Positions 1 to 64,000 of a stretch of DNA of 64,000 nucleotides are shown here, piece by piece (the stretch's first letter is position 1; each line of letters begins with the position of its first letter). The stretch lies in assembly GCA_028712895.1 (NCBI GenBank), contig JAQTPL010000006.1:239-64238 (forward strand), written 5' to 3'. The notes under the pieces were generated by a model, which had not been told where the DNA came from, did no database searches, and saw nothing but the letters and a program-made list of their open reading frames with translations. This DNA is from a bacterium (GTDB lineage Bacteria; CAYTYR01; UBA6262). The position numbers and the translations under genes are program-made.

Positions 1-1320
1 TTGCACATAGTAAACCGGGTTGTCTGAGCTGTGTTTCTTAGCCAACTCCAAGTCAAAATCAAGCGCACTGTCCGGACTGCGCATTAAGAAAAAGAACCGG
101 CAAGCATCCTTGCCTACTTCATCTAGGACCTGCCGTAAAGTGACAAATTCCCCGGCCCGGGTAGACATGGGAACTGTCTCTTTCCCTCTTTTAAGGCTGA
201 CCAGCTGATAGAGGATTATTTTCAGCTTTTCCTTGTAACCAAGCATTGAGGCCACTGCCTCCATCCTGGGCACATACCCATGATGGTCTGCTCCCCAGAT
301 GTTGATCACCTGGTTAAGAGGCGGCTTTCTTTCAAATTTATTGATTAGATAGGCAATATCACTGGCAAAATAGGTCGGCCTGCCGTCTGCCCGGAAGATC
401 ACCCGGTCCTTATCATCGCCAAAATCAGTGGTTTTAACAAAAACCGCGCTGTCTTCCTCATATGTTTTAGCGGGATATTCATGGTTTAGCTTATCTAATA
501 ATTCTTTTTTTAGGTCCTTACCTTCATATAAAGTATTTTCAAAGAACCAAGTATCGAAAACTACGCCAAAATCTTCCAAATCCTTTTTTATCCATTCTAA
601 AATTGTATTAATTGCGTATTCACGAAAAGCATTTTCATCTGCCATCTGCCGTCCCTGCCCGCCAACGCTTGCTGGGAGGGCGCCAGCTGCTATCTGTTCG
701 GCTATTTCCTTGATATAATCGCCTTTATACCCGTCTTCAGGGATTTCCTTATCTTCATAACGGGCCTGGACTGATTTGCCCAGGATATTCATTTGGTTGC
801 CGATATTATTGACATAGTACTCTTTTTGGACTTGATAACCAAGTGCGTTAAAGATCCTGGCTAAGGTATCTCCGGTGGCAGCGCCCCGTCCATGGCCGAC
901 ATGCAAGGGCCCGGTCGGATTGGCGCTGACAAATTCGATCTGGATATGCTTGCCTTTGCCGGCAGAGGTTTGGCCATACTTACCGTGCGGGGCCAGGATT
1001 TCACTTAATTCTTTATAAACTCTCTCTTTGGCCACAAAAAAGTTTATGAATCCATTACCCGCGACTTCCACTTTTTCCAATAAGTTTTTATCTTGGGGAA
1101 GTTTATCAACGATTAGCTTGGCCAACTCCCGCGGTGATTTTTCATAAAAAGCAGCGCCATAGAAAGCAATATTAGAAGCATAATCGCCAAATTTTTCATT
1201 ACCGGGCAAGGTTAAGAAGAATTTGTCACTTGACCAATTGAATGTTTTATCCTTAAAATCCGCCGCCGCGGCTTTTACCGCTGTTTCCAGCAGGTTTATT
1301 ATCTCATTATAAATAGTCAC
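1..1320 (-). CDS. argS: Arginyl-tRNA synthetase, 3' end cut by window edge (first 440 codons present)
   Basis: Not in ORF track because it runs off the window. My minus-strand translation from GTG at 1320 reads VTIYNEIINLLETAV...FVSANPTGPLHVGHGRGAATGD (class I HIGH-type motif)...WGADHHGYVPR...MSTRAGEFVTL (KMSKS-equivalent)...NPVYYVQ at nt 1. It starts directly after the rsfS stop. Confidence 0.9.
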   Translation of the reverse strand, partial: MTIYNEIINLLETAVKAAAADFKDKTFNWSSDKFFLTLPGNEKFGDYASNIAFYGAAFYEKSPRELAKLIVDKLPQDKNLLEKVEVAGNGFINFFVAKERVYKELSEILAPHGKYGQTSAGKGKHIQIEFVSANPTGPLHVGHGRGAATGDTLARIFNALGYQVQKEYYVNNIGNQMNILGKSVQARYEDKEIPEDGYKGDYIKEIAEQIAAGALPASVGGQGRQMADENAFREYAINTILEWIKKDLEDFGVVFDTWFFENTLYEGKDLKKELLDKLNHEYPAKTYEEDSAVFVKTTDFGDDKDRVIFRADGRPTYFASDIAYLINKFERKPPLNQVINIWGADHHGYVPRMEAVASMLGYKEKLKIILYQLVSLKRGKETVPMSTRAGEFVTLRQVLDEVGKDACRFFFLMRSPDSALDFDLELAKKHSSDNPVYYVQ

Positions 1321-1665
1321 TTACATCTCCCATTTCACTTTGACTGCTTTACTCCACAATCTTTCCAGGTTATAGAATTCCCTGGCTTCTTTGATAAATA
1401 TATGCACCAGGACACCGGAAAAATCCAGCAATAACCACCGTTTAGACATCTGCTGCTGGCGATTACGCAGAGCTATCCCTTGGTCAATCAAACTATCGGC
1501 TATAGCTTCCCGCACAGCCTGGGCTTGCGGTTGTGAATTGACTGTCACAATTACAAAATAATCAGTAATAGGCGTTAATTTTCTGACATCTAAAACAACA
1601 ATATTCTCGCTCTTTTTGGCACTGGCTGCTTCCGCCGCCATAATTGCCGGTTTTTTATAGAGCAA
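1321..1665 (-). CDS. rsfS: Ribosomal silencing factor RsfS (iojap family)
   Basis: ORF track 114 aa. VVLDVRKLTPITDYFVIVT...WLLLDFSGVLVHIF..AREFYNLERLW matches the RsfS pattern. Lies in the usual nadD-rsfS neighbourhood. Confidence 0.9.
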   Translation of the reverse strand: MLYKKPAIMAAEAASAKKSENIVVLDVRKLTPITDYFVIVTVNSQPQAQAVREAIADSLIDQGIALRNRQQQMSKRWLLLDFSGVLVHIFIKEAREFYNLERLWSKAVKVKWEM

Positions 1666-2830
1666 TCTTTTGTCTCCAGTCTTCTCCGATAATGATCACT
1701 GCCTGGGTTAGGGAACTATCGCTCAGGCTGGTCTCGATCTCATCGCAATGAAGTATTTTACCCAGGTAATGGGCTGAGTCTATGTTACCGGTACGGTCAA
1801 TGATCTTAGTGTGAGGTAAAATCCGTTCAAAATTGCCCCACGTCAATACATCTACGCCTTTTTGGCGCAGATATTTAGTGACTTCCTCTACTGCCTCGCG
1901 ATTGCGGGTAGCATTCCATATCTCTACCCGGATATTAGCAGCGGCGTTATCATTGGCAACCGGATCTTCCCGCAGCAGCTGGGTAACTTTTTCCAGTCGT
2001 ATCTTGTCAATTTCCCAAACCCAAGCGCCTCTTACTGACACCGGCTTTCCCGGTAATTGCTGCTGCCGGAAATTCTGGGTGTTCAGTTTCCTTAACTCAA
2101 AAATTAAAGTTACGAGGTCATATAAACCAAGATCGGTATGTAAAGCATTCATACTGGTCCAGGCTAATTGCGGCATCCTGAAAATGATCGCCGGTGATTT
2201 TATTTTAGCGGCCAGAGCCCTGATAAAACTACGGTTGCGCTGCATACGTCCGATATCTCCCTGGAGATCTTTGCGGAAACGCAAATATTCCAGGCTTTGT
2301 TTACCATTCAAGGTCTGCCGGCCTGGTTTAAAATGGATATGCAGGTTGCCCCAATTGTCATCGTAATCCATTTTTTCGGTAATATCGAGCGTAACACCGC
2401 CCAAAGCGTCAACTATGCTGATCAGGTCATTAAAATCAAGCTGGATATAATAAGGGATTTCCAAGCCCAGCAAATTTTGGGTCACTTCCTTGGTCAGGGC
2501 TATGCCTTCCCCTATCCCGCCTTTTTTAAAGCCGTAAGCGAAAAATTCATTGATCCGCAGCAGCTTGTATTTTGGCACCCGAACCCGGGAATCGCGCGGG
2601 ATGGAAAGAATATCAGCCAAACGCTGGCGGGGATAAAAACTGACGAACATCAGGACATCGGCCCGCTTACTGTTCTCTGTCTCATCGCAGCCGATCAAAA
2701 GCAAGTTGATCCGCTCGCCTTTTTGTACTGCACGGTTGACCGGGCTATAAAAGGACAATCCGATCATGATGATAAGCAAACCCAGGGATATACCCAGGAA
2801 GACTTTGGTTATTGCTGGTTTATTTTCCAT
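1655..2830 (-). CDS. LytR/CpsA/Psr (LCP) family cell-envelope phosphotransferase with LytR_C-type C-terminal domain
   Basis: ORF track 1655..2884. LLIGCDETENSKRADVLMFVSFYP..ILSIPRDSRV is the LCP core pattern; the C-terminus IRVEIWNATRNREAVEEV...IIIGEDW is LytR_C-like. I prefer ATG 2830 (MENKPAITKVF + TM helix) because AAGGGA precedes it; ATG 2884 remains possible. Confidence 0.8.
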   Translation of the reverse strand: MENKPAITKVFLGISLGLLIIMIGLSFYSPVNRAVQKGERINLLLIGCDETENSKRADVLMFVSFYPRQRLADILSIPRDSRVRVPKYKLLRINEFFAYGFKKGGIGEGIALTKEVTQNLLGLEIPYYIQLDFNDLISIVDALGGVTLDITEKMDYDDNWGNLHIHFKPGRQTLNGKQSLEYLRFRKDLQGDIGRMQRNRSFIRALAAKIKSPAIIFRMPQLAWTSMNALHTDLGLYDLVTLIFELRKLNTQNFRQQQLPGKPVSVRGAWVWEIDKIRLEKVTQLLREDPVANDNAAANIRVEIWNATRNREAVEEVTKYLRQKGVDVLTWGNFERILPHTKIIDRTGNIDSAHYLGKILHCDEIETSLSDSSLTQAVIIIGEDWRQKIAL

Positions 2831-2889
2831 TATTCCCTTAAATGCGATTACCCGCCATCGCCAAGGCTTCGGCGGGCGCGGCACAGATT

Positions 2890-3471
2890 TTATTCGTATA
2901 ACTTATGCTTTTTTATATATGCGTACACTACTTTGGGAACAAGCTTACTGATACTTTTATTTTTGGCAATTTTTTGCCTGATAGCGGTTGCGGCAATAGG
3001 AATCCCGGTAATGCGCAATACGGCCACTTGCGCTGCCACCGGCTCCTGCGGTAACACTATTTGATAGCCTGGCCGGTTAATGACAATAAAGCGGCATATT
3101 CGCAGTAATTCCCGCCACCGGCGCCAGGTGCGGATCTCACCAAAAGCATCTGCTCCGATAATAAAAAAGAACTCCGCCCGGCGGCCAAGTTTTCTTTTTA
3201 AATGCCATACAGTTTCTATGCTATAGCTGGGAGATCTTTTGTTAGTTTCATACGCGCTTACGGTGAATTTCTTTTTATGCCGCAGGGACAGTTTAACCAT
3301 GGCCAGCCGGTCTTTGGCTGTAGCCTGGCTTTGCGCTTTATGGGGCAAAATCCCGGCGGGAATGAAGATGATCTTATCCAATCCCAGTTTTTGCCGCACT
3401 ATCCCGGCTATTTTAAGGTGACCGTTATGGATAGGATCAAAAGTTCCGCCGAATAAACCAATCTTTGTCAT
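2890..3471 (-). CDS. nadD: Nicotinate-nucleotide adenylyltransferase
   Basis: 193 aa. N-terminal GLFGGTFDPIHNGHL (HxGH nucleotidyltransferase motif); size and synteny with rsfS fit. Confidence 0.9.
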   Translation of the reverse strand: MTKIGLFGGTFDPIHNGHLKIAGIVRQKLGLDKIIFIPAGILPHKAQSQATAKDRLAMVKLSLRHKKKFTVSAYETNKRSPSYSIETVWHLKRKLGRRAEFFFIIGADAFGEIRTWRRWRELLRICRFIVINRPGYQIVLPQEPVAAQVAVLRITGIPIAATAIRQKIAKNKSISKLVPKVVYAYIKKHKLYE

Positions 3472-3485
3472 GAAAAACCTTAACT

Positions 3486-3566
3486 AAGCTCATAGCTCGA
3501 TGCTCGTAGCTCTTAGGATAGGTTAGAAGCATTTACTATGAGCTATGAGCTACCAGCCAAGAGCTT
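3486..3566. repeat. Intercistronic heptad-word hairpin, AGCTC family (copy 1)
   Basis: Arm 3486-3516 (AAGCTCA TAGCTCG ATGCTCG TAGCTCT TAG) and arm 3536-3566 are reverse-complementary in register: 24 Watson-Crick + 1 G.U of 31 positions by hand alignment, with a 19-nt loop. It fills the proA-stop to nadD-start spacer. Confidence 0.75.
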
Positions 3567-3568
3567 TC

Positions 3569-4825
3569 TTATTTCCGTGTTTGTCCGTTGCCGTAAATCA
3601 TATATTTATACGAACAAAGTTCATTCAGGCCCATCGGCCCGCGGGCGTGCATTTTTTGGGTAGAGATGCCGATCTCCGCTCCCATGCCGAATTCACCGCC
3701 GTCCGTGAACCGGGTAGAAGCATTCCAGTAAACCGCGGCTGAATCGACGGCGCGCATGAACTCATCGGCCCGTTTTTTATTCTTTGTTACGATAGTTTCA
3801 GAATGGTGCGATCCGAACTTATTAATGTGCGCCACTGCTTCTTCCGCTGTATCCACTATTTTGACGGAGAGGATAAGGTCAAGATATTCTTCTGACCAGT
3901 CTTCTTCCGCAGCCAGCTTGATGCCCTTCAAGATCGCCAGGGTTTTTTCATCACCGCGCAATTCTACTTTGGCTGCCGTAAAACGGGCGGCCATTTGCGG
4001 CAAAAATTCCAAAGCTATCCCATTATGCACCAGCAGGGTTTCCATGGCGTTGCATACTCCCGGCCGCTGCACCTTGGCATTAAAACAGATCTCTTCCGCC
4101 ATCTTCAGGTCAGCGTCAATGTCAACGTAGGTATGGCATACTCCCTTACCATGGGAAATAACAGGTATAGTAGAATGCTCTTTAATAAACTGGATCAATT
4201 CTTCCCCGCCGCGCGGGATGATCACATCAACGAATTTATCCAGCTTGACCATATCCAGGACTGCCTGGCGATCCGTGGTCTCAATAAACTGGATCGCTCC
4301 TTCCGGGATACCGGTAGCATAGGCTGCGGCAGCTATAGTTTTCGCCAGGATATGATTGGAATTGACTGCTTCCGAGCCGCCGCGCAAGATCACTGCGTTC
4401 CCGCTCTTTAGGCACAATCCTGCAGTATCAACTGTCACATTCGGCCGCGATTCATAAATAATGCCGATCACTCCCAGCGGAACACGCACTTTATTGATCT
4501 TCAAACCATTGGGACGCTCCACAGATAAAAGCACTTCCCCAACCGGGTCCTTTAAACCAGCCATCTCCTGCAATCCTTTGATCATGGCGGCTATCCGGGC
4601 CTCGGTAAGCGAAAGCCGGTCGATAAGAGCGGCGCTTAAGCCTGCTTCTTTGGCTGCTTCAACATCTATTTCATTCTTGAATAAAATATCGTCTTTGCCG
4701 GCTTGGAGCGCATCAGCCATAGCTAATAAAGCTTTATTTTTTATCTCTGTGGAGATATTAGCTAAAGCATAAGCAGCTCTTTTCGCGGCAGCCGCCCGTC
4801 TGATAATTTCCTCTTTTAGTTCCAT
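3569..4825 (-). CDS. proA: Gamma-glutamyl phosphate reductase
   Basis: 418 aa. ALDH-fold protein with ESRPNVTVD, IIPRGG, VISHGKGVCH and NASTRFTDGGEFG stretches typical of ProA. Confidence 0.93.
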   Translation of the reverse strand: MELKEEIIRRAAAAKRAAYALANISTEIKNKALLAMADALQAGKDDILFKNEIDVEAAKEAGLSAALIDRLSLTEARIAAMIKGLQEMAGLKDPVGEVLLSVERPNGLKINKVRVPLGVIGIIYESRPNVTVDTAGLCLKSGNAVILRGGSEAVNSNHILAKTIAAAAYATGIPEGAIQFIETTDRQAVLDMVKLDKFVDVIIPRGGEELIQFIKEHSTIPVISHGKGVCHTYVDIDADLKMAEEICFNAKVQRPGVCNAMETLLVHNGIALEFLPQMAARFTAAKVELRGDEKTLAILKGIKLAAEEDWSEEYLDLILSVKIVDTAEEAVAHINKFGSHHSETIVTKNKKRADEFMRAVDSAAVYWNASTRFTDGGEFGMGAEIGISTQKMHARGPMGLNELCSYKYMIYGNGQTRK

Positions 4826-4834
4826 AATGCACCT

Positions 4835-4896
4835 CTGAATTACGAATAACTCGAATGATAGCGAATAAATGCCGAATAGACTACGCGCATGATTCG
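4835..4896. repeat. Helically phased CGAAT word array plus one inverted copy in the proA/MFS divergent spacer
   Basis: CGAAT at 4843, 4852, 4862 and 4873 (spacing 9/10/11 nt), within aCGAATAa / tCGAATGa / gCGAATAa / cCGAATAg. Inverted ATTCG at 4892-4896. Confidence 0.6.
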
Positions 4897-4947
4897 CCTC
4901 TGTTTGTTACTTTTACCACAAAAAAACAGTTATTTCAATGAAATTAA

Positions 4948-6123
4948 TTGCCAAAAACCCCTACTTTAAGCTATATTAATAACATGTTTAACATAATCAT
5001 GGTAGGTATTACCAGTTTACTGACCGACATTTCCACAGAAATGGTCTATCCGCTCCTGGCCATATTCTTAAGTACCACCTTAGGAGCCTCTACCTGGATC
5101 ATCGGCTTGATCGAAGGCATAGCGGAAAGTATCGCCAGCCTCTTAAAAGTGTTCAGCGGCTACCTTTCTGATAAGTCGCAGAAAAGAAAACCGCTGGCTA
5201 TACTGGGATATGGTTCTTCTACATTCGGCAAAATATTTCTCTATATCGCTACAAGCTGGTGGTGGGTCCTTTTATCGCGGGTCATCGACCGGTTCGGCAA
5301 GGGTATCCGCAATGCCCCCCGGGATGCCTTGATCGCTGATTCCAGCGCTAAAGAAAGAAGAGGCCGGGCATTTGGCCTGCACCGGATGATGGATACGATC
5401 GGGGCCGCAACCGGAGTGCTGATCGCCTATTATCTCCTGACTTCCCATGCCGGGTCTATAGATTACCGCAAAATATTCCTGATATCGCTGATCCCGGCAT
5501 TCCTGGGATTATTATTTCTTTTCTTGGTAAAGGAAAAGAAAGCTGCCCCCGCATCTGCTGCTAAAAAATTCTCTTTTAACTGGTCCGCTTTACCTCTGCG
5601 GTTAAAATTATTCCTGGTTGTGACCGTACTCTTTACCCTGGGGAATTCATCTAACCAGTTTTTACTGCTTAGGGCTAAAAACCTCGGCTATACCACAGAA
5701 AACGTGCTTTTACTCTACCTGGTTTATAATATCGTCTATGCCATGGTTTCTTATCCAGCCGGGCGGCTGTCTGATATTATCGGCAGGAAAAAACTGTTAG
5801 TTTGGGGTTATGTTTTTTACGGGGTAGTATATCTCGGGTTCGCTCTCACGAATGATCCGCGGTTACTATGGGGATTGTTCGGTTTATACGGAATCTATAT
5901 CGGCATGACTGAAGGCGTGGAAAAAGCCCTGGTTACAGATATTGCCCCGGAACACCTGCGGGCCACGATGATCGGTTTGCATGCCACACTGGTAGGTATC
6001 GGACTTTTCCCGGCGTCATTCCTGGCCGGCATCCTCTGGAACCAATTCGGGCCGGCAGCCACCTTCTACTTCGGCGGCATTACCGGCCTGTTAGCTGCGG
6101 TAGGCTTGCTGCTTGTGCTTTAG
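4948..6123 (+). CDS. MFS-family transporter
   Basis: 391 aa, hydrophobic throughout with many TM-length segments. DRFGKGIRNAPRDALIAD loop motif is typical of MFS. Start is uncertain (TTG 4948 vs ATG 4984); no clear SD at either. Confidence 0.75.
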   Translation: MPKTPTLSYINNMFNIIMVGITSLLTDISTEMVYPLLAIFLSTTLGASTWIIGLIEGIAESIASLLKVFSGYLSDKSQKRKPLAILGYGSSTFGKIFLYIATSWWWVLLSRVIDRFGKGIRNAPRDALIADSSAKERRGRAFGLHRMMDTIGAATGVLIAYYLLTSHAGSIDYRKIFLISLIPAFLGLLFLFLVKEKKAAPASAAKKFSFNWSALPLRLKLFLVVTVLFTLGNSSNQFLLLRAKNLGYTTENVLLLYLVYNIVYAMVSYPAGRLSDIIGRKKLLVWGYVFYGVVYLGFALTNDPRLLWGLFGLYGIYIGMTEGVEKALVTDIAPEHLRATMIGLHATLVGIGLFPASFLAGILWNQFGPAATFYFGGITGLLAAVGLLLVL

Positions 6124-6157
6124 ATTTATAATAAATATTATATTACAATGTAATAGA

Positions 6158-6688
6158 TTATTCTTTGGTCGGATCAGCCGCAACTTTAAAACGTATATAA
6201 GTTTTGCATTTTACCAATTTACCTTCTGAATTTTCTTGTGACACTATGAGTTCTGTATTAACAAGCCATCCATACCCATTTGGACTTGTAAAGCTATAAG
6301 GAGCAATATATAGAACCTCTTTACCCGTATTTGGCATGACATTCCCAATTTTTACACTCCAGCTAGGATTAAATTTACCGCCAGTTTCACCAATATCATT
6401 TCCATCATTATCATAAGCGTGTGGAATTGCTTTAATTTTTACTCGTTCTCCTGGGCCAATTTCAATATACTGTTTACCAGTTTCAGCATTTAATATTTCT
6501 ATATCATCAAGTAATGGATTCTGCTTTTCTTGCTGTTCTTTAGCTTTTTGAAGTTCTTCTGCTTTCTGATTCTCTTGCTGTTCTATAACTTTTTGAAGTT
6601 CTTCAATTTTCAGTTTATCTTGAACTCTACTTGTAGCACACCCACATATCAGAAAGACTAAAGAACAATAAATAAAACTTTTTTTCAT
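6158..6688 (-). CDS. Predicted lipoprotein with Q/E/K coiled-coil repeat and beta-rich C-terminal domain
   Basis: ORF track 6158..6739. I place the start at ATG 6688 (MKKSFIYCSLVFLICGC, lipobox-like L-I-C-G-C), preceded by GGAGGA at 6693-6698. Repeat ELQKVIEQQENQKAEELQKAKEQQEKQ. No family recognised. Confidence 0.6.
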   Translation of the reverse strand: MKKSFIYCSLVFLICGCATSRVQDKLKIEELQKVIEQQENQKAEELQKAKEQQEKQNPLLDDIEILNAETGKQYIEIGPGERVKIKAIPHAYDNDGNDIGETGGKFNPSWSVKIGNVMPNTGKEVLYIAPYSFTSPNGYGWLVNTELIVSQENSEGKLVKCKTYIRFKVAADPTKE

Positions 6689-6735
6689 AAATCCTCCTGC
6701 ATTTATAATAATATTATCCCAAATAACCAGGTATC

Positions 6736-7098
6736 TCAAAATTTATAAACTACGCCTAATAGAGAGGCTTCTTTTTTTAACTTTACATCTAATGTCCATA
6801 AAGAGACTTCGCTTAACAAAGCAGAAGCCAACAGATACATATCAATAAGTCCGAGTCCCTTACCCATTAAATTATTCTTTTCAATAAACAACAATGTTTC
6901 TTCGTCATCTATATGTTCAACAGTGGGCAGAGTGCTAAGTAATGACAATATTTCCTTCCTATTCCTAATATTGCCACAGGCGAGCTCTCCAATGATAAAA
7001 GAGTGGCAGGCTATCTCGCCATCGTTTAAGAGCTGTTCCAGCCTGGCATTGCCATGACGCAAGTGAGCTATCCATATTGATGTGTCAGCAAGGATCAT
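6736..7098 (-). CDS. vapC: PIN-domain toxin VapC
   Basis: 120 aa. MILADTSIWI (first acidic PIN residue context), later IGELACG and LIDMYLLA. The start overlaps the vapB stop in ATGA. Confidence 0.85.
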   Translation of the reverse strand: MILADTSIWIAHLRHGNARLEQLLNDGEIACHSFIIGELACGNIRNRKEILSLLSTLPTVEHIDDEETLLFIEKNNLMGKGLGLIDMYLLASALLSEVSLWTLDVKLKKEASLLGVVYKF

Positions 7099-7289
7099 GA
7101 TTGAGTTCTCCGGCGAGGAATATTATGTATGTTTTTCTCAGTCCCTCCTAATTTAGCCAGTCTTTTACTGCTTTCTCTGGCTATTAAGGCTTCTAAACCT
7201 AATCTGACTAAAGTAGTCTTTTCCTTGATCCCGGTGAGAATTGATACTTTTCTGATCAACTCATCATTAATATTTAATGTTGTTCTCAT
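7095..7289 (-). CDS. vapB: Type II antitoxin VapB (DUF2191-like)
   Basis: MRTTLNINDELIRKVSILTGIKEKTTLVRLGLEALI is the typical VapB-type N-terminus. ATG 7289 chosen (GGGG SD-like at 7297-7300); the ORF track extends to 7331. Confidence 0.75.
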   Translation of the reverse strand: MRTTLNINDELIRKVSILTGIKEKTTLVRLGLEALIARESSKRLAKLGGTEKNIHNIPRRRTQS

Positions 7290-7322
7290 ATCATAACCCC
7301 TTTCATATAAAATATATGTATT

Positions 7323-7351
7323 ATTATGCATTAATTATGCATACATGTCAA
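7323..7351 (-). promoter_or_regulatory. Candidate sigma70 promoter of vapBC with AT-rich near-palindrome in the spacer
   Basis: Minus strand TTGACA (7351-7346), 17-nt spacer, CATAAT (7328-7323). The spacer contains ATGCATAATTAATGCAT-like dyad symmetry, a possible VapB operator. Confidence 0.5.
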
Positions 7352-7372
7352 GTCTTTTTGTTATCCATAATT

Positions 7373-7414
7373 AAAAAACAAAGAAGGGATAACAGGTTTC
7401 TGCCATCCCTTCTT
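7373..7414 (-). terminator. Rho-independent terminator after ppiC (end of the ECF/MacAB array)
   Basis: 10-bp stem AAGAAGGGAT (7381-7390) / ATCCCTTCTT (7405-7414) with a 14-nt loop. On the minus strand it is followed by UGUUUUUU (7373-7380). Confidence 0.65.
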
Positions 7415-7437
7415 TTAAACTTATTAGTACTATACCG

Positions 7438-7722
7438 CTATTCTGTCCTGCTGGTTATTTCTATTAAATGGTATCCGAACTGGGTTTTGACCGGTCCGAG
7501 CACTTTTTTGATTTCACCACTAAAAACAACAGTATCAAATTCTTTCACCATCTGGCCCGGGGTAAATTCGCCCAAATCCCCTCCCTGCTTCCCGGATGGG
7601 CAGGTTGAAAATTGTTTAGCCACCTCAGCAAAATCAGCTCCGGCAATAATCTTGCTTTTTAATTCTTCACATTGTTCTTTGGTCTTGACCAAGATGTGTC
7701 TTGCTGCTGCTTTTTTCATCAT
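7438..7722 (-). CDS. ppiC: Parvulin-type peptidyl-prolyl cis-trans isomerase
   Basis: 94 aa. ARHILVKTKEQ...GADFAEVAKQFSTCPSGKQGGDLGEFTPGQMVKEFD...TQFGYHLIE is collinear with E. coli PpiC as I remember it. Confidence 0.88.
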   Translation of the reverse strand: MMKKAAARHILVKTKEQCEELKSKIIAGADFAEVAKQFSTCPSGKQGGDLGEFTPGQMVKEFDTVVFSGEIKKVLGPVKTQFGYHLIEITSRTE

Positions 7723-7754
7723 ACTCCTCCTGAGTTATATTGTATATATGCTTA

Positions 7755-8360
7755 TTAAAAAGATCCGCCTGGACGGCCCATCCCTCCACCCATGCCGCCT
7801 CTCATACCACCCATACCTTCCATACCTTGCCGTCCGCCGCCTTCACGGTTACCCATCTGTTCTCTCATCGCTTCCCTCATGGCCAGTTCTTTCTTCTTTA
7901 AATAGTTAAATAATATGTCCCTTTGTTTTTCTGATAATAACATACGCAGTTTTGCCTTTACCGACATTCTTATTTTGTATTGCTTACCCCACAGTTCGCT
8001 GATCTGGTCGATAAGGGAAGCGACGGCAGCCAGGTCAGGCTGTACAAACTGCCCGTTGACTTTCACCAAGTTCTTGATCGGTATTTTGCTTCTTAAGGTG
8101 CTTTCTTTAGAGGCAATCTCTTCTCCCATGGCCACTGCTTTGGCAATATCGAAGGATAAAGCCTTGAATTCCCCGTTTTGTTGCTCGTTCATTTCCAATT
8201 CCTTGATCAATTTAGCGTCTTTAGCCCACTCAAAATTTAATCCATAATCAGACCACTCTAAATCTTGCCTGGCCATGGATGGCGGCCGTTCAGCCGCAAA
8301 GCACTGAAGAGCACTCAATAAAAAAATAATGCCTAATAACAGCTTACTTTTGCTGAACAT
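7755..8360 (-). CDS. Secreted protein with LSxxQ helix and Gly/Met-rich C-terminal tail
   Basis: 201 aa. Signal peptide MFSKSKLLLGIIFLLSALQCFAA; C-terminus GNREGGGRQGMEGMGGMRGGMGGGMGRPGGSF. No family recognised. Confidence 0.6.
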   Translation of the reverse strand: MFSKSKLLLGIIFLLSALQCFAAERPPSMARQDLEWSDYGLNFEWAKDAKLIKELEMNEQQNGEFKALSFDIAKAVAMGEEIASKESTLRSKIPIKNLVKVNGQFVQPDLAAVASLIDQISELWGKQYKIRMSVKAKLRMLLSEKQRDILFNYLKKKELAMREAMREQMGNREGGGRQGMEGMGGMRGGMGGGMGRPGGSF

Positions 8361-8381
8361 GTGTTTCTCCTTGGGATTATA

Positions 8382-10343
8382 TTATTCGTACCGTAATGCT
8401 TCGATCGGGTCAAGCTTGGCTGCCTGGCGCGCTGGCCAGATCCCGAAGCCGACACCTACGGCTATGGAAAACGTGGTTGCCATTATTACCGAAGACATAG
8501 AAACCGTAGTCGTCCAACTGGTGAAGGCAGACAAGGTAAACGCGATCCCTGCCCCAACCGCAATACCGATCAATCCGCCGGTCACGGTCATCACCACTGC
8601 TTCGATCAAAAATTGGGTCATAATATCCTTGGAACGGGCGCCGATGGCTTTACGCAATCCTATTTCTTTGACCCGCTCCCGGACCGACACCAGCATAATA
8701 TTCATAATACCAATACCGCCGACCAGCAGGGAAATAGCCGCGATAGAACCTAACAGCATGGTCATGGTCTTGGTGGTGCTTTGCACGGTTTCCTGAATAT
8801 CATTCATATTCCTGATCTCAAAAGAATCTTCTTTATCCTGACTCAGGAGATGTCGCTGGATAACTAATGTTTTGATCGATTCCTGGGCAGCATCCATCAA
8901 ATTAGCACTTTTTACTTCGAGGTCAATATAATCCACATATTCCTTACCTAATACCCGGTACATAGCTGTGGTAACCGGAATAACGATCACATCATCCTGG
9001 TTCATCCAGCCGGTCGATCCTTTAGTAGGCAATACCCCGATAACCTTGAAATATATCCGGTTGATCTTGACTGTCATTCCTACCGGATTAGCGGTATCAA
9101 ATAACTCCTTAGCTACAGTTGAGCCGATCAAGGCGACTTTTTGGCGCACTTGTAATTCTTCAGCGGTAAAGAACCTGCCGACTGTCGGTATCGCCGCGCG
9201 CATAGTCGGGTAATTGACCCCGGTACCTAAGATCTGGGTATTCCAGTTCCGGTCACCATAAACCACTTGGGCTCGGCCCCTGACTGTCGGGGAAACATTT
9301 TTTATTTCCGGCAGTTTAGCCAGGTATTCAGCGTCTTGCAGGGTGAACCTGGTTACTGACCCTGCTTCCACGGCTACACCCATTGACCGGTGTGAACCAG
9401 GAGTGACCATTAATAAATTAGAACCTAAGGAAGCCAGGCTTTTTTCTATTGATTCTTTGGCTCCCTGTCCCAGAGCTAACATGGCAATGACGGCAGCTAC
9501 CCCGATCAGGATCCCCAGCATGGACAACATAGAACGCATTTTATGGGAAACCAGGGCTTGCAGGGCTTGCCTGAAATGATCACCGAATTTGGCCCCATCT
9601 ACCTTAGACTCGCTTTCTTTGTCAGCCGATCCTGTAGTCAATTGTTCTGCTAGCTGTGCAGCAGCCAGACCTGACTTAGTTTTTTCATCAGTAACTATTT
9701 TCCCGTCGCGCATATAAATTATCCGTTTGGTCCGTTCCGCGACTTCTTTTTCATGGGTTACCATGACTATGGTTTTCCCTTGCTTATTCAGTTTGAGCAG
9801 GAGAACCATGATCTCTTCTTCATTTTTAGTATCCAGGTTCCCGGTCGGCTCATCGGCAAAAAGGATCAAAGGATCATTGACCATGGACCGGGCAACGGCG
9901 ACCCGCTGCTGTTCCCCACCAGACAGCTCAGTCGGCAAATGCAGGGCCCGGGATTCAAGTCCGACCTCTTTTAATTTTTCCAGGGCCCTTTCTTTCAGGT
10001 GCCGCCGGCCGGCATAGATCAAGGGCAGTTCAGCGTTGCCCAGCGCAGTGAGACGGGCCAAGAGGTGAAATTGCTGGAAGATAAAACCTGCTGTCTTATT
10101 CCTTAGCATAGCTAATTCATCATCATTGTACTTGCTGACTTCTTTATTGTTAAAAGTATACTCTCCGGAATCGGGACGGTCCAGCAGCCCGAGAATATGC
10201 AGCAAGGTGGATTTCCCGGAGCCAGACGGTCCCATTATAGCGACAAATTCCCCGGCTTCAATATTTAGAGAAACTCCGCGCAGGGCTTGTACCCCCACAC
10301 TGCCGATCTGATATGTTTTAGAGATATTTTTTACTTTTATCAT
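8382..10343 (-). CDS. macB: MacB-type ABC transporter, fused ATPase + FtsX-like permease
   Basis: 653 aa. Walker A GPSGSGKST, signature LSGGEQQR, Walker B ILFADEPT; then four TM segments with a large periplasmic loop and a C-terminal FtsX-type domain. Confidence 0.9.
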   Translation of the reverse strand: MIKVKNISKTYQIGSVGVQALRGVSLNIEAGEFVAIMGPSGSGKSTLLHILGLLDRPDSGEYTFNNKEVSKYNDDELAMLRNKTAGFIFQQFHLLARLTALGNAELPLIYAGRRHLKERALEKLKEVGLESRALHLPTELSGGEQQRVAVARSMVNDPLILFADEPTGNLDTKNEEEIMVLLLKLNKQGKTIVMVTHEKEVAERTKRIIYMRDGKIVTDEKTKSGLAAAQLAEQLTTGSADKESESKVDGAKFGDHFRQALQALVSHKMRSMLSMLGILIGVAAVIAMLALGQGAKESIEKSLASLGSNLLMVTPGSHRSMGVAVEAGSVTRFTLQDAEYLAKLPEIKNVSPTVRGRAQVVYGDRNWNTQILGTGVNYPTMRAAIPTVGRFFTAEELQVRQKVALIGSTVAKELFDTANPVGMTVKINRIYFKVIGVLPTKGSTGWMNQDDVIVIPVTTAMYRVLGKEYVDYIDLEVKSANLMDAAQESIKTLVIQRHLLSQDKEDSFEIRNMNDIQETVQSTTKTMTMLLGSIAAISLLVGGIGIMNIMLVSVRERVKEIGLRKAIGARSKDIMTQFLIEAVVMTVTGGLIGIAVGAGIAFTLSAFTSWTTTVSMSSVIMATTFSIAVGVGFGIWPARQAAKLDPIEALRYE

Positions 10344-11341
10344 TGTCTTGTATTCCTGTTTGTCTGATTCCGTTGGCTCCTCTGGCCTGGCCGGGTTGGC
10401 ATAAAAGGATTACCACTAGTGGCTTTCTGGGTAGCTGGCATATAGGTCGCGCTTTGTATAACCACCCTATCAGTATCAGTGAGCCCGGAAATAATTTCAG
10501 TATTAGTGTCATCAGCTAAACCGGTTTGAATGCGGCGCTGCCCCGGTTTCTGCTCTTTACCCTGGTCAATGAGGACATATTTCCCTTCTTTGTCTTGCTT
10601 GATTGCTTCCAAAGGTAAAGTCAACACATTCTCGTGACTGGCTTCCAAAACTTTTACTTCAGCAGTCATACCGGAACGGAATTCTGCCGGCACTCTATCC
10701 GGTAAGACATCTACTTTATAGATACTGACGTTACTGACTACCTGTGATTCATAATAAATATGGTTCACCGTGCCATTCACTTTGATATCTGGATAAGCAT
10801 CCAGAGTAATTGTCGCCGGTTGTCCCATCTTAATCTTGCCAATATCAGTCTCATCAAACTGGGCTTGCACGATCAGCCGGTCAGAAAGTACCAGTATCGC
10901 TTCGCTGGTCATAATCGTCTGTCCCGGCTCGACACTTTTGACGATCACTTCCCCGTCGATCGGCGCGATCAAGGGAGTTGACTTATAAACTTCTTGCCAC
11001 TGTTTGACAACTTCATCTCCCTGGGCTCGGGCGGCATCTAATAATGCCGCTCTTTCGGTCGAGCTCATCCAAGCGAGGGTTTGTCCTTTTTTTACCCGGT
11101 CACCTTCCTGCACCAGGATGTTTTCTACTCGCCCGCTGATCGCCGGTTTTACTTCCAGTCGATTTTGCGGCAAGACCGTCCCGGTGGTAGATACGAATGT
11201 TTGGATGTTGTCGTATACCGGATTAACGATGGTAGTTTTTTCCAGACTGTCCTTATTGTTCCCGGCTTTTACGGCCCAGAATATAGCGGCAATCACCACT
11301 AATATGCCTAATACTATGAGTTTCCATTTTTTACTCTTCAT
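10340..11341 (-). CDS. macA: Periplasmic adaptor (HlyD/MacA family)
   Basis: 333 aa. N-terminal TM anchor, lipoyl/beta-barrel pattern (VKPAISGRVENILVQEGDRVKKGQTLA). Overlaps macB (ATGA-type) and the OMF gene. Confidence 0.85.
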   Translation of the reverse strand: MKSKKWKLIVLGILVVIAAIFWAVKAGNNKDSLEKTTIVNPVYDNIQTFVSTTGTVLPQNRLEVKPAISGRVENILVQEGDRVKKGQTLAWMSSTERAALLDAARAQGDEVVKQWQEVYKSTPLIAPIDGEVIVKSVEPGQTIMTSEAILVLSDRLIVQAQFDETDIGKIKMGQPATITLDAYPDIKVNGTVNHIYYESQVVSNVSIYKVDVLPDRVPAEFRSGMTAEVKVLEASHENVLTLPLEAIKQDKEGKYVLIDQGKEQKPGQRRIQTGLADDTNTEIISGLTDTDRVVIQSATYMPATQKATSGNPFMPTRPGQRSQRNQTNRNTRQ

Positions 11342-12596
11342 CTAAAGTCACTCCTTTGGCTTGTATCCAGTTCGCTTCTGCTATCATGGCGTTGGCCTGG
11401 GTATTTAATAAGGTTTTTTTGGCATTGATCAAATCATCTTCAATAATGATCCAGTTGTCAAAAGACATTAACCCGATCTTATATTGTGCTTCAGCGATCT
11501 TGGACCGCTCTTCAGTGGCGATCAAGAATTTTTGCTGTACCTCTAATTGTCCCAATGCATCCCGCAGATTGGCCCAGTTTTCAGCCAGAGTAAGAATAAC
11601 GCTTGCACGGCCGTTTCTTTCTTCGGCCTGTGCCTGGCTATACGCTGATTCAGACCTTTTTACAGCCGCTACCTGGCTGCCTCCGGAAAAGATCGGCACG
11701 CTCACATTTACTCCGGCTGACCATTGGCTCCGGTCAGGAGGCCAATTTGAACCGCTCTTACTGGTTGAGGCGCTGGCATAAACCGAAGGATACATATCAG
11801 CGGTAGCGCCTTTTAAAGAAAGGCGGGAGGCATCTTTTTGGGCGATCAGAGCTTGTAGCAAAGGAACTGATCCTGCTAATTGTTCAAAATCAGGTGTCAC
11901 CGGGTCCAGCAAAGATACTGCCAGCTCACCTTGTACTTGTATCTGGCTATATTTGCCATAGCCCAGGTCCGCGCAGAGCATCCGGGCAGCTATTTCTAAA
12001 TTCCTAGTGGCTTGGGCAATTTCAAACTCAGCTTCTGCCAGGTCAGCCTGCGCTGTTAGTAATGAACCTTTATGCTCACGTCCTGCTTCATACCCCAGCT
12101 TGATCAGCTCCAGGCTTTGTTTACGCCGTTGTGCTATTTCAGTGGTTATAGCTACTAACTTCTGCGCTTTCAAAAGATTCACAAAATCTTTCTTCAGCTG
12201 CAGCCGCAAGTTGGAAGAAGTCACAGCATATGAATATACTGCTGACCGGAAAGTCGCGGAAGAAGTAGCGACATTATACTGGGATTTCAAACCGTCAAAG
12301 ATCAATTGCCTGCCGGAAACACCGTAAGAATAGCTATTGTTCCGGTCCTGATCATCTGCTTTTGAAGTTTGGCCGCTCGCGCTGCCGCTTATTTGCGGAT
12401 AATAGTTGCTCTTAGACGTGGTTATATTAATCCCGGCTTGCTTCAATTTCTCAGTCGCCGACAATAAATTGGGATTATTTTGCCTGGTCTCGCGGACACA
12501 ATCTGCCCAAGTCAGGTCTTGGGACACAGCGCTGTTAACAGAGCCCAATATACTTATAGACACCATCAATAATATTATAAAGAAGTTTCTTTTCAT
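11331..12596 (-). CDS. TolC-family outer membrane efflux factor
   Basis: 421 aa. Signal peptide, two OEP-type repeats with long coiled helices. Lies in an operon with macAB. Confidence 0.85.
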   Translation of the reverse strand: MKRNFFIILLMVSISILGSVNSAVSQDLTWADCVRETRQNNPNLLSATEKLKQAGINITTSKSNYYPQISGSASGQTSKADDQDRNNSYSYGVSGRQLIFDGLKSQYNVATSSATFRSAVYSYAVTSSNLRLQLKKDFVNLLKAQKLVAITTEIAQRRKQSLELIKLGYEAGREHKGSLLTAQADLAEAEFEIAQATRNLEIAARMLCADLGYGKYSQIQVQGELAVSLLDPVTPDFEQLAGSVPLLQALIAQKDASRLSLKGATADMYPSVYASASTSKSGSNWPPDRSQWSAGVNVSVPIFSGGSQVAAVKRSESAYSQAQAEERNGRASVILTLAENWANLRDALGQLEVQQKFLIATEERSKIAEAQYKIGLMSFDNWIIIEDDLINAKKTLLNTQANAMIAEANWIQAKGVTLDEE

Positions 12597-12626
12597 ACTG
12601 CTTTAACCACCTTTTAAAATTTGGGA

Positions 12627-13124
12627 TTATGGCTCTGGCGGCCCTTCATGCCTTTCCTTGCCGGGTTGGTCCGGCGGCGGGGTCATAAAACCCCTGGGCA
12701 TGATCGCTTTAAACTTCCGCTGTTGTTCCGGGGTCAGGTTCTTTTTCATGGTCACTAAATGCCCGACGATCGTTTTTTCGATTTTTGCCTGCAGAGAGGA
12801 AATAGCGTCAATTAATTTGTCTACCTTGACGCTGTCGACCGGATCGGTATCCAGCAGGGCAAACAATTCCGCTCGTTTTCTTTTCAATTCTTCCCTGGCC
12901 GATTTGATCTCCTGGTTTATATTTTTCCGGTCCTGCTCCATAAATTCGACCTGGGTATTGGTCAAATTAAGCTCTTTTTTTATTTTCTTTTTAAACCAGT
13001 TGTTCTCGCCCGGCCCTTTTTTAAAATCCCGCCGGATGAGCCAATGGCGACTGAACGTCGCCACTACCCCCAGGTTTAAACCCAGCGAGAGAACTAAAAT
13101 AACAGTCAGTACTTTATTTTTCAT
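12627..13124 (-). CDS. Periplasmic LTXXQ-motif protein (Spy/CpxP/ZraP-like, heavy-metal-resistance family)
   Basis: 165 aa. N-terminal anchor plus LNLTNTQVEFM and LTPEQQRKF (LTXXQ motifs). Sits downstream of the ECF sigma/anti-sigma pair. Confidence 0.7.
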   Translation of the reverse strand: MKNKVLTVILVLSLGLNLGVVATFSRHWLIRRDFKKGPGENNWFKKKIKKELNLTNTQVEFMEQDRKNINQEIKSAREELKRKRAELFALLDTDPVDSVKVDKLIDAISSLQAKIEKTIVGHLVTMKKNLTPEQQRKFKAIMPRGFMTPPPDQPGKERHEGPPEP

Positions 13125-13128
13125 CTAC

Positions 13129-13587
13129 TCACCCTCCAATAATACTATTATAAACTGTTTCAACTTGTTCATTGGGCATGTCATTGAATTCGGTTAATGA
13201 TAATTGCTGTGAAACCTCAGCGCTGGCCACGATCTCTTGCTGGGCAGTGGAGCCAAGCATCCCTGAGACAAGATAATTCCCGGCTAAGGCCATGACAACA
13301 AACATGGAAAAGGTCGCCACTGTGTTCAACCATTTTATCCCGCCATGCGCCGGCTCTTGTGCCAGGCGGCTTTTTATCCGCGTCCATAGGAAAGCGGGAG
13401 GTTCTACCGGCATTGCTTTCCGGAGAGGTTCAACCGTCAGGTTTGAAACAGCGGCGGCATAAGCGCGGCAGGCAGAGCAATCCCGCAAGTGACGGTCGAT
13501 CTCCTGTTTCCCCTGTTCATCGAGTTCACCATCAACATAATCAGTGATAATGATATCGCGGTATTTATCGCATTTCATGGTAACCAC
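13129..13587 (-). CDS. Anti-sigma factor (zf-HC2 type, single TM)
   Basis: 152 aa. C..YRD...DGELD......HLRDCSACR putative zinc-finger anti-sigma motif, then one TM segment. Overlaps the sigma gene's 3' end. Confidence 0.75.
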   Translation of the reverse strand: MVTMKCDKYRDIIITDYVDGELDEQGKQEIDRHLRDCSACRAYAAAVSNLTVEPLRKAMPVEPPAFLWTRIKSRLAQEPAHGGIKWLNTVATFSMFVVMALAGNYLVSGMLGSTAQQEIVASAEVSQQLSLTEFNDMPNEQVETVYNSIIGG

Positions 13588-14131
13588 CTCTTTTTAAGAG
13601 TATTTCCCTGGCCCTCTTCAGCCTTGATCTCACCGTATTAATATTGATCTTAAGGGCTTGGGCAATTTCATCATACCGTAACCCCTGTATCTCCCTTAAT
13701 ACTATACAGGCGCGGTATTCGGGACTGAGCGCCTCTAATAATTTATCAACCTGCGCTTTTTGGTCACGCTGCTCCAAAAATGTTTCCGCGGCTTCAGCCT
13801 GCCCCGGCAGTTCCGCACTGATATTTTCATGGTATTCAAATTGCCGGCGGCGGTCATACGCTGCTTTTTTCAGCACATTCAGCGTAGTATTGACCGTGAT
13901 CCTGTAGATCCAGGTTTTAAAAGAAGACTGGAACCGGAAGTCCCGCAGGCTTTTAAACACTTTCAAGAAAACTTCCTGGGTGATTTCCTGGGCATCTTCC
14001 CTGTTCCGGGCAGTCCGCAAAGCCACGTTATAGACGAAACTTGAAGCACCTTTATAGATCTCTTCAAAAGCTTGTATATCCCCGGCCACAGCTTTATGTA
14101 TAATGTCTGGCGAAATGCTTTGGATATCCAT
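13565..14131 (-). CDS. ECF-type RNA polymerase sigma-70 factor
   Basis: 188 aa. Region 2 (DAQEITQEVFLKVFKSL..F....FKTWIYRI) and region 4 (LSPEYRACIVLREIQGLRYDEIAQALKININTVRSRLKRAR). Confidence 0.9.
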   Translation of the reverse strand: MDIQSISPDIIHKAVAGDIQAFEEIYKGASSFVYNVALRTARNREDAQEITQEVFLKVFKSLRDFRFQSSFKTWIYRITVNTTLNVLKKAAYDRRRQFEYHENISAELPGQAEAAETFLEQRDQKAQVDKLLEALSPEYRACIVLREIQGLRYDEIAQALKININTVRSRLKRAREILLKRGGYHEMR

Positions 14132-14149
14132 TATGCTCCTTACACTAAC

Positions 14150-14178
14150 TTAGACAAAGTTGAAAAAGGAAAAGTTTC
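14150..14178 (-). promoter_or_regulatory. Possible ECF-type promoter upstream of the sigma gene
   Basis: Minus strand GAAAC (14178-14174), 18 nt, GTCTAA (14155-14150). It resembles the AAC...GTC ECF pattern, but the spacing is 1-2 nt long. Confidence 0.25.
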
Positions 14179-14183
14179 GCGGA

Positions 14184-14777
14184 TTAACGCAATAAATGCA
14201 GTGCAGCGCCAGCAATGATCGGGATAGTAAGGTTATCATCCAGGGCAATGGGCAGGGTTTCCACCACAGCAGCGATAAACGCACTAGCCAGGATAGCAAT
14301 GACGGTAAGATCTGCGGGGAAAAAGTATTGTTTCAAAATAAAACCAACCAGAATCGCTATAATAAAGAAAGCCGCACTGCCTTCCATGCTTCTGGGAGGA
14401 AAAAGTTTATAACGGCCAAATTTTTTCCCAATAATGGCTGCGGTGACATCGCCAAAGGTCAAAAAACAAAGAGCAGTAATAGCTATGGGTTTGTCAAAAA
14501 AAAGTACTGTCACCAGTATGCCGCTGATAAAATAGGGCATCCCAGTAACAGTTTTTTTCTCGTTTTCTTTAAAAAATCCCCGGAAATTTTGCCAAGTCCA
14601 ATTATTAAACAAAGGATATTTAGCCCGCACTAATTCAAATAGCAGTACCAGGACCAGGGCAGCAGCCATGATCCGGAGAAGTATTTCCCGATCTATAAAA
14701 TAGTAGGCTATAGGAAAAATCATCCCGCCGATAAAATGAAACAATGGCCTCTTCATATCACTTCTTCCAATGGCCAA
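14184..14777 (-). CDS. CTP-dependent polyprenol/diacylglycerol kinase family membrane protein (CdsA/dolichol-kinase-like)
   Basis: 197 aa polytopic. FGDVTAAIIGKKFGRYKL motif is typical of the phosphatidate cytidylyltransferase/dolichol kinase superfamily. Confidence 0.65.
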   Translation of the reverse strand: MAIGRSDMKRPLFHFIGGMIFPIAYYFIDREILLRIMAAALVLVLLFELVRAKYPLFNNWTWQNFRGFFKENEKKTVTGMPYFISGILVTVLFFDKPIAITALCFLTFGDVTAAIIGKKFGRYKLFPPRSMEGSAAFFIIAILVGFILKQYFFPADLTVIAILASAFIAAVVETLPIALDDNLTIPIIAGAALHLLR

Positions 14778-15043
14778 ACATAAGCACTAACGCTTCCCTT
14801 AGGCATTTTCTTCTTGATATTCTTGATCGTTTCCTTAATATTAGCCATACACTGATCTTCACAATAGATCAACAATGCTGAATTGTACCCTGGCCAAACA
14901 TTGGTGTCAAGCCTGGGATCGCTGGATTTTCCGGTTCCCAATACTTTTTCCCACTTAGTATAATAATTGATGCCAGCGGCAGACAGCCCTTCCATGATTT
15001 CCTCTTCCAATGGTGCATTATAGACGAATAATATCATCTTCAT
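14753..15043 (-). CDS. Small P-II-like (ferredoxin-fold) protein downstream of the RND pump
   Basis: 96 aa. beta-alpha-beta pattern MILFVYNAPLEEEIMEGLSAAGINYYTKWEKVLGTG resembles GlnB-like small proteins seen next to efflux pumps. Assigned by pattern only. Confidence 0.45.
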   Translation of the reverse strand: MKMILFVYNAPLEEEIMEGLSAAGINYYTKWEKVLGTGKSSDPRLDTNVWPGYNSALLIYCEDQCMANIKETIKNIKKKMPKGSVSAYVWPLEEVI

Positions 15044-15073
15044 TTAAAATCCCTTCTGGATTACACTGATTTT

Positions 15074-15128
15074 AAAAGATGATTACACAGATTCAAGCAA
15101 TAGGTTTTAATCGGTGTAATCATCTTTT
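15074..15128 (-). terminator. Hairpin overlapping the RND stop codon (terminator/attenuator-like)
   Basis: Perfect 15-bp inverted repeat AAAAGATGATTACAC (15074-15088) / GTGTAATCATCTTTT (15114-15128) with a 25-nt loop. On the minus strand the distal arm ends in UUUU. Extra GATTACAC and TTTTAATCGGTG direct copies flank it. Confidence 0.5.
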
Positions 15129-18100
15129 TAATCGGTGGAATCGTTCCTTCTAAATTTTTGTTCAAAAATTGTATACAGTACCGGCACAAAGATCAAAGTG
15201 ATCAGTGTCGACACCGTCAGTCCGCCAATGAGAGCTACGCCCATAGGTGCCCACGACTCGCTGCCCTCGCCCCGGGAAAAGGCCATGGGCACTAAACCAA
15301 ACAAAGTAGTGATCGTCGTCATTAATACAGGACGCAAACGGCTCTTACCGCCTTTTTGCACCGCTTCAAACAACTCAATGCCCCTGGCGCGCAGGATATT
15401 GATATAATCCACCAAGACAATGGCATTATTCACTACAATACCTACCAGCATGATCAATCCCAGGAAAGTCATGACATTGAAGCTTAATCCTGCAACCAAC
15501 AGCCCCCAAATAACCCCGGTGATAGCAAAAGGCACGGAAAACATAATGATGAACGGGTCGCGCAGGGATTCAAATTGGGCCGCCATGATCAAATATACTA
15601 ATAATATTCCTAAAATAAACGCGAAGAAAAGATCAGTGAATGAAGACTTCTGCTCTTTGATCGTACCACCGAATTTATAGGTAAAACCGCGGGGCATGAC
15701 CTTTTTCTGCAGCAGATTCTCTACATCAGTAGTGATCTCCCCCAGACTCCGGCCATAGGTACCTGCATCTATCCGGATCATTCTTGATCCGTCTTTACGC
15801 AATATTTCCAATGGGCCATATTGCCGTTCAAGCGTAGCCACATTACCCAATGGTATAGCTTTACCAGATGGCAGGAGGATCGGCAAATTAAGCAGATTGG
15901 CTAAACTGGTGCGTTCTTTCTTATTCAAGTTCATAAATATATCATATTCATCATCCTGGTCACGAAACTTGCTGACCGTAATACCATAGAAAGTCCCGCG
16001 TACAATATTAGCGATATAACCCACTGACAGGCCCAGGCTGGTAGCTTTGTCCCGATCCACCCGCACCCAGACCTCAGGATTGCCTTGTTCAAAGCTAACT
16101 TCTATATCTTTTACTCCCTTAATTTTAGCCATCATCCCCGAGATCTGGTCTGATAGCTCTGCTCCCTTAGCCAGATCATCCCCATAGAGTTCGATAGTTA
16201 AGGGTTTGCCGCTGCCCATGATCGCTGCTTCCATCGGGTCCTGGCTGGAAAAATTCACTTTGACTAAACCTGGGATTTTTTCTACTTTAGGCCGAACCGC
16301 TTCAATGATTTCCAGATCACTGCGCTGGCGCTGGTCTTTGGGCACTAATTTGCCGAAGAAATCAGCGGCACTGGACAGTTCTTTGCGTCCGCCTTGTACA
16401 CTGCCCATCGCTTCCCGGCTCTCACCCATATCCACCATCAGCATCCGCAGTTCTTTCACTTCTTCCCGCAGTATCTGCTCGATCTTGGACACAGCTATTT
16501 CTGTTTCATTAACATCGGTCCCTCGGGGCAGCTCTACGCGTAAGCGCAAGAATCCCTGGTCTTCCCGGGGGAAAAACTCTGTCCCCACCAGCGGGAACAG
16601 GAGCAGTGAAAATACAAAAATAGCAATGGCCCCGCCAATCACCTTTTTCCGGTTACTTAAGGCCCAGCCCAGGATCTGCCGGTATTTTTCGTCCAAGCGC
16701 TCAAACCATTTTTCACTCCAGCGAAAAAACCTGTCAACCAGTTTATTACTGTTACTATTACCATTGAGATGGATCGTTTTTTGGCTAAGCATCTTCCCGG
16801 CTAACATCGGGGATAAAGTATAGGCCACAAACAAAGAAGCCATCAAGGTAATGGTTACTATAGCGGCTAATTGTTTGAAATATACCTGTAAAAAACCGCC
16901 GACAAATATTAAAGGTAGAAAAATAACTACTGTGGTCAGGGTAGAACCAAGAATAGCTGCACTGATCTCGCCGGTACCAAAAATGGCTGCTTCCTGTGGC
17001 CTTTCTCCTTCATGTAAATGGCGGTAAATATTATCGATCACCACAATAGCGTTGTCCACGACCATACCAATGGCAATTGCCAGGCTGGCTAATGACAGGA
17101 CATTAATGGTCCAGCCATTAAAGTATACAAAAATAAAGGCTACCAGCAAAGAGGTGGGTATTTCCAGCGCCGCGATAAAACTAGCACGTACATTACGCAG
17201 GAAAAACAGCAAGACCAACACGACTAAGAATCCGCCCCAATAAATAGAGGTTTTCAGGCTGTTGATGGAATTAACAATGAAATCAGAATTATCCATCAGG
17301 ATCTTAACATCCACATCTTTAGGTAAAGTCTGCAGGATAGTTGCCAGCTTGGCCCGCACACCTTTAGCCACAGTCACGGTATTAGAGCCAGACTGTTTTT
17401 GTATTACAATAAAGCCACCGCTTTTCTGGTTGACATGGACCCGTTTTATGGCTTCCTGGAAATCATCCTTTACTTCAGCAATATCACTCACGTAAACGGG
17501 TTTACCCTGTCGGTAAGCCAGCAAGGTTTGGCTTAGTTCCGGCACAGTCGTGTATTCACCGGGAACCCGCAAACTGTATTTCTTCCGGCCTTCATATACA
17601 GAGCCTGCTGGAGTAGTCACATTTTCCTGCTGGATCTTATCAGTCACCTGGCTGAGCGAAAGATTATAAGCATTCATCTTATTAATATCTAAAATAATCT
17701 GGATCTCCCGGATCTTGCCGCCACGGACATAGACTGCACCTACTCCAGGGACAGATCGTAACTTATCAGCGATATCAGTTTCCATGATCTTATTCAGGCG
17801 GTCGTAGCTTTCGGCAGCATTGGCGCCCATAAACAAGATCGGTATGGCGCTGGTATTGAACTTAATGACCCGGGGCGCATCAGCATCATCCGGCAATCTA
17901 CTTTTAACAAATTCCAGGCGATCCCGGATATCATTACTGGCTGTATCCAGGGAAGTGCCCCAGTCAAACTTGGCTAAGACCACGGAAGCGCCTTCTTTAG
18001 AAGTGCTTTCCACAGAATCTATACCCGGAACGGTGCGCACAGCATCTTCAATAGTCTTGGTAACCTTGGTTTCAATATCCTGGGCATTGGCTCCAGGATA

Positions 18101-18250
18101 GGAGGTAATAACAGTCAGCATGGGCAAGGTGATCTCCGGCATCAAGTCCACCGGTAGCTTAGCCAAAGAGATAAAAGATAAGATTAACAGGACTACATAA
18201 ATGATACTAGTAAAGATTGGACGCTTTACACAATACTCTGTAAGCTTCAT
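15128..18250 (-). CDS. RND efflux transporter, inner-membrane component (AcrB/CzcA superfamily)
   Basis: 1040 aa, 12-TM/two-large-loop layout, with typical stretches AIGMVVDNAIVVIDNI and LVGIVVNNAIVLVDY. Confidence 0.95.
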   Translation of the reverse strand: MKLTEYCVKRPIFTSIIYVVLLILSFISLAKLPVDLMPEITLPMLTVITSYPGANAQDIETKVTKTIEDAVRTVPGIDSVESTSKEGASVVLAKFDWGTSLDTASNDIRDRLEFVKSRLPDDADAPRVIKFNTSAIPILFMGANAAESYDRLNKIMETDIADKLRSVPGVGAVYVRGGKIREIQIILDINKMNAYNLSLSQVTDKIQQENVTTPAGSVYEGRKKYSLRVPGEYTTVPELSQTLLAYRQGKPVYVSDIAEVKDDFQEAIKRVHVNQKSGGFIVIQKQSGSNTVTVAKGVRAKLATILQTLPKDVDVKILMDNSDFIVNSINSLKTSIYWGGFLVVLVLLFFLRNVRASFIAALEIPTSLLVAFIFVYFNGWTINVLSLASLAIAIGMVVDNAIVVIDNIYRHLHEGERPQEAAIFGTGEISAAILGSTLTTVVIFLPLIFVGGFLQVYFKQLAAIVTITLMASLFVAYTLSPMLAGKMLSQKTIHLNGNSNSNKLVDRFFRWSEKWFERLDEKYRQILGWALSNRKKVIGGAIAIFVFSLLLFPLVGTEFFPREDQGFLRLRVELPRGTDVNETEIAVSKIEQILREEVKELRMLMVDMGESREAMGSVQGGRKELSSAADFFGKLVPKDQRQRSDLEIIEAVRPKVEKIPGLVKVNFSSQDPMEAAIMGSGKPLTIELYGDDLAKGAELSDQISGMMAKIKGVKDIEVSFEQGNPEVWVRVDRDKATSLGLSVGYIANIVRGTFYGITVSKFRDQDDEYDIFMNLNKKERTSLANLLNLPILLPSGKAIPLGNVATLERQYGPLEILRKDGSRMIRIDAGTYGRSLGEITTDVENLLQKKVMPRGFTYKFGGTIKEQKSSFTDLFFAFILGILLVYLIMAAQFESLRDPFIIMFSVPFAITGVIWGLLVAGLSFNVMTFLGLIMLVGIVVNNAIVLVDYINILRARGIELFEAVQKGGKSRLRPVLMTTITTLFGLVPMAFSRGEGSESWAPMGVALIGGLTVSTLITLIFVPVLYTIFEQKFRRNDSTD

Positions 18251-19143
18251 TGCCCGACCTCTACTTTCGACCCATCACGCAGGTTATCCTGGCCAACGAC
18301 CACGATCTGTTCTCCTACTTTCAAACCAGCGGTGATCTCAATATCGCTTTCTTGTATTAAGCCGGTCCGGACCTGGCGTTTGGCTGCTGCCCGGCCATCA
18401 CTGACATAGACAAAACTATTCTCTTGTTCTTTTATAACTGCTTCAATTGGGACCAGGATACCTTGATAGGCTTTTTCAATAATCCGTCCTTTGGCAAACA
18501 TGCCGGTTTTGAGTTTTCTTTCCTTATTATCTATCCTGATATTCACTTCAGCAGTCCTGGTATAAGGATCGATCTTCGCCTGAACCATGTCTACTAAACC
18601 GGTAAATTCCTGTCCAGGATAGGCATCGACTTTTACTTGAGCCTCATCGTTTTTTTTGATCCGATGAAGGTCTTTTTCGGGAATATTGGCTACTACCTTA
18701 ATAATACTGGTATCAGCAACTGTGCCCAGGGAATCCTTCGGTTCGATTTTAGCCCCCAAATCTACCAGGTATCCGGTAAAAACACCGCTGATCGGAGCAG
18801 TAATCTCTACTTCCTTATAATCCATAGCTGGTTCGTCCCGGTCCAATAGGGCTATGGTTTGACCGGTTTTAACTATGGCTCCTTCATCCACTACTTTCTT
18901 CAGAAGTTTTCCTGAAACTTTGGGGTAAATGTTCGCTTCATTGAGACCGCGTATTTCGCCAACAAAATTTACCAGGGACGCGATATTGCCAACCTGTACG
19001 GTCGCCAGATGCACCGGGATAACAACTTCTTGTACGACCAGGTTTCTCTCGCTTCTTTTCCGCTGGATCAACTGCACCAGGCGATACCCGGCAATGAGCG
19101 CCAGGATAATAACGATGCTAATTATTATTCTTTTTATTTTCAT
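18247..19143 (-). CDS. RND periplasmic adaptor (membrane fusion protein)
   Basis: 298 aa. N-terminal anchor, lipoyl-hairpin pattern (IYPKVSGKLLKKVVDEGAIVKTGQTIA). Has a 4-nt overlap with the RND gene. Confidence 0.9.
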   Translation of the reverse strand: MKIKRIIISIVIILALIAGYRLVQLIQRKRSERNLVVQEVVIPVHLATVQVGNIASLVNFVGEIRGLNEANIYPKVSGKLLKKVVDEGAIVKTGQTIALLDRDEPAMDYKEVEITAPISGVFTGYLVDLGAKIEPKDSLGTVADTSIIKVVANIPEKDLHRIKKNDEAQVKVDAYPGQEFTGLVDMVQAKIDPYTRTAEVNIRIDNKERKLKTGMFAKGRIIEKAYQGILVPIEAVIKEQENSFVYVSDGRAAAKRQVRTGLIQESDIEITAGLKVGEQIVVVGQDNLRDGSKVEVGQ

Positions 19144-19178
19144 TTTCTTCCCCCTGTATTTAAATAGCTTTACGAAAA

Positions 19179-20501
19179 CTACTTTAATGTTTCGCCGATA
19201 ACCTTCTCTACTTTGGCCTGGGCCATGATATATTCGTAGGTCGCCTGGTAATAATTAATTTCTGCCTGGGTCAGGGTTAACTCAGCATCCCGCACTTCGA
19301 TATCGCTCATTAACCCCAGCTTATACCGCTCCTGGGCAATGCGCAGATTATCTTTAGCCGTATCTACATTCTCGCCTTGTCCGGCAATATTATCTTTAGC
19401 CTGGGCCAGGGTAAAATAAGCTTGTTTTACTTCGATCTTTATGCTGTCAATTAATTGGTCCTTGGTTAAGCGCACTTGTTCTTTTTGCGATTTAGCCTGG
19501 TCGATCCTGGCCTTAGTGGCAAATCCCTCAAATAAAGGAATAGTCAAAGAAACCGTAGTCGTCCAGCTGTTGGTCCAAGCCAGGTCAGCTCCGAACCCGG
19601 AAGAGTTTTGCCTGGAAGCAACCGAATTTAACAGTAAATTCGGCCAATGGCCGCTCTGGGCCAGCAACACTAGACTGTTAGCTGCTTCTTCTTGCAGCAG
19701 TAATTGCCGCACTTCTATCCTTTTACCCAAAGCCTGGTTCAAACCTGTTTCATAATCCTGCACTGATTTTTCCACATAATCAAGCTGGCCAACAAACTCT
19801 ATTTCCTGTGCCGGCTCTAATCCTAATATATTAATCAAGGCATCGACATTTATTTTTAAATTATTTTGCGCTTTGATCAAACTGGTTTTCTGGTTGGCTA
19901 ATTGCACTTTTACGCGACTCACATCATAATTAGACATCTTGCCTTCATTATATAAAGCATGGCTGACTTTCAGATGTGCCGCTACCACTTCATAGGCTTC
20001 CTGGTTGATCCGCACCATTTGCTGGGCCAGCAAGACAGTGTAAAAGCTCTGTTTCACCTGGTATAACAAGTCATCTCTTTGCTTTAAATAATCCCAGTTA
20101 ACTAATTGCATCCCGATATCTGCCTGGCGGTTAGATTGGTAGATCTTGCCACCCATAAATAGCGGTTGAGTTAAGCTTAACTTACCGAGATATGAATCCC
20201 TCGCTCCCAGGGGGAGTTCAGTACCAGCGAAATTTACCATATTTATCTTATGGTTGTAAATATATGCTCCCATGGCGCTGATATTGGGCCAATAGCTGCC
20301 CGCTGCCTCAATTTTTTTGGCTCTGGCATTATTGGTTTTTTCCTGGAAGAGCAGCAACTGCTTATTATTGGCCAAAGCAGTTTTAATACATTCATCCAAA
20401 CTCAGGCTTCTCTGCTGGGCTTGAACCTTGCCGGCTGATCCAACAAATCCCGCTACCAAAACCAGGATTATTAAGCTAATTAAATATTTGTTGAAATTCA
20501 T
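19179..20501 (-). CDS. TolC-family outer membrane efflux factor
   Basis: 440 aa. Signal peptide and duplicated OEP repeats. Overlaps the TetR gene's stop by 4 nt. Confidence 0.85.
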   Translation of the reverse strand: MNFNKYLISLIILVLVAGFVGSAGKVQAQQRSLSLDECIKTALANNKQLLLFQEKTNNARAKKIEAAGSYWPNISAMGAYIYNHKINMVNFAGTELPLGARDSYLGKLSLTQPLFMGGKIYQSNRQADIGMQLVNWDYLKQRDDLLYQVKQSFYTVLLAQQMVRINQEAYEVVAAHLKVSHALYNEGKMSNYDVSRVKVQLANQKTSLIKAQNNLKINVDALINILGLEPAQEIEFVGQLDYVEKSVQDYETGLNQALGKRIEVRQLLLQEEAANSLVLLAQSGHWPNLLLNSVASRQNSSGFGADLAWTNSWTTTVSLTIPLFEGFATKARIDQAKSQKEQVRLTKDQLIDSIKIEVKQAYFTLAQAKDNIAGQGENVDTAKDNLRIAQERYKLGLMSDIEVRDAELTLTQAEINYYQATYEYIMAQAKVEKVIGETLK

Positions 20502-21112
20502 GCTTTGGCTCCCTCCAGGAAAACTTCCAGGATAAACTGTTTTTCCTTGGCCTGAAACTTTCTAGCATTCTCAAACATAGCCCGCATAATGAAAATTTGC
20601 ACCATTCCCCCTAAACCTAAGGCCAATAATTCCGGGGATTCATTTTTCAAGATCTTTTCCTTAATCCCCTGCTTCATAATGGCGATCAAATATGATAATA
20701 TTCGCTTCATTTCCTTCATGGCTTGTTCATGAATATTTTTTTGGATATCAGTACATAAAACATCCCGTTCCAGCATCATAACTATGGTCCAGAGGTCACG
20801 GTTTTTTTCAAAATAATCAAAATTGTGGCCAATATAAGACTGGAGTTTTTCCCGGCAGCCAATATTTTGTTCCAATATGCCCCGGACCAATGCCGCCCGG
20901 TCATTCAGTCCCTCGGCGATCAGGGCCATGAACATTTTTTCCTTGCTGGGGAAATACAGGTATAAGGCCCCTTTGCTGATGCCCGCTTCTTTGGCTACGT
21001 CATCCATGGTGGCCCGGTGAAATCCCTTACGGGTAAAGATAGTCCGGGCAGCGGTCAGCAATGCTGTTTTGCGCCAAAGCGCCTCTCGTTCCCTGAGTTT
21101 GCTTTTAATCAT
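20498..21112 (-). CDS. TetR/AcrR-family transcriptional regulator
   Basis: 204 aa. N-terminal HTH TMDDVAKEAGISKGALYLYFPSKEKMF. First gene of the RND operon. Confidence 0.9.
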   Translation of the reverse strand: MIKSKLREREALWRKTALLTAARTIFTRKGFHRATMDDVAKEAGISKGALYLYFPSKEKMFMALIAEGLNDRAALVRGILEQNIGCREKLQSYIGHNFDYFEKNRDLWTIVMMLERDVLCTDIQKNIHEQAMKEMKRILSYLIAIMKQGIKEKILKNESPELLALGLGGMVQIFIMRAMFENARKFQAKEKQFILEVFLEGAKA

Positions 21113-21142
21113 GTCCTTACTCCTTTATGACTACTTAGTCAG

Positions 21143-21162
21143 TTGACTGACCGGTCAGTCAA
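21143..21162. promoter_or_regulatory. Perfect 20-bp palindrome, probable TetR operator
   Basis: TTGACTGACCGGTCAGTCAA equals its own reverse complement. It lies 31 nt upstream of the tetR start codon. Confidence 0.6.
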
Positions 21163-21171
21163 TATTAATAT
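21143..21171 (+). promoter_or_regulatory. Candidate plus-strand promoter P1 whose -35 lies inside the palindrome
   Basis: TTGACT (21143-21148), 17 nt, TAATAT (21166-21171). Its -10 overlaps the -10 of the divergent minus-strand promoter. Confidence 0.4.
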
Positions 21172-21196
21172 TACCATGCTAACCACGGCCTGTCAA
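21168..21196 (-). promoter_or_regulatory. Candidate sigma70 promoter of the tetR-OMF-MFP-RND operon
   Basis: Minus strand TTGACA (21196-21191), 17 nt, TAATAT (21173-21168). The predicted start falls at the edge of the 20-bp palindrome. Confidence 0.5.
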
Positions 21197-21237
21197 TAAA
21201 TATCTGTAAATAATTTGCCAAGGATCAATGATTAGTC

Positions 21238-21266
21238 TTGACAATTGATTAGAGATTAATTATAGT
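21238..21266 (+). promoter_or_regulatory. Candidate sigma70 promoter P2 for pilP-like/pilQ
   Basis: TTGACA (21238-21243), 17 nt, TATAGT (21261-21266). AGGAGG at 21283-21288 precedes TTG 21295. Confidence 0.55.
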
Positions 21267-21294
21267 ATATATGAATTATACTAGGAGGAAGAAT

Positions 21295-21831
21295 TTGCCG
21301 GCTAAATTCAAAGGATATGCCTTGACTAGTTCAGCAGTCCGCAGAGTTCTTGTTGCCTTATTTTTCTTAAGCCTGCCTTGTGCCCTTTGGGCTGTACCAT
21401 TGACTGTAATTCCCGCTTTACCTGAAGCTACAACCCCAGTTTTCGTCAGCACCTCTACGATCACCTTACCTATCCCGCAAAGCCAGGAATTACCGGATAG
21501 GACTATGTGGCGCAAAAATCCTTTCATGCCTCTTTTGGGTATAACCTTCGCACAAAAAACCAAGGCCAAAGCACCGGTAAGCGGCCCCTCTGATGTCGTG
21601 CAATTGCGGGATATGGAACTTATCGGCATTGTGAAAGACGCAATAGAATACTCGGGTATATTCAGGAATACCATGACCGGTAAAATATATATTACCCAGC
21701 AAAGCAAATTAATAGATAAAAGAAAAAGAACCATTAAAAATATCAGTGTTGGTTATATTGATGAAAACAGCGTTTTAATGAACGACGGGAAACAGGAAAC
21801 GAGTTACCGGCTCAGGAAAGCAGGAGAATGA
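21295..21831 (+). CDS. PilP-like secretin-associated protein
   Basis: ORF track 21271..21831. The ATG at 21271 lies only 4 nt after the -10, so I use TTG 21295 behind AGGAGG. Hydrophobic N-terminus, RKNPF motif (R[DN]PF of PilP/GspC-type proteins), beta-rich C-terminus. ATGA overlap with pilQ. Confidence 0.5.
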   Translation: MPAKFKGYALTSSAVRRVLVALFFLSLPCALWAVPLTVIPALPEATTPVFVSTSTITLPIPQSQELPDRTMWRKNPFMPLLGITFAQKTKAKAPVSGPSDVVQLRDMELIGIVKDAIEYSGIFRNTMTGKIYITQQSKLIDKRKRTIKNISVGYIDENSVLMNDGKQETSYRLRKAGE

Positions 21832-23414
21832 AAAAACAATTGGTTCTCATAATCATAGGTTGTATCCTGTGTCTAGGGGTAGGCACACCATTCCACTTGG
21901 CTGCTGCTGAAGCAAACCAGGCAATTTTACAATCTATTTCTACCAAAGTAGAATCGTCCGTATTTAAAGTCTTCCTGAAAATATCCGGGCCGGTGACACC
22001 TAAGGATTTTGTAAAGGCTGATCCTGATCCAAAATTAGTGCTCGATCTTATTAATACCAGGAATGCCTCTGATTTTAAGAAGATGAAAGTGAATCTAAGC
22101 CCGATCCTGTATCTCCGTGCAACGCAATACAAGATCACTCCGCAGCCAATCACCAGGGTGGTGCTTGACCTGACGGCAACGCCAGCCTATGAGATCAAAA
22201 CATCAGCAGACGGATTAGAGATCAATGTCACGCTTGACCAGGATAACACTATGGCTACTGACCCGGCAGCAGCTCAAATTCCACCAGAAACAACTAATCC
22301 CAGACTATTTTCCTTTGATTTTGAAAACGCCGACGTTAAAGATGTCCTCTATGCTTTAGGCTTAAAAAAAGGCATCAATATAATTATCGATGAAGATGTC
22401 ACCGGCCAGATAAGTATCAGTTTAAATAATATTTCGTTTGAAGATTCCCTGGATACGATCCTGAAGATAAAAAGCCTCTCCCTGACCAAGATCAGCGATC
22501 AGGTCATCAGAATCTCTAAAAAAGAAAAAGCTGACCTGGTCACTACTTTCGTGCAGCTCAAGTTTGGCCGGGCTGAAGACACTGCTCCCTTGGTCACCCC
22601 ATTACTTTCAGGAAAAGGGAATATCCAGGTAGATAAACGCACCAATAGCCTCTTGATCACTGATGCTTTGAATAATATCCAGGTAATAACCGATGCGCTC
22701 AGCAAAATGGACCTTAAGCCAAATGTAGTTGAGATCAAAGCTGAGATCGTGGAAGTAGATACAAACGCCTTACGAGAACTGGGAATTAGCTGGACTGCAG
22801 CCAAAGAAGCAAATCCCCCTACGGGAACTGGTATGACTTATAATGCTGCTCAGTCGTTGGGCAATTTAAGTATTAATCTTGGCACGGTGATCGATAAAGT
22901 GCAGGTTAATGCCACTCTCAGCATGCTGGGCCAGAAAGGAAAGAGCAAACTGCTTTCTTCTCCCAGCATTACGACTGTTGACAATCAGCCAGCCAAGATT
23001 ATAGTCGGTGATAAAGTTCCTTATGAAAAGAAAACTATCTCCAGCTCCGCGGCGGGGGAGACTGCGACAGAGTCCACAATAGAGTTCCTTGATATTGGCA
23101 TCAAGCTCGAAGTTACCCCGACCATAAACATCCATAAGCAAATTACCATGAAGATTAGACCAGAAGTAAGTTCTTATACCCCCTCTACTCTCGGGCCAAT
23201 CGTACATACCAGGGAAGCAGAGACCACGATCATGGTCAACAACGGAGAAACCATCGTCATCGGGGGCTTAATGAGTGAAACCGATACTGATACTATCCAG
23301 GCGGTGCCCTTTGTCGGAGATATTCCTATTTTAGGCTGGCTGTTTAAAAAGGCCACTAAAAACACTGATAAGACTGAATTGCTGATCTTTATTACTCCGC
23401 GTTTGATAGAGTAA
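21828..23414 (+). CDS. pilQ: Type IV pilus/type II secretion-family secretin with N-terminal AMIN domain
   Basis: 528 aa. AMIN-like N-terminus, STN/N0 region (FDFENADVKDVLYALGLKKGINIIID), C-terminal secretin core (VPFVGDIPILGWLFK...ELLIFITPRLI). Confidence 0.9.
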   Translation: MKKQLVLIIIGCILCLGVGTPFHLAAAEANQAILQSISTKVESSVFKVFLKISGPVTPKDFVKADPDPKLVLDLINTRNASDFKKMKVNLSPILYLRATQYKITPQPITRVVLDLTATPAYEIKTSADGLEINVTLDQDNTMATDPAAAQIPPETTNPRLFSFDFENADVKDVLYALGLKKGINIIIDEDVTGQISISLNNISFEDSLDTILKIKSLSLTKISDQVIRISKKEKADLVTTFVQLKFGRAEDTAPLVTPLLSGKGNIQVDKRTNSLLITDALNNIQVITDALSKMDLKPNVVEIKAEIVEVDTNALRELGISWTAAKEANPPTGTGMTYNAAQSLGNLSINLGTVIDKVQVNATLSMLGQKGKSKLLSSPSITTVDNQPAKIIVGDKVPYEKKTISSSAAGETATESTIEFLDIGIKLEVTPTINIHKQITMKIRPEVSSYTPSTLGPIVHTREAETTIMVNNGETIVIGGLMSETDTDTIQAVPFVGDIPILGWLFKKATKNTDKTELLIFITPRLIE

Positions 23415-23593
23415 TACCGCGTATGTTTTGTCCTAACTGTCAAAAGCCCCTGCATGCCTTTAATTATCATAAAAATATCTATACCCCGGCAGAATAGCAA
23501 AAAATGCCCCTGGCGCAGCTAAATTCCTGTTTTTTACCTGGCTGGGTAATTTGACACACCGTATCAGAATCGAGTTTTTCTTTTCAGAAAATA

Positions 23594-24922
23594 TTATCCA
23601 ATAAAAACATCTTCCCGGGCATATCTATAAAGCACCTTTTTTGGCTTGGTGATAACCGCTGTAGCTACAATTAACGGGCCTACCCTGCCAATAAACATAG
23701 TCAATGTTAATATTGTCCGGCCGGCATTGCTTAAAGCCGCGGTGATACCGGTAGATAATCCTGTATTCGCCAAAGCCGAAACAATTTCAAATAAGATTTG
23801 GATAAAAGAAGTTTTTTCCGTAAACGCCATGACCAATGAATCAATAAAAATAATGGCTAGGAAGAAGATAAAGATTATTACCGCGTTATATATCCCCTGC
23901 TCACCTATTTCCCTTTTAAAAACATTAAAATTTCGATCGCGAAGCTTAGACCAAACCAGGATGAATAATAAAGCAAACGTGGTGGTCTTTATTCCTCCTC
24001 CGGTACTCCCAGGAGAAGCCCCGACGAACATCAGCAGCATGATCATGATCCAGCTGGTCGGGCTCATTTTACCGATATCCAGCGTGTTAAACCCATCAGT
24101 AGTAGAAGCAGACACTGCCTGGAAAAAAGAGTGCATTCCCTTTTCATAATTATTCGCGGTTATAGGCTGCCAGTCTTCAGCCACACAGATCATTGCCGTA
24201 CCAGCCATAATTATAATAAAAGTAGTTATTAATACTAGTTTTGTGTGTATTGCTAATCTAGCTGGGTACTGTTTCTTAAGTCTGAGACTTAGGTAATGTC
24301 TGATATCGTCCAGCACAAAAAATCCCAAACCACCGGCTAAGGAAAGAATGTTAATAGTCACATTTAGCAGTATATTTTGCTGGTATTTCATCAGGCTATC
24401 GGGAAATAATCCGAATCCAGCCGTACAAAAGGTGGAAATCGAATGAAACAATCCAAAATAAAAAGCCTGCCACAGGGGGTAATCCCTCAGCCAGATCAAA
24501 CTTAAGATTATGGTCCCGCTTAATTCAAAAAAACAGGTGTAGAATAATACTTTGCGGAAAAAATTTTCCAGTAAATTGAGATCTGATCCTACCAACGATT
24601 CCCTGGCGACCAAAGAAGTTTTCAGGGAACGGCCCATTCCCAATACATAAGCGGTAAAAATTATGAAAGTCATGTATCCGATACCGCCGATCTGGAAAAT
24701 AACCATGAGGACTATTTGCCCAAAAAAGGAATAATAGCTGCCTATATCTACCACCGTAAGGCCAGAGGTACTGATCCCGGAACTTGCCAGGAATAGCGCA
24801 TCCAGAAACGGCTGGGCCGTACCTTTAGCCGAAGAAATGGGCAAAGACAATATCATAGCCCCGGTTAGGGTAATGAAAATATACCCTAATAGCAATAATT
24901 GATAGGGAGTGAGCTTTTTCAT
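23594..24922 (-). CDS. trkH: TrkH/KtrB-family K+ uptake membrane subunit
   Basis: 442 aa polytopic. Repeated selectivity-filter-like segments (SSGISTSGLT, TFCTAGFG, ASTTDGFN, ALANTGLSTG). Confidence 0.88.
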   Translation of the reverse strand: MKKLTPYQLLLLGYIFITLTGAMILSLPISSAKGTAQPFLDALFLASSGISTSGLTVVDIGSYYSFFGQIVLMVIFQIGGIGYMTFIIFTAYVLGMGRSLKTSLVARESLVGSDLNLLENFFRKVLFYTCFFELSGTIILSLIWLRDYPLWQAFYFGLFHSISTFCTAGFGLFPDSLMKYQQNILLNVTINILSLAGGLGFFVLDDIRHYLSLRLKKQYPARLAIHTKLVLITTFIIIMAGTAMICVAEDWQPITANNYEKGMHSFFQAVSASTTDGFNTLDIGKMSPTSWIMIMLLMFVGASPGSTGGGIKTTTFALLFILVWSKLRDRNFNVFKREIGEQGIYNAVIIFIFFLAIIFIDSLVMAFTEKTSFIQILFEIVSALANTGLSTGITAALSNAGRTILTLTMFIGRVGPLIVATAVITKPKKVLYRYAREDVFIG

Positions 24923-24969
24923 ACTATTAACTTACTCCCAGTTCAGGGGGAAGGCAAATCAATAAAAGG

Positions 24970-25668
24970 TCAAAAATCTTGCAGGCGATAGCCAATGCAG
25001 GGTTCAGTTAATATATAGGCGGGACGGTCAGGATCAGGTTCGAGTTTGCTTCTTAAATTGCTGATGGTTACGCGTAAGAGGTGAAAGACACCTTCTAATT
25101 CTTCGGTTTTATCCCAAACTTCTTTCAGTATCTGTTTATGGGTAAGCACCTTGCCAGCATTGATCACCAATAGTTTTAGTACTTCAAATTCAGTGGGAGA
25201 TACATTTACCTGGGCGCCATTAACAGTCACTTGGTGTTTAGCTATATCGATCAATAGTTTGCCAACATGAAAAACAGCTTTTTGGTCAGCCGGCAGAAGA
25301 CGCCTTAATACTGCCTTGATCCGCGCTAACAGTTCCTGTACTTTAAATGGTTTAGTCAGGTAATCATCCGCCCCCGCATCCAGCGCCGCGACTTTATCCC
25401 CCAGTTCTTCTCGTACCGAAAGAATAATAATGGGTGTTTTAGCCCATTGGCGGATCTGACGGATAACTTCTAGCCCATCAACATCAGGTAAGCCAAGATC
25501 CAGGATAATTACATCAGGATGCACAGCCAAGGCCCGTTTCAAGGCATCAGCCCCGGTTGCTGCTTCAAAAATACTGTACCCAAAAGAGGATAAAGACGTT
25601 TTGAGAAACCTCCTGATGGCTTTCTCATCATCAACTATCAGTACCCTTATGTTCTGTTTTATTTCCAT
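24970..25668 (-). CDS. OmpR-family response regulator, KdpE-like
   Basis: 232 aa. Receiver domain (VLIVDDE...PDVIILDLGLPDVDG...LSVREELGDKVAALDAGADDYLTKPF) is collinear with KdpE as I remember it; winged-helix C-terminus. Confidence 0.8.
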   Translation of the reverse strand: MEIKQNIRVLIVDDEKAIRRFLKTSLSSFGYSIFEAATGADALKRALAVHPDVIILDLGLPDVDGLEVIRQIRQWAKTPIIILSVREELGDKVAALDAGADDYLTKPFKVQELLARIKAVLRRLLPADQKAVFHVGKLLIDIAKHQVTVNGAQVNVSPTEFEVLKLLVINAGKVLTHKQILKEVWDKTEELEGVFHLLRVTISNLRSKLEPDPDRPAYILTEPCIGYRLQDF

Positions 25669-25677
25669 AAAATTAAC

Positions 25678-27171
25678 CTATACTGTTCGTGGCAGTTGAA
25701 TAACAAAAGTTGCCCCTGATCCTTGATTGTTACTGGCTATGATCTCTCCTCCGTGAGCTTCAATTATCCCCTTACAAATAGAAAGGCCTAATCCGGTCCC
25801 GGTGATTTGCTGCGGCTTTTCTGCCCGGTAAAATTTATCAAATATGCGTCTCAGGTCAGCCTCAGGTATGCCAAACCCCTGGTCAATTACTTCAATAATT
25901 ATCTGCTCCTGGTTCTCCCTGGCCTTGATCGTCAATAATGAATCTGGAGGGGAATATCTAAGCGCATTATCGATCAGGTTATTAAATACCTTCATCATAA
26001 AAGAAAAATCAACAGTGATCTCCGGAAGATCCCTGGGTATATCTATTTTTATGCTTCTCTTCCCGATCTTTTCTTTTAGCTGGTCCAGGGAGGCTCCTAC
26101 TATATCCCTGAGGTCGCAAGGCTTTTTGGTGATCCGTAAAGCCCCTGCTTCCATTTTAGTCATATCCAAAAGATTTTCAACCAGACGGTTAAGGCGCTCA
26201 GATTCTTCGTAAGCCGTATCTAACAGTTCTTCTTTGGCTATCGCCGCAAGGTTAGCGCTACTACCCATAAGGGTTGTCAAGGCGCCCTTGATCGAAACCA
26301 GTGGGGTTTTTAAGTCATGAGAGATCGAGTGTAATAGCGCGGATTGAAGTTTTTCCGTTTGTCTCATGATCTCAACCTGGCGGGAGTCTTCACCCAGTTT
26401 CGCCCGCTGGATCGCCATTGCCGCTTGATTCACCAAAGCTTTTATAAATTCCTCGGCTAATACTTTTCTTTCATTTTCATAAAAGCTGACACCTAAAACC
26501 CCAAGAATTTCCTGTGCCGTATCTAACGGGTAAAAAACTATCTGGACTGGTTTAGGGCTATCGGTTGTATAAATTTGTTTCTGACCATTTTTATACACTT
26601 GTTCCGCGATCAATGGCCCGGGACTTAGAGTGGGGAATTCCGGATCATAACTACTAAGTTCCGGGCTTCCGTTTACAGGCAAATAAACAGCGACATTACT
26701 ATTTAAGACCTGGCTGATATTTTTCCTGATCGCTTGTAGAACGACATCAAAAGAATCAGCATTAGCCAGGTCGTCGCTAAACCGGTATAATGCGGCAGCC
26801 TGGGCTTCCTGCTGCCGTGCCTGGATAGCCTGTTCTCTCATTTTTGAGGCTAACGTGCTGATCACCAGGCCAACGATCAAGAGCCCTATAAAAGTGAAAA
26901 TGTAATGAATACTGGCAACAGTGAAAGTTAAATAAGGAGGGACAAGAAAATAGTCAAAGCACAGAACACTGAGAATAGAAGTGACAATGGCCGGCCCCCT
27001 CCCCCATTCTATGGCGGAAATAACAACCACCAGCAGGTAAAACATAACCAAATTCGTCGGCTCTAACCTACCCTTAATAAATATACCAAATATGGTTGTT
27101 ATTAAAACAAGCCCAATGCTCAGTAAATATGGGATCACTTTGTTACTTCTGGTACTTAGTCGAAAAGCCAT
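25678..27171 (-). CDS. Sensor histidine kinase resembling the C-terminal half of KdpD (DUF4118 TM block + GAF-like + HisKA + HATPase)
   Basis: 497 aa. TM block with NLVMFYLLVVVISAIEWGRGPAI..SVLCFDYFLVPPY, H-box LHSISHDLKTPL, G-boxes DQGFGIP and GTGLGLSICKGI. No N-terminal KdpD/Usp domains. Confidence 0.8.
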   Translation of the reverse strand: MAFRLSTRSNKVIPYLLSIGLVLITTIFGIFIKGRLEPTNLVMFYLLVVVISAIEWGRGPAIVTSILSVLCFDYFLVPPYLTFTVASIHYIFTFIGLLIVGLVISTLASKMREQAIQARQQEAQAAALYRFSDDLANADSFDVVLQAIRKNISQVLNSNVAVYLPVNGSPELSSYDPEFPTLSPGPLIAEQVYKNGQKQIYTTDSPKPVQIVFYPLDTAQEILGVLGVSFYENERKVLAEEFIKALVNQAAMAIQRAKLGEDSRQVEIMRQTEKLQSALLHSISHDLKTPLVSIKGALTTLMGSSANLAAIAKEELLDTAYEESERLNRLVENLLDMTKMEAGALRITKKPCDLRDIVGASLDQLKEKIGKRSIKIDIPRDLPEITVDFSFMMKVFNNLIDNALRYSPPDSLLTIKARENQEQIIIEVIDQGFGIPEADLRRIFDKFYRAEKPQQITGTGLGLSICKGIIEAHGGEIIASNNQGSGATFVIQLPRTV

Positions 27172-27620
27172 TTAATTCCCTCAACGCTCATGATCAGTCC
27201 CGCATCGCAGACCAGGATGCCAGCCAGGATCGCCGGGATACTCTGGCGCGGCTTTATTCCCAGCAGCCGGGCCAATACTACTCCGCCTAACACTCCGCCG
27301 GTAAAAGCCGGCATAGCCACAATAAAAAAGACTCCCCAGCCGCCGTTTCTCTTAGCAGACAGGAACAGTTTGGAATGCATGATCTTATGTCTTTGGGGCT
27401 GGTATTTTTTTTTCAAACGCTGCACCCACATCATCCGGGAAGCCAACGAACCCAATAAAAAATAAAAAAGCGGGACCTGCGCCAGTTCAATAATAAGGAT
27501 ATACAGGAAAACAATCTGCCAGGAACCAAAAAGAGCAATCCCGATCGGGACTGCTCCTTTCCTGCCGGCAGCAATATAAATACCGGCTAAAACTATAAAT
27601 TCACTAAGATATTTAACCAT
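27156..27620 (-). CDS. Small 4-TM membrane protein (possibly small multidrug-export/COG2426-like)
   Basis: 154 aa and hydrophobic. The family call is by weak pattern memory only. Confidence 0.35.
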   Translation of the reverse strand: MVKYLSEFIVLAGIYIAAGRKGAVPIGIALFGSWQIVFLYILIIELAQVPLFYFLLGSLASRMMWVQRLKKKYQPQRHKIMHSKLFLSAKRNGGWGVFFIVAMPAFTGGVLGGVVLARLLGIKPRQSIPAILAGILVCDAGLIMSVEGIKWLFD

Positions 27621-28293
27621 TTTCTTTGTCGATAATATTCATAATTTCTTTAATATCGTTTATTTCGTAATCAGCGCCGCTTTCTTTAGTATCAAAAAGA
27701 TTGCCATAGCGGGCAAAGACCGTCTTCATCCCTACCTGCTTGGCCCCAACAACATCGCGCTCCGCCCAATCTCCCACCATAACGACATGTTGCGGGTCCA
27801 GCGACCATAATTCCAATAATTTACGAAAAGGTTTAGGGCTGGGTTTCCGCTCACCGGTATCGTCAAAAGTAATGACCTGGTCAAAGATCGGATGCAAACT
27901 AAAGGAGCACAGCCGCATCCACACTGCCAGCCGTGGAGCATCGCTGATCACTGCCATCTTGATCCCCCGCTTGGCAATACCGATCAGGGTGGACATAACA
28001 TGAGGGTAGAGAGTCAGGGCTCCTTCTTTGGCCCGGCGATAACCGATTATCCCGGCGGCCAGGATCTTATAATCGATTTTCCCGAATTCCTGCAATAATA
28101 TTTTGTCAAATATCTGCTGGTCCTCAATACCTTCTACCGAATACAGGTTAAATATCCGGTTGATCATTTGCTCCTTGGAAAGATCCAGCCCCGCGTCGAT
28201 CATGGCTTCTACCGCTGCTTCTACCGCCACGCGCTTGGCTTTCATGAAATCCCAAAGGGTATTATCCAGATCAAAGACTACGGCCTGGATCAT
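27613..28293 (-). CDS. HAD-superfamily hydrolase (possible nucleotidase/phosphatase)
   Basis: 226 aa. Motif I VVFDLDNTLWDF, motif IV-like VMVGDWAERDVVGA. Confidence 0.8.
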   Translation of the reverse strand: MIQAVVFDLDNTLWDFMKAKRVAVEAAVEAMIDAGLDLSKEQMINRIFNLYSVEGIEDQQIFDKILLQEFGKIDYKILAAGIIGYRRAKEGALTLYPHVMSTLIGIAKRGIKMAVISDAPRLAVWMRLCSFSLHPIFDQVITFDDTGERKPSPKPFRKLLELWSLDPQHVVMVGDWAERDVVGAKQVGMKTVFARYGNLFDTKESGADYEINDIKEIMNIIDKENG

Positions 28294-28691
28294 GCTCTAT
28301 CCTTTTTTAGGGTGAATGGTTCAGTCAGCAAGGTATTCATATTTAAGGCTTTCATTCCCCCTTTTTTATTTACCAGGATCACTTCCATCCTGGGATTGAA
28401 CTCAGCCATTACCTGGCGGCAAGCCCCGCAAGGGGATGTTAAATCCTCTGTATTAGTAAAGATTACCATAATCTTGAATTTAATTTCCCCGCTGCTGACG
28501 GCTTTTACTACGGCCACCTGTTCAGCGCAAAGACTTAATCCGTAAGAGGCATTTTCCACATTACCGCCGGAAAATATCTTACCAGTGGAGGTCAGCAACG
28601 CAGCCCCGACTTTAAACTTGGAATAGGGAGCATAAGCCTTATCTGCTGCTGCTTTAGCCGCTTGGACCAGTTCCTGTATCTCTTTTTCCAT
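28290..28691 (-). CDS. cdd: Cytidine deaminase
   Basis: 133 aa. Zinc motifs CAEQVAV and PCGACRQ, homotetrameric-type size. Confidence 0.9.
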   Translation of the reverse strand: MEKEIQELVQAAKAAADKAYAPYSKFKVGAALLTSTGKIFSGGNVENASYGLSLCAEQVAVVKAVSSGEIKFKIMVIFTNTEDLTSPCGACRQVMAEFNPRMEVILVNKKGGMKALNMNTLLTEPFTLKKDRA

Positions 28692-29605
28692 TAAAGGATC
28701 TCCTCGAAATGAGATAATCGTTTAAATTCTATGAAGCGCTTTTCAATTTCTTCATAGTGCAGTCTCTTAAAACGGTTTAAACTGAAATCTTCCACGTCGA
28801 AAGAGGCAATAACGCTGCCAATGATCGTGGCCTGCCGGAAACACTGCTCTGAAAGTTCTCCTTTTTTAGCGAGATAGCCCATAAAGCCACCGGCGAAGCT
28901 GTCGCCGGCACCAGTAGGATCATTTACTTCTTCCAGCGGAAATCCAGGCGCGCTGAAAACAGCTCCCTGGCTGAACATCAGCGCCCCATATTCTCCCTGT
29001 TTTACCACTACATGCTTAGCGCCCCAGGAGAATATCTTCTTAGAAGCTTTAACCAGATTCAACTCCTTGGTCAATTGGCGTATCTCTGCTTCATTAATAA
29101 ATAGCAGGTCTACTTTGGCAATAACTTGTTTTAAAGCGTCCAGTTTTTTATCAATCCAATAATTCATGGTATCGCAGGCGATAAATTTAGGATGTTTTAC
29201 CTGCTTGAGCACTTCTAACTGTAATTCCGGGTCAATGTTGGCCAACAGGACAAAAGGAGCATCCTGGTATTCTGGCGGCAAGATTGGTTTGAATTGAGCA
29301 AATACATTCAGCTGGGTATCCAGGGTCTGTGCCGTATTTAGATCATAGTTGTATTTGCCTTTCCAGCGAAATGTTTTCCCGGGATTAATAGTTAAACCTC
29401 TAGTATTGATATTCCGGCTTTGCAAGTATTCTATTTCTTTTTCTGGAAAATCAGATCCGACCACTGCTACCAGGTTTACCGGACTGAAAAAACTGGCAGC
29501 TACGCTAAAATACGTGGCTGATCCACCTAGTACATCCTGCACCTGGCCAAAGGGAGTCTCTACGGTATCCAGGCCGATCGAACCCACAACAAGTATCTTA
29601 TTCAA
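28691..29605 (-). CDS. PfkB-family carbohydrate/nucleoside kinase
   Basis: 304 aa, TTG start behind AGGAGG. C-terminal PfkB signature DPTGAGDSFAGGFMGYL. Confidence 0.85.
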   Translation of the reverse strand: MNKILVVGSIGLDTVETPFGQVQDVLGGSATYFSVAASFFSPVNLVAVVGSDFPEKEIEYLQSRNINTRGLTINPGKTFRWKGKYNYDLNTAQTLDTQLNVFAQFKPILPPEYQDAPFVLLANIDPELQLEVLKQVKHPKFIACDTMNYWIDKKLDALKQVIAKVDLLFINEAEIRQLTKELNLVKASKKIFSWGAKHVVVKQGEYGALMFSQGAVFSAPGFPLEEVNDPTGAGDSFAGGFMGYLAKKGELSEQCFRQATIIGSVIASFDVEDFSLNRFKRLHYEEIEKRFIEFKRLSHFEEIL

Positions 29606-29622
29606 CTAAACCTCCTAGAATC

Positions 29623-29710
29623 GTGTCACTAAAGAGTATCAATAAAACAGGGTCAAAAAAGAGGGTCAGCAAATAATTAAAATTCTTTGACACATTGACA
29701 CTCTGACACT
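29623..29710. repeat. Intercistronic word hairpin, GTCA family (copy 1)
   Basis: Left arm has four ~13-nt units (GTGTCACTAAAGA GTATCAATAAAACA GGGTCAAAAAAGA GGGTCAGC). Right arm has three ~9-nt units (TTGACACA TTGACACTC TGACACT) and ends at the mtnP stop. Related to 38193-38293. Confidence 0.7.
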
Positions 29711-30574
29711 CTATTTTATATATTTCCCTATAATAAATTTTAAATCTTTTTTAGTCTTAGCTGAGATTTTCTCCCTGGTAGTAATGATCGCATCAGACAA
29801 AGCCCGGTCACAATGGCAATCTGACTTCATCGGGAGTTCATTCATTAATTCTTTAATAATAGCCTTGGCTTTAGAAACATTACCCAGTAGGACCTTGATC
29901 ACTCCGTCACCGCTTACAGCGGCTTCAGAAGTATGCCAGACATCATAATCAGTGATCAAAGCCAGGGTGCTATAACAAATTTCTGCTTCTCTAGCAAGTT
30001 TTGCTTCAGTAACATTGGTCATGCCAATAACGTCTACACCCCATCTCCGGTATATTTCACTTTCACTCTTGGTGGAAAATTGCGGCCCTTCGATACAGAT
30101 ATAGTTCCCCCCACGATGGATGCGGAACCCTAATTTTTGTCCAATGGCATACACCTCGCCGCTCAATACCGGGCAGACCGGATTAGCCATACCTACGTGG
30201 GCCACTAATCCCTTGCCAAAAAAAGTAGCTTTTCTTTGGTTGGTGCGGTCAAAAAACTGGTCTACCACCATCAAGTCCCCGGGCACCAGGTCTTCCCGCA
30301 TACTGCCCACAGCACTTACTGATAATATTTTTTCTACTCCTAATTTCTTAAAACCAAAAATATTAGCCCGGTAGTTTATTTCTGAAGGAGTTATCCTGTG
30401 CCCACGGGCATGGCGGGGCAGGAAAGCTATTCTCTTGCCATTAAGGTCCCCGATCATATATTGATCACTCGGCTGGCCAAAAGGCGTAAGGATGGCCTTG
30501 GCTTTTAAATTCTTGATCCCTTCAATATCATATAATCCGCTACCGCCAATAATACCTAATTCAATTTTTTCCAT
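29711..30574 (-). CDS. mtnP: S-methyl-5'-thioadenosine phosphorylase
   Basis: 287 aa. GIIGGSGLY...LPRHARGHRITPSEINYRANIFGFKKLGV...VIGMTNVTEAKLAREAE is typical of MTAP. Confidence 0.9.
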   Translation of the reverse strand: MEKIELGIIGGSGLYDIEGIKNLKAKAILTPFGQPSDQYMIGDLNGKRIAFLPRHARGHRITPSEINYRANIFGFKKLGVEKILSVSAVGSMREDLVPGDLMVVDQFFDRTNQRKATFFGKGLVAHVGMANPVCPVLSGEVYAIGQKLGFRIHRGGNYICIEGPQFSTKSESEIYRRWGVDVIGMTNVTEAKLAREAEICYSTLALITDYDVWHTSEAAVSGDGVIKVLLGNVSKAKAIIKELMNELPMKSDCHCDRALSDAIITTREKISAKTKKDLKFIIGKYIK

Positions 30575-30629
30575 TACTACTCCTCCCGGTTAAGTACGAT
30601 TATCCCCCAAATTGAAACCCATATTATAG

Positions 30630-33014
30630 CTAAATCCTTCTGGAAAACTTGCTGAACAGTAGTACTAAAAAGACGATCATGGAACAAGCGGTCAGCAGCA
30701 TTCCCAGACGCAGGGAACGCGGCCGATAATGGAGCCAGATTTCGTGTTTGCCGGCAGGGACAGCAATTCTATTAAACATCCCTTCTTCACGCTCCAGTAA
30801 AACCGGCACCCCATCGATAGAAGCTTGCCAGCCAGGATAAGACATTTCCTTTAATACCAGTTGGTCCGCCCGGGGCAAGTCAGTATAAATCTTAATCTCA
30901 CCATTATGATAAAAAGCAATGATCGGCTGGTACTGCTTCTGCTGGAGATATCCAGCGCGCTGCTTAAAGTAAAGATTCTCGTACATATACGTCTGCGCAT
31001 CCTGAAAAACAACTTTTAAGCCGGCCGTTGTTATCTTCTGGGAAGCAATGATATATTTTACATTTTTCTCGCCTAATAACGGCAAAGCCAGGCGAATATC
31101 CAGTTGTTCAATATCTTTCATTTGTCGGCGTGCGGTTTTCAATTCCATCGGGCTATAACCGCTGACTTCGTCGATCTTCCACAACAGGTTCATATTCGGA
31201 GCAAGGCCCTGATCGGGACTTTGATAATTATAGACCCGGAAATAATCCGGATCCCTTTTTAATATACTAAGTAGACGGAACGACGGGGCTAACTCATTCT
31301 TTTCGGCAGTCACATTATATCCCAGACCAAAATAATACAGGTCGCACATAATAATCCCCAGTAAAACCAACTGAAAAGACTTGGCTTTAATCTCTCCTCC
31401 CAGGAAACCCTTAATGGTCCAATAAACCAGGAAGAGAATGATCAACTGCGCGTAGACATGGAGGCTGACCAAATTAAGGGAATACTGTAATCCTCCAATC
31501 AGCTGGTCCGCCCATGCGGCTAATTTATAAAAAGGGATATGTATGAAGATGCCTGCTATTTTAGCCAACCGTTCCTTGCCGATCAAGATCAGGCTATAAC
31601 CCAGCCCAAAAGCCAGTAACATAAAAGAACCGATCAGGATATAGACCCGTTTTAGCGCTAAACTAAAGTGTTCTTTTTTTAATAGTATTATTTTTAATCC
31701 AAACCCGGCCAGCACAGCCAAGCTAAAACTGACCACCAGTAGATATCCGGATATTCCTGAGGGGTGGCTGCTAAGAGACAGGGCCATAGCCGCGACAAAC
31801 AGAAAAACAAAAAAATTCAAATGTTTGGTTAGCCGGGACATCATGGACACCAGGGCCAGCACTAACGGGGCGATGCCGATATAACAGGCCAGATCCCAAT
31901 AGGTGGCCAAACCGTAGTAATAAGGACTGGCTGAGGGACTTTGCCAGCCAAAAAAATTAGGGAAAATATAGGTAATTAAATTACGTATGGGGAAAGAAAC
32001 CGCTCCATAATTAGTCGAGCGCGCCCCATTCATAACCAGCTCACGATATGGCAATAACTGTATCCCAGCCAGGGATAAACCAAGTATGATCAAAGCAGTA
32101 AAATATACAGCTTCTCTAAAAGGAAACTTCTCCCGGGACCAAAACCAGGCAAAATAGGCGGCATATACCACTATGGAACACAGAACTACTTGCGGATTCC
32201 CGGCCAATACTTGCAATGCTACCACCAGACTTAACCATATTAAAAAAGAACGCCGGCGGTCCTGTATATACCTCTCCAGGCAGTAAAAACCCAGCGGGAG
32301 CCAAGTCGCGGCAAAGATCAAACTGACATTCATTAAATTCGTAACTAAAAATCCGCCATAAGCAAACACCAGGCTGGTTATTAAAGCCGCGATCTCTTCC
32401 AAGCCCATGTACCGGGTATATATATAGGTAAAAAAACCAGCCAGCAAAAAATGGAAAATGAGCAGTAATGAGAGAGCGTACTCCGGAGCTAAAAAAGCCT
32501 GTGCCAGGAAATTCAAAGGGTAAAATACACCAAGGTGCCCCACAGCAAACAGAGGGAACCCACAAAAAAGCTGGGAGACCCATAAGGGTAAATGCCAATG
32601 CTGCCAAGCCTCGGCCATGATCTTGTGGCCGGGTAAATAAAAACGGGCAATCTCGCCAAACATAAATATTCTATTCTTAAACAGCCCTTCAAAAAATACC
32701 AGGGACCAGAAGAAACACATCCCTATTAACGGCAGGAACGCCGGGGATAAAAATATCTGCTTAACAGAAGTACCGCGGATATATCCCGCTATTTTCTTTT
32801 TAAACCGTTCAAAATGCTGATAAGCGCGCGGATATCGTTCTTTTAATCTGTTAAACATTTGCCCAGCCCAGGGATTTTCTTTAGCCAACAAAAATAAACC
32901 GACCAGCAAAAATAGGAGGCCTTGTAAAACAGGCAGAAAAAGGCCTAAAATCCCGAATAAGATGAATAACCAGCCAGCCATATTAAACAAGATCTTGCGA
33001 TATCGTATTTTCAT
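30630..33014 (-). CDS. YfhO-family polytopic membrane (glycosyl)transferase-like protein with an extra N-terminal 2-TM module
   Basis: 794 aa. Residues ~1-80 form a two-helix hairpin + basic linker (LFILFGILGLFLPVLQGLLFLLVGLFLLA). The remainder has the YfhO-like pattern (FYLPGHKIMAEAWQHWHLPLWVSQLFCGFPLFA). Confidence 0.65.
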   Translation of the reverse strand: MKIRYRKILFNMAGWLFILFGILGLFLPVLQGLLFLLVGLFLLAKENPWAGQMFNRLKERYPRAYQHFERFKKKIAGYIRGTSVKQIFLSPAFLPLIGMCFFWSLVFFEGLFKNRIFMFGEIARFYLPGHKIMAEAWQHWHLPLWVSQLFCGFPLFAVGHLGVFYPLNFLAQAFLAPEYALSLLLIFHFLLAGFFTYIYTRYMGLEEIAALITSLVFAYGGFLVTNLMNVSLIFAATWLPLGFYCLERYIQDRRRSFLIWLSLVVALQVLAGNPQVVLCSIVVYAAYFAWFWSREKFPFREAVYFTALIILGLSLAGIQLLPYRELVMNGARSTNYGAVSFPIRNLITYIFPNFFGWQSPSASPYYYGLATYWDLACYIGIAPLVLALVSMMSRLTKHLNFFVFLFVAAMALSLSSHPSGISGYLLVVSFSLAVLAGFGLKIILLKKEHFSLALKRVYILIGSFMLLAFGLGYSLILIGKERLAKIAGIFIHIPFYKLAAWADQLIGGLQYSLNLVSLHVYAQLIILFLVYWTIKGFLGGEIKAKSFQLVLLGIIMCDLYYFGLGYNVTAEKNELAPSFRLLSILKRDPDYFRVYNYQSPDQGLAPNMNLLWKIDEVSGYSPMELKTARRQMKDIEQLDIRLALPLLGEKNVKYIIASQKITTAGLKVVFQDAQTYMYENLYFKQRAGYLQQKQYQPIIAFYHNGEIKIYTDLPRADQLVLKEMSYPGWQASIDGVPVLLEREEGMFNRIAVPAGKHEIWLHYRPRSLRLGMLLTACSMIVFLVLLFSKFSRRI

Positions 33015-33030
33015 TGTCGTCCTTTATATA

Positions 33031-34401
33031 TCAATCAAATTTAAAATCGCGCTTGGTAAATACCGTAATACAGGCATCGACTACAGCCGGATCATATAGG
33101 GTACCGGCATGTTGCTTTAATTCATCCAGCGCCTTTTGTATCCCCAATGAAGGGCGGTAAGGACGATGCGAACACATGGCTTCAGTAACATCGGCAACCG
33201 CCATGATCCTGGCCTCTTTAATAATACTTTCACCGTTTAATCCTTTGGGATAACCAGTGCCATTCAAGCGTTCATGATGCTGGAGGATCACTTGGGCTAC
33301 CGGCCAGGGAAATTCCAGCTCTTTTAAGATCTCATAACCGACTTCGGGATGGGTTTTGACAATACTATATTCAAATTCATTTAATCGGCTGGGTTTAGAC
33401 AGGATTTCGGCCGGGACTACGATCTTGCCAATATCATGCAAAAATGCGGTGACCTTGATGCCGGCTACCGTGTCTTTGGACAAGCCCATTTCTTCGGCTA
33501 TCGCACAAGCCAGCTTAGCTACTCTTTTTTCGTGCCCGGCAGTATAAGGATCCCTTTTTTCCAGGGCTGTTGCCAGAGCATTAGCCGTACCTTCCAAGGT
33601 GCGCTGGAGCTTGCGATAACTTTCCAGCAGGCTCTCTTCAATAACTTTTTGCTGCGTTATGTCCCGGATAATACCAACGATAAATTTTTCCCCTTGCTTG
33701 TCTATGTATAATGTTTTTTTAGTCAGGATAATATGGAGAATACCAGTGGCATCAGTAAATTGCTCTTCATTGCTGTCTTCTCTCACATCATTAAAGACCA
33801 CTTCATCTCTGGCCCAGAACACTTCTGCCTGTTCTTTCGGGAAAAAATCAAAATCAGACTTACCGATCAGGTCTTCTCTTTTATATCCCATAAACTCACA
33901 ATAAGCATCATTGAGTAACACCCACTTATGATTACGGTCCTTGACAAAAATAGGATCAGCAACTGCATTCATGACTTTGCTCAGGTATTCCTGACTTTCT
34001 TTCAGTGATTGCTCAATGGAGATCTCTGCTGTCGTATCCCGTACCATGATGATCACCTGGTGGTCCACAAAGGGCATTAGCCTGGCATCAAAATGGTGTT
34101 TTTCCCCGGCAATAGATAGCCAGTACTGAATAGGAACTTTTTTCTGCGTTTTGTTTATTTGCTGCAGAGCTTCATCAAATATCTGGCCAGCATCAGGAGG
34201 CAGTACCTCTTGCATTTTTTTGCCTAAAAACTCTGTCGGCGGGATATACAATAAATCTTCATTACCGGCTCTATAATCAAGGATTACTCCTGCCGCATCA
34301 ACTTTAAAAAAGACATCTTCAAAGCCCTGGAATATGGCTTTTATTTCAGCTTGCAAGCGCAACAAAGATTCTGCCAATTTATTCTTTTCCATGTCTTCCA
34401 T
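33031..34401 (-). CDS. PAS-PAS-HD-GYP c-di-GMP phosphodiesterase-type protein
   Basis: 456 aa. Two PAS-like blocks, then HD-GYP (FLHDIGKIVVP...HHERLNGTGYPKGL). Confidence 0.85.
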   Translation of the reverse strand: MEDMEKNKLAESLLRLQAEIKAIFQGFEDVFFKVDAAGVILDYRAGNEDLLYIPPTEFLGKKMQEVLPPDAGQIFDEALQQINKTQKKVPIQYWLSIAGEKHHFDARLMPFVDHQVIIMVRDTTAEISIEQSLKESQEYLSKVMNAVADPIFVKDRNHKWVLLNDAYCEFMGYKREDLIGKSDFDFFPKEQAEVFWARDEVVFNDVREDSNEEQFTDATGILHIILTKKTLYIDKQGEKFIVGIIRDITQQKVIEESLLESYRKLQRTLEGTANALATALEKRDPYTAGHEKRVAKLACAIAEEMGLSKDTVAGIKVTAFLHDIGKIVVPAEILSKPSRLNEFEYSIVKTHPEVGYEILKELEFPWPVAQVILQHHERLNGTGYPKGLNGESIIKEARIMAVADVTEAMCSHRPYRPSLGIQKALDELKQHAGTLYDPAVVDACITVFTKRDFKFD

Positions 34402-34473
34402 ACAATGTATCCTGTCTGTTTCAGATTATCGCGTAGCCATTTTAGCGTTCCCCGCCTACTCCATTGGCAATGG

Positions 34474-35751
34474 TTAATTATATATTAAAGGATGTCTTGC
34501 TGGTTTAGTTTTCCTGATAACAATCGCAGCTAATAGCCTTTTTTTAAGTTCCGGGACAATGCCAGCCTTATTGTAATACATTGTAGCTACCAGGTCCCCG
34601 GCCTGTATTGGATCACCTATTTTCTTGTGCAGAAGAATCCCGGCGCTGTAATCAATCAGGTCTTCCTTCTTTTGCCGCCCGGCTCCGAGCATGGTGGCGA
34701 CCAGTCCAATCTCCCTGGTACTCATACTATATATATAGCCGCTGACTGGAGCTTTGATCACTAATTTATGCTTCGCTACTGGTAACTGGTTAATTTTTCC
34801 TCCCTGGGTCTTGACCAGGCAATAAAATTTATCCAAAGCTTGCCCCGTAGGAATTAATCCCCGCAGTATTTGTTCAGCCTCTTTAACATTGCCGGCTTTT
34901 TTCCCTAAAACCAGCATCTCGGCTCCCAGCGCCAGGGTTAAGGTCATAAAATCTGCCGGGCCCTCACCTTTTAGCACCTCTATAGCCTGGCTTATTTCCA
35001 AGCTATTGCCGACAGCATTACCCAAGGGCTGATTCATATCGGTAACCAGCGCTTTTATTTTCAAACCGTTCTTTTTCCCTACAGTTATTAAGACCTGCGT
35101 TAATTGTTTTGCAGCTGCATAATTTGGCATAAAAGCGCCATTACCGAATTTTACATCAAGGACCAGCCCATCTATTCCGGCCGCTATTTTTTTACTAAGG
35201 ATACTGGCGCAAATCAGGGAAATATTCTCTACTGTCCCGGTAGCATCACGCAAAGCGTATATCTTTTTATCAGCAGGCGCTAATTCTGCGGTCTGCCCAA
35301 TCATCGCTACACCTATCTTTCGTACCTGTCGCAGGGCCTGGCGGCTGGTTAATGCTGTCCTGAATCCTGGAATGCTGGCTAGTTTATCGAGGGTTCCGCC
35401 GGTATGGCCCAGACCCCGGCCGCTCATCATGAGCACCGGCAATCCAGCAGCGGCCACCAACGGAGCCAGCGCCAGTGATATCCCATCTCCTACCCCGCCG
35501 GTGGAATGTTTATCAATAACCATTCCCTTCAAACCAGTCAAATGCAAGGTCTTCCCGGAATGAGCCATCGCCTCGGTCAACGCTATAGTTTCGGACAAAC
35601 TCATCCCCTGAAAATATACTGCCATTAAGAAAGAAGCCATCTGGTAATCAAGAATATCGCCGCAGGAATAGCCGTCTATAAGCTCCTTTATTTCCCCGGC
35701 AGATAATCTTTGGCCGTTTCTTTTCCTGATGATAGTCTCGAGAACACTCAT
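34474..35751 (-). CDS. pdp: Pyrimidine-nucleoside (thymidine) phosphorylase
   Basis: 425 aa. DKHSTGGVGD, SGRGLGHTGGTLDKL and the C-terminal alpha/beta domain are typical. Confidence 0.9.
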   Translation of the reverse strand: MSVLETIIRKRNGQRLSAGEIKELIDGYSCGDILDYQMASFLMAVYFQGMSLSETIALTEAMAHSGKTLHLTGLKGMVIDKHSTGGVGDGISLALAPLVAAAGLPVLMMSGRGLGHTGGTLDKLASIPGFRTALTSRQALRQVRKIGVAMIGQTAELAPADKKIYALRDATGTVENISLICASILSKKIAAGIDGLVLDVKFGNGAFMPNYAAAKQLTQVLITVGKKNGLKIKALVTDMNQPLGNAVGNSLEISQAIEVLKGEGPADFMTLTLALGAEMLVLGKKAGNVKEAEQILRGLIPTGQALDKFYCLVKTQGGKINQLPVAKHKLVIKAPVSGYIYSMSTREIGLVATMLGAGRQKKEDLIDYSAGILLHKKIGDPIQAGDLVATMYYNKAGIVPELKKRLLAAIVIRKTKPARHPLIYN

Positions 35752-36561
35752 TTATATTTTCCTAAGCAGCGCTTTGATCAATTTATTTAAATTAAAACTG
35801 ACCTTCTGGGCGATCTCGAGCGTCGTGCGGTGGCTGTGTTTTATTTTACCTATGCCGGCTGCCCGGTTAGTAACACAAGCCAGGCCCAGTATTTCCAATC
35901 CCAATGAGCGGGCAATGATCGCTTCAGGCACCGTGGACATCCCGATAATATCAGCGCCAATTTTTTTGAACATTTTTATTTCAGCCGGGGTTTCATAAGT
36001 TGGCCCGGTTACCGCGGCATAGATGCCTTCCTGCAATTGCACCTGCAGTTTGGCGGCTTCGGTTTTAGCCAATCTCCTCAATTCCGGGGAATATACACCG
36101 GTCAAATTCAGGAAATTGATCGACTCCCCTTTTTCAGCCCGCAGCGGATTGATACCCATAAAATTAATATGATCCTTGATCAATATGAGATCACCTGGTT
36201 GATAGCCATTATTAATAGCGCCACTGGCGTTAGTCAGGATAAGTTTAGTGATCCCTATTGCTTTCATTACTTGGATCGGGAAAGTTATCTCTTCTATGCT
36301 GTATCCTTCATAGTAATGCAACCGGCCGCGCATAATCACTACGTCTTTGCCGGCCAGTGTCCCCAATACCAGGACTCCTTCATGTCCTTCCACGGTAGAA
36401 GAAACAAAATAAGGGATCTCCATAAAAGGGATTACTACTTTATTCTCTACTTCTTCCGCCAAAACTCCTAATCCCGAGCCCAGGACGATGCCGATCTCCG
36501 GCTGGATCATTTTTTTCATCTGGATCAATTTTAAAGCCTGTTCGATCTTGGTCCGCATCAT
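35752..36561 (-). CDS. punA: Purine nucleoside phosphorylase (PNP-I, trimeric type)
   Basis: 269 aa. GIVLGSGLG...STVEGHEG.LVLG...GRLHYYEGY...TNASGAIN..PGDL..IKDHIN pattern. Confidence 0.9.
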   Translation of the reverse strand: MMRTKIEQALKLIQMKKMIQPEIGIVLGSGLGVLAEEVENKVVIPFMEIPYFVSSTVEGHEGVLVLGTLAGKDVVIMRGRLHYYEGYSIEEITFPIQVMKAIGITKLILTNASGAINNGYQPGDLILIKDHINFMGINPLRAEKGESINFLNLTGVYSPELRRLAKTEAAKLQVQLQEGIYAAVTGPTYETPAEIKMFKKIGADIIGMSTVPEAIIARSLGLEILGLACVTNRAAGIGKIKHSHRTTLEIAQKVSFNLNKLIKALLRKI

Positions 36562-37172
36562 GTCAGTTTCACCACTATGTCTCCTATAATATTGCCGGCT
36601 TCATCAGCACGGTCAGCGGCATTGGAAAGATGCCGGTAAATCTCCCTTAATTTAAGGATATATATTGTATCTTTTTCTTTGAATAATTCTACTAAGGCTT
36701 CCTGGTAGGTATGCTCCATTTCGTTTTCCAGTTTTTTAGCTTTTTGCGCATGTTCCAGGGCTAATGAAGGCCGGGCCTGTAGATGGAAAATAGCCCGCGA
36801 TATTTCCTCGGCTTGCCGCCGCAGGATATAAACCATTTTCAGCAGTGACGGATTGGCTTGCACTTTAAATAACGCCATCTCGCCCACCGTACTTTTCGCA
36901 TAGTCCACAACATCGTCAACAGTGCGCGAAAGGGCAAAAATATCTTCCCGGTCAAAGGGCGTGATGAATGACCTATTCAATTCCGTGATCAGGATATGCC
37001 GCAAATCATCAGCGTCTTGCTCCATACGCTTAACTTTATCACTGGCTTCCTGGCTGGAATTTGACATAAACTCTTCCAGGGCAATAATACCCTCCAGGCT
37101 TTTATCTGCCTGGTCCAGGAGCAATTTATTAAAATTCTTTTCCTGCGGAAAAAAGAATTCTTTTAAACCCAT
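36558..37172 (-). CDS. PhoU-like DUF47 protein (PiT accessory/phosphate-transport regulator type)
   Basis: ORF track to 37292. ATG 37172 preferred (GGGAGGG SD at 37176-37182). Four-helix repeats and typical pairing with the PiT gene. Confidence 0.78.
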   Translation of the reverse strand: MGLKEFFFPQEKNFNKLLLDQADKSLEGIIALEEFMSNSSQEASDKVKRMEQDADDLRHILITELNRSFITPFDREDIFALSRTVDDVVDYAKSTVGEMALFKVQANPSLLKMVYILRRQAEEISRAIFHLQARPSLALEHAQKAKKLENEMEHTYQEALVELFKEKDTIYILKLREIYRHLSNAADRADEAGNIIGDIVVKLT

Positions 37173-38176
37173 AACCCTCCCTTTACTACTATTGAATATA
37201 AACTTAAGGCTTTCCAGAAAAGCATAGCCAGCAACCCGGTCACGGGAATAGTCACCAACCAGGCAATAAGAATATGCCGCGCTACCCGCCAACTGACCTT
37301 ATTAAATCTCTTAGCCACACCGGCACCTACTAAACCGGAACTTATAACCTGGCTAGTGGAAAAAGTTCCTCCCCATAAAGCTGAAGCCAGGATCACGATG
37401 CTGGTCGTAACCTGGGTAGTTACTGAATCAAGCGGCCTTATCTTTAACAGCCTACGGTTAAACGTTTTAGCAATGCGCCAGCCGCCAGCTAGAATACCGA
37501 GGACGATCAAGGAAACCGAAACTGCTACCACCCACAAAGGGATAGACAGGTCGCTTTGATATCCAAAAGCAGCCAGGATCATCACCAGGACAGCCATTGT
37601 TTTTTGCGGCTCAGTAGCCCCATGCAAGATGCTGGTAACCGCTACAGTCAAGAGCTGCAATTTACTTAATGCTCGGTTTACCTGGGGCGTAGCCCAACGT
37701 AAACAGAATAATTCAAGATGCATTAAGGTATAACTTAACAAAGCGCTGACCACTGGCGTGGCCAGTAAAATAATAATGATCTTGCCAAAAGCATCATAGG
37801 AAATACCCTGCCAACCATAAGCGACAATGATCGCCCCGGCTAATCCGCCAACCAGGGCATGCGCGGAAGAGGTAGGAATGCCTATGGAGATGGTTATTAT
37901 TTTCCAGATAACCGCAGCGCCCAGCGCGGCCAGTATTATAGCCGGGGTAACGGCGAATAAGCTCAAGCTGGTAATGCTGTGGACTATCCGCATGCCGACA
38001 TAATAAATAATAAAAATCCCGCATAATTCAAAAAAACAGACTAACATAACAATACGCACGGGAGCTAGGAAATGAGTGGAAACAAAAGTGCCAATTATGC
38101 TGCCGCCGTCATTATAGCCATTTAAGATATCATAAATGACAGTTAGAATGATCGCAATCCAAAACAACCAAGCCAT
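37163..38176 (-). CDS. pit: Inorganic phosphate transporter, PiT family
   Basis: 337 aa polytopic. N-terminal NGYNDGGS (GxND-type PiT motif). Confidence 0.82.
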   Translation of the reverse strand: MAWLFWIAIILTVIYDILNGYNDGGSIIGTFVSTHFLAPVRIVMLVCFFELCGIFIIYYVGMRIVHSITSLSLFAVTPAIILAALGAAVIWKIITISIGIPTSSAHALVGGLAGAIIVAYGWQGISYDAFGKIIIILLATPVVSALLSYTLMHLELFCLRWATPQVNRALSKLQLLTVAVTSILHGATEPQKTMAVLVMILAAFGYQSDLSIPLWVVAVSVSLIVLGILAGGWRIAKTFNRRLLKIRPLDSVTTQVTTSIVILASALWGGTFSTSQVISSGLVGAGVAKRFNKVSWRVARHILIAWLVTIPVTGLLAMLFWKALSLYSIVVKGGLWV

Positions 38177-38192
38177 TTAAACTCCAGATACT

Positions 38193-38293
38193 GGGTCACT
38201 AAGAAGTGTCAAGAAAGAGTATCACTAAAGAGGGTCAAGAAATTATAGCAATAACTTTGACACTGTTTTCACTGTGACCCTGTTCATTGATAC
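38193..38293. repeat. Intercistronic word hairpin, GTCA family (copy 2)
   Basis: Left arm GGGTCACTAAGAA GTGTCAAGAAAGA GTATCACTAAAGA GGGTCAAG; right arm TTTGACACTG TTTTCACTG TGACCCTG TTCATTGATAC. Shares GTCACTAAAGAGTATCA, AGAGGGTCA and CTTTGACAC strings with 29623-29710. Confidence 0.7.
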
Positions 38294-38298
38294 TTTTT

Positions 38299-39474
38299 TT
38301 ACATGATTTCCCGCAAAAAGCTGGTCCCGTTGGCTAACGGCCCCACCTGGCAATAGGCGGCAATGGTTTGGCCGACATCAGCAAAAGTAGCCCTTGTTCC
38401 CAAATTGATATTTTTCTTTACTTGTTTCCCGTATACCAGCAAGGGTACATATTCCCGGGAATGATCAGTACTGGGAGTAGTCGGATCACAGCCATGATCA
38501 GCCGTGACTATGAGCAGATCCTCATCCAACATTTGCTGGATGACCAGTGAGAGGCCTTGATCAGCTGTCCTCAAGGCCTGGGCATAACCGTTCACATCAT
38601 TGCGATGCCCATACATCATATCAAAATCCACCAAGTTTACAAAGATCAAGCCTGCTCTGCCAGCAGTCCGGTGCATGGCGGCCTGAGTAGCCTCCAAACC
38701 AGTAATATTATCCCTAGTATGTATACTATCAGTTAAACCCTGCCCGGCAAAAATATCTTCTATCTTTCCTATCCCGCTGCTGAGCTGGCCGTTTTGCTGC
38801 AATAAATCTAATATCGTAGGCATGGGCGGCTTCAGGGAATAATCTTTCCGGTTGGCGGTTCTGCAGAAATTTGTGCTGTCTGTACCAATAAAAGGTCGGG
38901 CGATCACCCGGCCAACAGCATGGGTTCCGGTCAGTAATTCCCTGGCCTGCAGGCAAATAGAATATAACTTCGACAAGCCAAACTTTTGTTCATGGCAAGC
39001 TATTTGGAAAACGCTGTCTGCCGAGGTATAGACGATGGGATAGCCGGTCCGCAGGTGTTCTTCGCCAACTTGTTTGATGATCTCTGTGCCGCTGGCCGGA
39101 ATATTGCCGATTACTTTAGTCCCGATATTCTTTTCAAAGGCATTAATAATTTCCTGGGGAAAGCCATGAGGATATACAGGGAAAGGTTGGCGCAAGATCA
39201 AGCCAGCCAATTCCCAATGACCAGTCGTAGTATCTTTGCCGGGTGACGATTCAGCCATTCTACCATAGCAACCGTTTATATCTTTCGTCCGGGAATGCCT
39301 CAAATCAACCAGTTCTCCCAATCCCAATCCTTCTAACACCGGAAGATCAAGCTGGCCTATAGCTTTGGCCAAATTCCCCAGGGTATTAGAGCCCTGGTCC
39401 TGATAAAGGGGGGCATCCGGCAACTCGCCAATGCCGACACTATCCAAAATGATAAGAACAACCCGATGGGCCAT
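38299..39474 (-). CDS. deoB: Phosphopentomutase
   Basis: 391 aa. [17 protein letters not shown]...TTTGHWE...[10 protein letters not shown] metal-site motifs. Confidence 0.93.
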
Positions 39475-39476
39475 CT

Positions 39477-40421
39477 TTATCCTTTTCTAGCTAATACTTT
39501 TTTAGCTGCAGCAACAATATCAATATCTTTTAAATGGAAAAAACGCATCAGCTCTTCCGGAGCGCCTGAGGTCCCAAAGGTATCATTCACTCCAATCATT
39601 TCCAGCGGCACCGGATAATTTTTTACGACTACTTCACTCACGGCACTGCCCAGTCCGCCATAAATCTGATGCTCCTCAGCGGTAACGATGGCTTTTGTTT
39701 CCCGGGCAGCCTGAATAATTATTTTTTCATCCAGAGGTTTTAAACTATGTATATTGATAACTCTAGCTTTGATATTTTCCTTTTCGAGTAATAAGGCGGC
39801 TTGTAATGATTCCGCCACCAGGCTGCCGCAGGCAATGATCGTTACGTCCTGTCCTTCTTTCATCAGTAATCCCTCTCCCGAAATAAATTTAGTTTCCGGA
39901 GTGGTGAGCACAGGGACAGGTTCCCGGCCCAATCTAATATAAACCGGGCCCTTCATCTCGGCTGCAGCCAGAGTCGCTTTCTTAGCTTCGAAAAAGTCAC
40001 AGGGTACAAATACGGTTAAATTCGGCAAAATCCTGGTTAAAGCAAATTCTTCCAAAGCCTGGTGACTGGCGCCATCAGGCCCGGTCAGTATCCCGCCGTG
40101 CGATCCGCCTATCTTCACATTAAGATTGCTATAACAAATCGTGGTACGCAGTTGCTCCCAGGCCCGCCCGCTGGCAAAAATAGAATAGGTGCTGGCAAAA
40201 GGGATCTTGCCGGTAAGACTCAGCCCGGCAGCTAAGCCCAAGAGGTTTTGTTCCGCTATACCGACATTGAAAAACCTTTCGGGAAATTTCTTTTTAAAAA
40301 GTTCGCTGGATGTGGAACGGCTTAAATCCGCATCAAGCACGACAATATTTTTGTTGGTAGCGCCCATTTCTATTAAAGCCTCTGAATAGCCATACCTGGT
40401 TGCTTTCTTCTCCATTTGCAC
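39477..40421 (-). CDS. Transketolase, C-terminal (pyrimidine-binding) subunit
   Basis: 314 aa, GTG start. [18 protein letters not shown]...[19 protein letters not shown] pattern. Confidence 0.9.
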
Positions 40422-40434
40422 TCCTATAAAAATA

Positions 40435-40521
40435 GTCCTCGAGTCTTCGAGTCTGGCTTAAATATTATAATTAAAACAATTCTTTGGACCCGCGGACTCG
40501 TGACCCGGGACCCGCAGACTG
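40435..40521. repeat. Intercistronic word hairpin (GTCNNCGA / GACCCG words) between the two transketolase genes
   Basis: Left arm GTCCTCGA GTCTTCGA GTCTGG (40435-40456); AT-rich centre AATATTATAATTAAAAC; right arm GGACCCGC GGACTCGT GACCCGG GACCCGC AGACTG (40486-40521) abutting the tktN stop. CGAGTC/GACTCG and GGTC/GACC pair. Confidence 0.65.
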
Positions 40522-41331
40522 TTACTCTAGTTCCTTGAGGGCTTGGGCCGTTAATTCCTTATTTGGCGCTTTACCATGCCACTCTTCCCGGTCTTCCATG
40601 AAACTTACACCTTTACCTTTTACTGTACGCGCGATGATCGCGGTTGGTTTTTCTTTGGTCTTAGCGGCTGTGGCATAAGCTTCCAGTATCTGTTTAAAAT
40701 CATGCCCTTCTATTTCTATGGTCTGCCAGCCAAAAGCTTTAAATTTATCCACGATCGGATAGACATTCATTACATCTTTGATCCTGCCGTCAATTTGCAG
40801 GTCATTATTATCAACGATACAGCAAAGGTTATCCAACCGATAATGACCAGCGCTCATCGCGGCTTCCCAAATTTGTCCTTCCTGCAGCTCCCCATCTCCG
40901 ACCAGGCAATAGACCCGAACATCACTCTGATCAAGCTTAGCCCCCAGTGCTATCCCAGTCGCTACCGATAGCCCCATGCCTAATGAACCAGTGGATACTT
41001 CTACCCCGGCCAGGTCCTGGCAACTAGGATGTCCTTGTAAACAACTGCCAAGCTTGCGCAAAGTTAAAAGTTGTTCCAGCGGGAAATACCCTAATTCAGC
41101 CAGGCAGGCATATAAGACCGGGGCACAATGCCCCTTGGAAAGAATAAAACGGTCCCGGCCCGGCCAGCGAGGGGCTTGCGGCTGTTGCCGCAGGATATTA
41201 AAAAATAAAGCGGTCATCAGGTCGGTGGCTGAAAGTGACCCACCGGGATGACCGCTGCCTGCTGCCCCCAGCATTTTTATTATATCCTGTCTGATCTTCT
41301 TAGCTTGATCCTTTAATTGTGCTATCTCCAA
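40522..41331 (-). CDS. Transketolase, N-terminal (TPP-binding) subunit
   Basis: 269 aa, TTG start behind GGGGG. GSGHPGGSLS...LSKGH...VGDGELQEGQIWEA TPP motif. Confidence 0.9.
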   Translation of the reverse strand: MEIAQLKDQAKKIRQDIIKMLGAAGSGHPGGSLSATDLMTALFFNILRQQPQAPRWPGRDRFILSKGHCAPVLYACLAELGYFPLEQLLTLRKLGSCLQGHPSCQDLAGVEVSTGSLGMGLSVATGIALGAKLDQSDVRVYCLVGDGELQEGQIWEAAMSAGHYRLDNLCCIVDNNDLQIDGRIKDVMNVYPIVDKFKAFGWQTIEIEGHDFKQILEAYATAAKTKEKPTAIIARTVKGKGVSFMEDREEWHGKAPNKELTAQALKELE

Positions 41332-41354
41332 AATAACCCCCTAAAATACAATCA

Positions 41355-41442
41355 GTTTTAAGTTTTGAGTTATAAGTGTTGAGTTATGGTTAAGATCTTC
41401 TATAATATGCTTACCTTAATTCAAAACTCAAAATTCAAATTT
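41355..41442. repeat. Intercistronic heptad-word hairpin, GTTTTGA family (copy 1)
   Basis: Left arm GTTTTAA GTTTTGA GTTATAA GTGTTGA GTTATGG; right arm CCTTAATTCAAAACTCAAAATTCAAATTT. The loop carries TATAATATGCTTACCTTAA, which is also conserved in 60590-60686. Confidence 0.75.
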
Positions 41443-41448
41443 ACCTGT

Positions 41449-41490
41449 CCCCGCGTCTTTGATTTGTCCCGTAGGGCAAATCAGCAGGGG
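41449..41490 (-). terminator. GC-rich hairpin after the response-regulator gene (terminator-like, no clear U-run)
   Basis: CCCCGCGTCTTTGATTTGTCCC GTA GGGCAAATCAGCAGGGG: inner GATTTG(T)CCC/GGGCAAATC and outer CCCCGC/GC(A)GGGG pairing. Confidence 0.35.
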
Positions 41491-41503
41491 ATAACTGCTT
41501 TTC

Positions 41504-41869
41504 TTAGCCCAGGATCTTCTTCACGCGATCCATTAATTCCTGCGGATGAAAAGGCTTGACGATATAATCCATCGCCCCTAATTCCAGGCTTTTAGCGACA
41601 TCACCTTCCTGCCCGAGCGCGCTTAACATAACCACGGGTATCTGCCTGGTGCTTTCATTTTCCTTTAATCTTCTGGTGGCCTCATTACCATCGATCACCG
41701 GCATCATGATATCCATCAAAATGAGATCTGGGTTTTCCTGGATCGCCAGTTTAACCCCTGCTTCTCCTTCATTAGCGCTGACTACGGTGAAAGCGTTCTT
41801 CTCCAGCAAATACCGCACCATTTTTACCACGCCAGGTTCATCATCAACGATCAAAACCTTTTTGCTCAT
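41504..41869 (-). CDS. Stand-alone receiver-domain response regulator (CheY-like)
   Basis: 121 aa. KVLIVDDEP...PDLILMDIMMPVIDG...VVMLSA...YIVKPF. Confidence 0.9.
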   Translation of the reverse strand: MSKKVLIVDDEPGVVKMVRYLLEKNAFTVVSANEGEAGVKLAIQENPDLILMDIMMPVIDGNEATRRLKENESTRQIPVVMLSALGQEGDVAKSLELGAMDYIVKPFHPQELMDRVKKILG

Positions 41870-41887
41870 AATCTCACTCCTGTTTAT

Positions 41888-43894
41888 TTAGTTTTTTGGC
41901 AAAGTGAAAATGAATTTTGCCCCATTTCTGTTTCTTTTATCCCAGCTGAAAACCTCTTTATCCATAACCGGGCTTTCAACCCAGATCTTACCCCCGTGCA
42001 ACTCAACCAGCAGCTTGGAGATGGCCAAACCCAAGCCTGTCCCTATCACATGTTCAGCTTTGGCTTTAGCGGACCGGTAAAAACGGCCAAACATGTAGGG
42101 CAAGTCTTTCTCTTCTATACCGTAACCATTATCGATCACCTGCACTTCCAGGAATTTCCCAGTGTCTTTAAAGCCTATGATCACTTCTCCCTGATCAGGA
42201 GTATACTTAATGGCGTTGGTCAGTAAGTTAGTCAGGATTTGGGTCAGCTGGTTCTCATCAGCCAGGATAGCAGCCAATGGTTCTGCCGGAGGCAGGACAG
42301 TTACCCGTAATTTTTTCTCAATGATGGCCAGGCGCAGATTATGCAAAACCCCATGCACTGTTTTTTCAAGGTCCAACGGCGCTTTTTTCAATTCCACTTT
42401 GCCGGCTTCTATTTTAGACAGGTTTAATAAATTATTTATCAAATCTACCAGGCGTCTGGTATTCTGGCTAATGATCTCCATGAATTCTTTCTGGGTGGCA
42501 TTCAAAACCCCGGGTTCGCCCTGCACCAGCAGGTCGGTAAACCCCAGGATACTGGTCAATGGCGAACGCATTTCATGGCTGACCATGGCGATGAAGTCAC
42601 TTTTTGCCTGGCTTAACTCTACTAATTTCTCATTAGCCTTTTTTAAATGTTCATTAGCCCGGGCCAGATCACCGGTAGCAATATTGACCTTTTCTTCCAG
42701 GTTTTTGCTGAATTGCTGCGTCTGCTCATAAAGTTGCGCATTCTGCAGCACTACGGCCAACTGCCGGGCAAAAGCCATCAGGAAGTCAACCCTGTCCGGT
42801 GGGAAAGCTGCCCGGTTACTTGAGTTGATATTTAATACTCCTAATTTGCGGTCACCGATCAGGAGCGGGATATTGACCATAACCGCAATTTTTTCCTGGC
42901 TTAAAAGAGCGGCCAGGCTACTTTCAGCCTGATTAAAATCACGGATCACTAAGGGTTCATTATACAGCAGAGCTTTTTGCGCCATGTCTTCCAATAAGAC
43001 AATGCCGTTAGCATTGACAAAAGCAGTGGATAAGCCTTGGGTGCTGCGCATTTTAAAAAGCCCATCATCACCAACCAGGAAAATACTGCATGAAGACCCT
43101 TGCAGTTTCTCTATACTCATAGCCATGACCAGGTCAATGATCAAGGTAATATCCAAAGCCGCGGTCACCGCCCGCGACATTTCGAATAATAAGGTCAACT
43201 GTTGCTGGTTTTCCTCAACCTGGGAAATCATCTGGTTAAACTGCGCCGCCAGATACCCCAACTCATCATTTCCTAATTTTTCTACCCGGGTAGACAGGTC
43301 ACCGTTCTGTACCCGGCGCATAGCCTGCAATATTTTCCCGATACGGTTAAAGATCATCTGCTCGGAAACAATGAACATCACCAGGCCCAGCAATATGATC
43401 CCCAGGATAACGACCAGGAAGAGCACTTGTTTGACACTAGTCGTTAGCTCATCAGCTACCCGGTTAAGAGAATACCAGATCTTAATCGTTCCGGTGCGCT
43501 CGCTTTTATAATATATTGGGATCTGTACTTCTAGGGCCCCGTTAAAATTCTCATCTTTTTTATTGCTATGGATAATCGGTTTATTTTTTACATCGGAGAG
43601 CAGAATATAGAGAACATCCTTATCACTGCTGATCTCCTGTACATAGCGTTTAAGAATAGCCATATCTGATTCTTTAATTCCCTGGCGACTGACCTTAGCC
43701 AGGAAACTGGCATAATTCTTGCTTTTTTTACTGATATCGTCAGTGACTACCTGCCTGACCTGGTTGACCATAATAAACCCGATCAACATCATCAGTGGTA
43801 TTAAAACCAGCATCAAGGCAGCGACAAACTTAAAGCCCAGGGTAAACCTGATTTTTGACCTAACCTTTATATTCGTTTCATTATGCATGATCAC
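41888..43894 (-). CDS. Sensor histidine kinase (2 TM + HAMP + GAF + HisKA + HATPase)
   Basis: 668 aa. HAMP (RRVQNGDLSTRVE), GAF-like middle, H-box MVSHEMRSPLTSI, N/G boxes NLLTNAIKYTP, DNGYGIE, GTGLGLAISK. Confidence 0.9.
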   Translation of the reverse strand: MIMHNETNIKVRSKIRFTLGFKFVAALMLVLIPLMMLIGFIMVNQVRQVVTDDISKKSKNYASFLAKVSRQGIKESDMAILKRYVQEISSDKDVLYILLSDVKNKPIIHSNKKDENFNGALEVQIPIYYKSERTGTIKIWYSLNRVADELTTSVKQVLFLVVILGIILLGLVMFIVSEQMIFNRIGKILQAMRRVQNGDLSTRVEKLGNDELGYLAAQFNQMISQVEENQQQLTLLFEMSRAVTAALDITLIIDLVMAMSIEKLQGSSCSIFLVGDDGLFKMRSTQGLSTAFVNANGIVLLEDMAQKALLYNEPLVIRDFNQAESSLAALLSQEKIAVMVNIPLLIGDRKLGVLNINSSNRAAFPPDRVDFLMAFARQLAVVLQNAQLYEQTQQFSKNLEEKVNIATGDLARANEHLKKANEKLVELSQAKSDFIAMVSHEMRSPLTSILGFTDLLVQGEPGVLNATQKEFMEIISQNTRRLVDLINNLLNLSKIEAGKVELKKAPLDLEKTVHGVLHNLRLAIIEKKLRVTVLPPAEPLAAILADENQLTQILTNLLTNAIKYTPDQGEVIIGFKDTGKFLEVQVIDNGYGIEEKDLPYMFGRFYRSAKAKAEHVIGTGLGLAISKLLVELHGGKIWVESPVMDKEVFSWDKRNRNGAKFIFTLPKN

Positions 43895-44687
43895 CTTGAC
43901 TATAACCCTGATAATTCCAGGAAGCCTGGGTATATTTCCCCGCCGCTAATCGCCGGGCCAGCAGCAGCTCTGCCGCAGACAAATTGCCGGGCACAAAGTT
44001 GAGCTGTAACTCTGAGGCAAAACTTTGCTGGAAAACAGTACTGATCTCGGCTAAACTTATTTTTTGCTGCAGTACTTCTTCCAGGCCAGCGGCTTGCTGC
44101 CAGAAAACTGGCTCTCCCGCAGTGCGTAAAATCAAAGACCCCTGCTGGAGAATGATATCACGATAACGGCGCTGGGCACTACCACAAACTTTTTTACCGT
44201 TAATAAGCAGGTCATACTTGGTCGGATTATTGAAACAGAAAAAGTGATTATCTTTCCCCGCAAAAACACTTTCTGTGAGATTGACTTGGACGCCCAGGGC
44301 TAACAAGGCTTTTTGAATACAGGTAGCGATCACCCGGAAATATTCAACAGCTTGGTGCCGGTCCCGCAAGTCCTGGCGGCTGAAAATCACGCTAAAGGTA
44401 AATTCCTGATCGTGCAGCACAAACCCGCCGCCAGTAGGCCGGCGGATAAGTTCAATATTGTTTTGGCCGCATAAATCAGCCAAGGCCTGGTCAATACGCT
44501 GGAAATATCCCAGACTGATAGTCCGTCTTTGCCAGGAATATATCCGGAGCGTGGAAAGACTGTCTCCCTTTACACGCTGGTGCAAGATAGCTTCATCCAC
44601 AGCCATATTCCAAGCGCCATCCTGCGGCTCATCTACTAATAATCGCCATACTTTTTTATTCGTGTAATTAGCTGGCATTAGAGTCAT
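43881..44687 (-). CDS. Lipoate-protein ligase/octanoyltransferase family protein (LplA/LipM-like)
   Basis: 268 aa. NMAVDEAIL...LRIYSWQRRTISLGYFQ...RRPTGGGFVLHD...GKKVCGSAQRR (BPL_LplA_LipB pattern). Lies adjacent to the gcv genes. Confidence 0.85.
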   Translation of the reverse strand: MTLMPANYTNKKVWRLLVDEPQDGAWNMAVDEAILHQRVKGDSLSTLRIYSWQRRTISLGYFQRIDQALADLCGQNNIELIRRPTGGGFVLHDQEFTFSVIFSRQDLRDRHQAVEYFRVIATCIQKALLALGVQVNLTESVFAGKDNHFFCFNNPTKYDLLINGKKVCGSAQRRYRDIILQQGSLILRTAGEPVFWQQAAGLEEVLQQKISLAEISTVFQQSFASELQLNFVPGNLSAAELLLARRLAAGKYTQASWNYQGYSQGDHA

Positions 44688-44692
44688 TCGTG

Positions 44693-46528
44693 TTATTTCT
44701 TTAAAAAGGCAAAATCGAGTACCATGTTCAAGTATTTGTATTGCTTGGGTACGCTTTCAAAGGAGATGTATTGCATGGGTATTTTTTCTTTATCGAATAC
44801 ACTATGGATAGAACGGACAAATTCTCCTTCGATCAAATTATTAGATGGCGGCGGCCCCATCCAGATTACCAGATCAATTCCCTGGCTGCGGCACAAATCT
44901 ACCATTTCGCTAAAATTCAGGTTTGAACTAGGAGCATAAGTCTGGGCAAAAGTTTTATCCAATTTGAATTTGATCTTATGTTTTTTAATGGTCTCGGCAA
45001 AATTCTTGATCATCTGGTCAAGTTCTTTGTCCTTACCGGTAGGATAAATATATCCGGTCCGCAAATTATGGGCATCGTCTCCCCTCCCCGCTGCCGCCGG
45101 CTGTGGAGGAGCCTGTTCTGAAGCAGGTAGCGGTTCCGGCGCAGGAGCTGGCTCTGACTCTATTATAGGCGGTGGTTCCGGCTCTGTTACCGGAGGTTCA
45201 TAGGCTGGTATTTCCGGTTCAACTACCTGTTCCGCTGGTTGTTCAGGAGCAGCGGGAGCTGCCTCAGATGCGCTCACGATCTCCACCGGCTGGGTCGGCT
45301 CAAAAATAATCTCTGTTTTCTCTTCAATGATCTGGGTTAAGCTCTCTTCCAGTGGTGCTAGGGTACTCATTTCTATGCCCGTAGTTTCTTCCGGCAGCAA
45401 GTCTTGCAGTAACTCTTCGGCTAAAGACTTGTTTATTTGCCGGTTAGTCAAAGAAGCGTAAGCCACGATACGGATCAGGAATCCTTCCAATTCGCGGATA
45501 TTTGATTTTAACTGTTCGGCGATAAAATACATTACTTCATCTTCAATCTGTACTTTGGTGCTGTCCGCTTTTGCTTTCAGGATCGCCACCCTGGTTTCCA
45601 AATTCGGCGACTGGATATCGGTGATCAAACCCCATTCAAAACGGGAGCGTAACCGCTCTTCCAATACGGAAATTTTCTTCGGCGGCTTGTCGCTGGCAAT
45701 AACAATCTGTTTATGGTCATCATAAAGAGCATTGAATGTATGATAAAACTCTTCTTGGGCGGCTTCAGCCTCGGATAAAAACTGCACATCATCGATCAGC
45801 AAAACATCTATTTTGCGGTATTTATTCCTGAACTCTATTATTTTGCCGTAACGGATCGCGTCTATTACTTCAGCCATAAACCGTTCAGCAGTAGTGTACA
45901 GTACCTTTGCCGTAGAATCATTTTCCAGCACAAAATGGCCAATGGCCTGCATCAAATGGGTCTTCCCTAATCCGACATCTCCGTACATAAACAGCGGATT
46001 ATATACCTTGCCCGGCATCTCGGCCACGGCCAAAGCAGCAGCCTTGGCAAAGTGATTGCTTTTCCCGACTACAAAAGTATCAAAGGTATAGCGCGGGTTT
46101 AAGCCTATTTCAGAAAACAAAGCTAGTTTCTGTTCTTCGGTCAATACTGGTTTGGTCGCTGTTTCAGCAATGGGAGAAGCAGCAATGGGAGCTGTTCCGG
46201 TAATCTCCCTGTTTATATCTTCATCAATTAAATTGTTTTCCTCTACCGGCGGTAAATATTTGGAAAAATCAAAATTGTCCGGACTTTCCTTAAAATCCTT
46301 CACTATCTCATATATTTTCTCCCGATCATCAACTTCCAGCTGATAGATATAAAATGACCAGTTGTAATCCTTCTCCCGCAAAGAGGTAGTCCTGCCGCAA
46401 CTGTAATTAAGCTTGGTTAGTACATTAGATAATTTAATGCCATCTTCCCTGTCGCCTTGCAGGACTATTTTCCAGCGGCTAGGATAATCAGCAGTAAAGC
46501 TTTCGACAAGGTCCCATTTTGTAATCAT
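44693..46528 (-). CDS. Chimeric protein: novel N-domain + DnaA-type AAA+ (domain III) + Pro/Glu-rich linker + novel C-domain; no DnaA domain IV
   Basis: 611 aa. [15 protein letters not shown], Walker [11 protein letters not shown], Walker [31 protein letters not shown] (DnaA domain III set). Residues ~405-480 are P/E/A-rich. Termini are homologous to ORF 51034..51966. GAGG SD lies before ATG 46528. Confidence 0.85.
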
Positions 46529-46580
46529 TTTTACCTCGCCTTTTCATAAAATTGAATTATGTTGCTGGCCATAAAAATAT

Positions 46581-48032
46581 TCATGTTAATAATGTATCCC
46601 TTCCTTTTTCATATTTTAAAATAAGCTGCCGGCCGGCACGGGCTTCATCGATCCGCCCAACCGGACTGGTCAACGGTGCTTTCTTCAACAGTTCCGGATT
46701 TTGTACTGCTTCTGCCGCAAGCTGTTCCAAGGCTTGAATAAAAGTATCCATGGTTTCCTTAGTCTCGGTTTCTGTCGGTTCTATCATCATGGCCTCATGG
46801 ACAATAAGCGGAAAATAGATCGTCGGTGGATGGAACCCGTAATCAATTATCCTCTTGGCAATATCCAGGGTACTGACTGACCAGGCCTGGTGAGGCGTCA
46901 TGACAAATTCATGCATACAGGTCCGGTGATAAGGAACCGGATAAAACTTTGCCAATTTATGCATTAAATAATTGGCGTTCAGCACGGCCTGACGCCCGAC
47001 CTTGGCTATGCCCTCTGCCCCCAGGGCCAAAAAATAAGCATACGCCCGGACCGCAATCAGGAAATTGCCATAAAAAGAGCGGACTTTGCCGATACTGTTG
47101 GCTTGCCGATACTCCCAAAAATAATTTTTCCCTTTTTTTATAACCTGTGGTACCGGTAAAAACGGGATAAGGTCTTTACTTGTGCCCACTGCTCCGGCAC
47201 CTGGCCCGCCACCGCCATGCGGAGTGGAAAATGTCTTGTGCAGGTTGAAATGCATTACATCAAAACCCAGTTCTGCAGGCTTGACCAATCCTAACAAAGC
47301 ATTAAAGTTCGCGCCGTCGCCATATAATAATGCCCCATTTTTATGGACCAGGTGGCTTATCTCAAGAATATTTTTTTCAAACAATCCCAAAGTATTCGGA
47401 TTTGTTAACATCAACGCGGCAACATCCAGGCCCAGATTCTGCTGCAAATCCTCAAGGTCAATATCACCTTGATTGTCACTCTTCACTTGCCTGACCTGGT
47501 ACCCGGCTAAAGCCGCCGTAGCCGGATTCGTGCCATGAGCGGTATCCGGGACAAGTATCACGTTTCGCTTTTGTTCCGGTTGGTTCTTCTGGTGATATGC
47601 TTTGATGAGCAAAATACCGGTTATTTCCCCATGCGCTCCGGCGGCGGGCTGCAAAGTCATCCCTGAAAATCCGCTGACTTCTTTTAGAAAACTCTCTAGC
47701 TCATAGATTATTTTCAAGGCGCCTTGTACACATTCTTCGGGAGAATAGGGATGGATCCCGGCCAAGCCATCAAAATCAGCTACTGTTTCATTTACCTTAG
47801 GATTATACTTCATAGTGCATGAACCTAAAGGATAAAAACCATTGTCTACGCTATAATTCAATTTGGAGAGAGCCGTAAAATGCCTGATTACATCTTGCTC
47901 ACAGGTTTGAGGTAAAGTTACTTCTTCTGCTCCTAAAAATTCGGCCGGTATATGTTTATTCACCGCTGCCGGATCGGCAGCAGGCACATAACTTGTTGGC
48001 TGTGAATGGTATTCAAAAATCACTTTTTCCAA
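46581..48032 (-). CDS. gcvPB: Glycine dehydrogenase (decarboxylating) subunit 2
   Basis: 483 aa, TTG start behind AGAGG. PLP-lysine region NLHKTFSTPHGGGGPG is typical of GcvPB. Confidence 0.95.
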   Translation of the reverse strand: MEKVIFEYHSQPTSYVPAADPAAVNKHIPAEFLGAEEVTLPQTCEQDVIRHFTALSKLNYSVDNGFYPLGSCTMKYNPKVNETVADFDGLAGIHPYSPEECVQGALKIIYELESFLKEVSGFSGMTLQPAAGAHGEITGILLIKAYHQKNQPEQKRNVILVPDTAHGTNPATAALAGYQVRQVKSDNQGDIDLEDLQQNLGLDVAALMLTNPNTLGLFEKNILEISHLVHKNGALLYGDGANFNALLGLVKPAELGFDVMHFNLHKTFSTPHGGGGPGAGAVGTSKDLIPFLPVPQVIKKGKNYFWEYRQANSIGKVRSFYGNFLIAVRAYAYFLALGAEGIAKVGRQAVLNANYLMHKLAKFYPVPYHRTCMHEFVMTPHQAWSVSTLDIAKRIIDYGFHPPTIYFPLIVHEAMMIEPTETETKETMDTFIQALEQLAAEAVQNPELLKKAPLTSPVGRIDEARAGRQLILKYEKGRDTLLT

Positions 48033-48050
48033 TTAAATAACCTCTTTAAT

Positions 48051-48085
48051 TAGCGTATAGCGTATAGCGTGTAGCGTATAGCGTA
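48051..48085. repeat. One-armed tandem heptamer array (TAGCGTA)x5 between gcvPA and gcvPB
   Basis: TAGCGTA TAGCGTA TAGCGTG TAGCGTA TAGCGTA (+TAGG) in exact 7-nt phase with one substitution. On the mRNA strand this is (UAUACGC)n, ending 5 nt before the AGAGG SD of gcvPB. No inverted partner nearby. Confidence 0.85.
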
Positions 48086-48095
48086 TAGGAAAACA

Positions 48096-49436
48096 CTAAT
48101 TCTTTTCTTTTAAGATACGGACCAGGGTGTCGATCTCGGCTTTGGTTCTTTTTTCAGTGACGCAGAATAATAATGACTTTTTAAGTTCCGGATAATATTT
48201 TTTCAACGGTAAACCGCCGATTATATTTTTTCTTAACAGCTTTTTATTCAAGGCCTCTATATTCCCGGGCGCTGTGGCTACAAATTCATTAAAAAAAGCA
48301 GTTTTAAAATTAATTTTCCAGCCTGGTATCCTGGCTACAGCAGCAGCCAGATAATGGGCTCCGGACAAAGAGGCAGTAGCCACATCTTTTAAGCCGGCAG
48401 CACCCATAGAGGAGAGATAAACACAAGCACTTAACGCGCATAAAGCCTCATTGGAACAGATATTACTGGTAGCTCGTTCACGGGGGATATGCTGTTCCCT
48501 GGTCTGTAAGGTCAGCACATAAGCACGTTGTCCCCTGTTGTCAATACTTTCTCCTACTATCCGTCCAGGCATTTTGCGCATGAATTCCTGGCGGCAGGCA
48601 AAAATTCCCAAGTACGGCCCGCCAAAAGAAACCGGTAGTCCCAATGATTGCCCTTCACCCGTAACGATATCAGCGCCGTATTCTGCCGGTTTTTGTAAAA
48701 CACCCAGGCTAACCGGGTAAATGCTGGTGACAAACAAGGCTCCCTGCTTATGGGCCATGGCCCCCAGCTGCTGGACATGTTCCAGGCAGCCGAAAAAATT
48801 CGGCTGCTGCACAACAACAGCTGCCACCTGGTCATTTAACTGGCTTTTCAAGGCAGCCAGGTCGATCAGACCTTCAATAAAAGGTATTTCCTTAATGCTA
48901 ATCCGTGAATTTTTTAAATATGTATGCACTACCTGGCGGTATTCCGGGTGAATGGCCTTAGCCACCAGGACTATATTCCTCTGGGTATGCTCACAAGCCA
49001 GGTGAATTGCCTCATAAAGCGCCGTGGCGCCATCATAGAGGCTGGCATTAGCTACGTCCATCCCGGTCAGGTTACAGATCATCGTCTGGTATTCAAAGAT
49101 CGATTGCAAGGTGCCTTGGCTTATTTCCGGCTGATAAGGAGTATACGCAGTATAAAATTCCCCCCGTTTGGTAATCACCGGTACAGTGCTGGGAATATAA
49201 TGATCATAAGCACCTGCACCTAAAAAACAGCTAAAGTCGGCTACACTGGCGTTTTGACCGGCTACTTCCCGTAGCTGCTTTTTAACTTCCAACTCACTGC
49301 CAGCAGGTGGTAACGCTAAACAGTGGCGAATGATCTTATCTTGCGGAATATCCTTCAAAAGATCTTCTGTTGAAGCTATGCCTAACGCCTGCAACATATC
49401 CTTATTATCAGCATCGGTATTGCCTATATAGTCCAT
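48096..49436 (-). CDS. gcvPA: Glycine dehydrogenase (decarboxylating) subunit 1
   Basis: 446 aa. FLGAGAYDHYIP...YTPYQPEISQG.LQ..FE.Q pattern of GcvPA. Confidence 0.95.
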   Translation of the reverse strand: MDYIGNTDADNKDMLQALGIASTEDLLKDIPQDKIIRHCLALPPAGSELEVKKQLREVAGQNASVADFSCFLGAGAYDHYIPSTVPVITKRGEFYTAYTPYQPEISQGTLQSIFEYQTMICNLTGMDVANASLYDGATALYEAIHLACEHTQRNIVLVAKAIHPEYRQVVHTYLKNSRISIKEIPFIEGLIDLAALKSQLNDQVAAVVVQQPNFFGCLEHVQQLGAMAHKQGALFVTSIYPVSLGVLQKPAEYGADIVTGEGQSLGLPVSFGGPYLGIFACRQEFMRKMPGRIVGESIDNRGQRAYVLTLQTREQHIPRERATSNICSNEALCALSACVYLSSMGAAGLKDVATASLSGAHYLAAAVARIPGWKINFKTAFFNEFVATAPGNIEALNKKLLRKNIIGGLPLKKYYPELKKSLLFCVTEKRTKAEIDTLVRILKEKN

Positions 49437-49438
49437 AA

Positions 49439-49828
49439 CTACTTAGATCCCTCACTGATTAACTTTTCATATTCTTCCGCGGACAGCAAGCTAGATAATT
49501 CCGTGGGAGCAGCTAAAGCTATTTTAATCATCCAGCCGTTAGTGTATGGTTCTTTATTGACCAATTCAGGCTGCTTGCCCAAAGCCTCATTGACACTGAC
49601 CACCATACCGCTGACCGGACTGAACAGATCACTGACCGCTTTTACGCTTTCAGCCACGCCAAAAGATTCTTGCTGTTTCAATTGTCGTTCTACCTTGGGT
49701 AATTCAACAAAGACGATGTCTCCCAGTTCTTCCTGGGCATAATCAGTAATGCCGATTACTATTGTATTATTGCCCACCGCTTTTACCCATTCATGGGATT
49801 TGCTGTATTTCAAGTCCTTTGGAACCAT
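49439..49828 (-). CDS. gcvH: Glycine cleavage system H protein
   Basis: 129 aa. Lipoyl-lysine context VAESVKAVSDLFSPVSG, N-terminal Y.KSHEWV. Confidence 0.95.
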   Translation of the reverse strand: MVPKDLKYSKSHEWVKAVGNNTIVIGITDYAQEELGDIVFVELPKVERQLKQQESFGVAESVKAVSDLFSPVSGMVVSVNEALGKQPELVNKEPYTNGWMIKIALAAPTELSSLLSAEEYEKLISEGSK

Positions 49829-49844
49829 TAAAACCTCCGGTATT

Positions 49845-49930
49845 AGCTTATTGCTCTTAGCTCATAGGTCGTAGGAAAATCTACTGATTTCTTTTTTTTC
49901 CTGCGAGCTACCAGCTACGAGCTACGAACT
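49845..49930. repeat. Intercistronic heptad-word hairpin, AGCTC family (copy 2)
   Basis: 31-nt arms 49845-49875 (AGCTTAT TGCTCTT AGCTCAT AGGTCGT AGG) and 49900-49930 (..GAGCTAC CAGCTAC GAGCTAC GAACT). 22 Watson-Crick + 2 G.U of 31 by hand. The 24-nt loop carries a T-run. Fills the gcvT-gcvH spacer. Confidence 0.75.
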
Positions 49931-49936
49931 GATTTA

Positions 49937-51037
49937 TTAGTCGCGAACATGGCTGGGGACAAAAGGCGTTTTTACTATTGTTGCCGGATATTTTTCTCCC
50001 CTGATCTCGATATTCAGCTTATTATCTAATGCAGCTTCAGCTAATCTGATATATCCCAGGCAAATACTTTTAGCCAAGGTTGGGGAAAATGTCCCGCTGG
50101 TAACCTGACCTACTATCTTCCCGTCTTGGTTAAAGATATGGAATCCATGGCGAGCGATCTGCCGGCCTTGCATGGTCAGACCAGCCAGCTTGCGTGATAG
50201 CCCGGCCTTTTTTATTTGTTCCAGGCTGGTCTTGCCAATAAAATTATCCTTCTCCAATTTTACTGCCCAGTCCAACCCAGCTTTTAGCGGATTAGTATCC
50301 TGGTCAATATCATTTCCGTACAGGGAATATTTCATTTCCAACCGCAAAATATCCCTGGCTCCCAAACCACAGGGGATGGCTCCCTGGTCAATAATGCTTT
50401 GCCAGATTTTTTCTGTATCTGGCTCCGGTTCAGGCTGGGCAAAATAAAATATTTCATAGCCTAGCTCTCCGGTATATCCGGTACGGGAAATAGTCACTGG
50501 CTTGCCGGCGACCTGCCCCTTAGCAAAATGCAAATAATCCAAAACGGCAATCTCTGGCCCGGCCAGTTTGACCATGATATCCCTGGCGCCAGGACCCTGC
50601 AGCGAAATCAGTGAAGTGCTTTCGGAAATATCATTCAACATCACATCATAAAAACTTTTTTGTTCCATCAGGTACTGGTAATCTTTTTCTGTATTCGCGG
50701 CATTTACCACCAATAGATAATTATGCCGGCTGATCTTATTAATGAACAAGTCGTCCACAATGCCGCCGTGATCATAACACATGAGACTGTAAAGACAATC
50801 TCCCGGCGCCATTACTGACACATCATTGGTCATTACCTGCTGCAGAAATTTTTCCGCCTGGTCACCGATAACGGTGATCTCTCCCATATGACAAATATCA
50901 AAGAGACCGGCTTTTTTCCGTACTGCCCAATACTCATCGATAATACTGCTATATTGCACCGGCATCAACCACCCGCCAAACTCAATCAAGCGGGCTTTAT
51001 GCTGCTGGTGCCAATGATAAAGTTTAGTTTGTTTCAA
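49937..51037 (-). CDS. gcvT: Aminomethyltransferase (glycine cleavage T protein)
   Basis: 366 aa. GGWLMPVQY, AGLFDICHMG, ISRTGYTGELGYEI motifs. Confidence 0.95.
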   Translation of the reverse strand: MKQTKLYHWHQQHKARLIEFGGWLMPVQYSSIIDEYWAVRKKAGLFDICHMGEITVIGDQAEKFLQQVMTNDVSVMAPGDCLYSLMCYDHGGIVDDLFINKISRHNYLLVVNAANTEKDYQYLMEQKSFYDVMLNDISESTSLISLQGPGARDIMVKLAGPEIAVLDYLHFAKGQVAGKPVTISRTGYTGELGYEIFYFAQPEPEPDTEKIWQSIIDQGAIPCGLGARDILRLEMKYSLYGNDIDQDTNPLKAGLDWAVKLEKDNFIGKTSLEQIKKAGLSRKLAGLTMQGRQIARHGFHIFNQDGKIVGQVTSGTFSPTLAKSICLGYIRLAEAALDNKLNIEIRGEKYPATIVKTPFVPSHVRD

Positions 51038-51966
51038 TCCTGGAAATCCCCGATCCCCCGCCCTTTGAATAAGGCGATATCAACGACCACGCTGACAAAT
51101 GTGGTTCTTAAGGCCATTTTACTGAGCGCGATCGCTTTGATCAGCACTTTCCGTTTCTTAGGCATTTTTTTAAGTAACGCCGCCAGGTTTCTAGCCTCAG
51201 GGAAAACCTGGTAATTGGGAATAAAAATCAAAAACGCTTCAATATTAAATCCCTGGTAAATTTCTACCAGATTGGCCAGATCCAACTGGGCCCTGAGAGG
51301 ATAGTTATCATCAAAAACATTTTCCAGGCTGAAAGGATGATGTTTCACTGTTTTTAAAACATCCGTTAATCCGGCGAGAAAAAGGCGGGCATTTTCCTGT
51401 TCTCCTTCGGGATATAAAATGCCAACTTTGACTTCATCTTCCTTCGGCACCAGTAACTCTTCCGGCAAATCTTTTTCCTTTTTCAGATACATCGGCTGGA
51501 TCCGGCCGACTTCCAGGGGAATCGGTTCCTCAGTCTCCTGGCCGGGCATCCTGATATCCCCGGGCAAAACAACATTCTTATGCTTGAGCGCTTCTTTGGC
51601 TTCAGCTTTACTGATCCCGCGATCGGATAAATCCTTGATCACCCCGCCAATTTCCCGGGCCAGGTTATCAGCTCTTTCCGGTGCGCCTGTTTTCTTTTTT
51701 GCCTCTGGTAATTCCTGGGCGTCAGCCACGGAAAGCCGCTTCATGAATTTTTCTACTTCCAACCGGGTTTCTTTACTGGACGTATTCAGATAAAAACCCC
51801 AATTATAATCGCCGCGAGCAGCTTTGAGTTGAAAAGGAGGCTGACAAACTTTCTCAAATTTTCCCACCACCCTAAGAACATCTTCACGATCCCCATTAAT
51901 CGATACCAGGTAGCGGTCCTGGTGTTTGTCGTCAAAATAAGATTCTATTTTCCAGCGGATAATCAT
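51034..51966 (-). CDS. Uncharacterised protein, paralogue of the N- and C-terminal domains of the DnaA-like chimera
   Basis: 310 aa. N-terminus MIIRWKIESYF..RYLVSINGDREDVLRV...GDYNWGFYL aligns with [27 protein letters not shown]...KDYNWSFYI. The C-terminal ~120 aa also align. Start overlaps the pilT stop (TAATG); stop overlaps the gcvT start (ATGA). Confidence 0.75.
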   Translation of the reverse strand: MIIRWKIESYFDDKHQDRYLVSINGDREDVLRVVGKFEKVCQPPFQLKAARGDYNWGFYLNTSSKETRLEVEKFMKRLSVADAQELPEAKKKTGAPERADNLAREIGGVIKDLSDRGISKAEAKEALKHKNVVLPGDIRMPGQETEEPIPLEVGRIQPMYLKKEKDLPEELLVPKEDEVKVGILYPEGEQENARLFLAGLTDVLKTVKHHPFSLENVFDDNYPLRAQLDLANLVEIYQGFNIEAFLIFIPNYQVFPEARNLAALLKKMPKKRKVLIKAIALSKMALRTTFVSVVVDIALFKGRGIGDFQD

Positions 51967-53075
51967 TATTTATCCCTCTTGCTTTGGTTATTATTTTCAT
52001 CAACTCCGGTGTAAATACCCCGAACGCTCAACATGAGTTCATCCGGATTAGTAGCATTATCCAGAGCATCTTCCAGGGAGATCTTCCCTTCTTTGTACAA
52101 ATTTAAAAGCGACAGATCAAATGATTGCATGCCGTAAAAAGCTCCCTGTTGCATAGCGGTATAAATACCGGCATCCTTGCCTTCGGCAATCAATTTTCTG
52201 ACAAAAGGGGTAACTGTCAGGATCTCGATGGCCGGGATCCGGCCTTCCTGATCGACCCGCGGGATCAGACGCTGCGCAATAATACCACGCAGGATCTGGC
52301 TGAGCGTCATTCTGATCTGGGTTTGCTGATGCGGAGAATACATATCAACAATACGGTTGACGGTATGGACAGCATCGATAGTGTGAACCGTGGAAATAAC
52401 CAAGTGCCCGGTTTCTCCCCCCATAATAGCGGCATTGACTGTTTCAAAATCTCTCATTTCCCCGATCACGATGACATCCGGGTCCTGGCGCAAGACATGT
52501 TTCAGCGCCTGGCCGAAAGACTTGGTATCGCTGCCCACTTCCCGCTGGCTGACCGTGCTCATTTTATCATTATGATAAAACTCAACGGGATCCTCGATCG
52601 TAATAATATTAGAGCGGCGGGTGGAATTAATAAAATCGATCATAGTGTTTAGGGTAGTAGTTTTACCGGCACCGGTAATCCCGGCAATCAAAATAAGACC
52701 GCGGTTATGGCTGGTTATTTTACGCATCGTTTCGCTGGGCAGGTTTAATTCTTCAAAGGTTTTAGGCGAGGGAGGAATAACCCGCAAACTTAACGCGATC
52801 CCGCCTTTTTGCCGGTATAAGTTGACCCGAAAACGAGATACTCCCTCTACTTCGTAGCCAAGGTCTAGTTCATCATCTTTCTCGAATTTTTTTTGTTGTT
52901 TCTCATTCATCAGGTTATAGGCCAGCTGTTCGATATTCTCGCTGGTTAAAGGACTGGATTCAGCAGCCATTAGTTTACCATTAAACCGCAGCATAGGAGG
53001 ACTGCCTGCTTTGAAGTGAATATCTGAGATACTGCGTTTGACCATCAGTTGCAAGAGATCGTCAACATTCATCAT
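51966..53075 (-). CDS. pilT: PilT-family type IV pilus retraction ATPase
   Basis: 369 aa. GLILIAGITGAGKTTT (Walker A), IITIEDPVEF, DPDVIVIGEMRD (Walker B/Asp box), GHLVISTVHT (His box). Confidence 0.9.
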   Translation of the reverse strand: MMNVDDLLQLMVKRSISDIHFKAGSPPMLRFNGKLMAAESSPLTSENIEQLAYNLMNEKQQKKFEKDDELDLGYEVEGVSRFRVNLYRQKGGIALSLRVIPPSPKTFEELNLPSETMRKITSHNRGLILIAGITGAGKTTTLNTMIDFINSTRRSNIITIEDPVEFYHNDKMSTVSQREVGSDTKSFGQALKHVLRQDPDVIVIGEMRDFETVNAAIMGGETGHLVISTVHTIDAVHTVNRIVDMYSPHQQTQIRMTLSQILRGIIAQRLIPRVDQEGRIPAIEILTVTPFVRKLIAEGKDAGIYTAMQQGAFYGMQSFDLSLLNLYKEGKISLEDALDNATNPDELMLSVRGIYTGVDENNNQSKRDK

Positions 53076-53088
53076 AAACCCCTTTTTT

Positions 53089-53320
53089 AGTGTGGTGTGT
53101 CTAATATATCTTTACATTTGCGGGAGCTATTTTTTTCTGATTCAAGGCGCGAGAAACGCCGCGGGCCTTCAGGCACGTAAGCGACGAGCAACACAGAAGC
53201 AGGGAAAAAGAGCCCCGCCCGGAGGGAAGGACGTCTTTGGCCGACTACTGCGTCGTTCCTCCTTGTATTCGGCTTAAATCCATTCCTTCAAATAAAAAGA
53301 TATATTAGACACGCCACACT
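53089..53320. repeat. 232-nt structured repeat element, copy 1 (candidate ncRNA or MITE-like element)
   Basis: 25-bp closing inverted repeat AGTGTGGTGTGTCTAATATATCTTT (53089-53113) / AAAGATATATTAGACACGCCACACT (53296-53320): 24 WC + 1 G.U. Internal helix 53120-53143 x 53196-53218 (19 WC + 2 G.U by hand). Helix 53221-53233 x 53251-53262 (11 WC). Core repeated at 55936-56155. Confidence 0.7.
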
Positions 53321-53321
53321 G

Positions 53322-53996
53322 CTATCTCTTTTTATCTCCGGAAACAAGATCAACAGCATGACTGGTGCCGATCCGGGTAGCACCGGCTTCCATCAGGATA
53401 TAAGCTTGCTCGGCAGTATCGATCCCACCACTAGCCTTAACACCCATTTCTATGCCCACTACCTGGCGGATCAGCTTAATGTCATCAACTGTCGCCCCGC
53501 TGTTACTAAAACCCGTGGAAGTTTTAATAAAATTAACACCCTGCATGCAGGCAATCTCGCAAGCCTTAATTTTTTCTTCTTTACTAAGCAGACAGGTCTC
53601 CAGTATCACTTTCAGCACATGACCGCTGGTAACGTTGCGTACCATTTTTATTTCTTCATCTATGATCTCAGGTTCATTCGATTTAAGAGCGCCGATATTC
53701 AAAACCATATCGATTTCATCAGCACCGCTCAGTAATGCGTTACGGGCTTCAATGCTCTTGATCGTGGAGGTGCTGGCACCCAGCGGGAAACCGATCACGG
53801 CTGTAACTTTAATACCGCTCCCATGCAATAGTTTTACCGCGAGTGGCACATAACTTGGATTAACACAAACTGTAGCAAAACGGTACTTTATAGCCTCCTG
53901 GCAAGCGCGTTCAATATCAGCACTTGTGGCCTCAGGTTTTAATACAGCATAATCAATAATTTGCGCTAATTTTTGGTCAAAATCCATAGCCAACAC
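53322..53996 (-). CDS. deoC: Deoxyribose-phosphate aldolase
   Basis: 224 aa. IDYAVLKPEAT..., VCVNP, FIKTSTGF (Schiff-base Lys context), VKASGGI. Confidence 0.93.
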   Translation of the reverse strand: MLAMDFDQKLAQIIDYAVLKPEATSADIERACQEAIKYRFATVCVNPSYVPLAVKLLHGSGIKVTAVIGFPLGASTSTIKSIEARNALLSGADEIDMVLNIGALKSNEPEIIDEEIKMVRNVTSGHVLKVILETCLLSKEEKIKACEIACMQGVNFIKTSTGFSNSGATVDDIKLIRQVVGIEMGVKASGGIDTAEQAYILMEAGATRIGTSHAVDLVSGDKKR

Positions 53997-54002
53997 CAGT
54001 TA

Positions 54003-54452
54003 TTATTCCTTCATATATTTTTTCTCGATCGCAGTTATCTTATCGATGCGACGCATATGCCGGTCCCGGCCAAAAGGGGTTTCCAGCCAAGCTTTGATCA
54101 TTTGTTCCATATCTGATTCACTGGTTAAACCGCTTAAGCAAAGCACATTAGCCTGGTTATGTTCGCTCGCTAACCTGGCTTGGTCTGCCTGGCAGCAAAG
54201 AGCAGCCCGGATCCTAGGTACCTTATTGGCGGCAATGCACATGCCAATACCTGTTTTACACAGTAATACTCCCCTGGCGGCCTTCCCTTGCGATATGTCC
54301 TCGGCTACCCGTAAAGCGATATCAGGATAATCAACACTATCCTTAGTATTGGTGCCCAGATCTTTAACTTCATGGCCGAGCTGAGTTAAAAAATCCTTAA
54401 TTTTTTCTTTCAGCTCCACGCCGCCATGATCGCTGCCTATGGCGATGATCAT
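54003..54452 (-). CDS. rpiB: Ribose-5-phosphate isomerase B
   Basis: 149 aa. IAIGSDHGG.ELK, G.LLCKTGIGMCIAANK, EHN.ANVL.L. Confidence 0.93.
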   Translation of the reverse strand: MIIAIGSDHGGVELKEKIKDFLTQLGHEVKDLGTNTKDSVDYPDIALRVAEDISQGKAARGVLLCKTGIGMCIAANKVPRIRAALCCQADQARLASEHNQANVLCLSGLTSESDMEQMIKAWLETPFGRDRHMRRIDKITAIEKKYMKE

Positions 54453-54465
54453 TGTTTACCTCGGA

Positions 54466-55221
54466 TTATAGGTCAAAAGTAACTATTTTGCTGAATGACT
54501 CGGGTTCCAGGCTGGCTCCGCCGACTAAGGCCCCATCTATATCCGCCTGTCCCATAAGTTCTTTGCTATTCTCCGGTTTAACGCTGCCGCCATACAAGAT
54601 CCTGATCTCTTCAGCTACAGCCGGAGCATATATTTCTGCTAATTTTTGGCGGATAAACTTGTGCGCTTCCTCAGCCTGCTGCGGAGTGGCTGTTTTGCCG
54701 GTACCGATAGCCCATACTGGCTCATAAGCAACCACTAATTTCCTAGCCTCTTCAGCGCTTAAGCCGCTGGCACCTTCACGGATCTGGCGTTCCAATACTG
54801 TGAAAGTCTCACTGCTTTCCCTTTCAGCCAGTGTTTCCCCGATACAAACAATGGGTAATAGTCCTGACAGGAAAGCTTTTTTCATTTTTTTATTGACCGT
54901 GGCATCAGTCTCGCCAAAGTATTGCCGGCGTTCAGAATGCCCAATGATCACATAGGTACAGCCGGTATCTCTCAGCATCCCCGGGGCAATCTCCCCGGTA
55001 AAAGCGCCTTTGTCTTCCCAATACATATTTTGGGCGCCTAATTTCAGGTTGGAGCCCTTCATGGATTCAGCCGCAATAGCTAAACTGGTAAAGGGCGGAC
55101 AGACTACCACTTCCCGGTCACTCAGCTTCCCTACCCGGCTGGCTAAACCTTCAACCAGGGCTTTAGCCTCCTGGGTATTTTTGTACATTTTCCAATTACC
55201 TGCAAGGATGGGTTTACGCAA
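54466..55221 (-). CDS. tpiA: Triosephosphate isomerase
   Basis: 251 aa. AGNWKMY, IIGHSERR, AYEPVWAIGTG, YGGSV. Confidence 0.95.
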   Translation of the reverse strand: MRKPILAGNWKMYKNTQEAKALVEGLASRVGKLSDREVVVCPPFTSLAIAAESMKGSNLKLGAQNMYWEDKGAFTGEIAPGMLRDTGCTYVIIGHSERRQYFGETDATVNKKMKKAFLSGLLPIVCIGETLAERESSETFTVLERQIREGASGLSAEEARKLVVAYEPVWAIGTGKTATPQQAEEAHKFIRQKLAEIYAPAVAEEIRILYGGSVKPENSKELMGQADIDGALVGGASLEPESFSKIVTFDL

Positions 55222-55333
55222 AGAAAATACCTCACTTTCAGAATTATATTCCGTAATAGATTATTGGTTTATGATAGCACATCATTTTTTTAATTTCAAG
55301 AGAAAAAAAGAGGATTGTAGGGAAGTTGGGAAC

Positions 55334-55873
55334 CTAACTAAACTGTGTTAGTTTGGGCGGTAATTTTAGGGCTAGGTTGGAGGCTAAAACTATCTTGACC
55401 AGATCGCCGGGCAGAAAAACGGCCATCCCGACCCAACAGGCCTGGGCCAGGGAAAGACGCGCGACAAACATCAGCTGGGCCAGGCCGCAAATATAAATCG
55501 CTATAGTTCCTAAGGCCATAGCCAAGGCCAGCCGCCAAAAGCTTCTTTTTCCTTTAGTCATAATACCAATAATGCAGCTGGCCGCCAGAAAACCCCACAA
55601 ATATCCGCCGGTTGGGCCGAACAATATTCCTAAGCCGGCTGTCCCACCGGCAAACACCGGCAAATTAAGGCAGCCGAGCAAGATATAGATCAACTGACTC
55701 AGCGGACCAAGCAGCGGGCCGAGGATTATACCGGATAAATAAGTAAAAAAAGTTTGCAAGGTAATAGGGACAGGATTGAAAGGCAAAGGGAGGGACACAA
55801 AGCTGCCGCCAGCGGTCAAACTGGCAAAAAGGCTGACTTTAACCATATCGTGGGCTGTTAGGCGCATAGGCAT
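55334..55873 (-). CDS. bioY: Biotin transporter BioY (ECF S-component type)
   Basis: 179 aa. VPITLQTFFTYLSGIILGP...LPVFAGGTAG...GPTGGYLWGF is the typical BioY pattern. Confidence 0.85.
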   Translation of the reverse strand: MPMRLTAHDMVKVSLFASLTAGGSFVSLPLPFNPVPITLQTFFTYLSGIILGPLLGPLSQLIYILLGCLNLPVFAGGTAGLGILFGPTGGYLWGFLAASCIIGIMTKGKRSFWRLALAMALGTIAIYICGLAQLMFVARLSLAQACWVGMAVFLPGDLVKIVLASNLALKLPPKLTQFS

Positions 55874-55935
55874 ACCATCTACTGTTAACTTACATTAAAA
55901 TCAAGTTAACTTTAAAGATAAAAAAAATAATAATA

Positions 55936-56155
55936 AGTTGGTGCTTCTAATATTTCTTTACATTTGCGGGAGCTATTTTTTCCTGGTTCAAGGCACGAGG
56001 AGTACGGCGTAGTAGCACTACGTAAGCGACGAGTAACACCGAAGCAGGGAAAAAGAGACCCGCCCGGAGGGAAGGATGTTTTTGGCCAACTACTGCGTCG
56101 CTTCTCCCTGCCTACCGGCAGGCAGGCTTGACGTATCTTCTAGACACACCACACT
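55936..56155. repeat. Structured repeat element, copy 2 (same orientation as copy 1)
   Basis: The run from TCTAATATTTCTTTACATTTGCGGGAGCTATTTTT to CTACTGCGTCG is collinear with copy 1. Helix 55966-55989 x 56041-56063 is retained. The apical segment and 3' tail differ. The closing inverted repeat is eroded on the left side. Confidence 0.65.
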
Positions 56156-56160
56156 AAGCC

Positions 56161-56198
56161 AAAAACGAGCCCCCATTAGTTAAACCGAATGGGAGCTC
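56161..56198 (-). terminator. Rho-independent terminator after the 43-aa gene
   Basis: Stem GAGCCCCCATT (56168-56178) / AATGGGAGCTC (56188-56198). On the minus strand it is followed by GUUUUU (56161-56166). A second 8-bp hairpin GTTAGAAA/TTTCTAAC lies at 56215-56235. Confidence 0.6.
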
Positions 56199-56260
56199 AA
56201 AAACTGTTTGCCTCGTTAGAAACTCGATTTCTAACCGGGGTTGCTTAAAAAACTGTTTAG

Positions 56261-56392
56261 CTATCTTCTTTTCTTTTTTTTCTTCTCACCACCGCGAGCC
56301 ATTTTCGCTCTGGAGATGTCACCCTGCTTGTCAATGAAATAAAGATACCCAGCCTGTTTCTTAACGCCGCATTTCATCACTTTCTCTGCCAT
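56261..56392 (-). CDS. 43-aa lysine-rich small protein (below the ORF-track size cutoff)
   Basis: My translation: MAEKVMKCGVKKQAGYLYFIDKQGDISRAKMARGGEKKKKKRR*. SD GGGGGGGTGA sits 6 nt upstream. It has its own consensus-like promoter and a terminator. Confidence 0.55.
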   Translation of the reverse strand: MAEKVMKCGVKKQAGYLYFIDKQGDISRAKMARGGEKKKKKRR

Positions 56393-56443
56393 TATTCTTC
56401 ACCCCCCCTCATCTTTTGATCATGAAAAAAATGTTCTAGGCTT

Positions 56444-56472
56444 CTTATACACTATCTATTTGGACTTGTCAA
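56444..56472 (-). promoter_or_regulatory. Candidate sigma70 promoter for the 43-aa gene
   Basis: Minus strand TTGACA (56472-56467), 17 nt, TATAAG (56449-56444). Confidence 0.55.
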
Positions 56473-56525
56473 GATAATTCTTACTTTTTTACGACGAGCT
56501 CTCTGACGATGAAAATCCCGAAGTA

Positions 56526-57743
56526 TTACACTGTCAGGGCCAGGAAGACCTCTCTGGCCCCGTTAACGATTTCTCCGTCGAACTGGTTGTCTTTTTGGCA
56601 CTCCAGTTCTGCTAGTGCCTCCTGAATGCTTTTCATTTTTTGGTAAGGGCGCGGGCTGGTCATAGCATCAAAAGCATCGGCCACGGTTATGATTCTGGAT
56701 AAATATGGTATTTGTTGCATTTCCAGATGATCCGGATATCCCAGGCCGTTAAAATGCTCATGATGATGGCGTACTGTAGGCACCAAATTCTTAAAAACAT
56801 CTATATATTTGATAATATCTGCGGTGGTCTCAGGATGCCTTCTCACCACGGCAAACTCTTCCTCGCTCAAGGGTCCTGGCTTGTTCAGGATAGATTGCGG
56901 GATAGCCACTTTACCGGCATCATGCAATAAGCTGGCCCACTTTATACGGCTGATCTCATCATGATCAAGATGTAGAGCTTCAGCCAATAACATCGCGTAT
57001 TGAGATACCCGCTGCGAATGGCCACTGGTATAGAGATGTTTGGCATCAATAACCCTGGCAAAAACCCGTAAGGTGATACCAATAACATCGCTCTTATCCT
57101 GACATTGCAAACGGGGTAACCCCTGCTGTAATTCTACAACCGCTTCTTCCAGACATTCATCCCGGTTAATTTCCCGGCAATACTCATTATGGGCTAATAC
57201 TTCACTAAAAGCTTCATACACGGAAGAGCAGAATTCCTTGTTCTTTTGTTCACCTAACTGTTTTATGCTTTGTTCATAATCAAGCTGGGGATTATCCTGC
57301 AGACAAAAATCGTAACTATCGGCAATTCTTAAGCATTGGGCCCCGATATTTATATCCTCGTTCTGTTTTTCATGTGGGTACCCTGCTCCATCCCAACGCT
57401 CATGATGGTCCATGATAATCTCAGCCGCCAGTTCCAGGCCGGGAATTTCCTGCACAATTCTAGCGCCTTTAACCGGATGCGCAAAAATCACCGGATGGGC
57501 TCTCTGCTGGTCCAGGGATAACTGTGGTCTGATACCATTGTCAATGCTGACCGACCCGACATCATGCAGTAAGCTGGCATAAAACACCTGGTTAATATCT
57601 TCCGGGGTAATTTTCCGGGCAACTTCTGTGGCCAGCACCGCCACCCGCCAGGCATGAAAGATACGCTGATGATTTTCTAAGGCAATAATTTGCGAAAGCG
57701 CATTGATAATCTGACTGAAGGAGCTTTCCAAATTAAATTCCAC
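56526..57743 (-). CDS. Tandem HD-GYP domain protein
   Basis: ORF track to 57767 (TTG). GTG 57743 preferred (GGGAGGG SD 4 nt upstream). Two modules: LLHDVGSV...HHERWDGAGYPH and LLHDAGKVAIP...HHEHFNGLGYPD. Confidence 0.85.
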   Translation of the reverse strand: MEFNLESSFSQIINALSQIIALENHQRIFHAWRVAVLATEVARKITPEDINQVFYASLLHDVGSVSIDNGIRPQLSLDQQRAHPVIFAHPVKGARIVQEIPGLELAAEIIMDHHERWDGAGYPHEKQNEDINIGAQCLRIADSYDFCLQDNPQLDYEQSIKQLGEQKNKEFCSSVYEAFSEVLAHNEYCREINRDECLEEAVVELQQGLPRLQCQDKSDVIGITLRVFARVIDAKHLYTSGHSQRVSQYAMLLAEALHLDHDEISRIKWASLLHDAGKVAIPQSILNKPGPLSEEEFAVVRRHPETTADIIKYIDVFKNLVPTVRHHHEHFNGLGYPDHLEMQQIPYLSRIITVADAFDAMTSPRPYQKMKSIQEALAELECQKDNQFDGEIVNGAREVFLALTV

Positions 57744-57797
57744 GATACCCTCCCTTTTTAGGAACAACTACTTAATTTTATTTATTCTTTATAAATT

Positions 57798-57825
57798 AAA
57801 AAACCGGGATATAATTAATCCCAGG
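57798..57825 (-). terminator. Rho-independent terminator downstream of tRNA-Glu
   Basis: Minus strand CCUGGGAU-uaauuau-AUCCCGG (57825-57804, one bulged U), followed by UUUUUU (57803-57798). Confidence 0.55.
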
Positions 57826-58019
57826 GTTATGGTGTTTATTAAATTATTATCTTTCCTTACATCCGGTTTATGATCCCGGTGTTTTACTATACACAGTCTG
57901 TCTATCTTAAACATAACTGCACCTCAAAAGCTTTACTTTCGAGTCACTTCTCATCCCGTTACTTTTGCTCTAGCTTTTTCTATCAGCTACGAGCTATGAA
58001 CTATGAGCTTTCTTTTTGG

Positions 58020-58045
58020 TGGCGCCAACGGGACTTCCACCCAGC
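58020..58045 (-). pseudogene. Fragment duplicating the 3' end of tRNA-Glu
   Basis: TGGCGCCAACGGGACT (58020-58035) is identical to 58102-58117 (acceptor 3' strand + T-stem of tRNA-Glu), with degenerate similarity for ~10 more nt. The flanking 16-mer CACTTCTC[A/G]TCCCGTT is also duplicated (57945-57960 and 58080-58095). Confidence 0.5.
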
Positions 58046-58101
58046 AAGCGTTGGCGGATTCCGTTCGCGCAGCTCACTTCACTTCTCGTCCCGTTTAAAT
58101 A

Positions 58102-58175
58102 TGGCGCCAACGGGACTCGAACCCGTAAGCTCTGCCTTGAGAGGGCAGCGTCCTAACCAATTAGACGATGGCGCC
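58102..58175 (-). tRNA. tRNA-Glu (anticodon CUC)
   Basis: Hand-folded cloverleaf: GGCGCCA/UGGCGCC acceptor, GUCU/GGAC D-stem, CUGCC-CUCUCAA-GGCAG anticodon arm, ACGGG-UUCGAGU-CCCGU T-arm. 74 nt; CCA not encoded. Confidence 0.85.
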
Positions 58176-58180
58176 GTAAG

Positions 58181-58546
58181 CTATTTACTTGGCGAAACGA
58201 GAAAAATACTTAACAAAGTACTAATCACGCTAAGAATGAGCGCGCCAATGATCGCCCAAAAGAAGCCATCAATAACAAAACCAGGAATGGCCCAGGCTAC
58301 AAAACTCAGGAGCATTCCATTGATAATGAAAGTCAATAATCCCAAGGTCAGTATATTTATGGGCAGCGTTAATAAGATAATGACCGGCTTAATAAACGCA
58401 TTAACCAAACCTAATAATAGCGCTGCCATTAGAGCCGCCCAAGGGCTGGCTATATATATCCCAGCCACCAGGTAATCTGTTAAGATCAAAGCTATGATAT
58501 TGATTCCCCAGCGTAATAAGAAATGCATAAGTACCTCAAATAGCAA
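58181..58546 (-). CDS. 4-TM membrane protein of the phage-holin-4_2/DUF360 (YvlD-like) family
   Basis: 121 aa. GLVNAFIKPVIILLTLPINILTLGLLTFIINGMLL..VAWAIPGF.IDGFFWA pattern. Lies between the two tRNA genes. Confidence 0.7.
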   Translation of the reverse strand: MLFEVLMHFLLRWGINIIALILTDYLVAGIYIASPWAALMAALLLGLVNAFIKPVIILLTLPINILTLGLLTFIINGMLLSFVAWAIPGFVIDGFFWAIIGALILSVISTLLSIFLVSPSK

Positions 58547-58657
58547 AAAACTATTAAAACTTGAGAGTTGAAATTTGGAATTAGATCGTAATCCCTGTCT
58601 GCCGACAGGTAGAAATTCTCGATTACTTTGCTTAAATCCAACAGAGTTGGATTTAAA

Positions 58658-58730
58658 CTGCCCGGCCTGGACTCGAACCAGGAGACTTCTGCTCCAGAGG
58701 CAGACGTGTTACCAATTACACCACCGGGCA
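58658..58730 (-). tRNA. tRNA-Gln (anticodon CUG)
   Basis: Hand-folded: UGCCCGG/CCGGGCA acceptor, GUGU/ACAC D-stem, UCUGC-CUCUGGA-GCAGA anticodon arm, CCUGG-UUCGAGU-CCAGG T-arm. 73 nt. A 9-bp hairpin (58634-58654) follows 3 nt downstream. Confidence 0.85.
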
Positions 58731-58778
58731 ATATCAAAATTATTTATCGTTCACCGTCCCCCGCCAATGAATTGGCGG

Positions 58779-58849
58779 GTCGTGGTTCATCGTTCGTAGT
58801 TATAGATATGTGCTTTTACGACCAACCACGAACGACTAACTACTAACGG
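58779..58849. repeat. Heptad-word hairpin overlapping the DUF1844 stop codon
   Basis: Left arm GTCGTGG TTCATCG TTCGTAG TTATAG; right arm ACGACCA ACCACGA ACGACTA ACTACTA ACGG. Perfect 8-bp core TCGTTCGT (58790-58797) / ACGAACGA (58828-58835). A separate 9-bp hairpin CCCGCCAAT/ATTGGCGGG lies at 58760-58779. Confidence 0.6.
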
Positions 58850-59141
58850 CCTTATTGCTTTCTTCGACGTAATTTAGTTCCAGGTCAGCCAATACTCCTT
58901 CAATCATTTGCTGTTCTTTAGGATTCAAGTTCCCCTGGGTTTTATTCTGCAGCATACGTAACATATCGATCATAGATTTAGCCTGTTTTAGATCCTTTTG
59001 GACCTGATTGCTAACTGGATGGACTTGTTTTCCCAGCCAAGACCAAGCTGCCTGGCTCAAGGAATAGACCAAGCTTAAAAAACTAAGTTCTTCCTCATTA
59101 ATTTTAGCTTCGACTTTCTCTTTTTCTAATTCTTCACCCAT
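58836..59141 (-). CDS. DUF1844-family protein
   Basis: 101 aa. FLSLVYSLSQAAWSWLG...AKSMIDMLRMLQNKTQGNLNPKEQQ...LADLELNYV matches the DUF1844 pattern. Has a 1-nt overlap with gltX. Confidence 0.7.
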   Translation of the reverse strand: MGEELEKEKVEAKINEEELSFLSLVYSLSQAAWSWLGKQVHPVSNQVQKDLKQAKSMIDMLRMLQNKTQGNLNPKEQQMIEGVLADLELNYVEESNKAVSS

Positions 59142-60565
59142 TACAGCCTCTCTACTGTTTGTTTGATCCGGGCCAATACCCGTTCCCGTCCCAGCACTGA
59201 AAGCATGTCAAAAAGGCCAGGTCCGGTGGTCCGACCACTCACTGCTACGCGAACCGGATGGAACACTTCCCCGGTTTTGTAATTATTAGTTTCACACAGC
59301 TGCCGTACAGTTTGCTCTAAGCCTGCTACGGAAAAATCCTGTGCACTTGACAATCCGGCAGCAACTTTTGCTAATATCTCTTTGACATTCGGCTTGGCCA
59401 GGGTTTTTTGGGCTTTATCATCTGCCAACTCAACCTTTTCCATAAAAAAGAAATCCACTAATTCCGGCAATTCGCCTATAGTCTTGATCCGCTCCCGCTC
59501 CAGGGAAATAACCTGGTTAATATACTCTAAATCCGTGTTTTCGTCTATTAATTTCTTTTCTACCAGGAATTTCTTCCCTAACCGCACTAGGTTTTCAGGT
59601 AGTAGTTTATGACGGATATACTCGCCATTCAGCCATTTTAATTTTTCCGGATCAAAAATGGCCGCATTCTTAGCGCACCGTTCCAAAGAGAATTTTTCGA
59701 TCATCTCAGAGACTGAGAATATCTGCTGGCTGTCTTCAGTAGCCCAACCCAGCAATACCAGGTAATTCATAATTGCTTCCGGTAGATACCCCTGCTGGAT
59801 ATATTCATCTAATGCTGCCGCACCATGCCGTTTACTTAATCGGGCGCCATCAGGCCCCAGGATCATGGGGATGTGGGCAAATTCAGGTAATTCCCAGCCA
59901 AAGGCCTGATAGAGCATAATTTGCCGGGGAGTATTGGAAATATGGTCATCCCCGCGAATCACATGGGTAATAGCCATATCGTGGTCATCACAAACCACGG
60001 CAAAATTATATACCGGTACCCCGGAGGATTTCAGGATCACAAAATCATCCAGGAGAGAATTATCAAACTGGATCGGACCTTTGACCAGGTCATTGATCTT
60101 GGTCACACCGGAATCAGGCATCCTGAAACGGATCACTGGCTGGCGGCCTTCCTGTTCAAATTTCTTTTTTTGTTCTGCCGAGAGAGCCCGGCATTGGCCG
60201 TTATATTTAGGCGGTAGTTTTTTAGCCATCATCTCTTTGCGCCGTGTTTCCAGCTCTTCCGGCGAGCAATAGCATTGGTACGCCCGCCCTTGCCGCACTA
60301 ACTGAGCGGCATACTGTTGGTGTTTTGCTTTATGGTCACTTTGTAAAAAAGGACCTTCATCCCAGTTCATGCCCAGCCATTCCATACTGCGCAGTATTTG
60401 GGCAGTAGATTCCTCAGTGGAACGAGCTTCATCAGTATCTTCAATGCGCAAGACAAAAACACCTTTTTTATTTCTGGCAAAGAGCCAATTAAACAAGGCT
60501 GTCCTGGCTCCCCCGATATGCAGATAGCCGGTGGGAGAAGGAGCAAACCGTACACGAATGGTCAA
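59141..60565 (-). CDS. gltX: Glutamyl-tRNA synthetase
   Basis: 474 aa, TTG start behind AGGAGG. RFAPSPTGYLHIGGARTALFNW (HIGH), LSKRHG (KMSKS). Confidence 0.95.
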   Translation of the reverse strand: MTIRVRFAPSPTGYLHIGGARTALFNWLFARNKKGVFVLRIEDTDEARSTEESTAQILRSMEWLGMNWDEGPFLQSDHKAKHQQYAAQLVRQGRAYQCYCSPEELETRRKEMMAKKLPPKYNGQCRALSAEQKKKFEQEGRQPVIRFRMPDSGVTKINDLVKGPIQFDNSLLDDFVILKSSGVPVYNFAVVCDDHDMAITHVIRGDDHISNTPRQIMLYQAFGWELPEFAHIPMILGPDGARLSKRHGAAALDEYIQQGYLPEAIMNYLVLLGWATEDSQQIFSVSEMIEKFSLERCAKNAAIFDPEKLKWLNGEYIRHKLLPENLVRLGKKFLVEKKLIDENTDLEYINQVISLERERIKTIGELPELVDFFFMEKVELADDKAQKTLAKPNVKEILAKVAAGLSSAQDFSVAGLEQTVRQLCETNNYKTGEVFHPVRVAVSGRTTGPGLFDMLSVLGRERVLARIKQTVERL

Positions 60566-60589
60566 TGGGAAAATCCTCCTGCTAAGATC

Positions 60590-60686
60590 AGTTTTGAGTT
60601 ATAAGTTATGAGTGTTGAGTTGTGGTCAAAATCTTTCCATAATATATTTACCTTAACTCAAAACTCAAAATTCAAAACTTAAAACT
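60590..60686. repeat. Intercistronic heptad-word hairpin, GTTTTGA family (copy 2)
   Basis: Left arm AGTTTTG AGTTATA AGTTATG AGTGTTG AGTTGTG against right arm 60651-60686: 27 WC + 3 G.U of 35 by hand. The loop carries CATAATATATTTACCTTAA. Fills the hisG-gltX spacer. Confidence 0.75.
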
Positions 60687-60690
60687 GCTT

Positions 60691-61563
60691 TTAATAGATC
60701 ACTTTATTCAATGGATATTCGATAATTCCCTGGGCACCGGCCCGTTTCAGTTCCGGGATAATTTGTTTGACAATTTTTTCTTCCATGATCACTTCCAGGG
60801 CGACCCAACCTTTTTTCGTCAATCCTGAAACTGTCGGGTTTTTCAGCGCCGGCAGCACAGCCAGTATTTTCTTCAGGTTCGCGTCAGCTACATTCATTTT
60901 CAAGCCTACCATTCCTTCGGCAGCGAGGGCTCCCTTTAACAAGATGGACAGGTTTTCGATCTTTCTTTTTTTCCAAGTGTCCTGCAAGGCAGCGGCGTTG
61001 GCGATCAACCGGGTGGTTGATTGCAATATGGTATCGATGATGCGTAATTTATTAGCCCGCAAGCTGGAACCAGTTTCGGTCAGCTCGACAATCGCGTCGA
61101 CCAGGTCCGGGACCTTGGCTTCAGTCGCTCCCCAGGAAAATTCCACATCTGCTTTTACTTTGTTCTTTTGCAGATAATTTTTAACGATATTCACTACTTC
61201 CGTGGCAATACGCTTGTTTTTAAGATCTGTTACTTTATTAAAAGAAGAATTCTCACTAACTGCCAATACCCATTTCACTGGCCGATAACCGCTCTTGGCA
61301 TAGATCAACTCTGTCACTTCCTTCACTTTGGCGCCAGATTCCACGATCCAGTCATAGCCGGCCAGGCCCACGTCAAAAACCCCGTCTTCCACATACTTGG
61401 GGATCTCCTGGGTCCGGACCAGCATTATTTCCAACTCATCATCATCACAGGAGGGAAAATAACTGCGATCATTCACATATATATTTACCCCGGCTTTTTT
61501 AAATAACGCCAGGGTTGAATCCTGCAAGCTTCCCTTTGGAAATCCTAATTTTAGTTTTTTCAT
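60691..61563 (-). CDS. hisG: ATP phosphoribosyltransferase, long form with C-terminal regulatory domain
   Basis: 290 aa. [30 protein letters not shown], plus the HisG_C-like tail. Confidence 0.9.
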
Positions 61564-61612
61564 TTTCCTTTTCCTCTTTATTATTTGTTTTTACTAGCGA
61601 CTGGAGACTGCT

Positions 61613-63046
61613 TTACCGTTGCCAGATACAGATCCGGTTTTTCCCTTCTTTTTTTGCCTGATACATGGCTTCATCAGTTTTTTGGATGAAATCCTCTTTT
61701 AAATATTTCTTTTCGAACTGGGCAATGCCACCACTGATCGTGACTTGACCGATATCTTTAAAGTATTCTTCCTGTCGGGTGCTGGCTTCCACTGCCTCTC
61801 TTATTTTGTCAGCTATGGACATACCTCCGACAGCTTCTGTTTCTGGCAGGATCATCACGAATTCTTCACCGCCATAACGGCAGACGATGTCAACTTCCCG
61901 GGCATTACTTTTAATAGTGGCGCTGATATGTCTTAAAATAACATCTCCGGTCAAGTGGCCAAAGCGGTCATTGTAAGATTTAAAATTATCAATGTCGAAC
62001 ATTACCAGGGAGAGCGGGCGTCCGTAACGTTTGGCCCGGTTTATTTCCTTGGCTAGTTGTTCCTGGAAATACCGATGGTTGAATAAGCTGGTCAAAGCAT
62101 CGGTAATAGCTAAATTCCTGACTTCTTCATATAACCGCGCATTTTCAATGGCCACAGCGGCATAGTTTATGATAATGGAAAGATAATTCAAGTCGTCCTC
62201 TGTAAAGACAGCCAACCCGTTATCTTTTTTATCAGTAACGCTTAAAACCCCATGCACCTTATCTTTATGCACCAGGGGTACGCTGATAAATGATTTCCCC
62301 AGGTAATGGGGCCGGCTTTCCCGTTTGGTGCGTTCGTCACTTTCGATATCCTCAACCAGCATGGCTTCCCCATACTTAATCACAAACCCAGCGACTTTAT
62401 CGCCGATTTTCATTTTAGTTTTGCTGATAATTTCATCGGATAAGCCGATCGCTCCTTTGATAATCAACTGCCCGGTGTCCTCGTCCAGGAGCATTAAAGA
62501 GCCTTTTTCTGCTTTCAAAACTTCAGTTGATTTTCTGACGATAAAATCGATCAGTTCCCGCAGGTCCAGGATCGAAGACATCATTTTGCCTATTTCCAGC
62601 ACTGATTCGAGTTTGTCTTTTTCTGTTTTCAAGCTGGACAGCAACTCTTTATTTTCCAGGGTCAGCCGCTGTTCTTCCAAACCGCGCTTGATGATCATTT
62701 TAATACGGTTGATGTCAAACGGCTTAATGATATAGTCATACACGCCAGCTTCCAGGGCTTTGATCGCTGTTTCAGTCGTGGCAAAAGCCGTCACCATCAA
62801 AACGACGGTTTCCCGGTGCGCTTCCCTGATCTGTTTCATCACTTCCATACCGCTCATGTCCGTCAGCTTAATATCAACGATGGCAATATTAAAGAACTTT
62901 TTCTGTATTTGATCTATACCAGCAGCGCCGTTTTCAGCGGTAGTGACATTATATCCTTCACGTACCAGCAATGCTTCCAACATTTCCCGGATAACTTTTT
63001 CATCATCAACGATAAGTAATTCCGGTTTGTCCGGTTTTTTGATCAT
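61613..63046 (-). CDS. Response regulator with receiver + GAF + GGDEF (diguanylate cyclase) domains
   Basis: 477 aa. ELLIVDDE...DIKLTDMSG receiver, GAF middle, RYGGEEF active-site motif with RPLSLVMFDIDNFKSYND. Confidence 0.9.
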   Translation of the reverse strand: MIKKPDKPELLIVDDEKVIREMLEALLVREGYNVTTAENGAAGIDQIQKKFFNIAIVDIKLTDMSGMEVMKQIREAHRETVVLMVTAFATTETAIKALEAGVYDYIIKPFDINRIKMIIKRGLEEQRLTLENKELLSSLKTEKDKLESVLEIGKMMSSILDLRELIDFIVRKSTEVLKAEKGSLMLLDEDTGQLIIKGAIGLSDEIISKTKMKIGDKVAGFVIKYGEAMLVEDIESDERTKRESRPHYLGKSFISVPLVHKDKVHGVLSVTDKKDNGLAVFTEDDLNYLSIIINYAAVAIENARLYEEVRNLAITDALTSLFNHRYFQEQLAKEINRAKRYGRPLSLVMFDIDNFKSYNDRFGHLTGDVILRHISATIKSNAREVDIVCRYGGEEFVMILPETEAVGGMSIADKIREAVEASTRQEEYFKDIGQVTISGGIAQFEKKYLKEDFIQKTDEAMYQAKKEGKNRICIWQR

Positions 63047-63081
63047 TGCTCACGCCTGCCCTTTGTCTTGACTTATACCTA

Positions 63082-64000
63082 TTAAGCGTATTTTGGAAAA
63101 GTAACGGTAAAGGTAGTCCCCTGGCCTAATCTACTTTCAACTGAAATTGTACCCTGATGTTTCCTGACAATCTCGTTCACGATGGATAAACCCAGGCCGA
63201 TGCCTTTATCTTTGGTGGTGAAGAAGGGCTGGAAGATACTTTTTAGGTTCTCCTCGGGAATACCGACTCCACTATCTTTGATCTTTACTTTAATAAAATC
63301 CCTCTCTTCCATGCTCGTGATCGTTAACTCGCCGCCGGCGCCCATAGCCTGTAAAGCGTTATTGATCAAGTTGTCAAATATTTGTTTAAGCTGGTCCCGG
63401 TCGGCTTTGATCACACTTTTAATTTCCTGCAGCTTTTTAGTGACTTTAATATCATGCAGCTCAGCCTGGTATTCCTGCACCGGCAGGATTTCCCCCAGCA
63501 ACTCATTTATATTGACAGTATTGAAGATCGGGCTGATCGGCTGCGAAAAGGTTAATATTTCCATCACGATCTTGTTGGCCCGGTCTGCTTCTGATTCTAT
63601 ATCATTAATGCTCTTATTGGCTTCAGCGTCCGCACTACTCACTTTATCGCGCAGAAAATAAGCAGCCATTTTAATGCCGGTTAACGGATTTTTTAATTCA
63701 TGGCTTACTGCCGCGGCAATCTGGCCAAGAGCAGCCATTTTTTCTGACTGCAGCAGTTTTTTCTGCGCTTCTTTTAATTCTCCCGTCATAGTGTTGAAAG
63801 AAGCAGCTAATTCTTTCAGTTCATCATTAGTATCTACCCTGATCGTATGGTCAAAATCACTATTAGCAACAGCAATAGCTCCCTGACGCAGGCTTTCAAT
63901 AGCCTTGGTCAAAGGCCGGCCCACATAAAATCCAATAGCCAAAGCCAGCAATATACTAAATCCAGCCATAAAGATAATAGAGGACATGACTTTTCTTTTG
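63082..64000 (-). CDS. Sensor histidine kinase (HAMP + HisKA + HATPase), 5' end probably outside the window
   Basis: The reading frame stays open to nt 64000 upstream of the ATG at 63987. H-box AAVSHELKNPLTGI, N/G boxes NLINNALQAM, DSGVGIP, GIGLGLSIV. Confidence 0.85.
   Translation of the reverse strand, partial: KRKVMSSIIFMAGFSILLALAIGFYVGRPLTKAIESLRQGAIAVANSDFDHTIRVDTNDELKELAASFNTMTGELKEAQKKLLQSEKMAALGQIAAAVSHELKNPLTGIKMAAYFLRDKVSSADAEANKSINDIESEADRANKIVMEILTFSQPISPIFNTVNINELLGEILPVQEYQAELHDIKVTKKLQEIKSVIKADRDQLKQIFDNLINNALQAMGAGGELTITSMEERDFIKVKIKDSGVGIPEENLKSIFQPFFTTKDKGIGLGLSIVNEIVRKHQGTISVESRLGQGTTFTVTFPKYA

What the first reader, a model, noticed from the sequence alone, without database searches (positions are those of the whole stretch)
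51034..51966. A 310-aa paralogue shares both terminal domains of the DnaA-like protein, and the two bracket the glycine-cleavage genes
By eye the N-termini align: MIIRWKIESYFDDKHQDRYLVSINGDREDVLRVVGKF...ARGDYNWGFYL against [37 protein letters not shown]...[11 protein letters not shown]. The C-terminal ~120 residues also align: ILYPEGEQ..FSLENVF..IEAFLIFIP..VLIKAI..VDIALFK against [39 protein letters not shown]. The short protein is therefore N + linker + C, and the long one is N + linker + DnaA-AAA+ + Pro-linker + C. The short gene is translationally coupled on both sides: its ATG overlaps the pilT stop (TAATG, 51964-51968) and its stop overlaps the gcvT start (ATGA, 51034-51037). The N-domain pattern (hydrophobic strand, G-D-R-E-D turn, amphipathic helix, ~80 aa) recalls ACT/ferredoxin-like small-ligand domains. 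Because E. coli GcvR is an ACT-type glycine-responsive regulator, one hypothesis is amino-acid (glycine) sensing. This is inference only.
Basis: partly seen in the sequence, partly recalled or inferred. Interest (0 to 1): 0.75.

Follow-up and report, generated by a model that had tools for sequence, protein, structure and literature searches.

The report
ATPase-less twin of an unusual DnaA
The 310-residue protein is a real, conserved relative of a neighbouring DnaA-like protein that shares both of its end domains but lacks the ATPase; the pair is old and specific to the phylum Elusimicrobiota, and the glycine-cleavage genes between them were inserted later in one lineage, so a glycine-sensing role is unlikely.

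Summary
ORF 51034-51966(-) encodes a 310-aa protein under purifying selection. Its N domain (1-80) and C domain (176-301) are homologous to the two ends of the 611-aa DnaA-like protein at 44693-46528(-): hhalign E 8.6e-22 and about 1e-12.

The glycine reading does not hold. Among 45 loci (mostly Elusimicrobiota MAGs) with pilT and the DnaA-like gene on one strand, the usual order is pilT, then 0-2 short partners, then the DnaA-like gene. Only one monophyletic clade (12 loci, some redundant) has gcvTHPAPB inserted. Four loci have gcvH alone.

The long protein keeps DnaA domain III (about 60% identical to canonical DnaA). It lacks domains I and IV and one conserved lysine.

Best reading: the short protein is a partner or regulator of this DnaA variant, acting through the shared end domains. 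This step is inferred. I could not determine whether a canonical DnaA also exists in these genomes.

The parts
51034..51966 (-). ORF310, the short partner: N domain, conserved helix, linker with short invariant motifs, MID-like C domain, invariant tail
   Evidence: ORF. 19 homologous clusters, all about 310 aa. Alignment A1. Excess of third-codon-position changes. No Pfam, NCBIfam or PADLOC family.
51727..51966 (-). N domain of ORF310 (residues 1-80), strand-strand-helix-strand-helix, generic ACT/ferredoxin-like fold
51583..51672 (-). Conserved helix region (residues 99-128, 'LAREIGGVIKDL...GISKAEAKEALK') inside a linker that is otherwise predicted disordered
   Evidence: Invariant A103, E105, G107, I110, G117, E122. 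Helices 99-116 and 120-128 in the model. A similar helix motif sits at the N-terminus of distant short partners and inside the fused L020 protein. The motif similarity is not statistically significant (hhalign E 0.22).
51064..51441 (-). C domain of ORF310 (residues 176-301), four strand-helix units, Argonaute-MID-like Rossmann fold
51037..51063 (-). Invariant C-terminal tail GRGIGDFQ (residues 302-310), specific to this clade of short partners
   Evidence: G302, R303, G304, I305, G306, D307 and F308 are invariant in 19 sequences. The tail is absent from the DnaA-like proteins and from the distant short partners.
44693..46528 (-). DnaA-like protein (611 aa): N domain, DnaA domain III (AAA+), Pro/Glu-rich linker, MID-like C domain. 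No DnaA domain I or IV.
   Evidence: Pfam shows only PF00308, residues 143-304. TIGR00362 scores 372.9 bits, covering only model positions 83-349 of 437. About 86 full-length relatives; those that carry an organism name are Elusimicrobiota/Endomicrobiia, and none has PF08299. A local domain IV HMM gives no hit.
46283..46528 (-). N domain of the DnaA-like protein (residues 1-82)
45365..46102 (-). DnaA domain III (AAA+, residues 143-388). Walker A and [11 protein letters not shown] and NIRELEG are kept. The canonical 'GKE' lysine after Walker B is lost.
44696..45079 (-). MID-like C domain of the DnaA-like protein (residues 484-611)
   Evidence: PADLOC PprPIWI/pAgo HMM hits at model positions about 330-450 of about 670, best E 1e-6. 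hhalign to the ORF310 C domain.
51966..53075 (-). pilT (PilT/PilU-family ATPase). Its stop codon overlaps the ORF310 start.
   Evidence: TIGR01420 scores 444 bits against a cutoff of 319. pilT lies upstream of the pair in 45 loci.
46581..51037 (-). gcvT, gcvH, gcvPA and gcvPB: a lineage-specific insertion between the two paralogues
   Evidence: ORFs. Pfam families in the syntenic locus L001. Present only in one clade. No glycine riboswitch in the window.
43881..44687 (-). lplA-like lipoate-protein ligase directly downstream of the DnaA-like gene. Found only in the clade that carries gcv.
   Evidence: Pfam PF21948 E 8e-33. Synteny table.

Best explanation
ORF310 is the ATPase-less member of an old gene pair restricted to Elusimicrobiota.

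The long member is a DnaA variant. It keeps DnaA domain III. In place of domain I it has an ~80-residue ACT/ferredoxin-like N domain. In place of the DNA-binding domain IV it has an Argonaute-MID-like Rossmann domain.

The short member has a conserved helix, a flexible linker and the same MID-like C domain. In several lineages, including this one, it also has the same N domain. In the ancestral arrangement the short gene lies directly upstream of the DnaA-variant gene and downstream of pilT. In the window's lineage the glycine-cleavage genes, and lplA downstream, were inserted around the DnaA-variant gene. That is why the two paralogues appear to bracket gcv.

Most likely mechanism (inferred, not shown): the short protein works with the DnaA variant. 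It would do so either by co-assembling with it through the shared N and/or C domains, or by occupying the same ligand or partner as those domains without supplying ATPase activity. Either way it would tune the assembly or activity of the AAA+ oligomer.

Shown: the homology, the folds, the synteny, the taxonomic restriction and the purifying selection. Inferred: a physical interaction, a regulatory direction, and what the MID-like and N domains bind.
For: Homology of both end domains:
- BLASTP E 5e-8 and 0.002.
- hhalign E 8.6e-22 for N and 1.2e-12 for C.
- Position-specific HMM hits in 73-86 DnaA-like proteins and none in canonical DnaAs.

Ancient adjacency:
- In Endomicrobiia and other classes the order is pilT, short ORF, DnaA-like gene, with no gcv.
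- Those short ORFs share the C domain. Group E: hhalign probability 96%, E 4.5e-9. Group F, upstream of DnaA-like genes that lack N: probability 92%, E 5.7e-7. Their stops abut or overlap the DnaA-like start.
- Some loci carry two tandem short partners (L048, L059, L063).

Fusion and fission:
- L020 has no separate short ORF. Its 922-aa DnaA-like protein carries two N domains plus the helix motif.
- At several loci a DnaA-like gene without its own N domain is preceded by an N-bearing protein (L034, L045, L063).

Age of the duplication:
- In an NJ tree the N domains of short partners form clades apart from all DnaA-like N domains.
- In the same tree the gcv-context loci are monophyletic.

Folds:

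Restriction and selection:
- The N profile finds only 190 clusters among 1.84 billion representatives. Of the best 150, 46 are N+AAA+C and 25 are N+C without AAA+.
- Third codon positions carry most differences between orthologues.
Against: - There is no direct evidence of interaction. Complex prediction could not be run.
- The similarity of the helix motif between partner types is not significant (E 0.22).
- Nine loci have no short partner between pilT and the DnaA-like gene, so the partner is dispensable in some lineages.
- Conserved synteny here also includes unrelated housekeeping genes (tpiA, rpiB, deoC, proS). Adjacency alone is therefore weak evidence of a functional link.
- The basic residues that are invariant in ORF310's C domain (K266, K270-K273, R287) are not conserved in the DnaA-like C domain. 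Only Y185, P186 and D296 are invariant across both. The two C domains may not bind the same ligand.
- I could not establish whether the DnaA variant is the replication initiator, so what would be regulated is unknown.
Confidence: 0.5

Rival explanations
1. ORF310, and the N domain of the DnaA-like protein, sense glycine or another amino acid through an ACT-like N domain and regulate the glycine-cleavage genes they bracket.
For: - ORF310 overlaps the gcvT start.
- No glycine riboswitch is found anywhere in the window, so gcv expression here is not under that common control.
- A neighbouring clade keeps gcvH between pilT and the DnaA-like gene (L016, L017, L022, L044).
- lplA, which lipoylates GcvH (established knowledge), lies just downstream of the DnaA-like gene in the gcv clade only.
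Against: - The gcv linkage is limited to one monophyletic clade (12 of 45 loci, some redundant) plus 4 loci with gcvH only. The pair is conserved without gcv in 29 loci across other classes.
- An orthologue in a gcv context (P0018) lacks the N domain.
- ORF310 matches no Pfam, NCBIfam or PADLOC family, so no known DNA- or RNA-binding output domain was detected.
- No ACT Pfam model matches.
Confidence: 0.1
2. The pair belongs functionally to PilT. It would act as an accessory or regulatory module of type IV pilus retraction or DNA uptake, possibly tied to c-di-GMP signalling. The MID-like domain would bind nucleic-acid ends or a nucleotide. The N domain would be a shared docking or sensor module.
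For: - pilT lies directly upstream on the same strand in 45 loci, and its stop overlaps the ORF310 start here.
- In Endomicrobiia a GGDEF diguanylate cyclase at the same locus carries the same N domain (L040, L053, L057, P0377).
- From established knowledge: MID domains bind the 5' nucleotide of a guide strand, and PilT powers pilus retraction, which some bacteria use for DNA uptake.
Against: - Several lineages keep the DnaA-like gene, or the pair, without an adjacent pilT (L018, L019, L023, L026, L033, L037, L041, L049, L050).
- No other pilus genes are seen in the conserved block.
- Neighbouring conserved genes are unrelated housekeeping genes.
- The AAA+ domain is about 60% identical to canonical DnaA, which fits a replication-type role better.
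Confidence: 0.2
3. An anti-phage or mobile-element defence module related to prokaryotic Argonaute systems, suggested by the MID-like domain and the AAA+ ATPase.
For: The C domain of the DnaA-like protein matches pAgo/PIWI models in PADLOC. MID is the best fold match.
Against: - There is no PIWI, APAZ, nuclease, TIR or SIR2 partner. The PADLOC hits cover only the MID region.
- The locus sits at a fixed housekeeping position and is monophyletic with the phylum. Defence islands are typically patchy and mobile.
- ORF310 has no PADLOC hit.
Confidence: 0.05
4. ORF310 is a decaying partial duplicate of the DnaA-like gene with no function of its own.
For: It looks like the long protein with the AAA+ domain removed.
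Against: - Length is conserved at about 310 aa in 19 clusters, with 47 invariant positions, several of them in the linker.
- Differences between orthologues are strongly biased to third codon positions.
- Short-type N domains form old clades separate from DnaA-like N domains.
- 25 distinct clusters at 50% identity have the N+C architecture.
Confidence: 0.02

Closest known systems
DnaA, bacterial replication initiator (TIGR00362; Pfam PF11638 + PF00308 + PF08299)
   Same: The long paralogue has a full DnaA domain III, about 60% identical to canonical DnaAs. Walker A and B, the [10 protein letters not shown] box and the NIRELEG sensor II box are all present. It scores above the TIGR00362 cutoff. 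Public annotation calls it DnaA.
   Different: - It has no domain I (PF11638) and no DNA-binding domain IV (PF08299). The ends are instead an ACT/ferredoxin-like N domain and a MID-like C domain.
- The lysine of the canonical 'GKE' motif after Walker B is absent in all 87 family members. Two conserved asparagines in the preceding helix are also lost.
- The gene is not at a GC-skew switch, and no dnaN was seen among the called genes around it.
- ORF310 itself has no AAA+ domain at all.
Hda/HdaA (DnaA-related AAA+ protein without a DNA-binding domain; regulatory inactivation of DnaA)
   Same: Both are DnaA-family AAA+ proteins that lack domain IV.
   Different: The long paralogue scores 112.6 bits against TIGR03420, whose cutoff is 194.8, so it fails. 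It is much closer to DnaA proper. It also carries extra N and C domains that Hda lacks. The N-terminal clamp-binding motif that defines Hda function was not looked for.
Argonaute/PIWI MID domain
   Different: - No PIWI domain follows it.
- The basic residues typical of the 5'-phosphate pocket are not visibly conserved across the family. The shared invariants are Y185, P186 and D296.
- There is no sequence hit to solved MID chains.
- I found no paper describing a MID-like domain fused to DnaA.
ACT and RAM small-ligand-binding regulatory domains
   Different: - The strand order is strand-strand-helix-strand-helix with three strands, not the strand-helix-strand-strand-helix-strand order of ACT.
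- No Pfam ACT match.
- GcvR was not compared directly.

Membership tests
DnaA (applies to the long paralogue; ORF310 only by homology of its end domains) | AAA+ domain III with the DnaA-specific boxes | tested here: met
   For the long paralogue: PF00308 E 5e-71 and TIGR00362 372.9 bits against a cutoff of 343.9, with the motifs retained. ORF310 has no AAA+ domain.
DnaA (applies to the long paralogue; ORF310 only by homology of its end domains) | C-terminal helix-turn-helix domain IV that binds DnaA boxes (PF08299) | tested here: not met
   No PF08299 in the window protein or in about 86 relatives. A local domain IV HMM matches only the first ~25 model positions, at E > 0.06.
DnaA (applies to the long paralogue; ORF310 only by homology of its end domains) | N-terminal domain I (PF11638) | tested here: not met
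   No PF11638. The N domain has a different strand-strand-helix-strand-helix topology.
DnaA (applies to the long paralogue; ORF310 only by homology of its end domains) | Acts as the chromosomal replication initiator at oriC | not testable with these tools
   There is no GC-skew switch in the 64-kb window. I could not check whether a canonical DnaA exists elsewhere in these genomes. The attempt through the best canonical hit, P0106, led to Gaiellaceae.
Hda / HdaA | Match to the Hda equivalog models above their cutoffs | tested here: not met
   TIGR03420 scores 112.6 bits against a cutoff of 194.8. The other Hda models score at most 53 bits.
Argonaute MID domain | Rossmann-like fold of four strand-helix units that superposes on MID | tested here: met
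Argonaute MID domain | Sequence-profile similarity to the MID region of Argonautes | tested here: met
   For the DnaA-like C domain: 9 of 29 members hit PprPIWI and 7 of 29 hit pAgo models, best E 1e-6, at model positions about 330-450 of about 670. ORF310 itself has no direct hit and is linked only through hhalign.
Argonaute MID domain | Conserved 5'-phosphate-binding pocket residues (Y/R/H-K-Q-K type) | tested here: inconclusive
   No structure-based residue alignment was possible. Across both paralogue families only Y185, P186 and D296 are invariant. The basic residues K266, K270-273 and R287 are invariant only within ORF310's own clade.
Argonaute MID domain | Followed by a PIWI domain in the same protein | tested here: not met
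   The C domain ends the protein in both paralogues.
ACT domain / GcvR-type glycine-responsive regulator | Match to ACT sequence models and the strand-helix-strand-strand-helix-strand topology | tested here: not met
ACT domain / GcvR-type glycine-responsive regulator | Conserved genomic or functional linkage to gcv genes | tested here: not met
   gcvTHPAPB is present in 12 of 45 loci, all in one clade. 29 loci have no gcv gene in the interval.
ACT domain / GcvR-type glycine-responsive regulator | Binds glycine or another amino acid | not testable with these tools
   This needs binding assays.

The most novel reading that the evidence does not exclude
In Elusimicrobiota the chromosomal initiator itself may have been rebuilt. 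DnaA would have kept its ATPase core, swapped the DnaA-box-binding domain IV for an Argonaute-type MID domain, and swapped domain I for an ACT-like module. ORF310-type proteins would be built-in decoys or adaptors that carry the same two end modules without the ATPase and control initiation. This would be a phylum-wide, non-canonical way to recognise or license a bacterial origin. It might work through a nucleic-acid end or a nucleotide ligand bound by the MID-like domain.
Probability: 0.2. Interest if true: 0.85.

Novelty: new variant of a known kind. Interest (0 to 1): 0.6.

Why it matters
DnaA is one of the most conserved bacterial proteins, and its four-domain plan is treated as universal. 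Here a whole phylum carries a protein that pipelines label 'DnaA'. It has the ATPase core but neither the DNA-binding domain nor domain I. Instead it has a MID-like domain otherwise known from Argonautes. It is paired with an ATPase-less paralogue that shares both end modules.

If this is the phylum's initiator, origin recognition there must work differently. If it is an accessory paralogue, it is a new DnaA-derived machine with an unknown job next to PilT.

Either way, the annotation 'chromosomal replication initiator protein DnaA' for this family should be treated with caution. The short partner family and its two domains have no entry in Pfam, NCBIfam or PADLOC.

The case also shows that 'bracketing' of an operon by paralogues can be an insertion artefact rather than a functional clue.

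Tried and rejected
1. Whether these genomes also hold a canonical DnaA.
   - My last homologue search used P0106, the best-scoring canonical DnaA. Its named relatives are Gaiellaceae (Actinomycetota), so it says nothing about Elusimicrobiota.
   - A local domain IV HMM found nothing in about 1.2 Mb of related loci, but those loci cover only the neighbourhood.
2. Literature.
   - I found nothing on this family or on DnaA-MID fusions.
   - The only relevant remark is that dnaA is a pseudogene in 'Ca. Endomicrobium trichonymphae' Rs-D17 (PMC5174739).
   - The two original genome papers are not held, and the supplements held nothing.
3. The AFDB50 fold library was unavailable.
4. A sequence search of PDB with the C-domain profile gave only noise: CFAP115 E 0.17, LuxP E 0.3, TLR2 TIR E 0.46.
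5. Pfam and NCBIfam hits for ORF310 (DUF4258 E 0.011, VOC E 0.06) are below their cutoffs and were dismissed.
6. Rfam found no glycine riboswitch and no other regulatory RNA, only two tRNAs.
7. Promoter and terminator scans were not above the shuffled controls, so I make no operon-boundary claim.
8. The cumulative GC skew is monotonic, so there is no origin or terminus in the window.
9. The helix motif shared by the short partner types aligns in register but is not significant (hhalign E 0.22). I keep it only as a lead.
10. A mixed full-length profile (A3) picked up Walker A signal from misaligned linker columns. I therefore used the N-only alignment A4 for the exhaustive search.
Full report
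**What is in the window.** On the minus strand the genes run tpiA (54466-55221), rpiB, deoC, pilT (51966-53075), ORF310 (51034-51966), gcvT, gcvH, gcvPA, gcvPB (46581-51037), a 611-aa DnaA-like gene (44693-46528) and an lplA-like gene (43881-44687). The ORF310 start overlaps the pilT stop as TAATG.

- BLASTP aligns residues 1-60 of ORF310 with residues 1-61 of the long protein (32% identity, E 5e-8). It aligns residues 143-301 with 470-610 (18% identity, E 0.002), and the two matches are colinear.
- ORF310 has 19 homologous clusters, nearly all about 310 aa (alignment A1).
- The long protein has about 86 full-length relatives. Those that carry an organism name are Elusimicrobiota or Endomicrobiia, all are labelled DnaA where labelled, and none has the DnaA C-terminal domain PF08299.
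- Profiles of the short family's N and C regions hit the first ~78 residues and the last ~125 residues of these relatives. They do not hit canonical DnaAs.
- hhalign gives E 8.6e-22 (probability 99.4%) for N and E 1.2e-12 to 2.8e-14 (probability about 98%) for C.
- Differences between ORF310 orthologues fall mostly at third codon positions, so the gene is under purifying selection.

**The surroundings in other genomes.**
- Close relatives at 54-91% identity have exactly the window's gene order.
- More distant genomes do not. In two Endomicrobiia-type contigs the order is rpiB, deoC, (GGDEF), pilT, a 228-282-aa unannotated ORF, the DnaA-like gene, proS, rimP, nusA, infB, with no gcv genes.
- A scan of one genome per species with the C-domain alignment returned 67 loci. 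Most are labelled Elusimicrobiota, and the rest carry generic or other labels.
- I called ORFs in all loci and marked them with local HMMs and BLAST. Among 45 loci with pilT and the DnaA-like gene on one strand:

| Content of the interval between pilT and the DnaA-like gene | Loci |
|---|---|
| ORF310-type gene plus gcvTHPAPB (includes the window; some contigs redundant) | 12 |
| gcvH only | 4 |
| One or two short ORFs only | 20 |
| Nothing | 9 |

- The short ORFs of the distant groups are homologous to the same C domain. Group E: probability 96%, E 4.5e-9 against the DnaA-like C domain, and E 2e-7 against the ORF310 C domain. Group F, which precedes DnaA-like genes lacking their own N domain: probability 92%, E 5.7e-7.
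- In a neighbour-joining tree of N domains the gcv-context loci form one clade. The N domains of short partners form two clades separate from all DnaA-like N domains.
- My conclusion is that the short-plus-long pair is old and that the gcv genes, with lplA downstream, entered once. The 'bracketing' is an insertion into a pre-existing pair.

**The domains.**
- *ORF310 model.* An AF2 model of ORF310 is confident for residues 1-80 and 178-300 and disordered between them, apart from helices at 99-128.
- *Independent sequence support.* The C domain of the DnaA-like family matches pAgo/PIWI HMMs of PADLOC at model positions about 330-450 of about 670. From established knowledge of long pAgo layout, that is where MID lies. 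The best E is 1e-6, and 9 and 7 of 29 members hit the two best models. The C module is therefore a MID-like domain.
- *Pocket residues.* Whether it keeps the 5'-phosphate pocket is open. Only Y185, P186 and D296 are invariant across both paralogue families. The basic residues K266, K270-273 and R287 are invariant only within ORF310's own clade.
- *Distribution of the N domain.* An exhaustive HMMER search of 1.84 billion representative proteins with the N profile found only 190 hits at E <= 0.001, always at residues 1-80. The best 150 break down as follows:

| Architecture among the best 150 hits | Count |
|---|---|
| N + AAA+ + C | 46 |
| N + C without AAA+ (244-491 aa) | 25 |
| N + AAA+ with weak or missing C | 25 |
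| N + GGDEF | 1 |
| Other, mostly short proteins under 265 aa, plus two long repetitive proteins (878 and 2050 aa; the 878-aa one matches only low-complexity families) | 53 |

- *GGDEF fusion.* The same N-GGDEF gene sits between deoC and pilT in several Endomicrobiia loci.

**The long paralogue.**
- Its AAA+ domain is about 60% identical to canonical DnaAs of other phyla. That is as close as it is to DnaA-like proteins of other Elusimicrobiota classes (about 56%).
- Walker A and [11 protein letters not shown] and NIRELEG are retained. The lysine of the canonical 'GKE' motif after Walker B is absent in all 87 members, and two conserved asparagines in the preceding helix are lost. From published work on DnaA, these segments contact single-stranded DNA. 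This is my recollection, not something tested here.
- There is no domain I or domain IV.
- The window has a monotonic GC skew, so no origin lies nearby.
- I could not find out whether a canonical DnaA exists elsewhere in these genomes. The literature held here says only that dnaA is a pseudogene in Rs-D17.

**How it most likely works.**
- The pair shows fusion and fission behaviour. L020 lacks a separate short gene, and its 922-aa DnaA-like protein carries two N domains plus the partner's helix motif. At several loci a DnaA-like gene without its own N domain is preceded by an N-bearing protein whose stop abuts its start.
- Together with the old adjacency and the two shared end modules, this supports a model in which the short protein acts with the DnaA variant. 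It would either co-assemble through the N and/or C domains or compete for what those domains bind, without contributing ATPase activity.
- This step is inference, and I put it at about 0.5.

**Rivals.**
- A PilT or c-di-GMP-linked role: 0.2.
It is kept alive only by the ACT-like fold, the missing glycine riboswitch and the gcvH-only clade.
- A defence module: 0.05.
- A decaying duplicate: 0.02.

**Novelty.** I found no paper describing this family or a DnaA-MID fusion. No Pfam, NCBIfam or PADLOC family covers ORF310. I rate it a new variant of a known kind. The bolder reading, a rebuilt initiator for a whole phylum, remains open at about 0.2.

Noticed in passing
L040:5362-6795; also L053:4211-5656, L057:5168-6592, L006:6683-8035: A GGDEF diguanylate cyclase of about 475 aa encoded next to deoC, upstream of pilT, in Endomicrobiia-type loci. 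It starts with the same N domain as the DnaA-like protein. In the N-domain tree its N domains nest within the Endomicrobiia DnaA-like N domains.
   Followed up: partly
L020:7613-10381: A 922-aa DnaA-like protein with two tandem N domains (residues 5-81 and 116-186) and a helix 'RLDALLEKVAKGLEQV' like that of the short partners. No separate short ORF follows pilT at this locus. It looks like a fusion of partner and DnaA variant.
   Followed up: partly
L016:1554-1952, L017:6589-6987, L022:3639-4037, L044:7702-8100: In one clade a lone 132-aa gcvH homologue sits between pilT and a longer (709-755 aa) DnaA-like gene, with no short partner and no gcvT or gcvP. It may be a remnant of the gcv insertion or a separate event.
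   Followed up: no
proteins P0323 (497 aa) and P0286 (419 aa): N domain plus DnaA AAA+, followed by CxxC...CxxC zinc-ribbon-like repeats instead of the MID-like C domain. This is a third type of C-terminal end in the family.
   Followed up: no
L013:9539-10405 (same MAG, UBA6262, as L010): A 288-aa protein with a basic, unrelated N-terminal half and a C domain about 65% identical to the DnaA-like C domain, encoded elsewhere in the genome. It appears to be a further stand-alone copy of the MID-like module.
   Followed up: partly
window 45365-46102 (DnaA-like AAA+): The lysine of the 'GKE' motif just after Walker B is conserved in at least 95% of the canonical DnaAs compared, and it is replaced in all 87 DnaA-like proteins. 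Two conserved asparagines in the preceding helix are also lost.
   Followed up: partly
window 1-64000: Rfam finds only two tRNAs (58102-58175 and 58658-58730, minus strand). There is no glycine riboswitch, although a complete gcvTHP set is present.
   Followed up: yes
L009, L011, L018, L021, L022, L023, L026, L032, L035, L044, L047 (record titles): Several MAGs that carry this otherwise Elusimicrobiota-specific locus are titled 'uncultured Clostridia bacterium', 'Clostridia bacterium' or 'Ignavibacteria bacterium'. These are probably taxonomic mislabels in the records.
   Followed up: no
L001:5941-6072, L003:1882-2013, L005:321-452: A 43-aa ORF is called at the same place (after an HD-domain gene; before BioY in L001 and L003, before tpiA in L005) in several related contigs. 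It has no family assignment.
   Followed up: no
L005:3635-4348 (P0018): An ORF310 orthologue of 237 aa lacks the whole N domain, yet it still starts at the pilT stop and ends at the gcvT start.
   Followed up: partly
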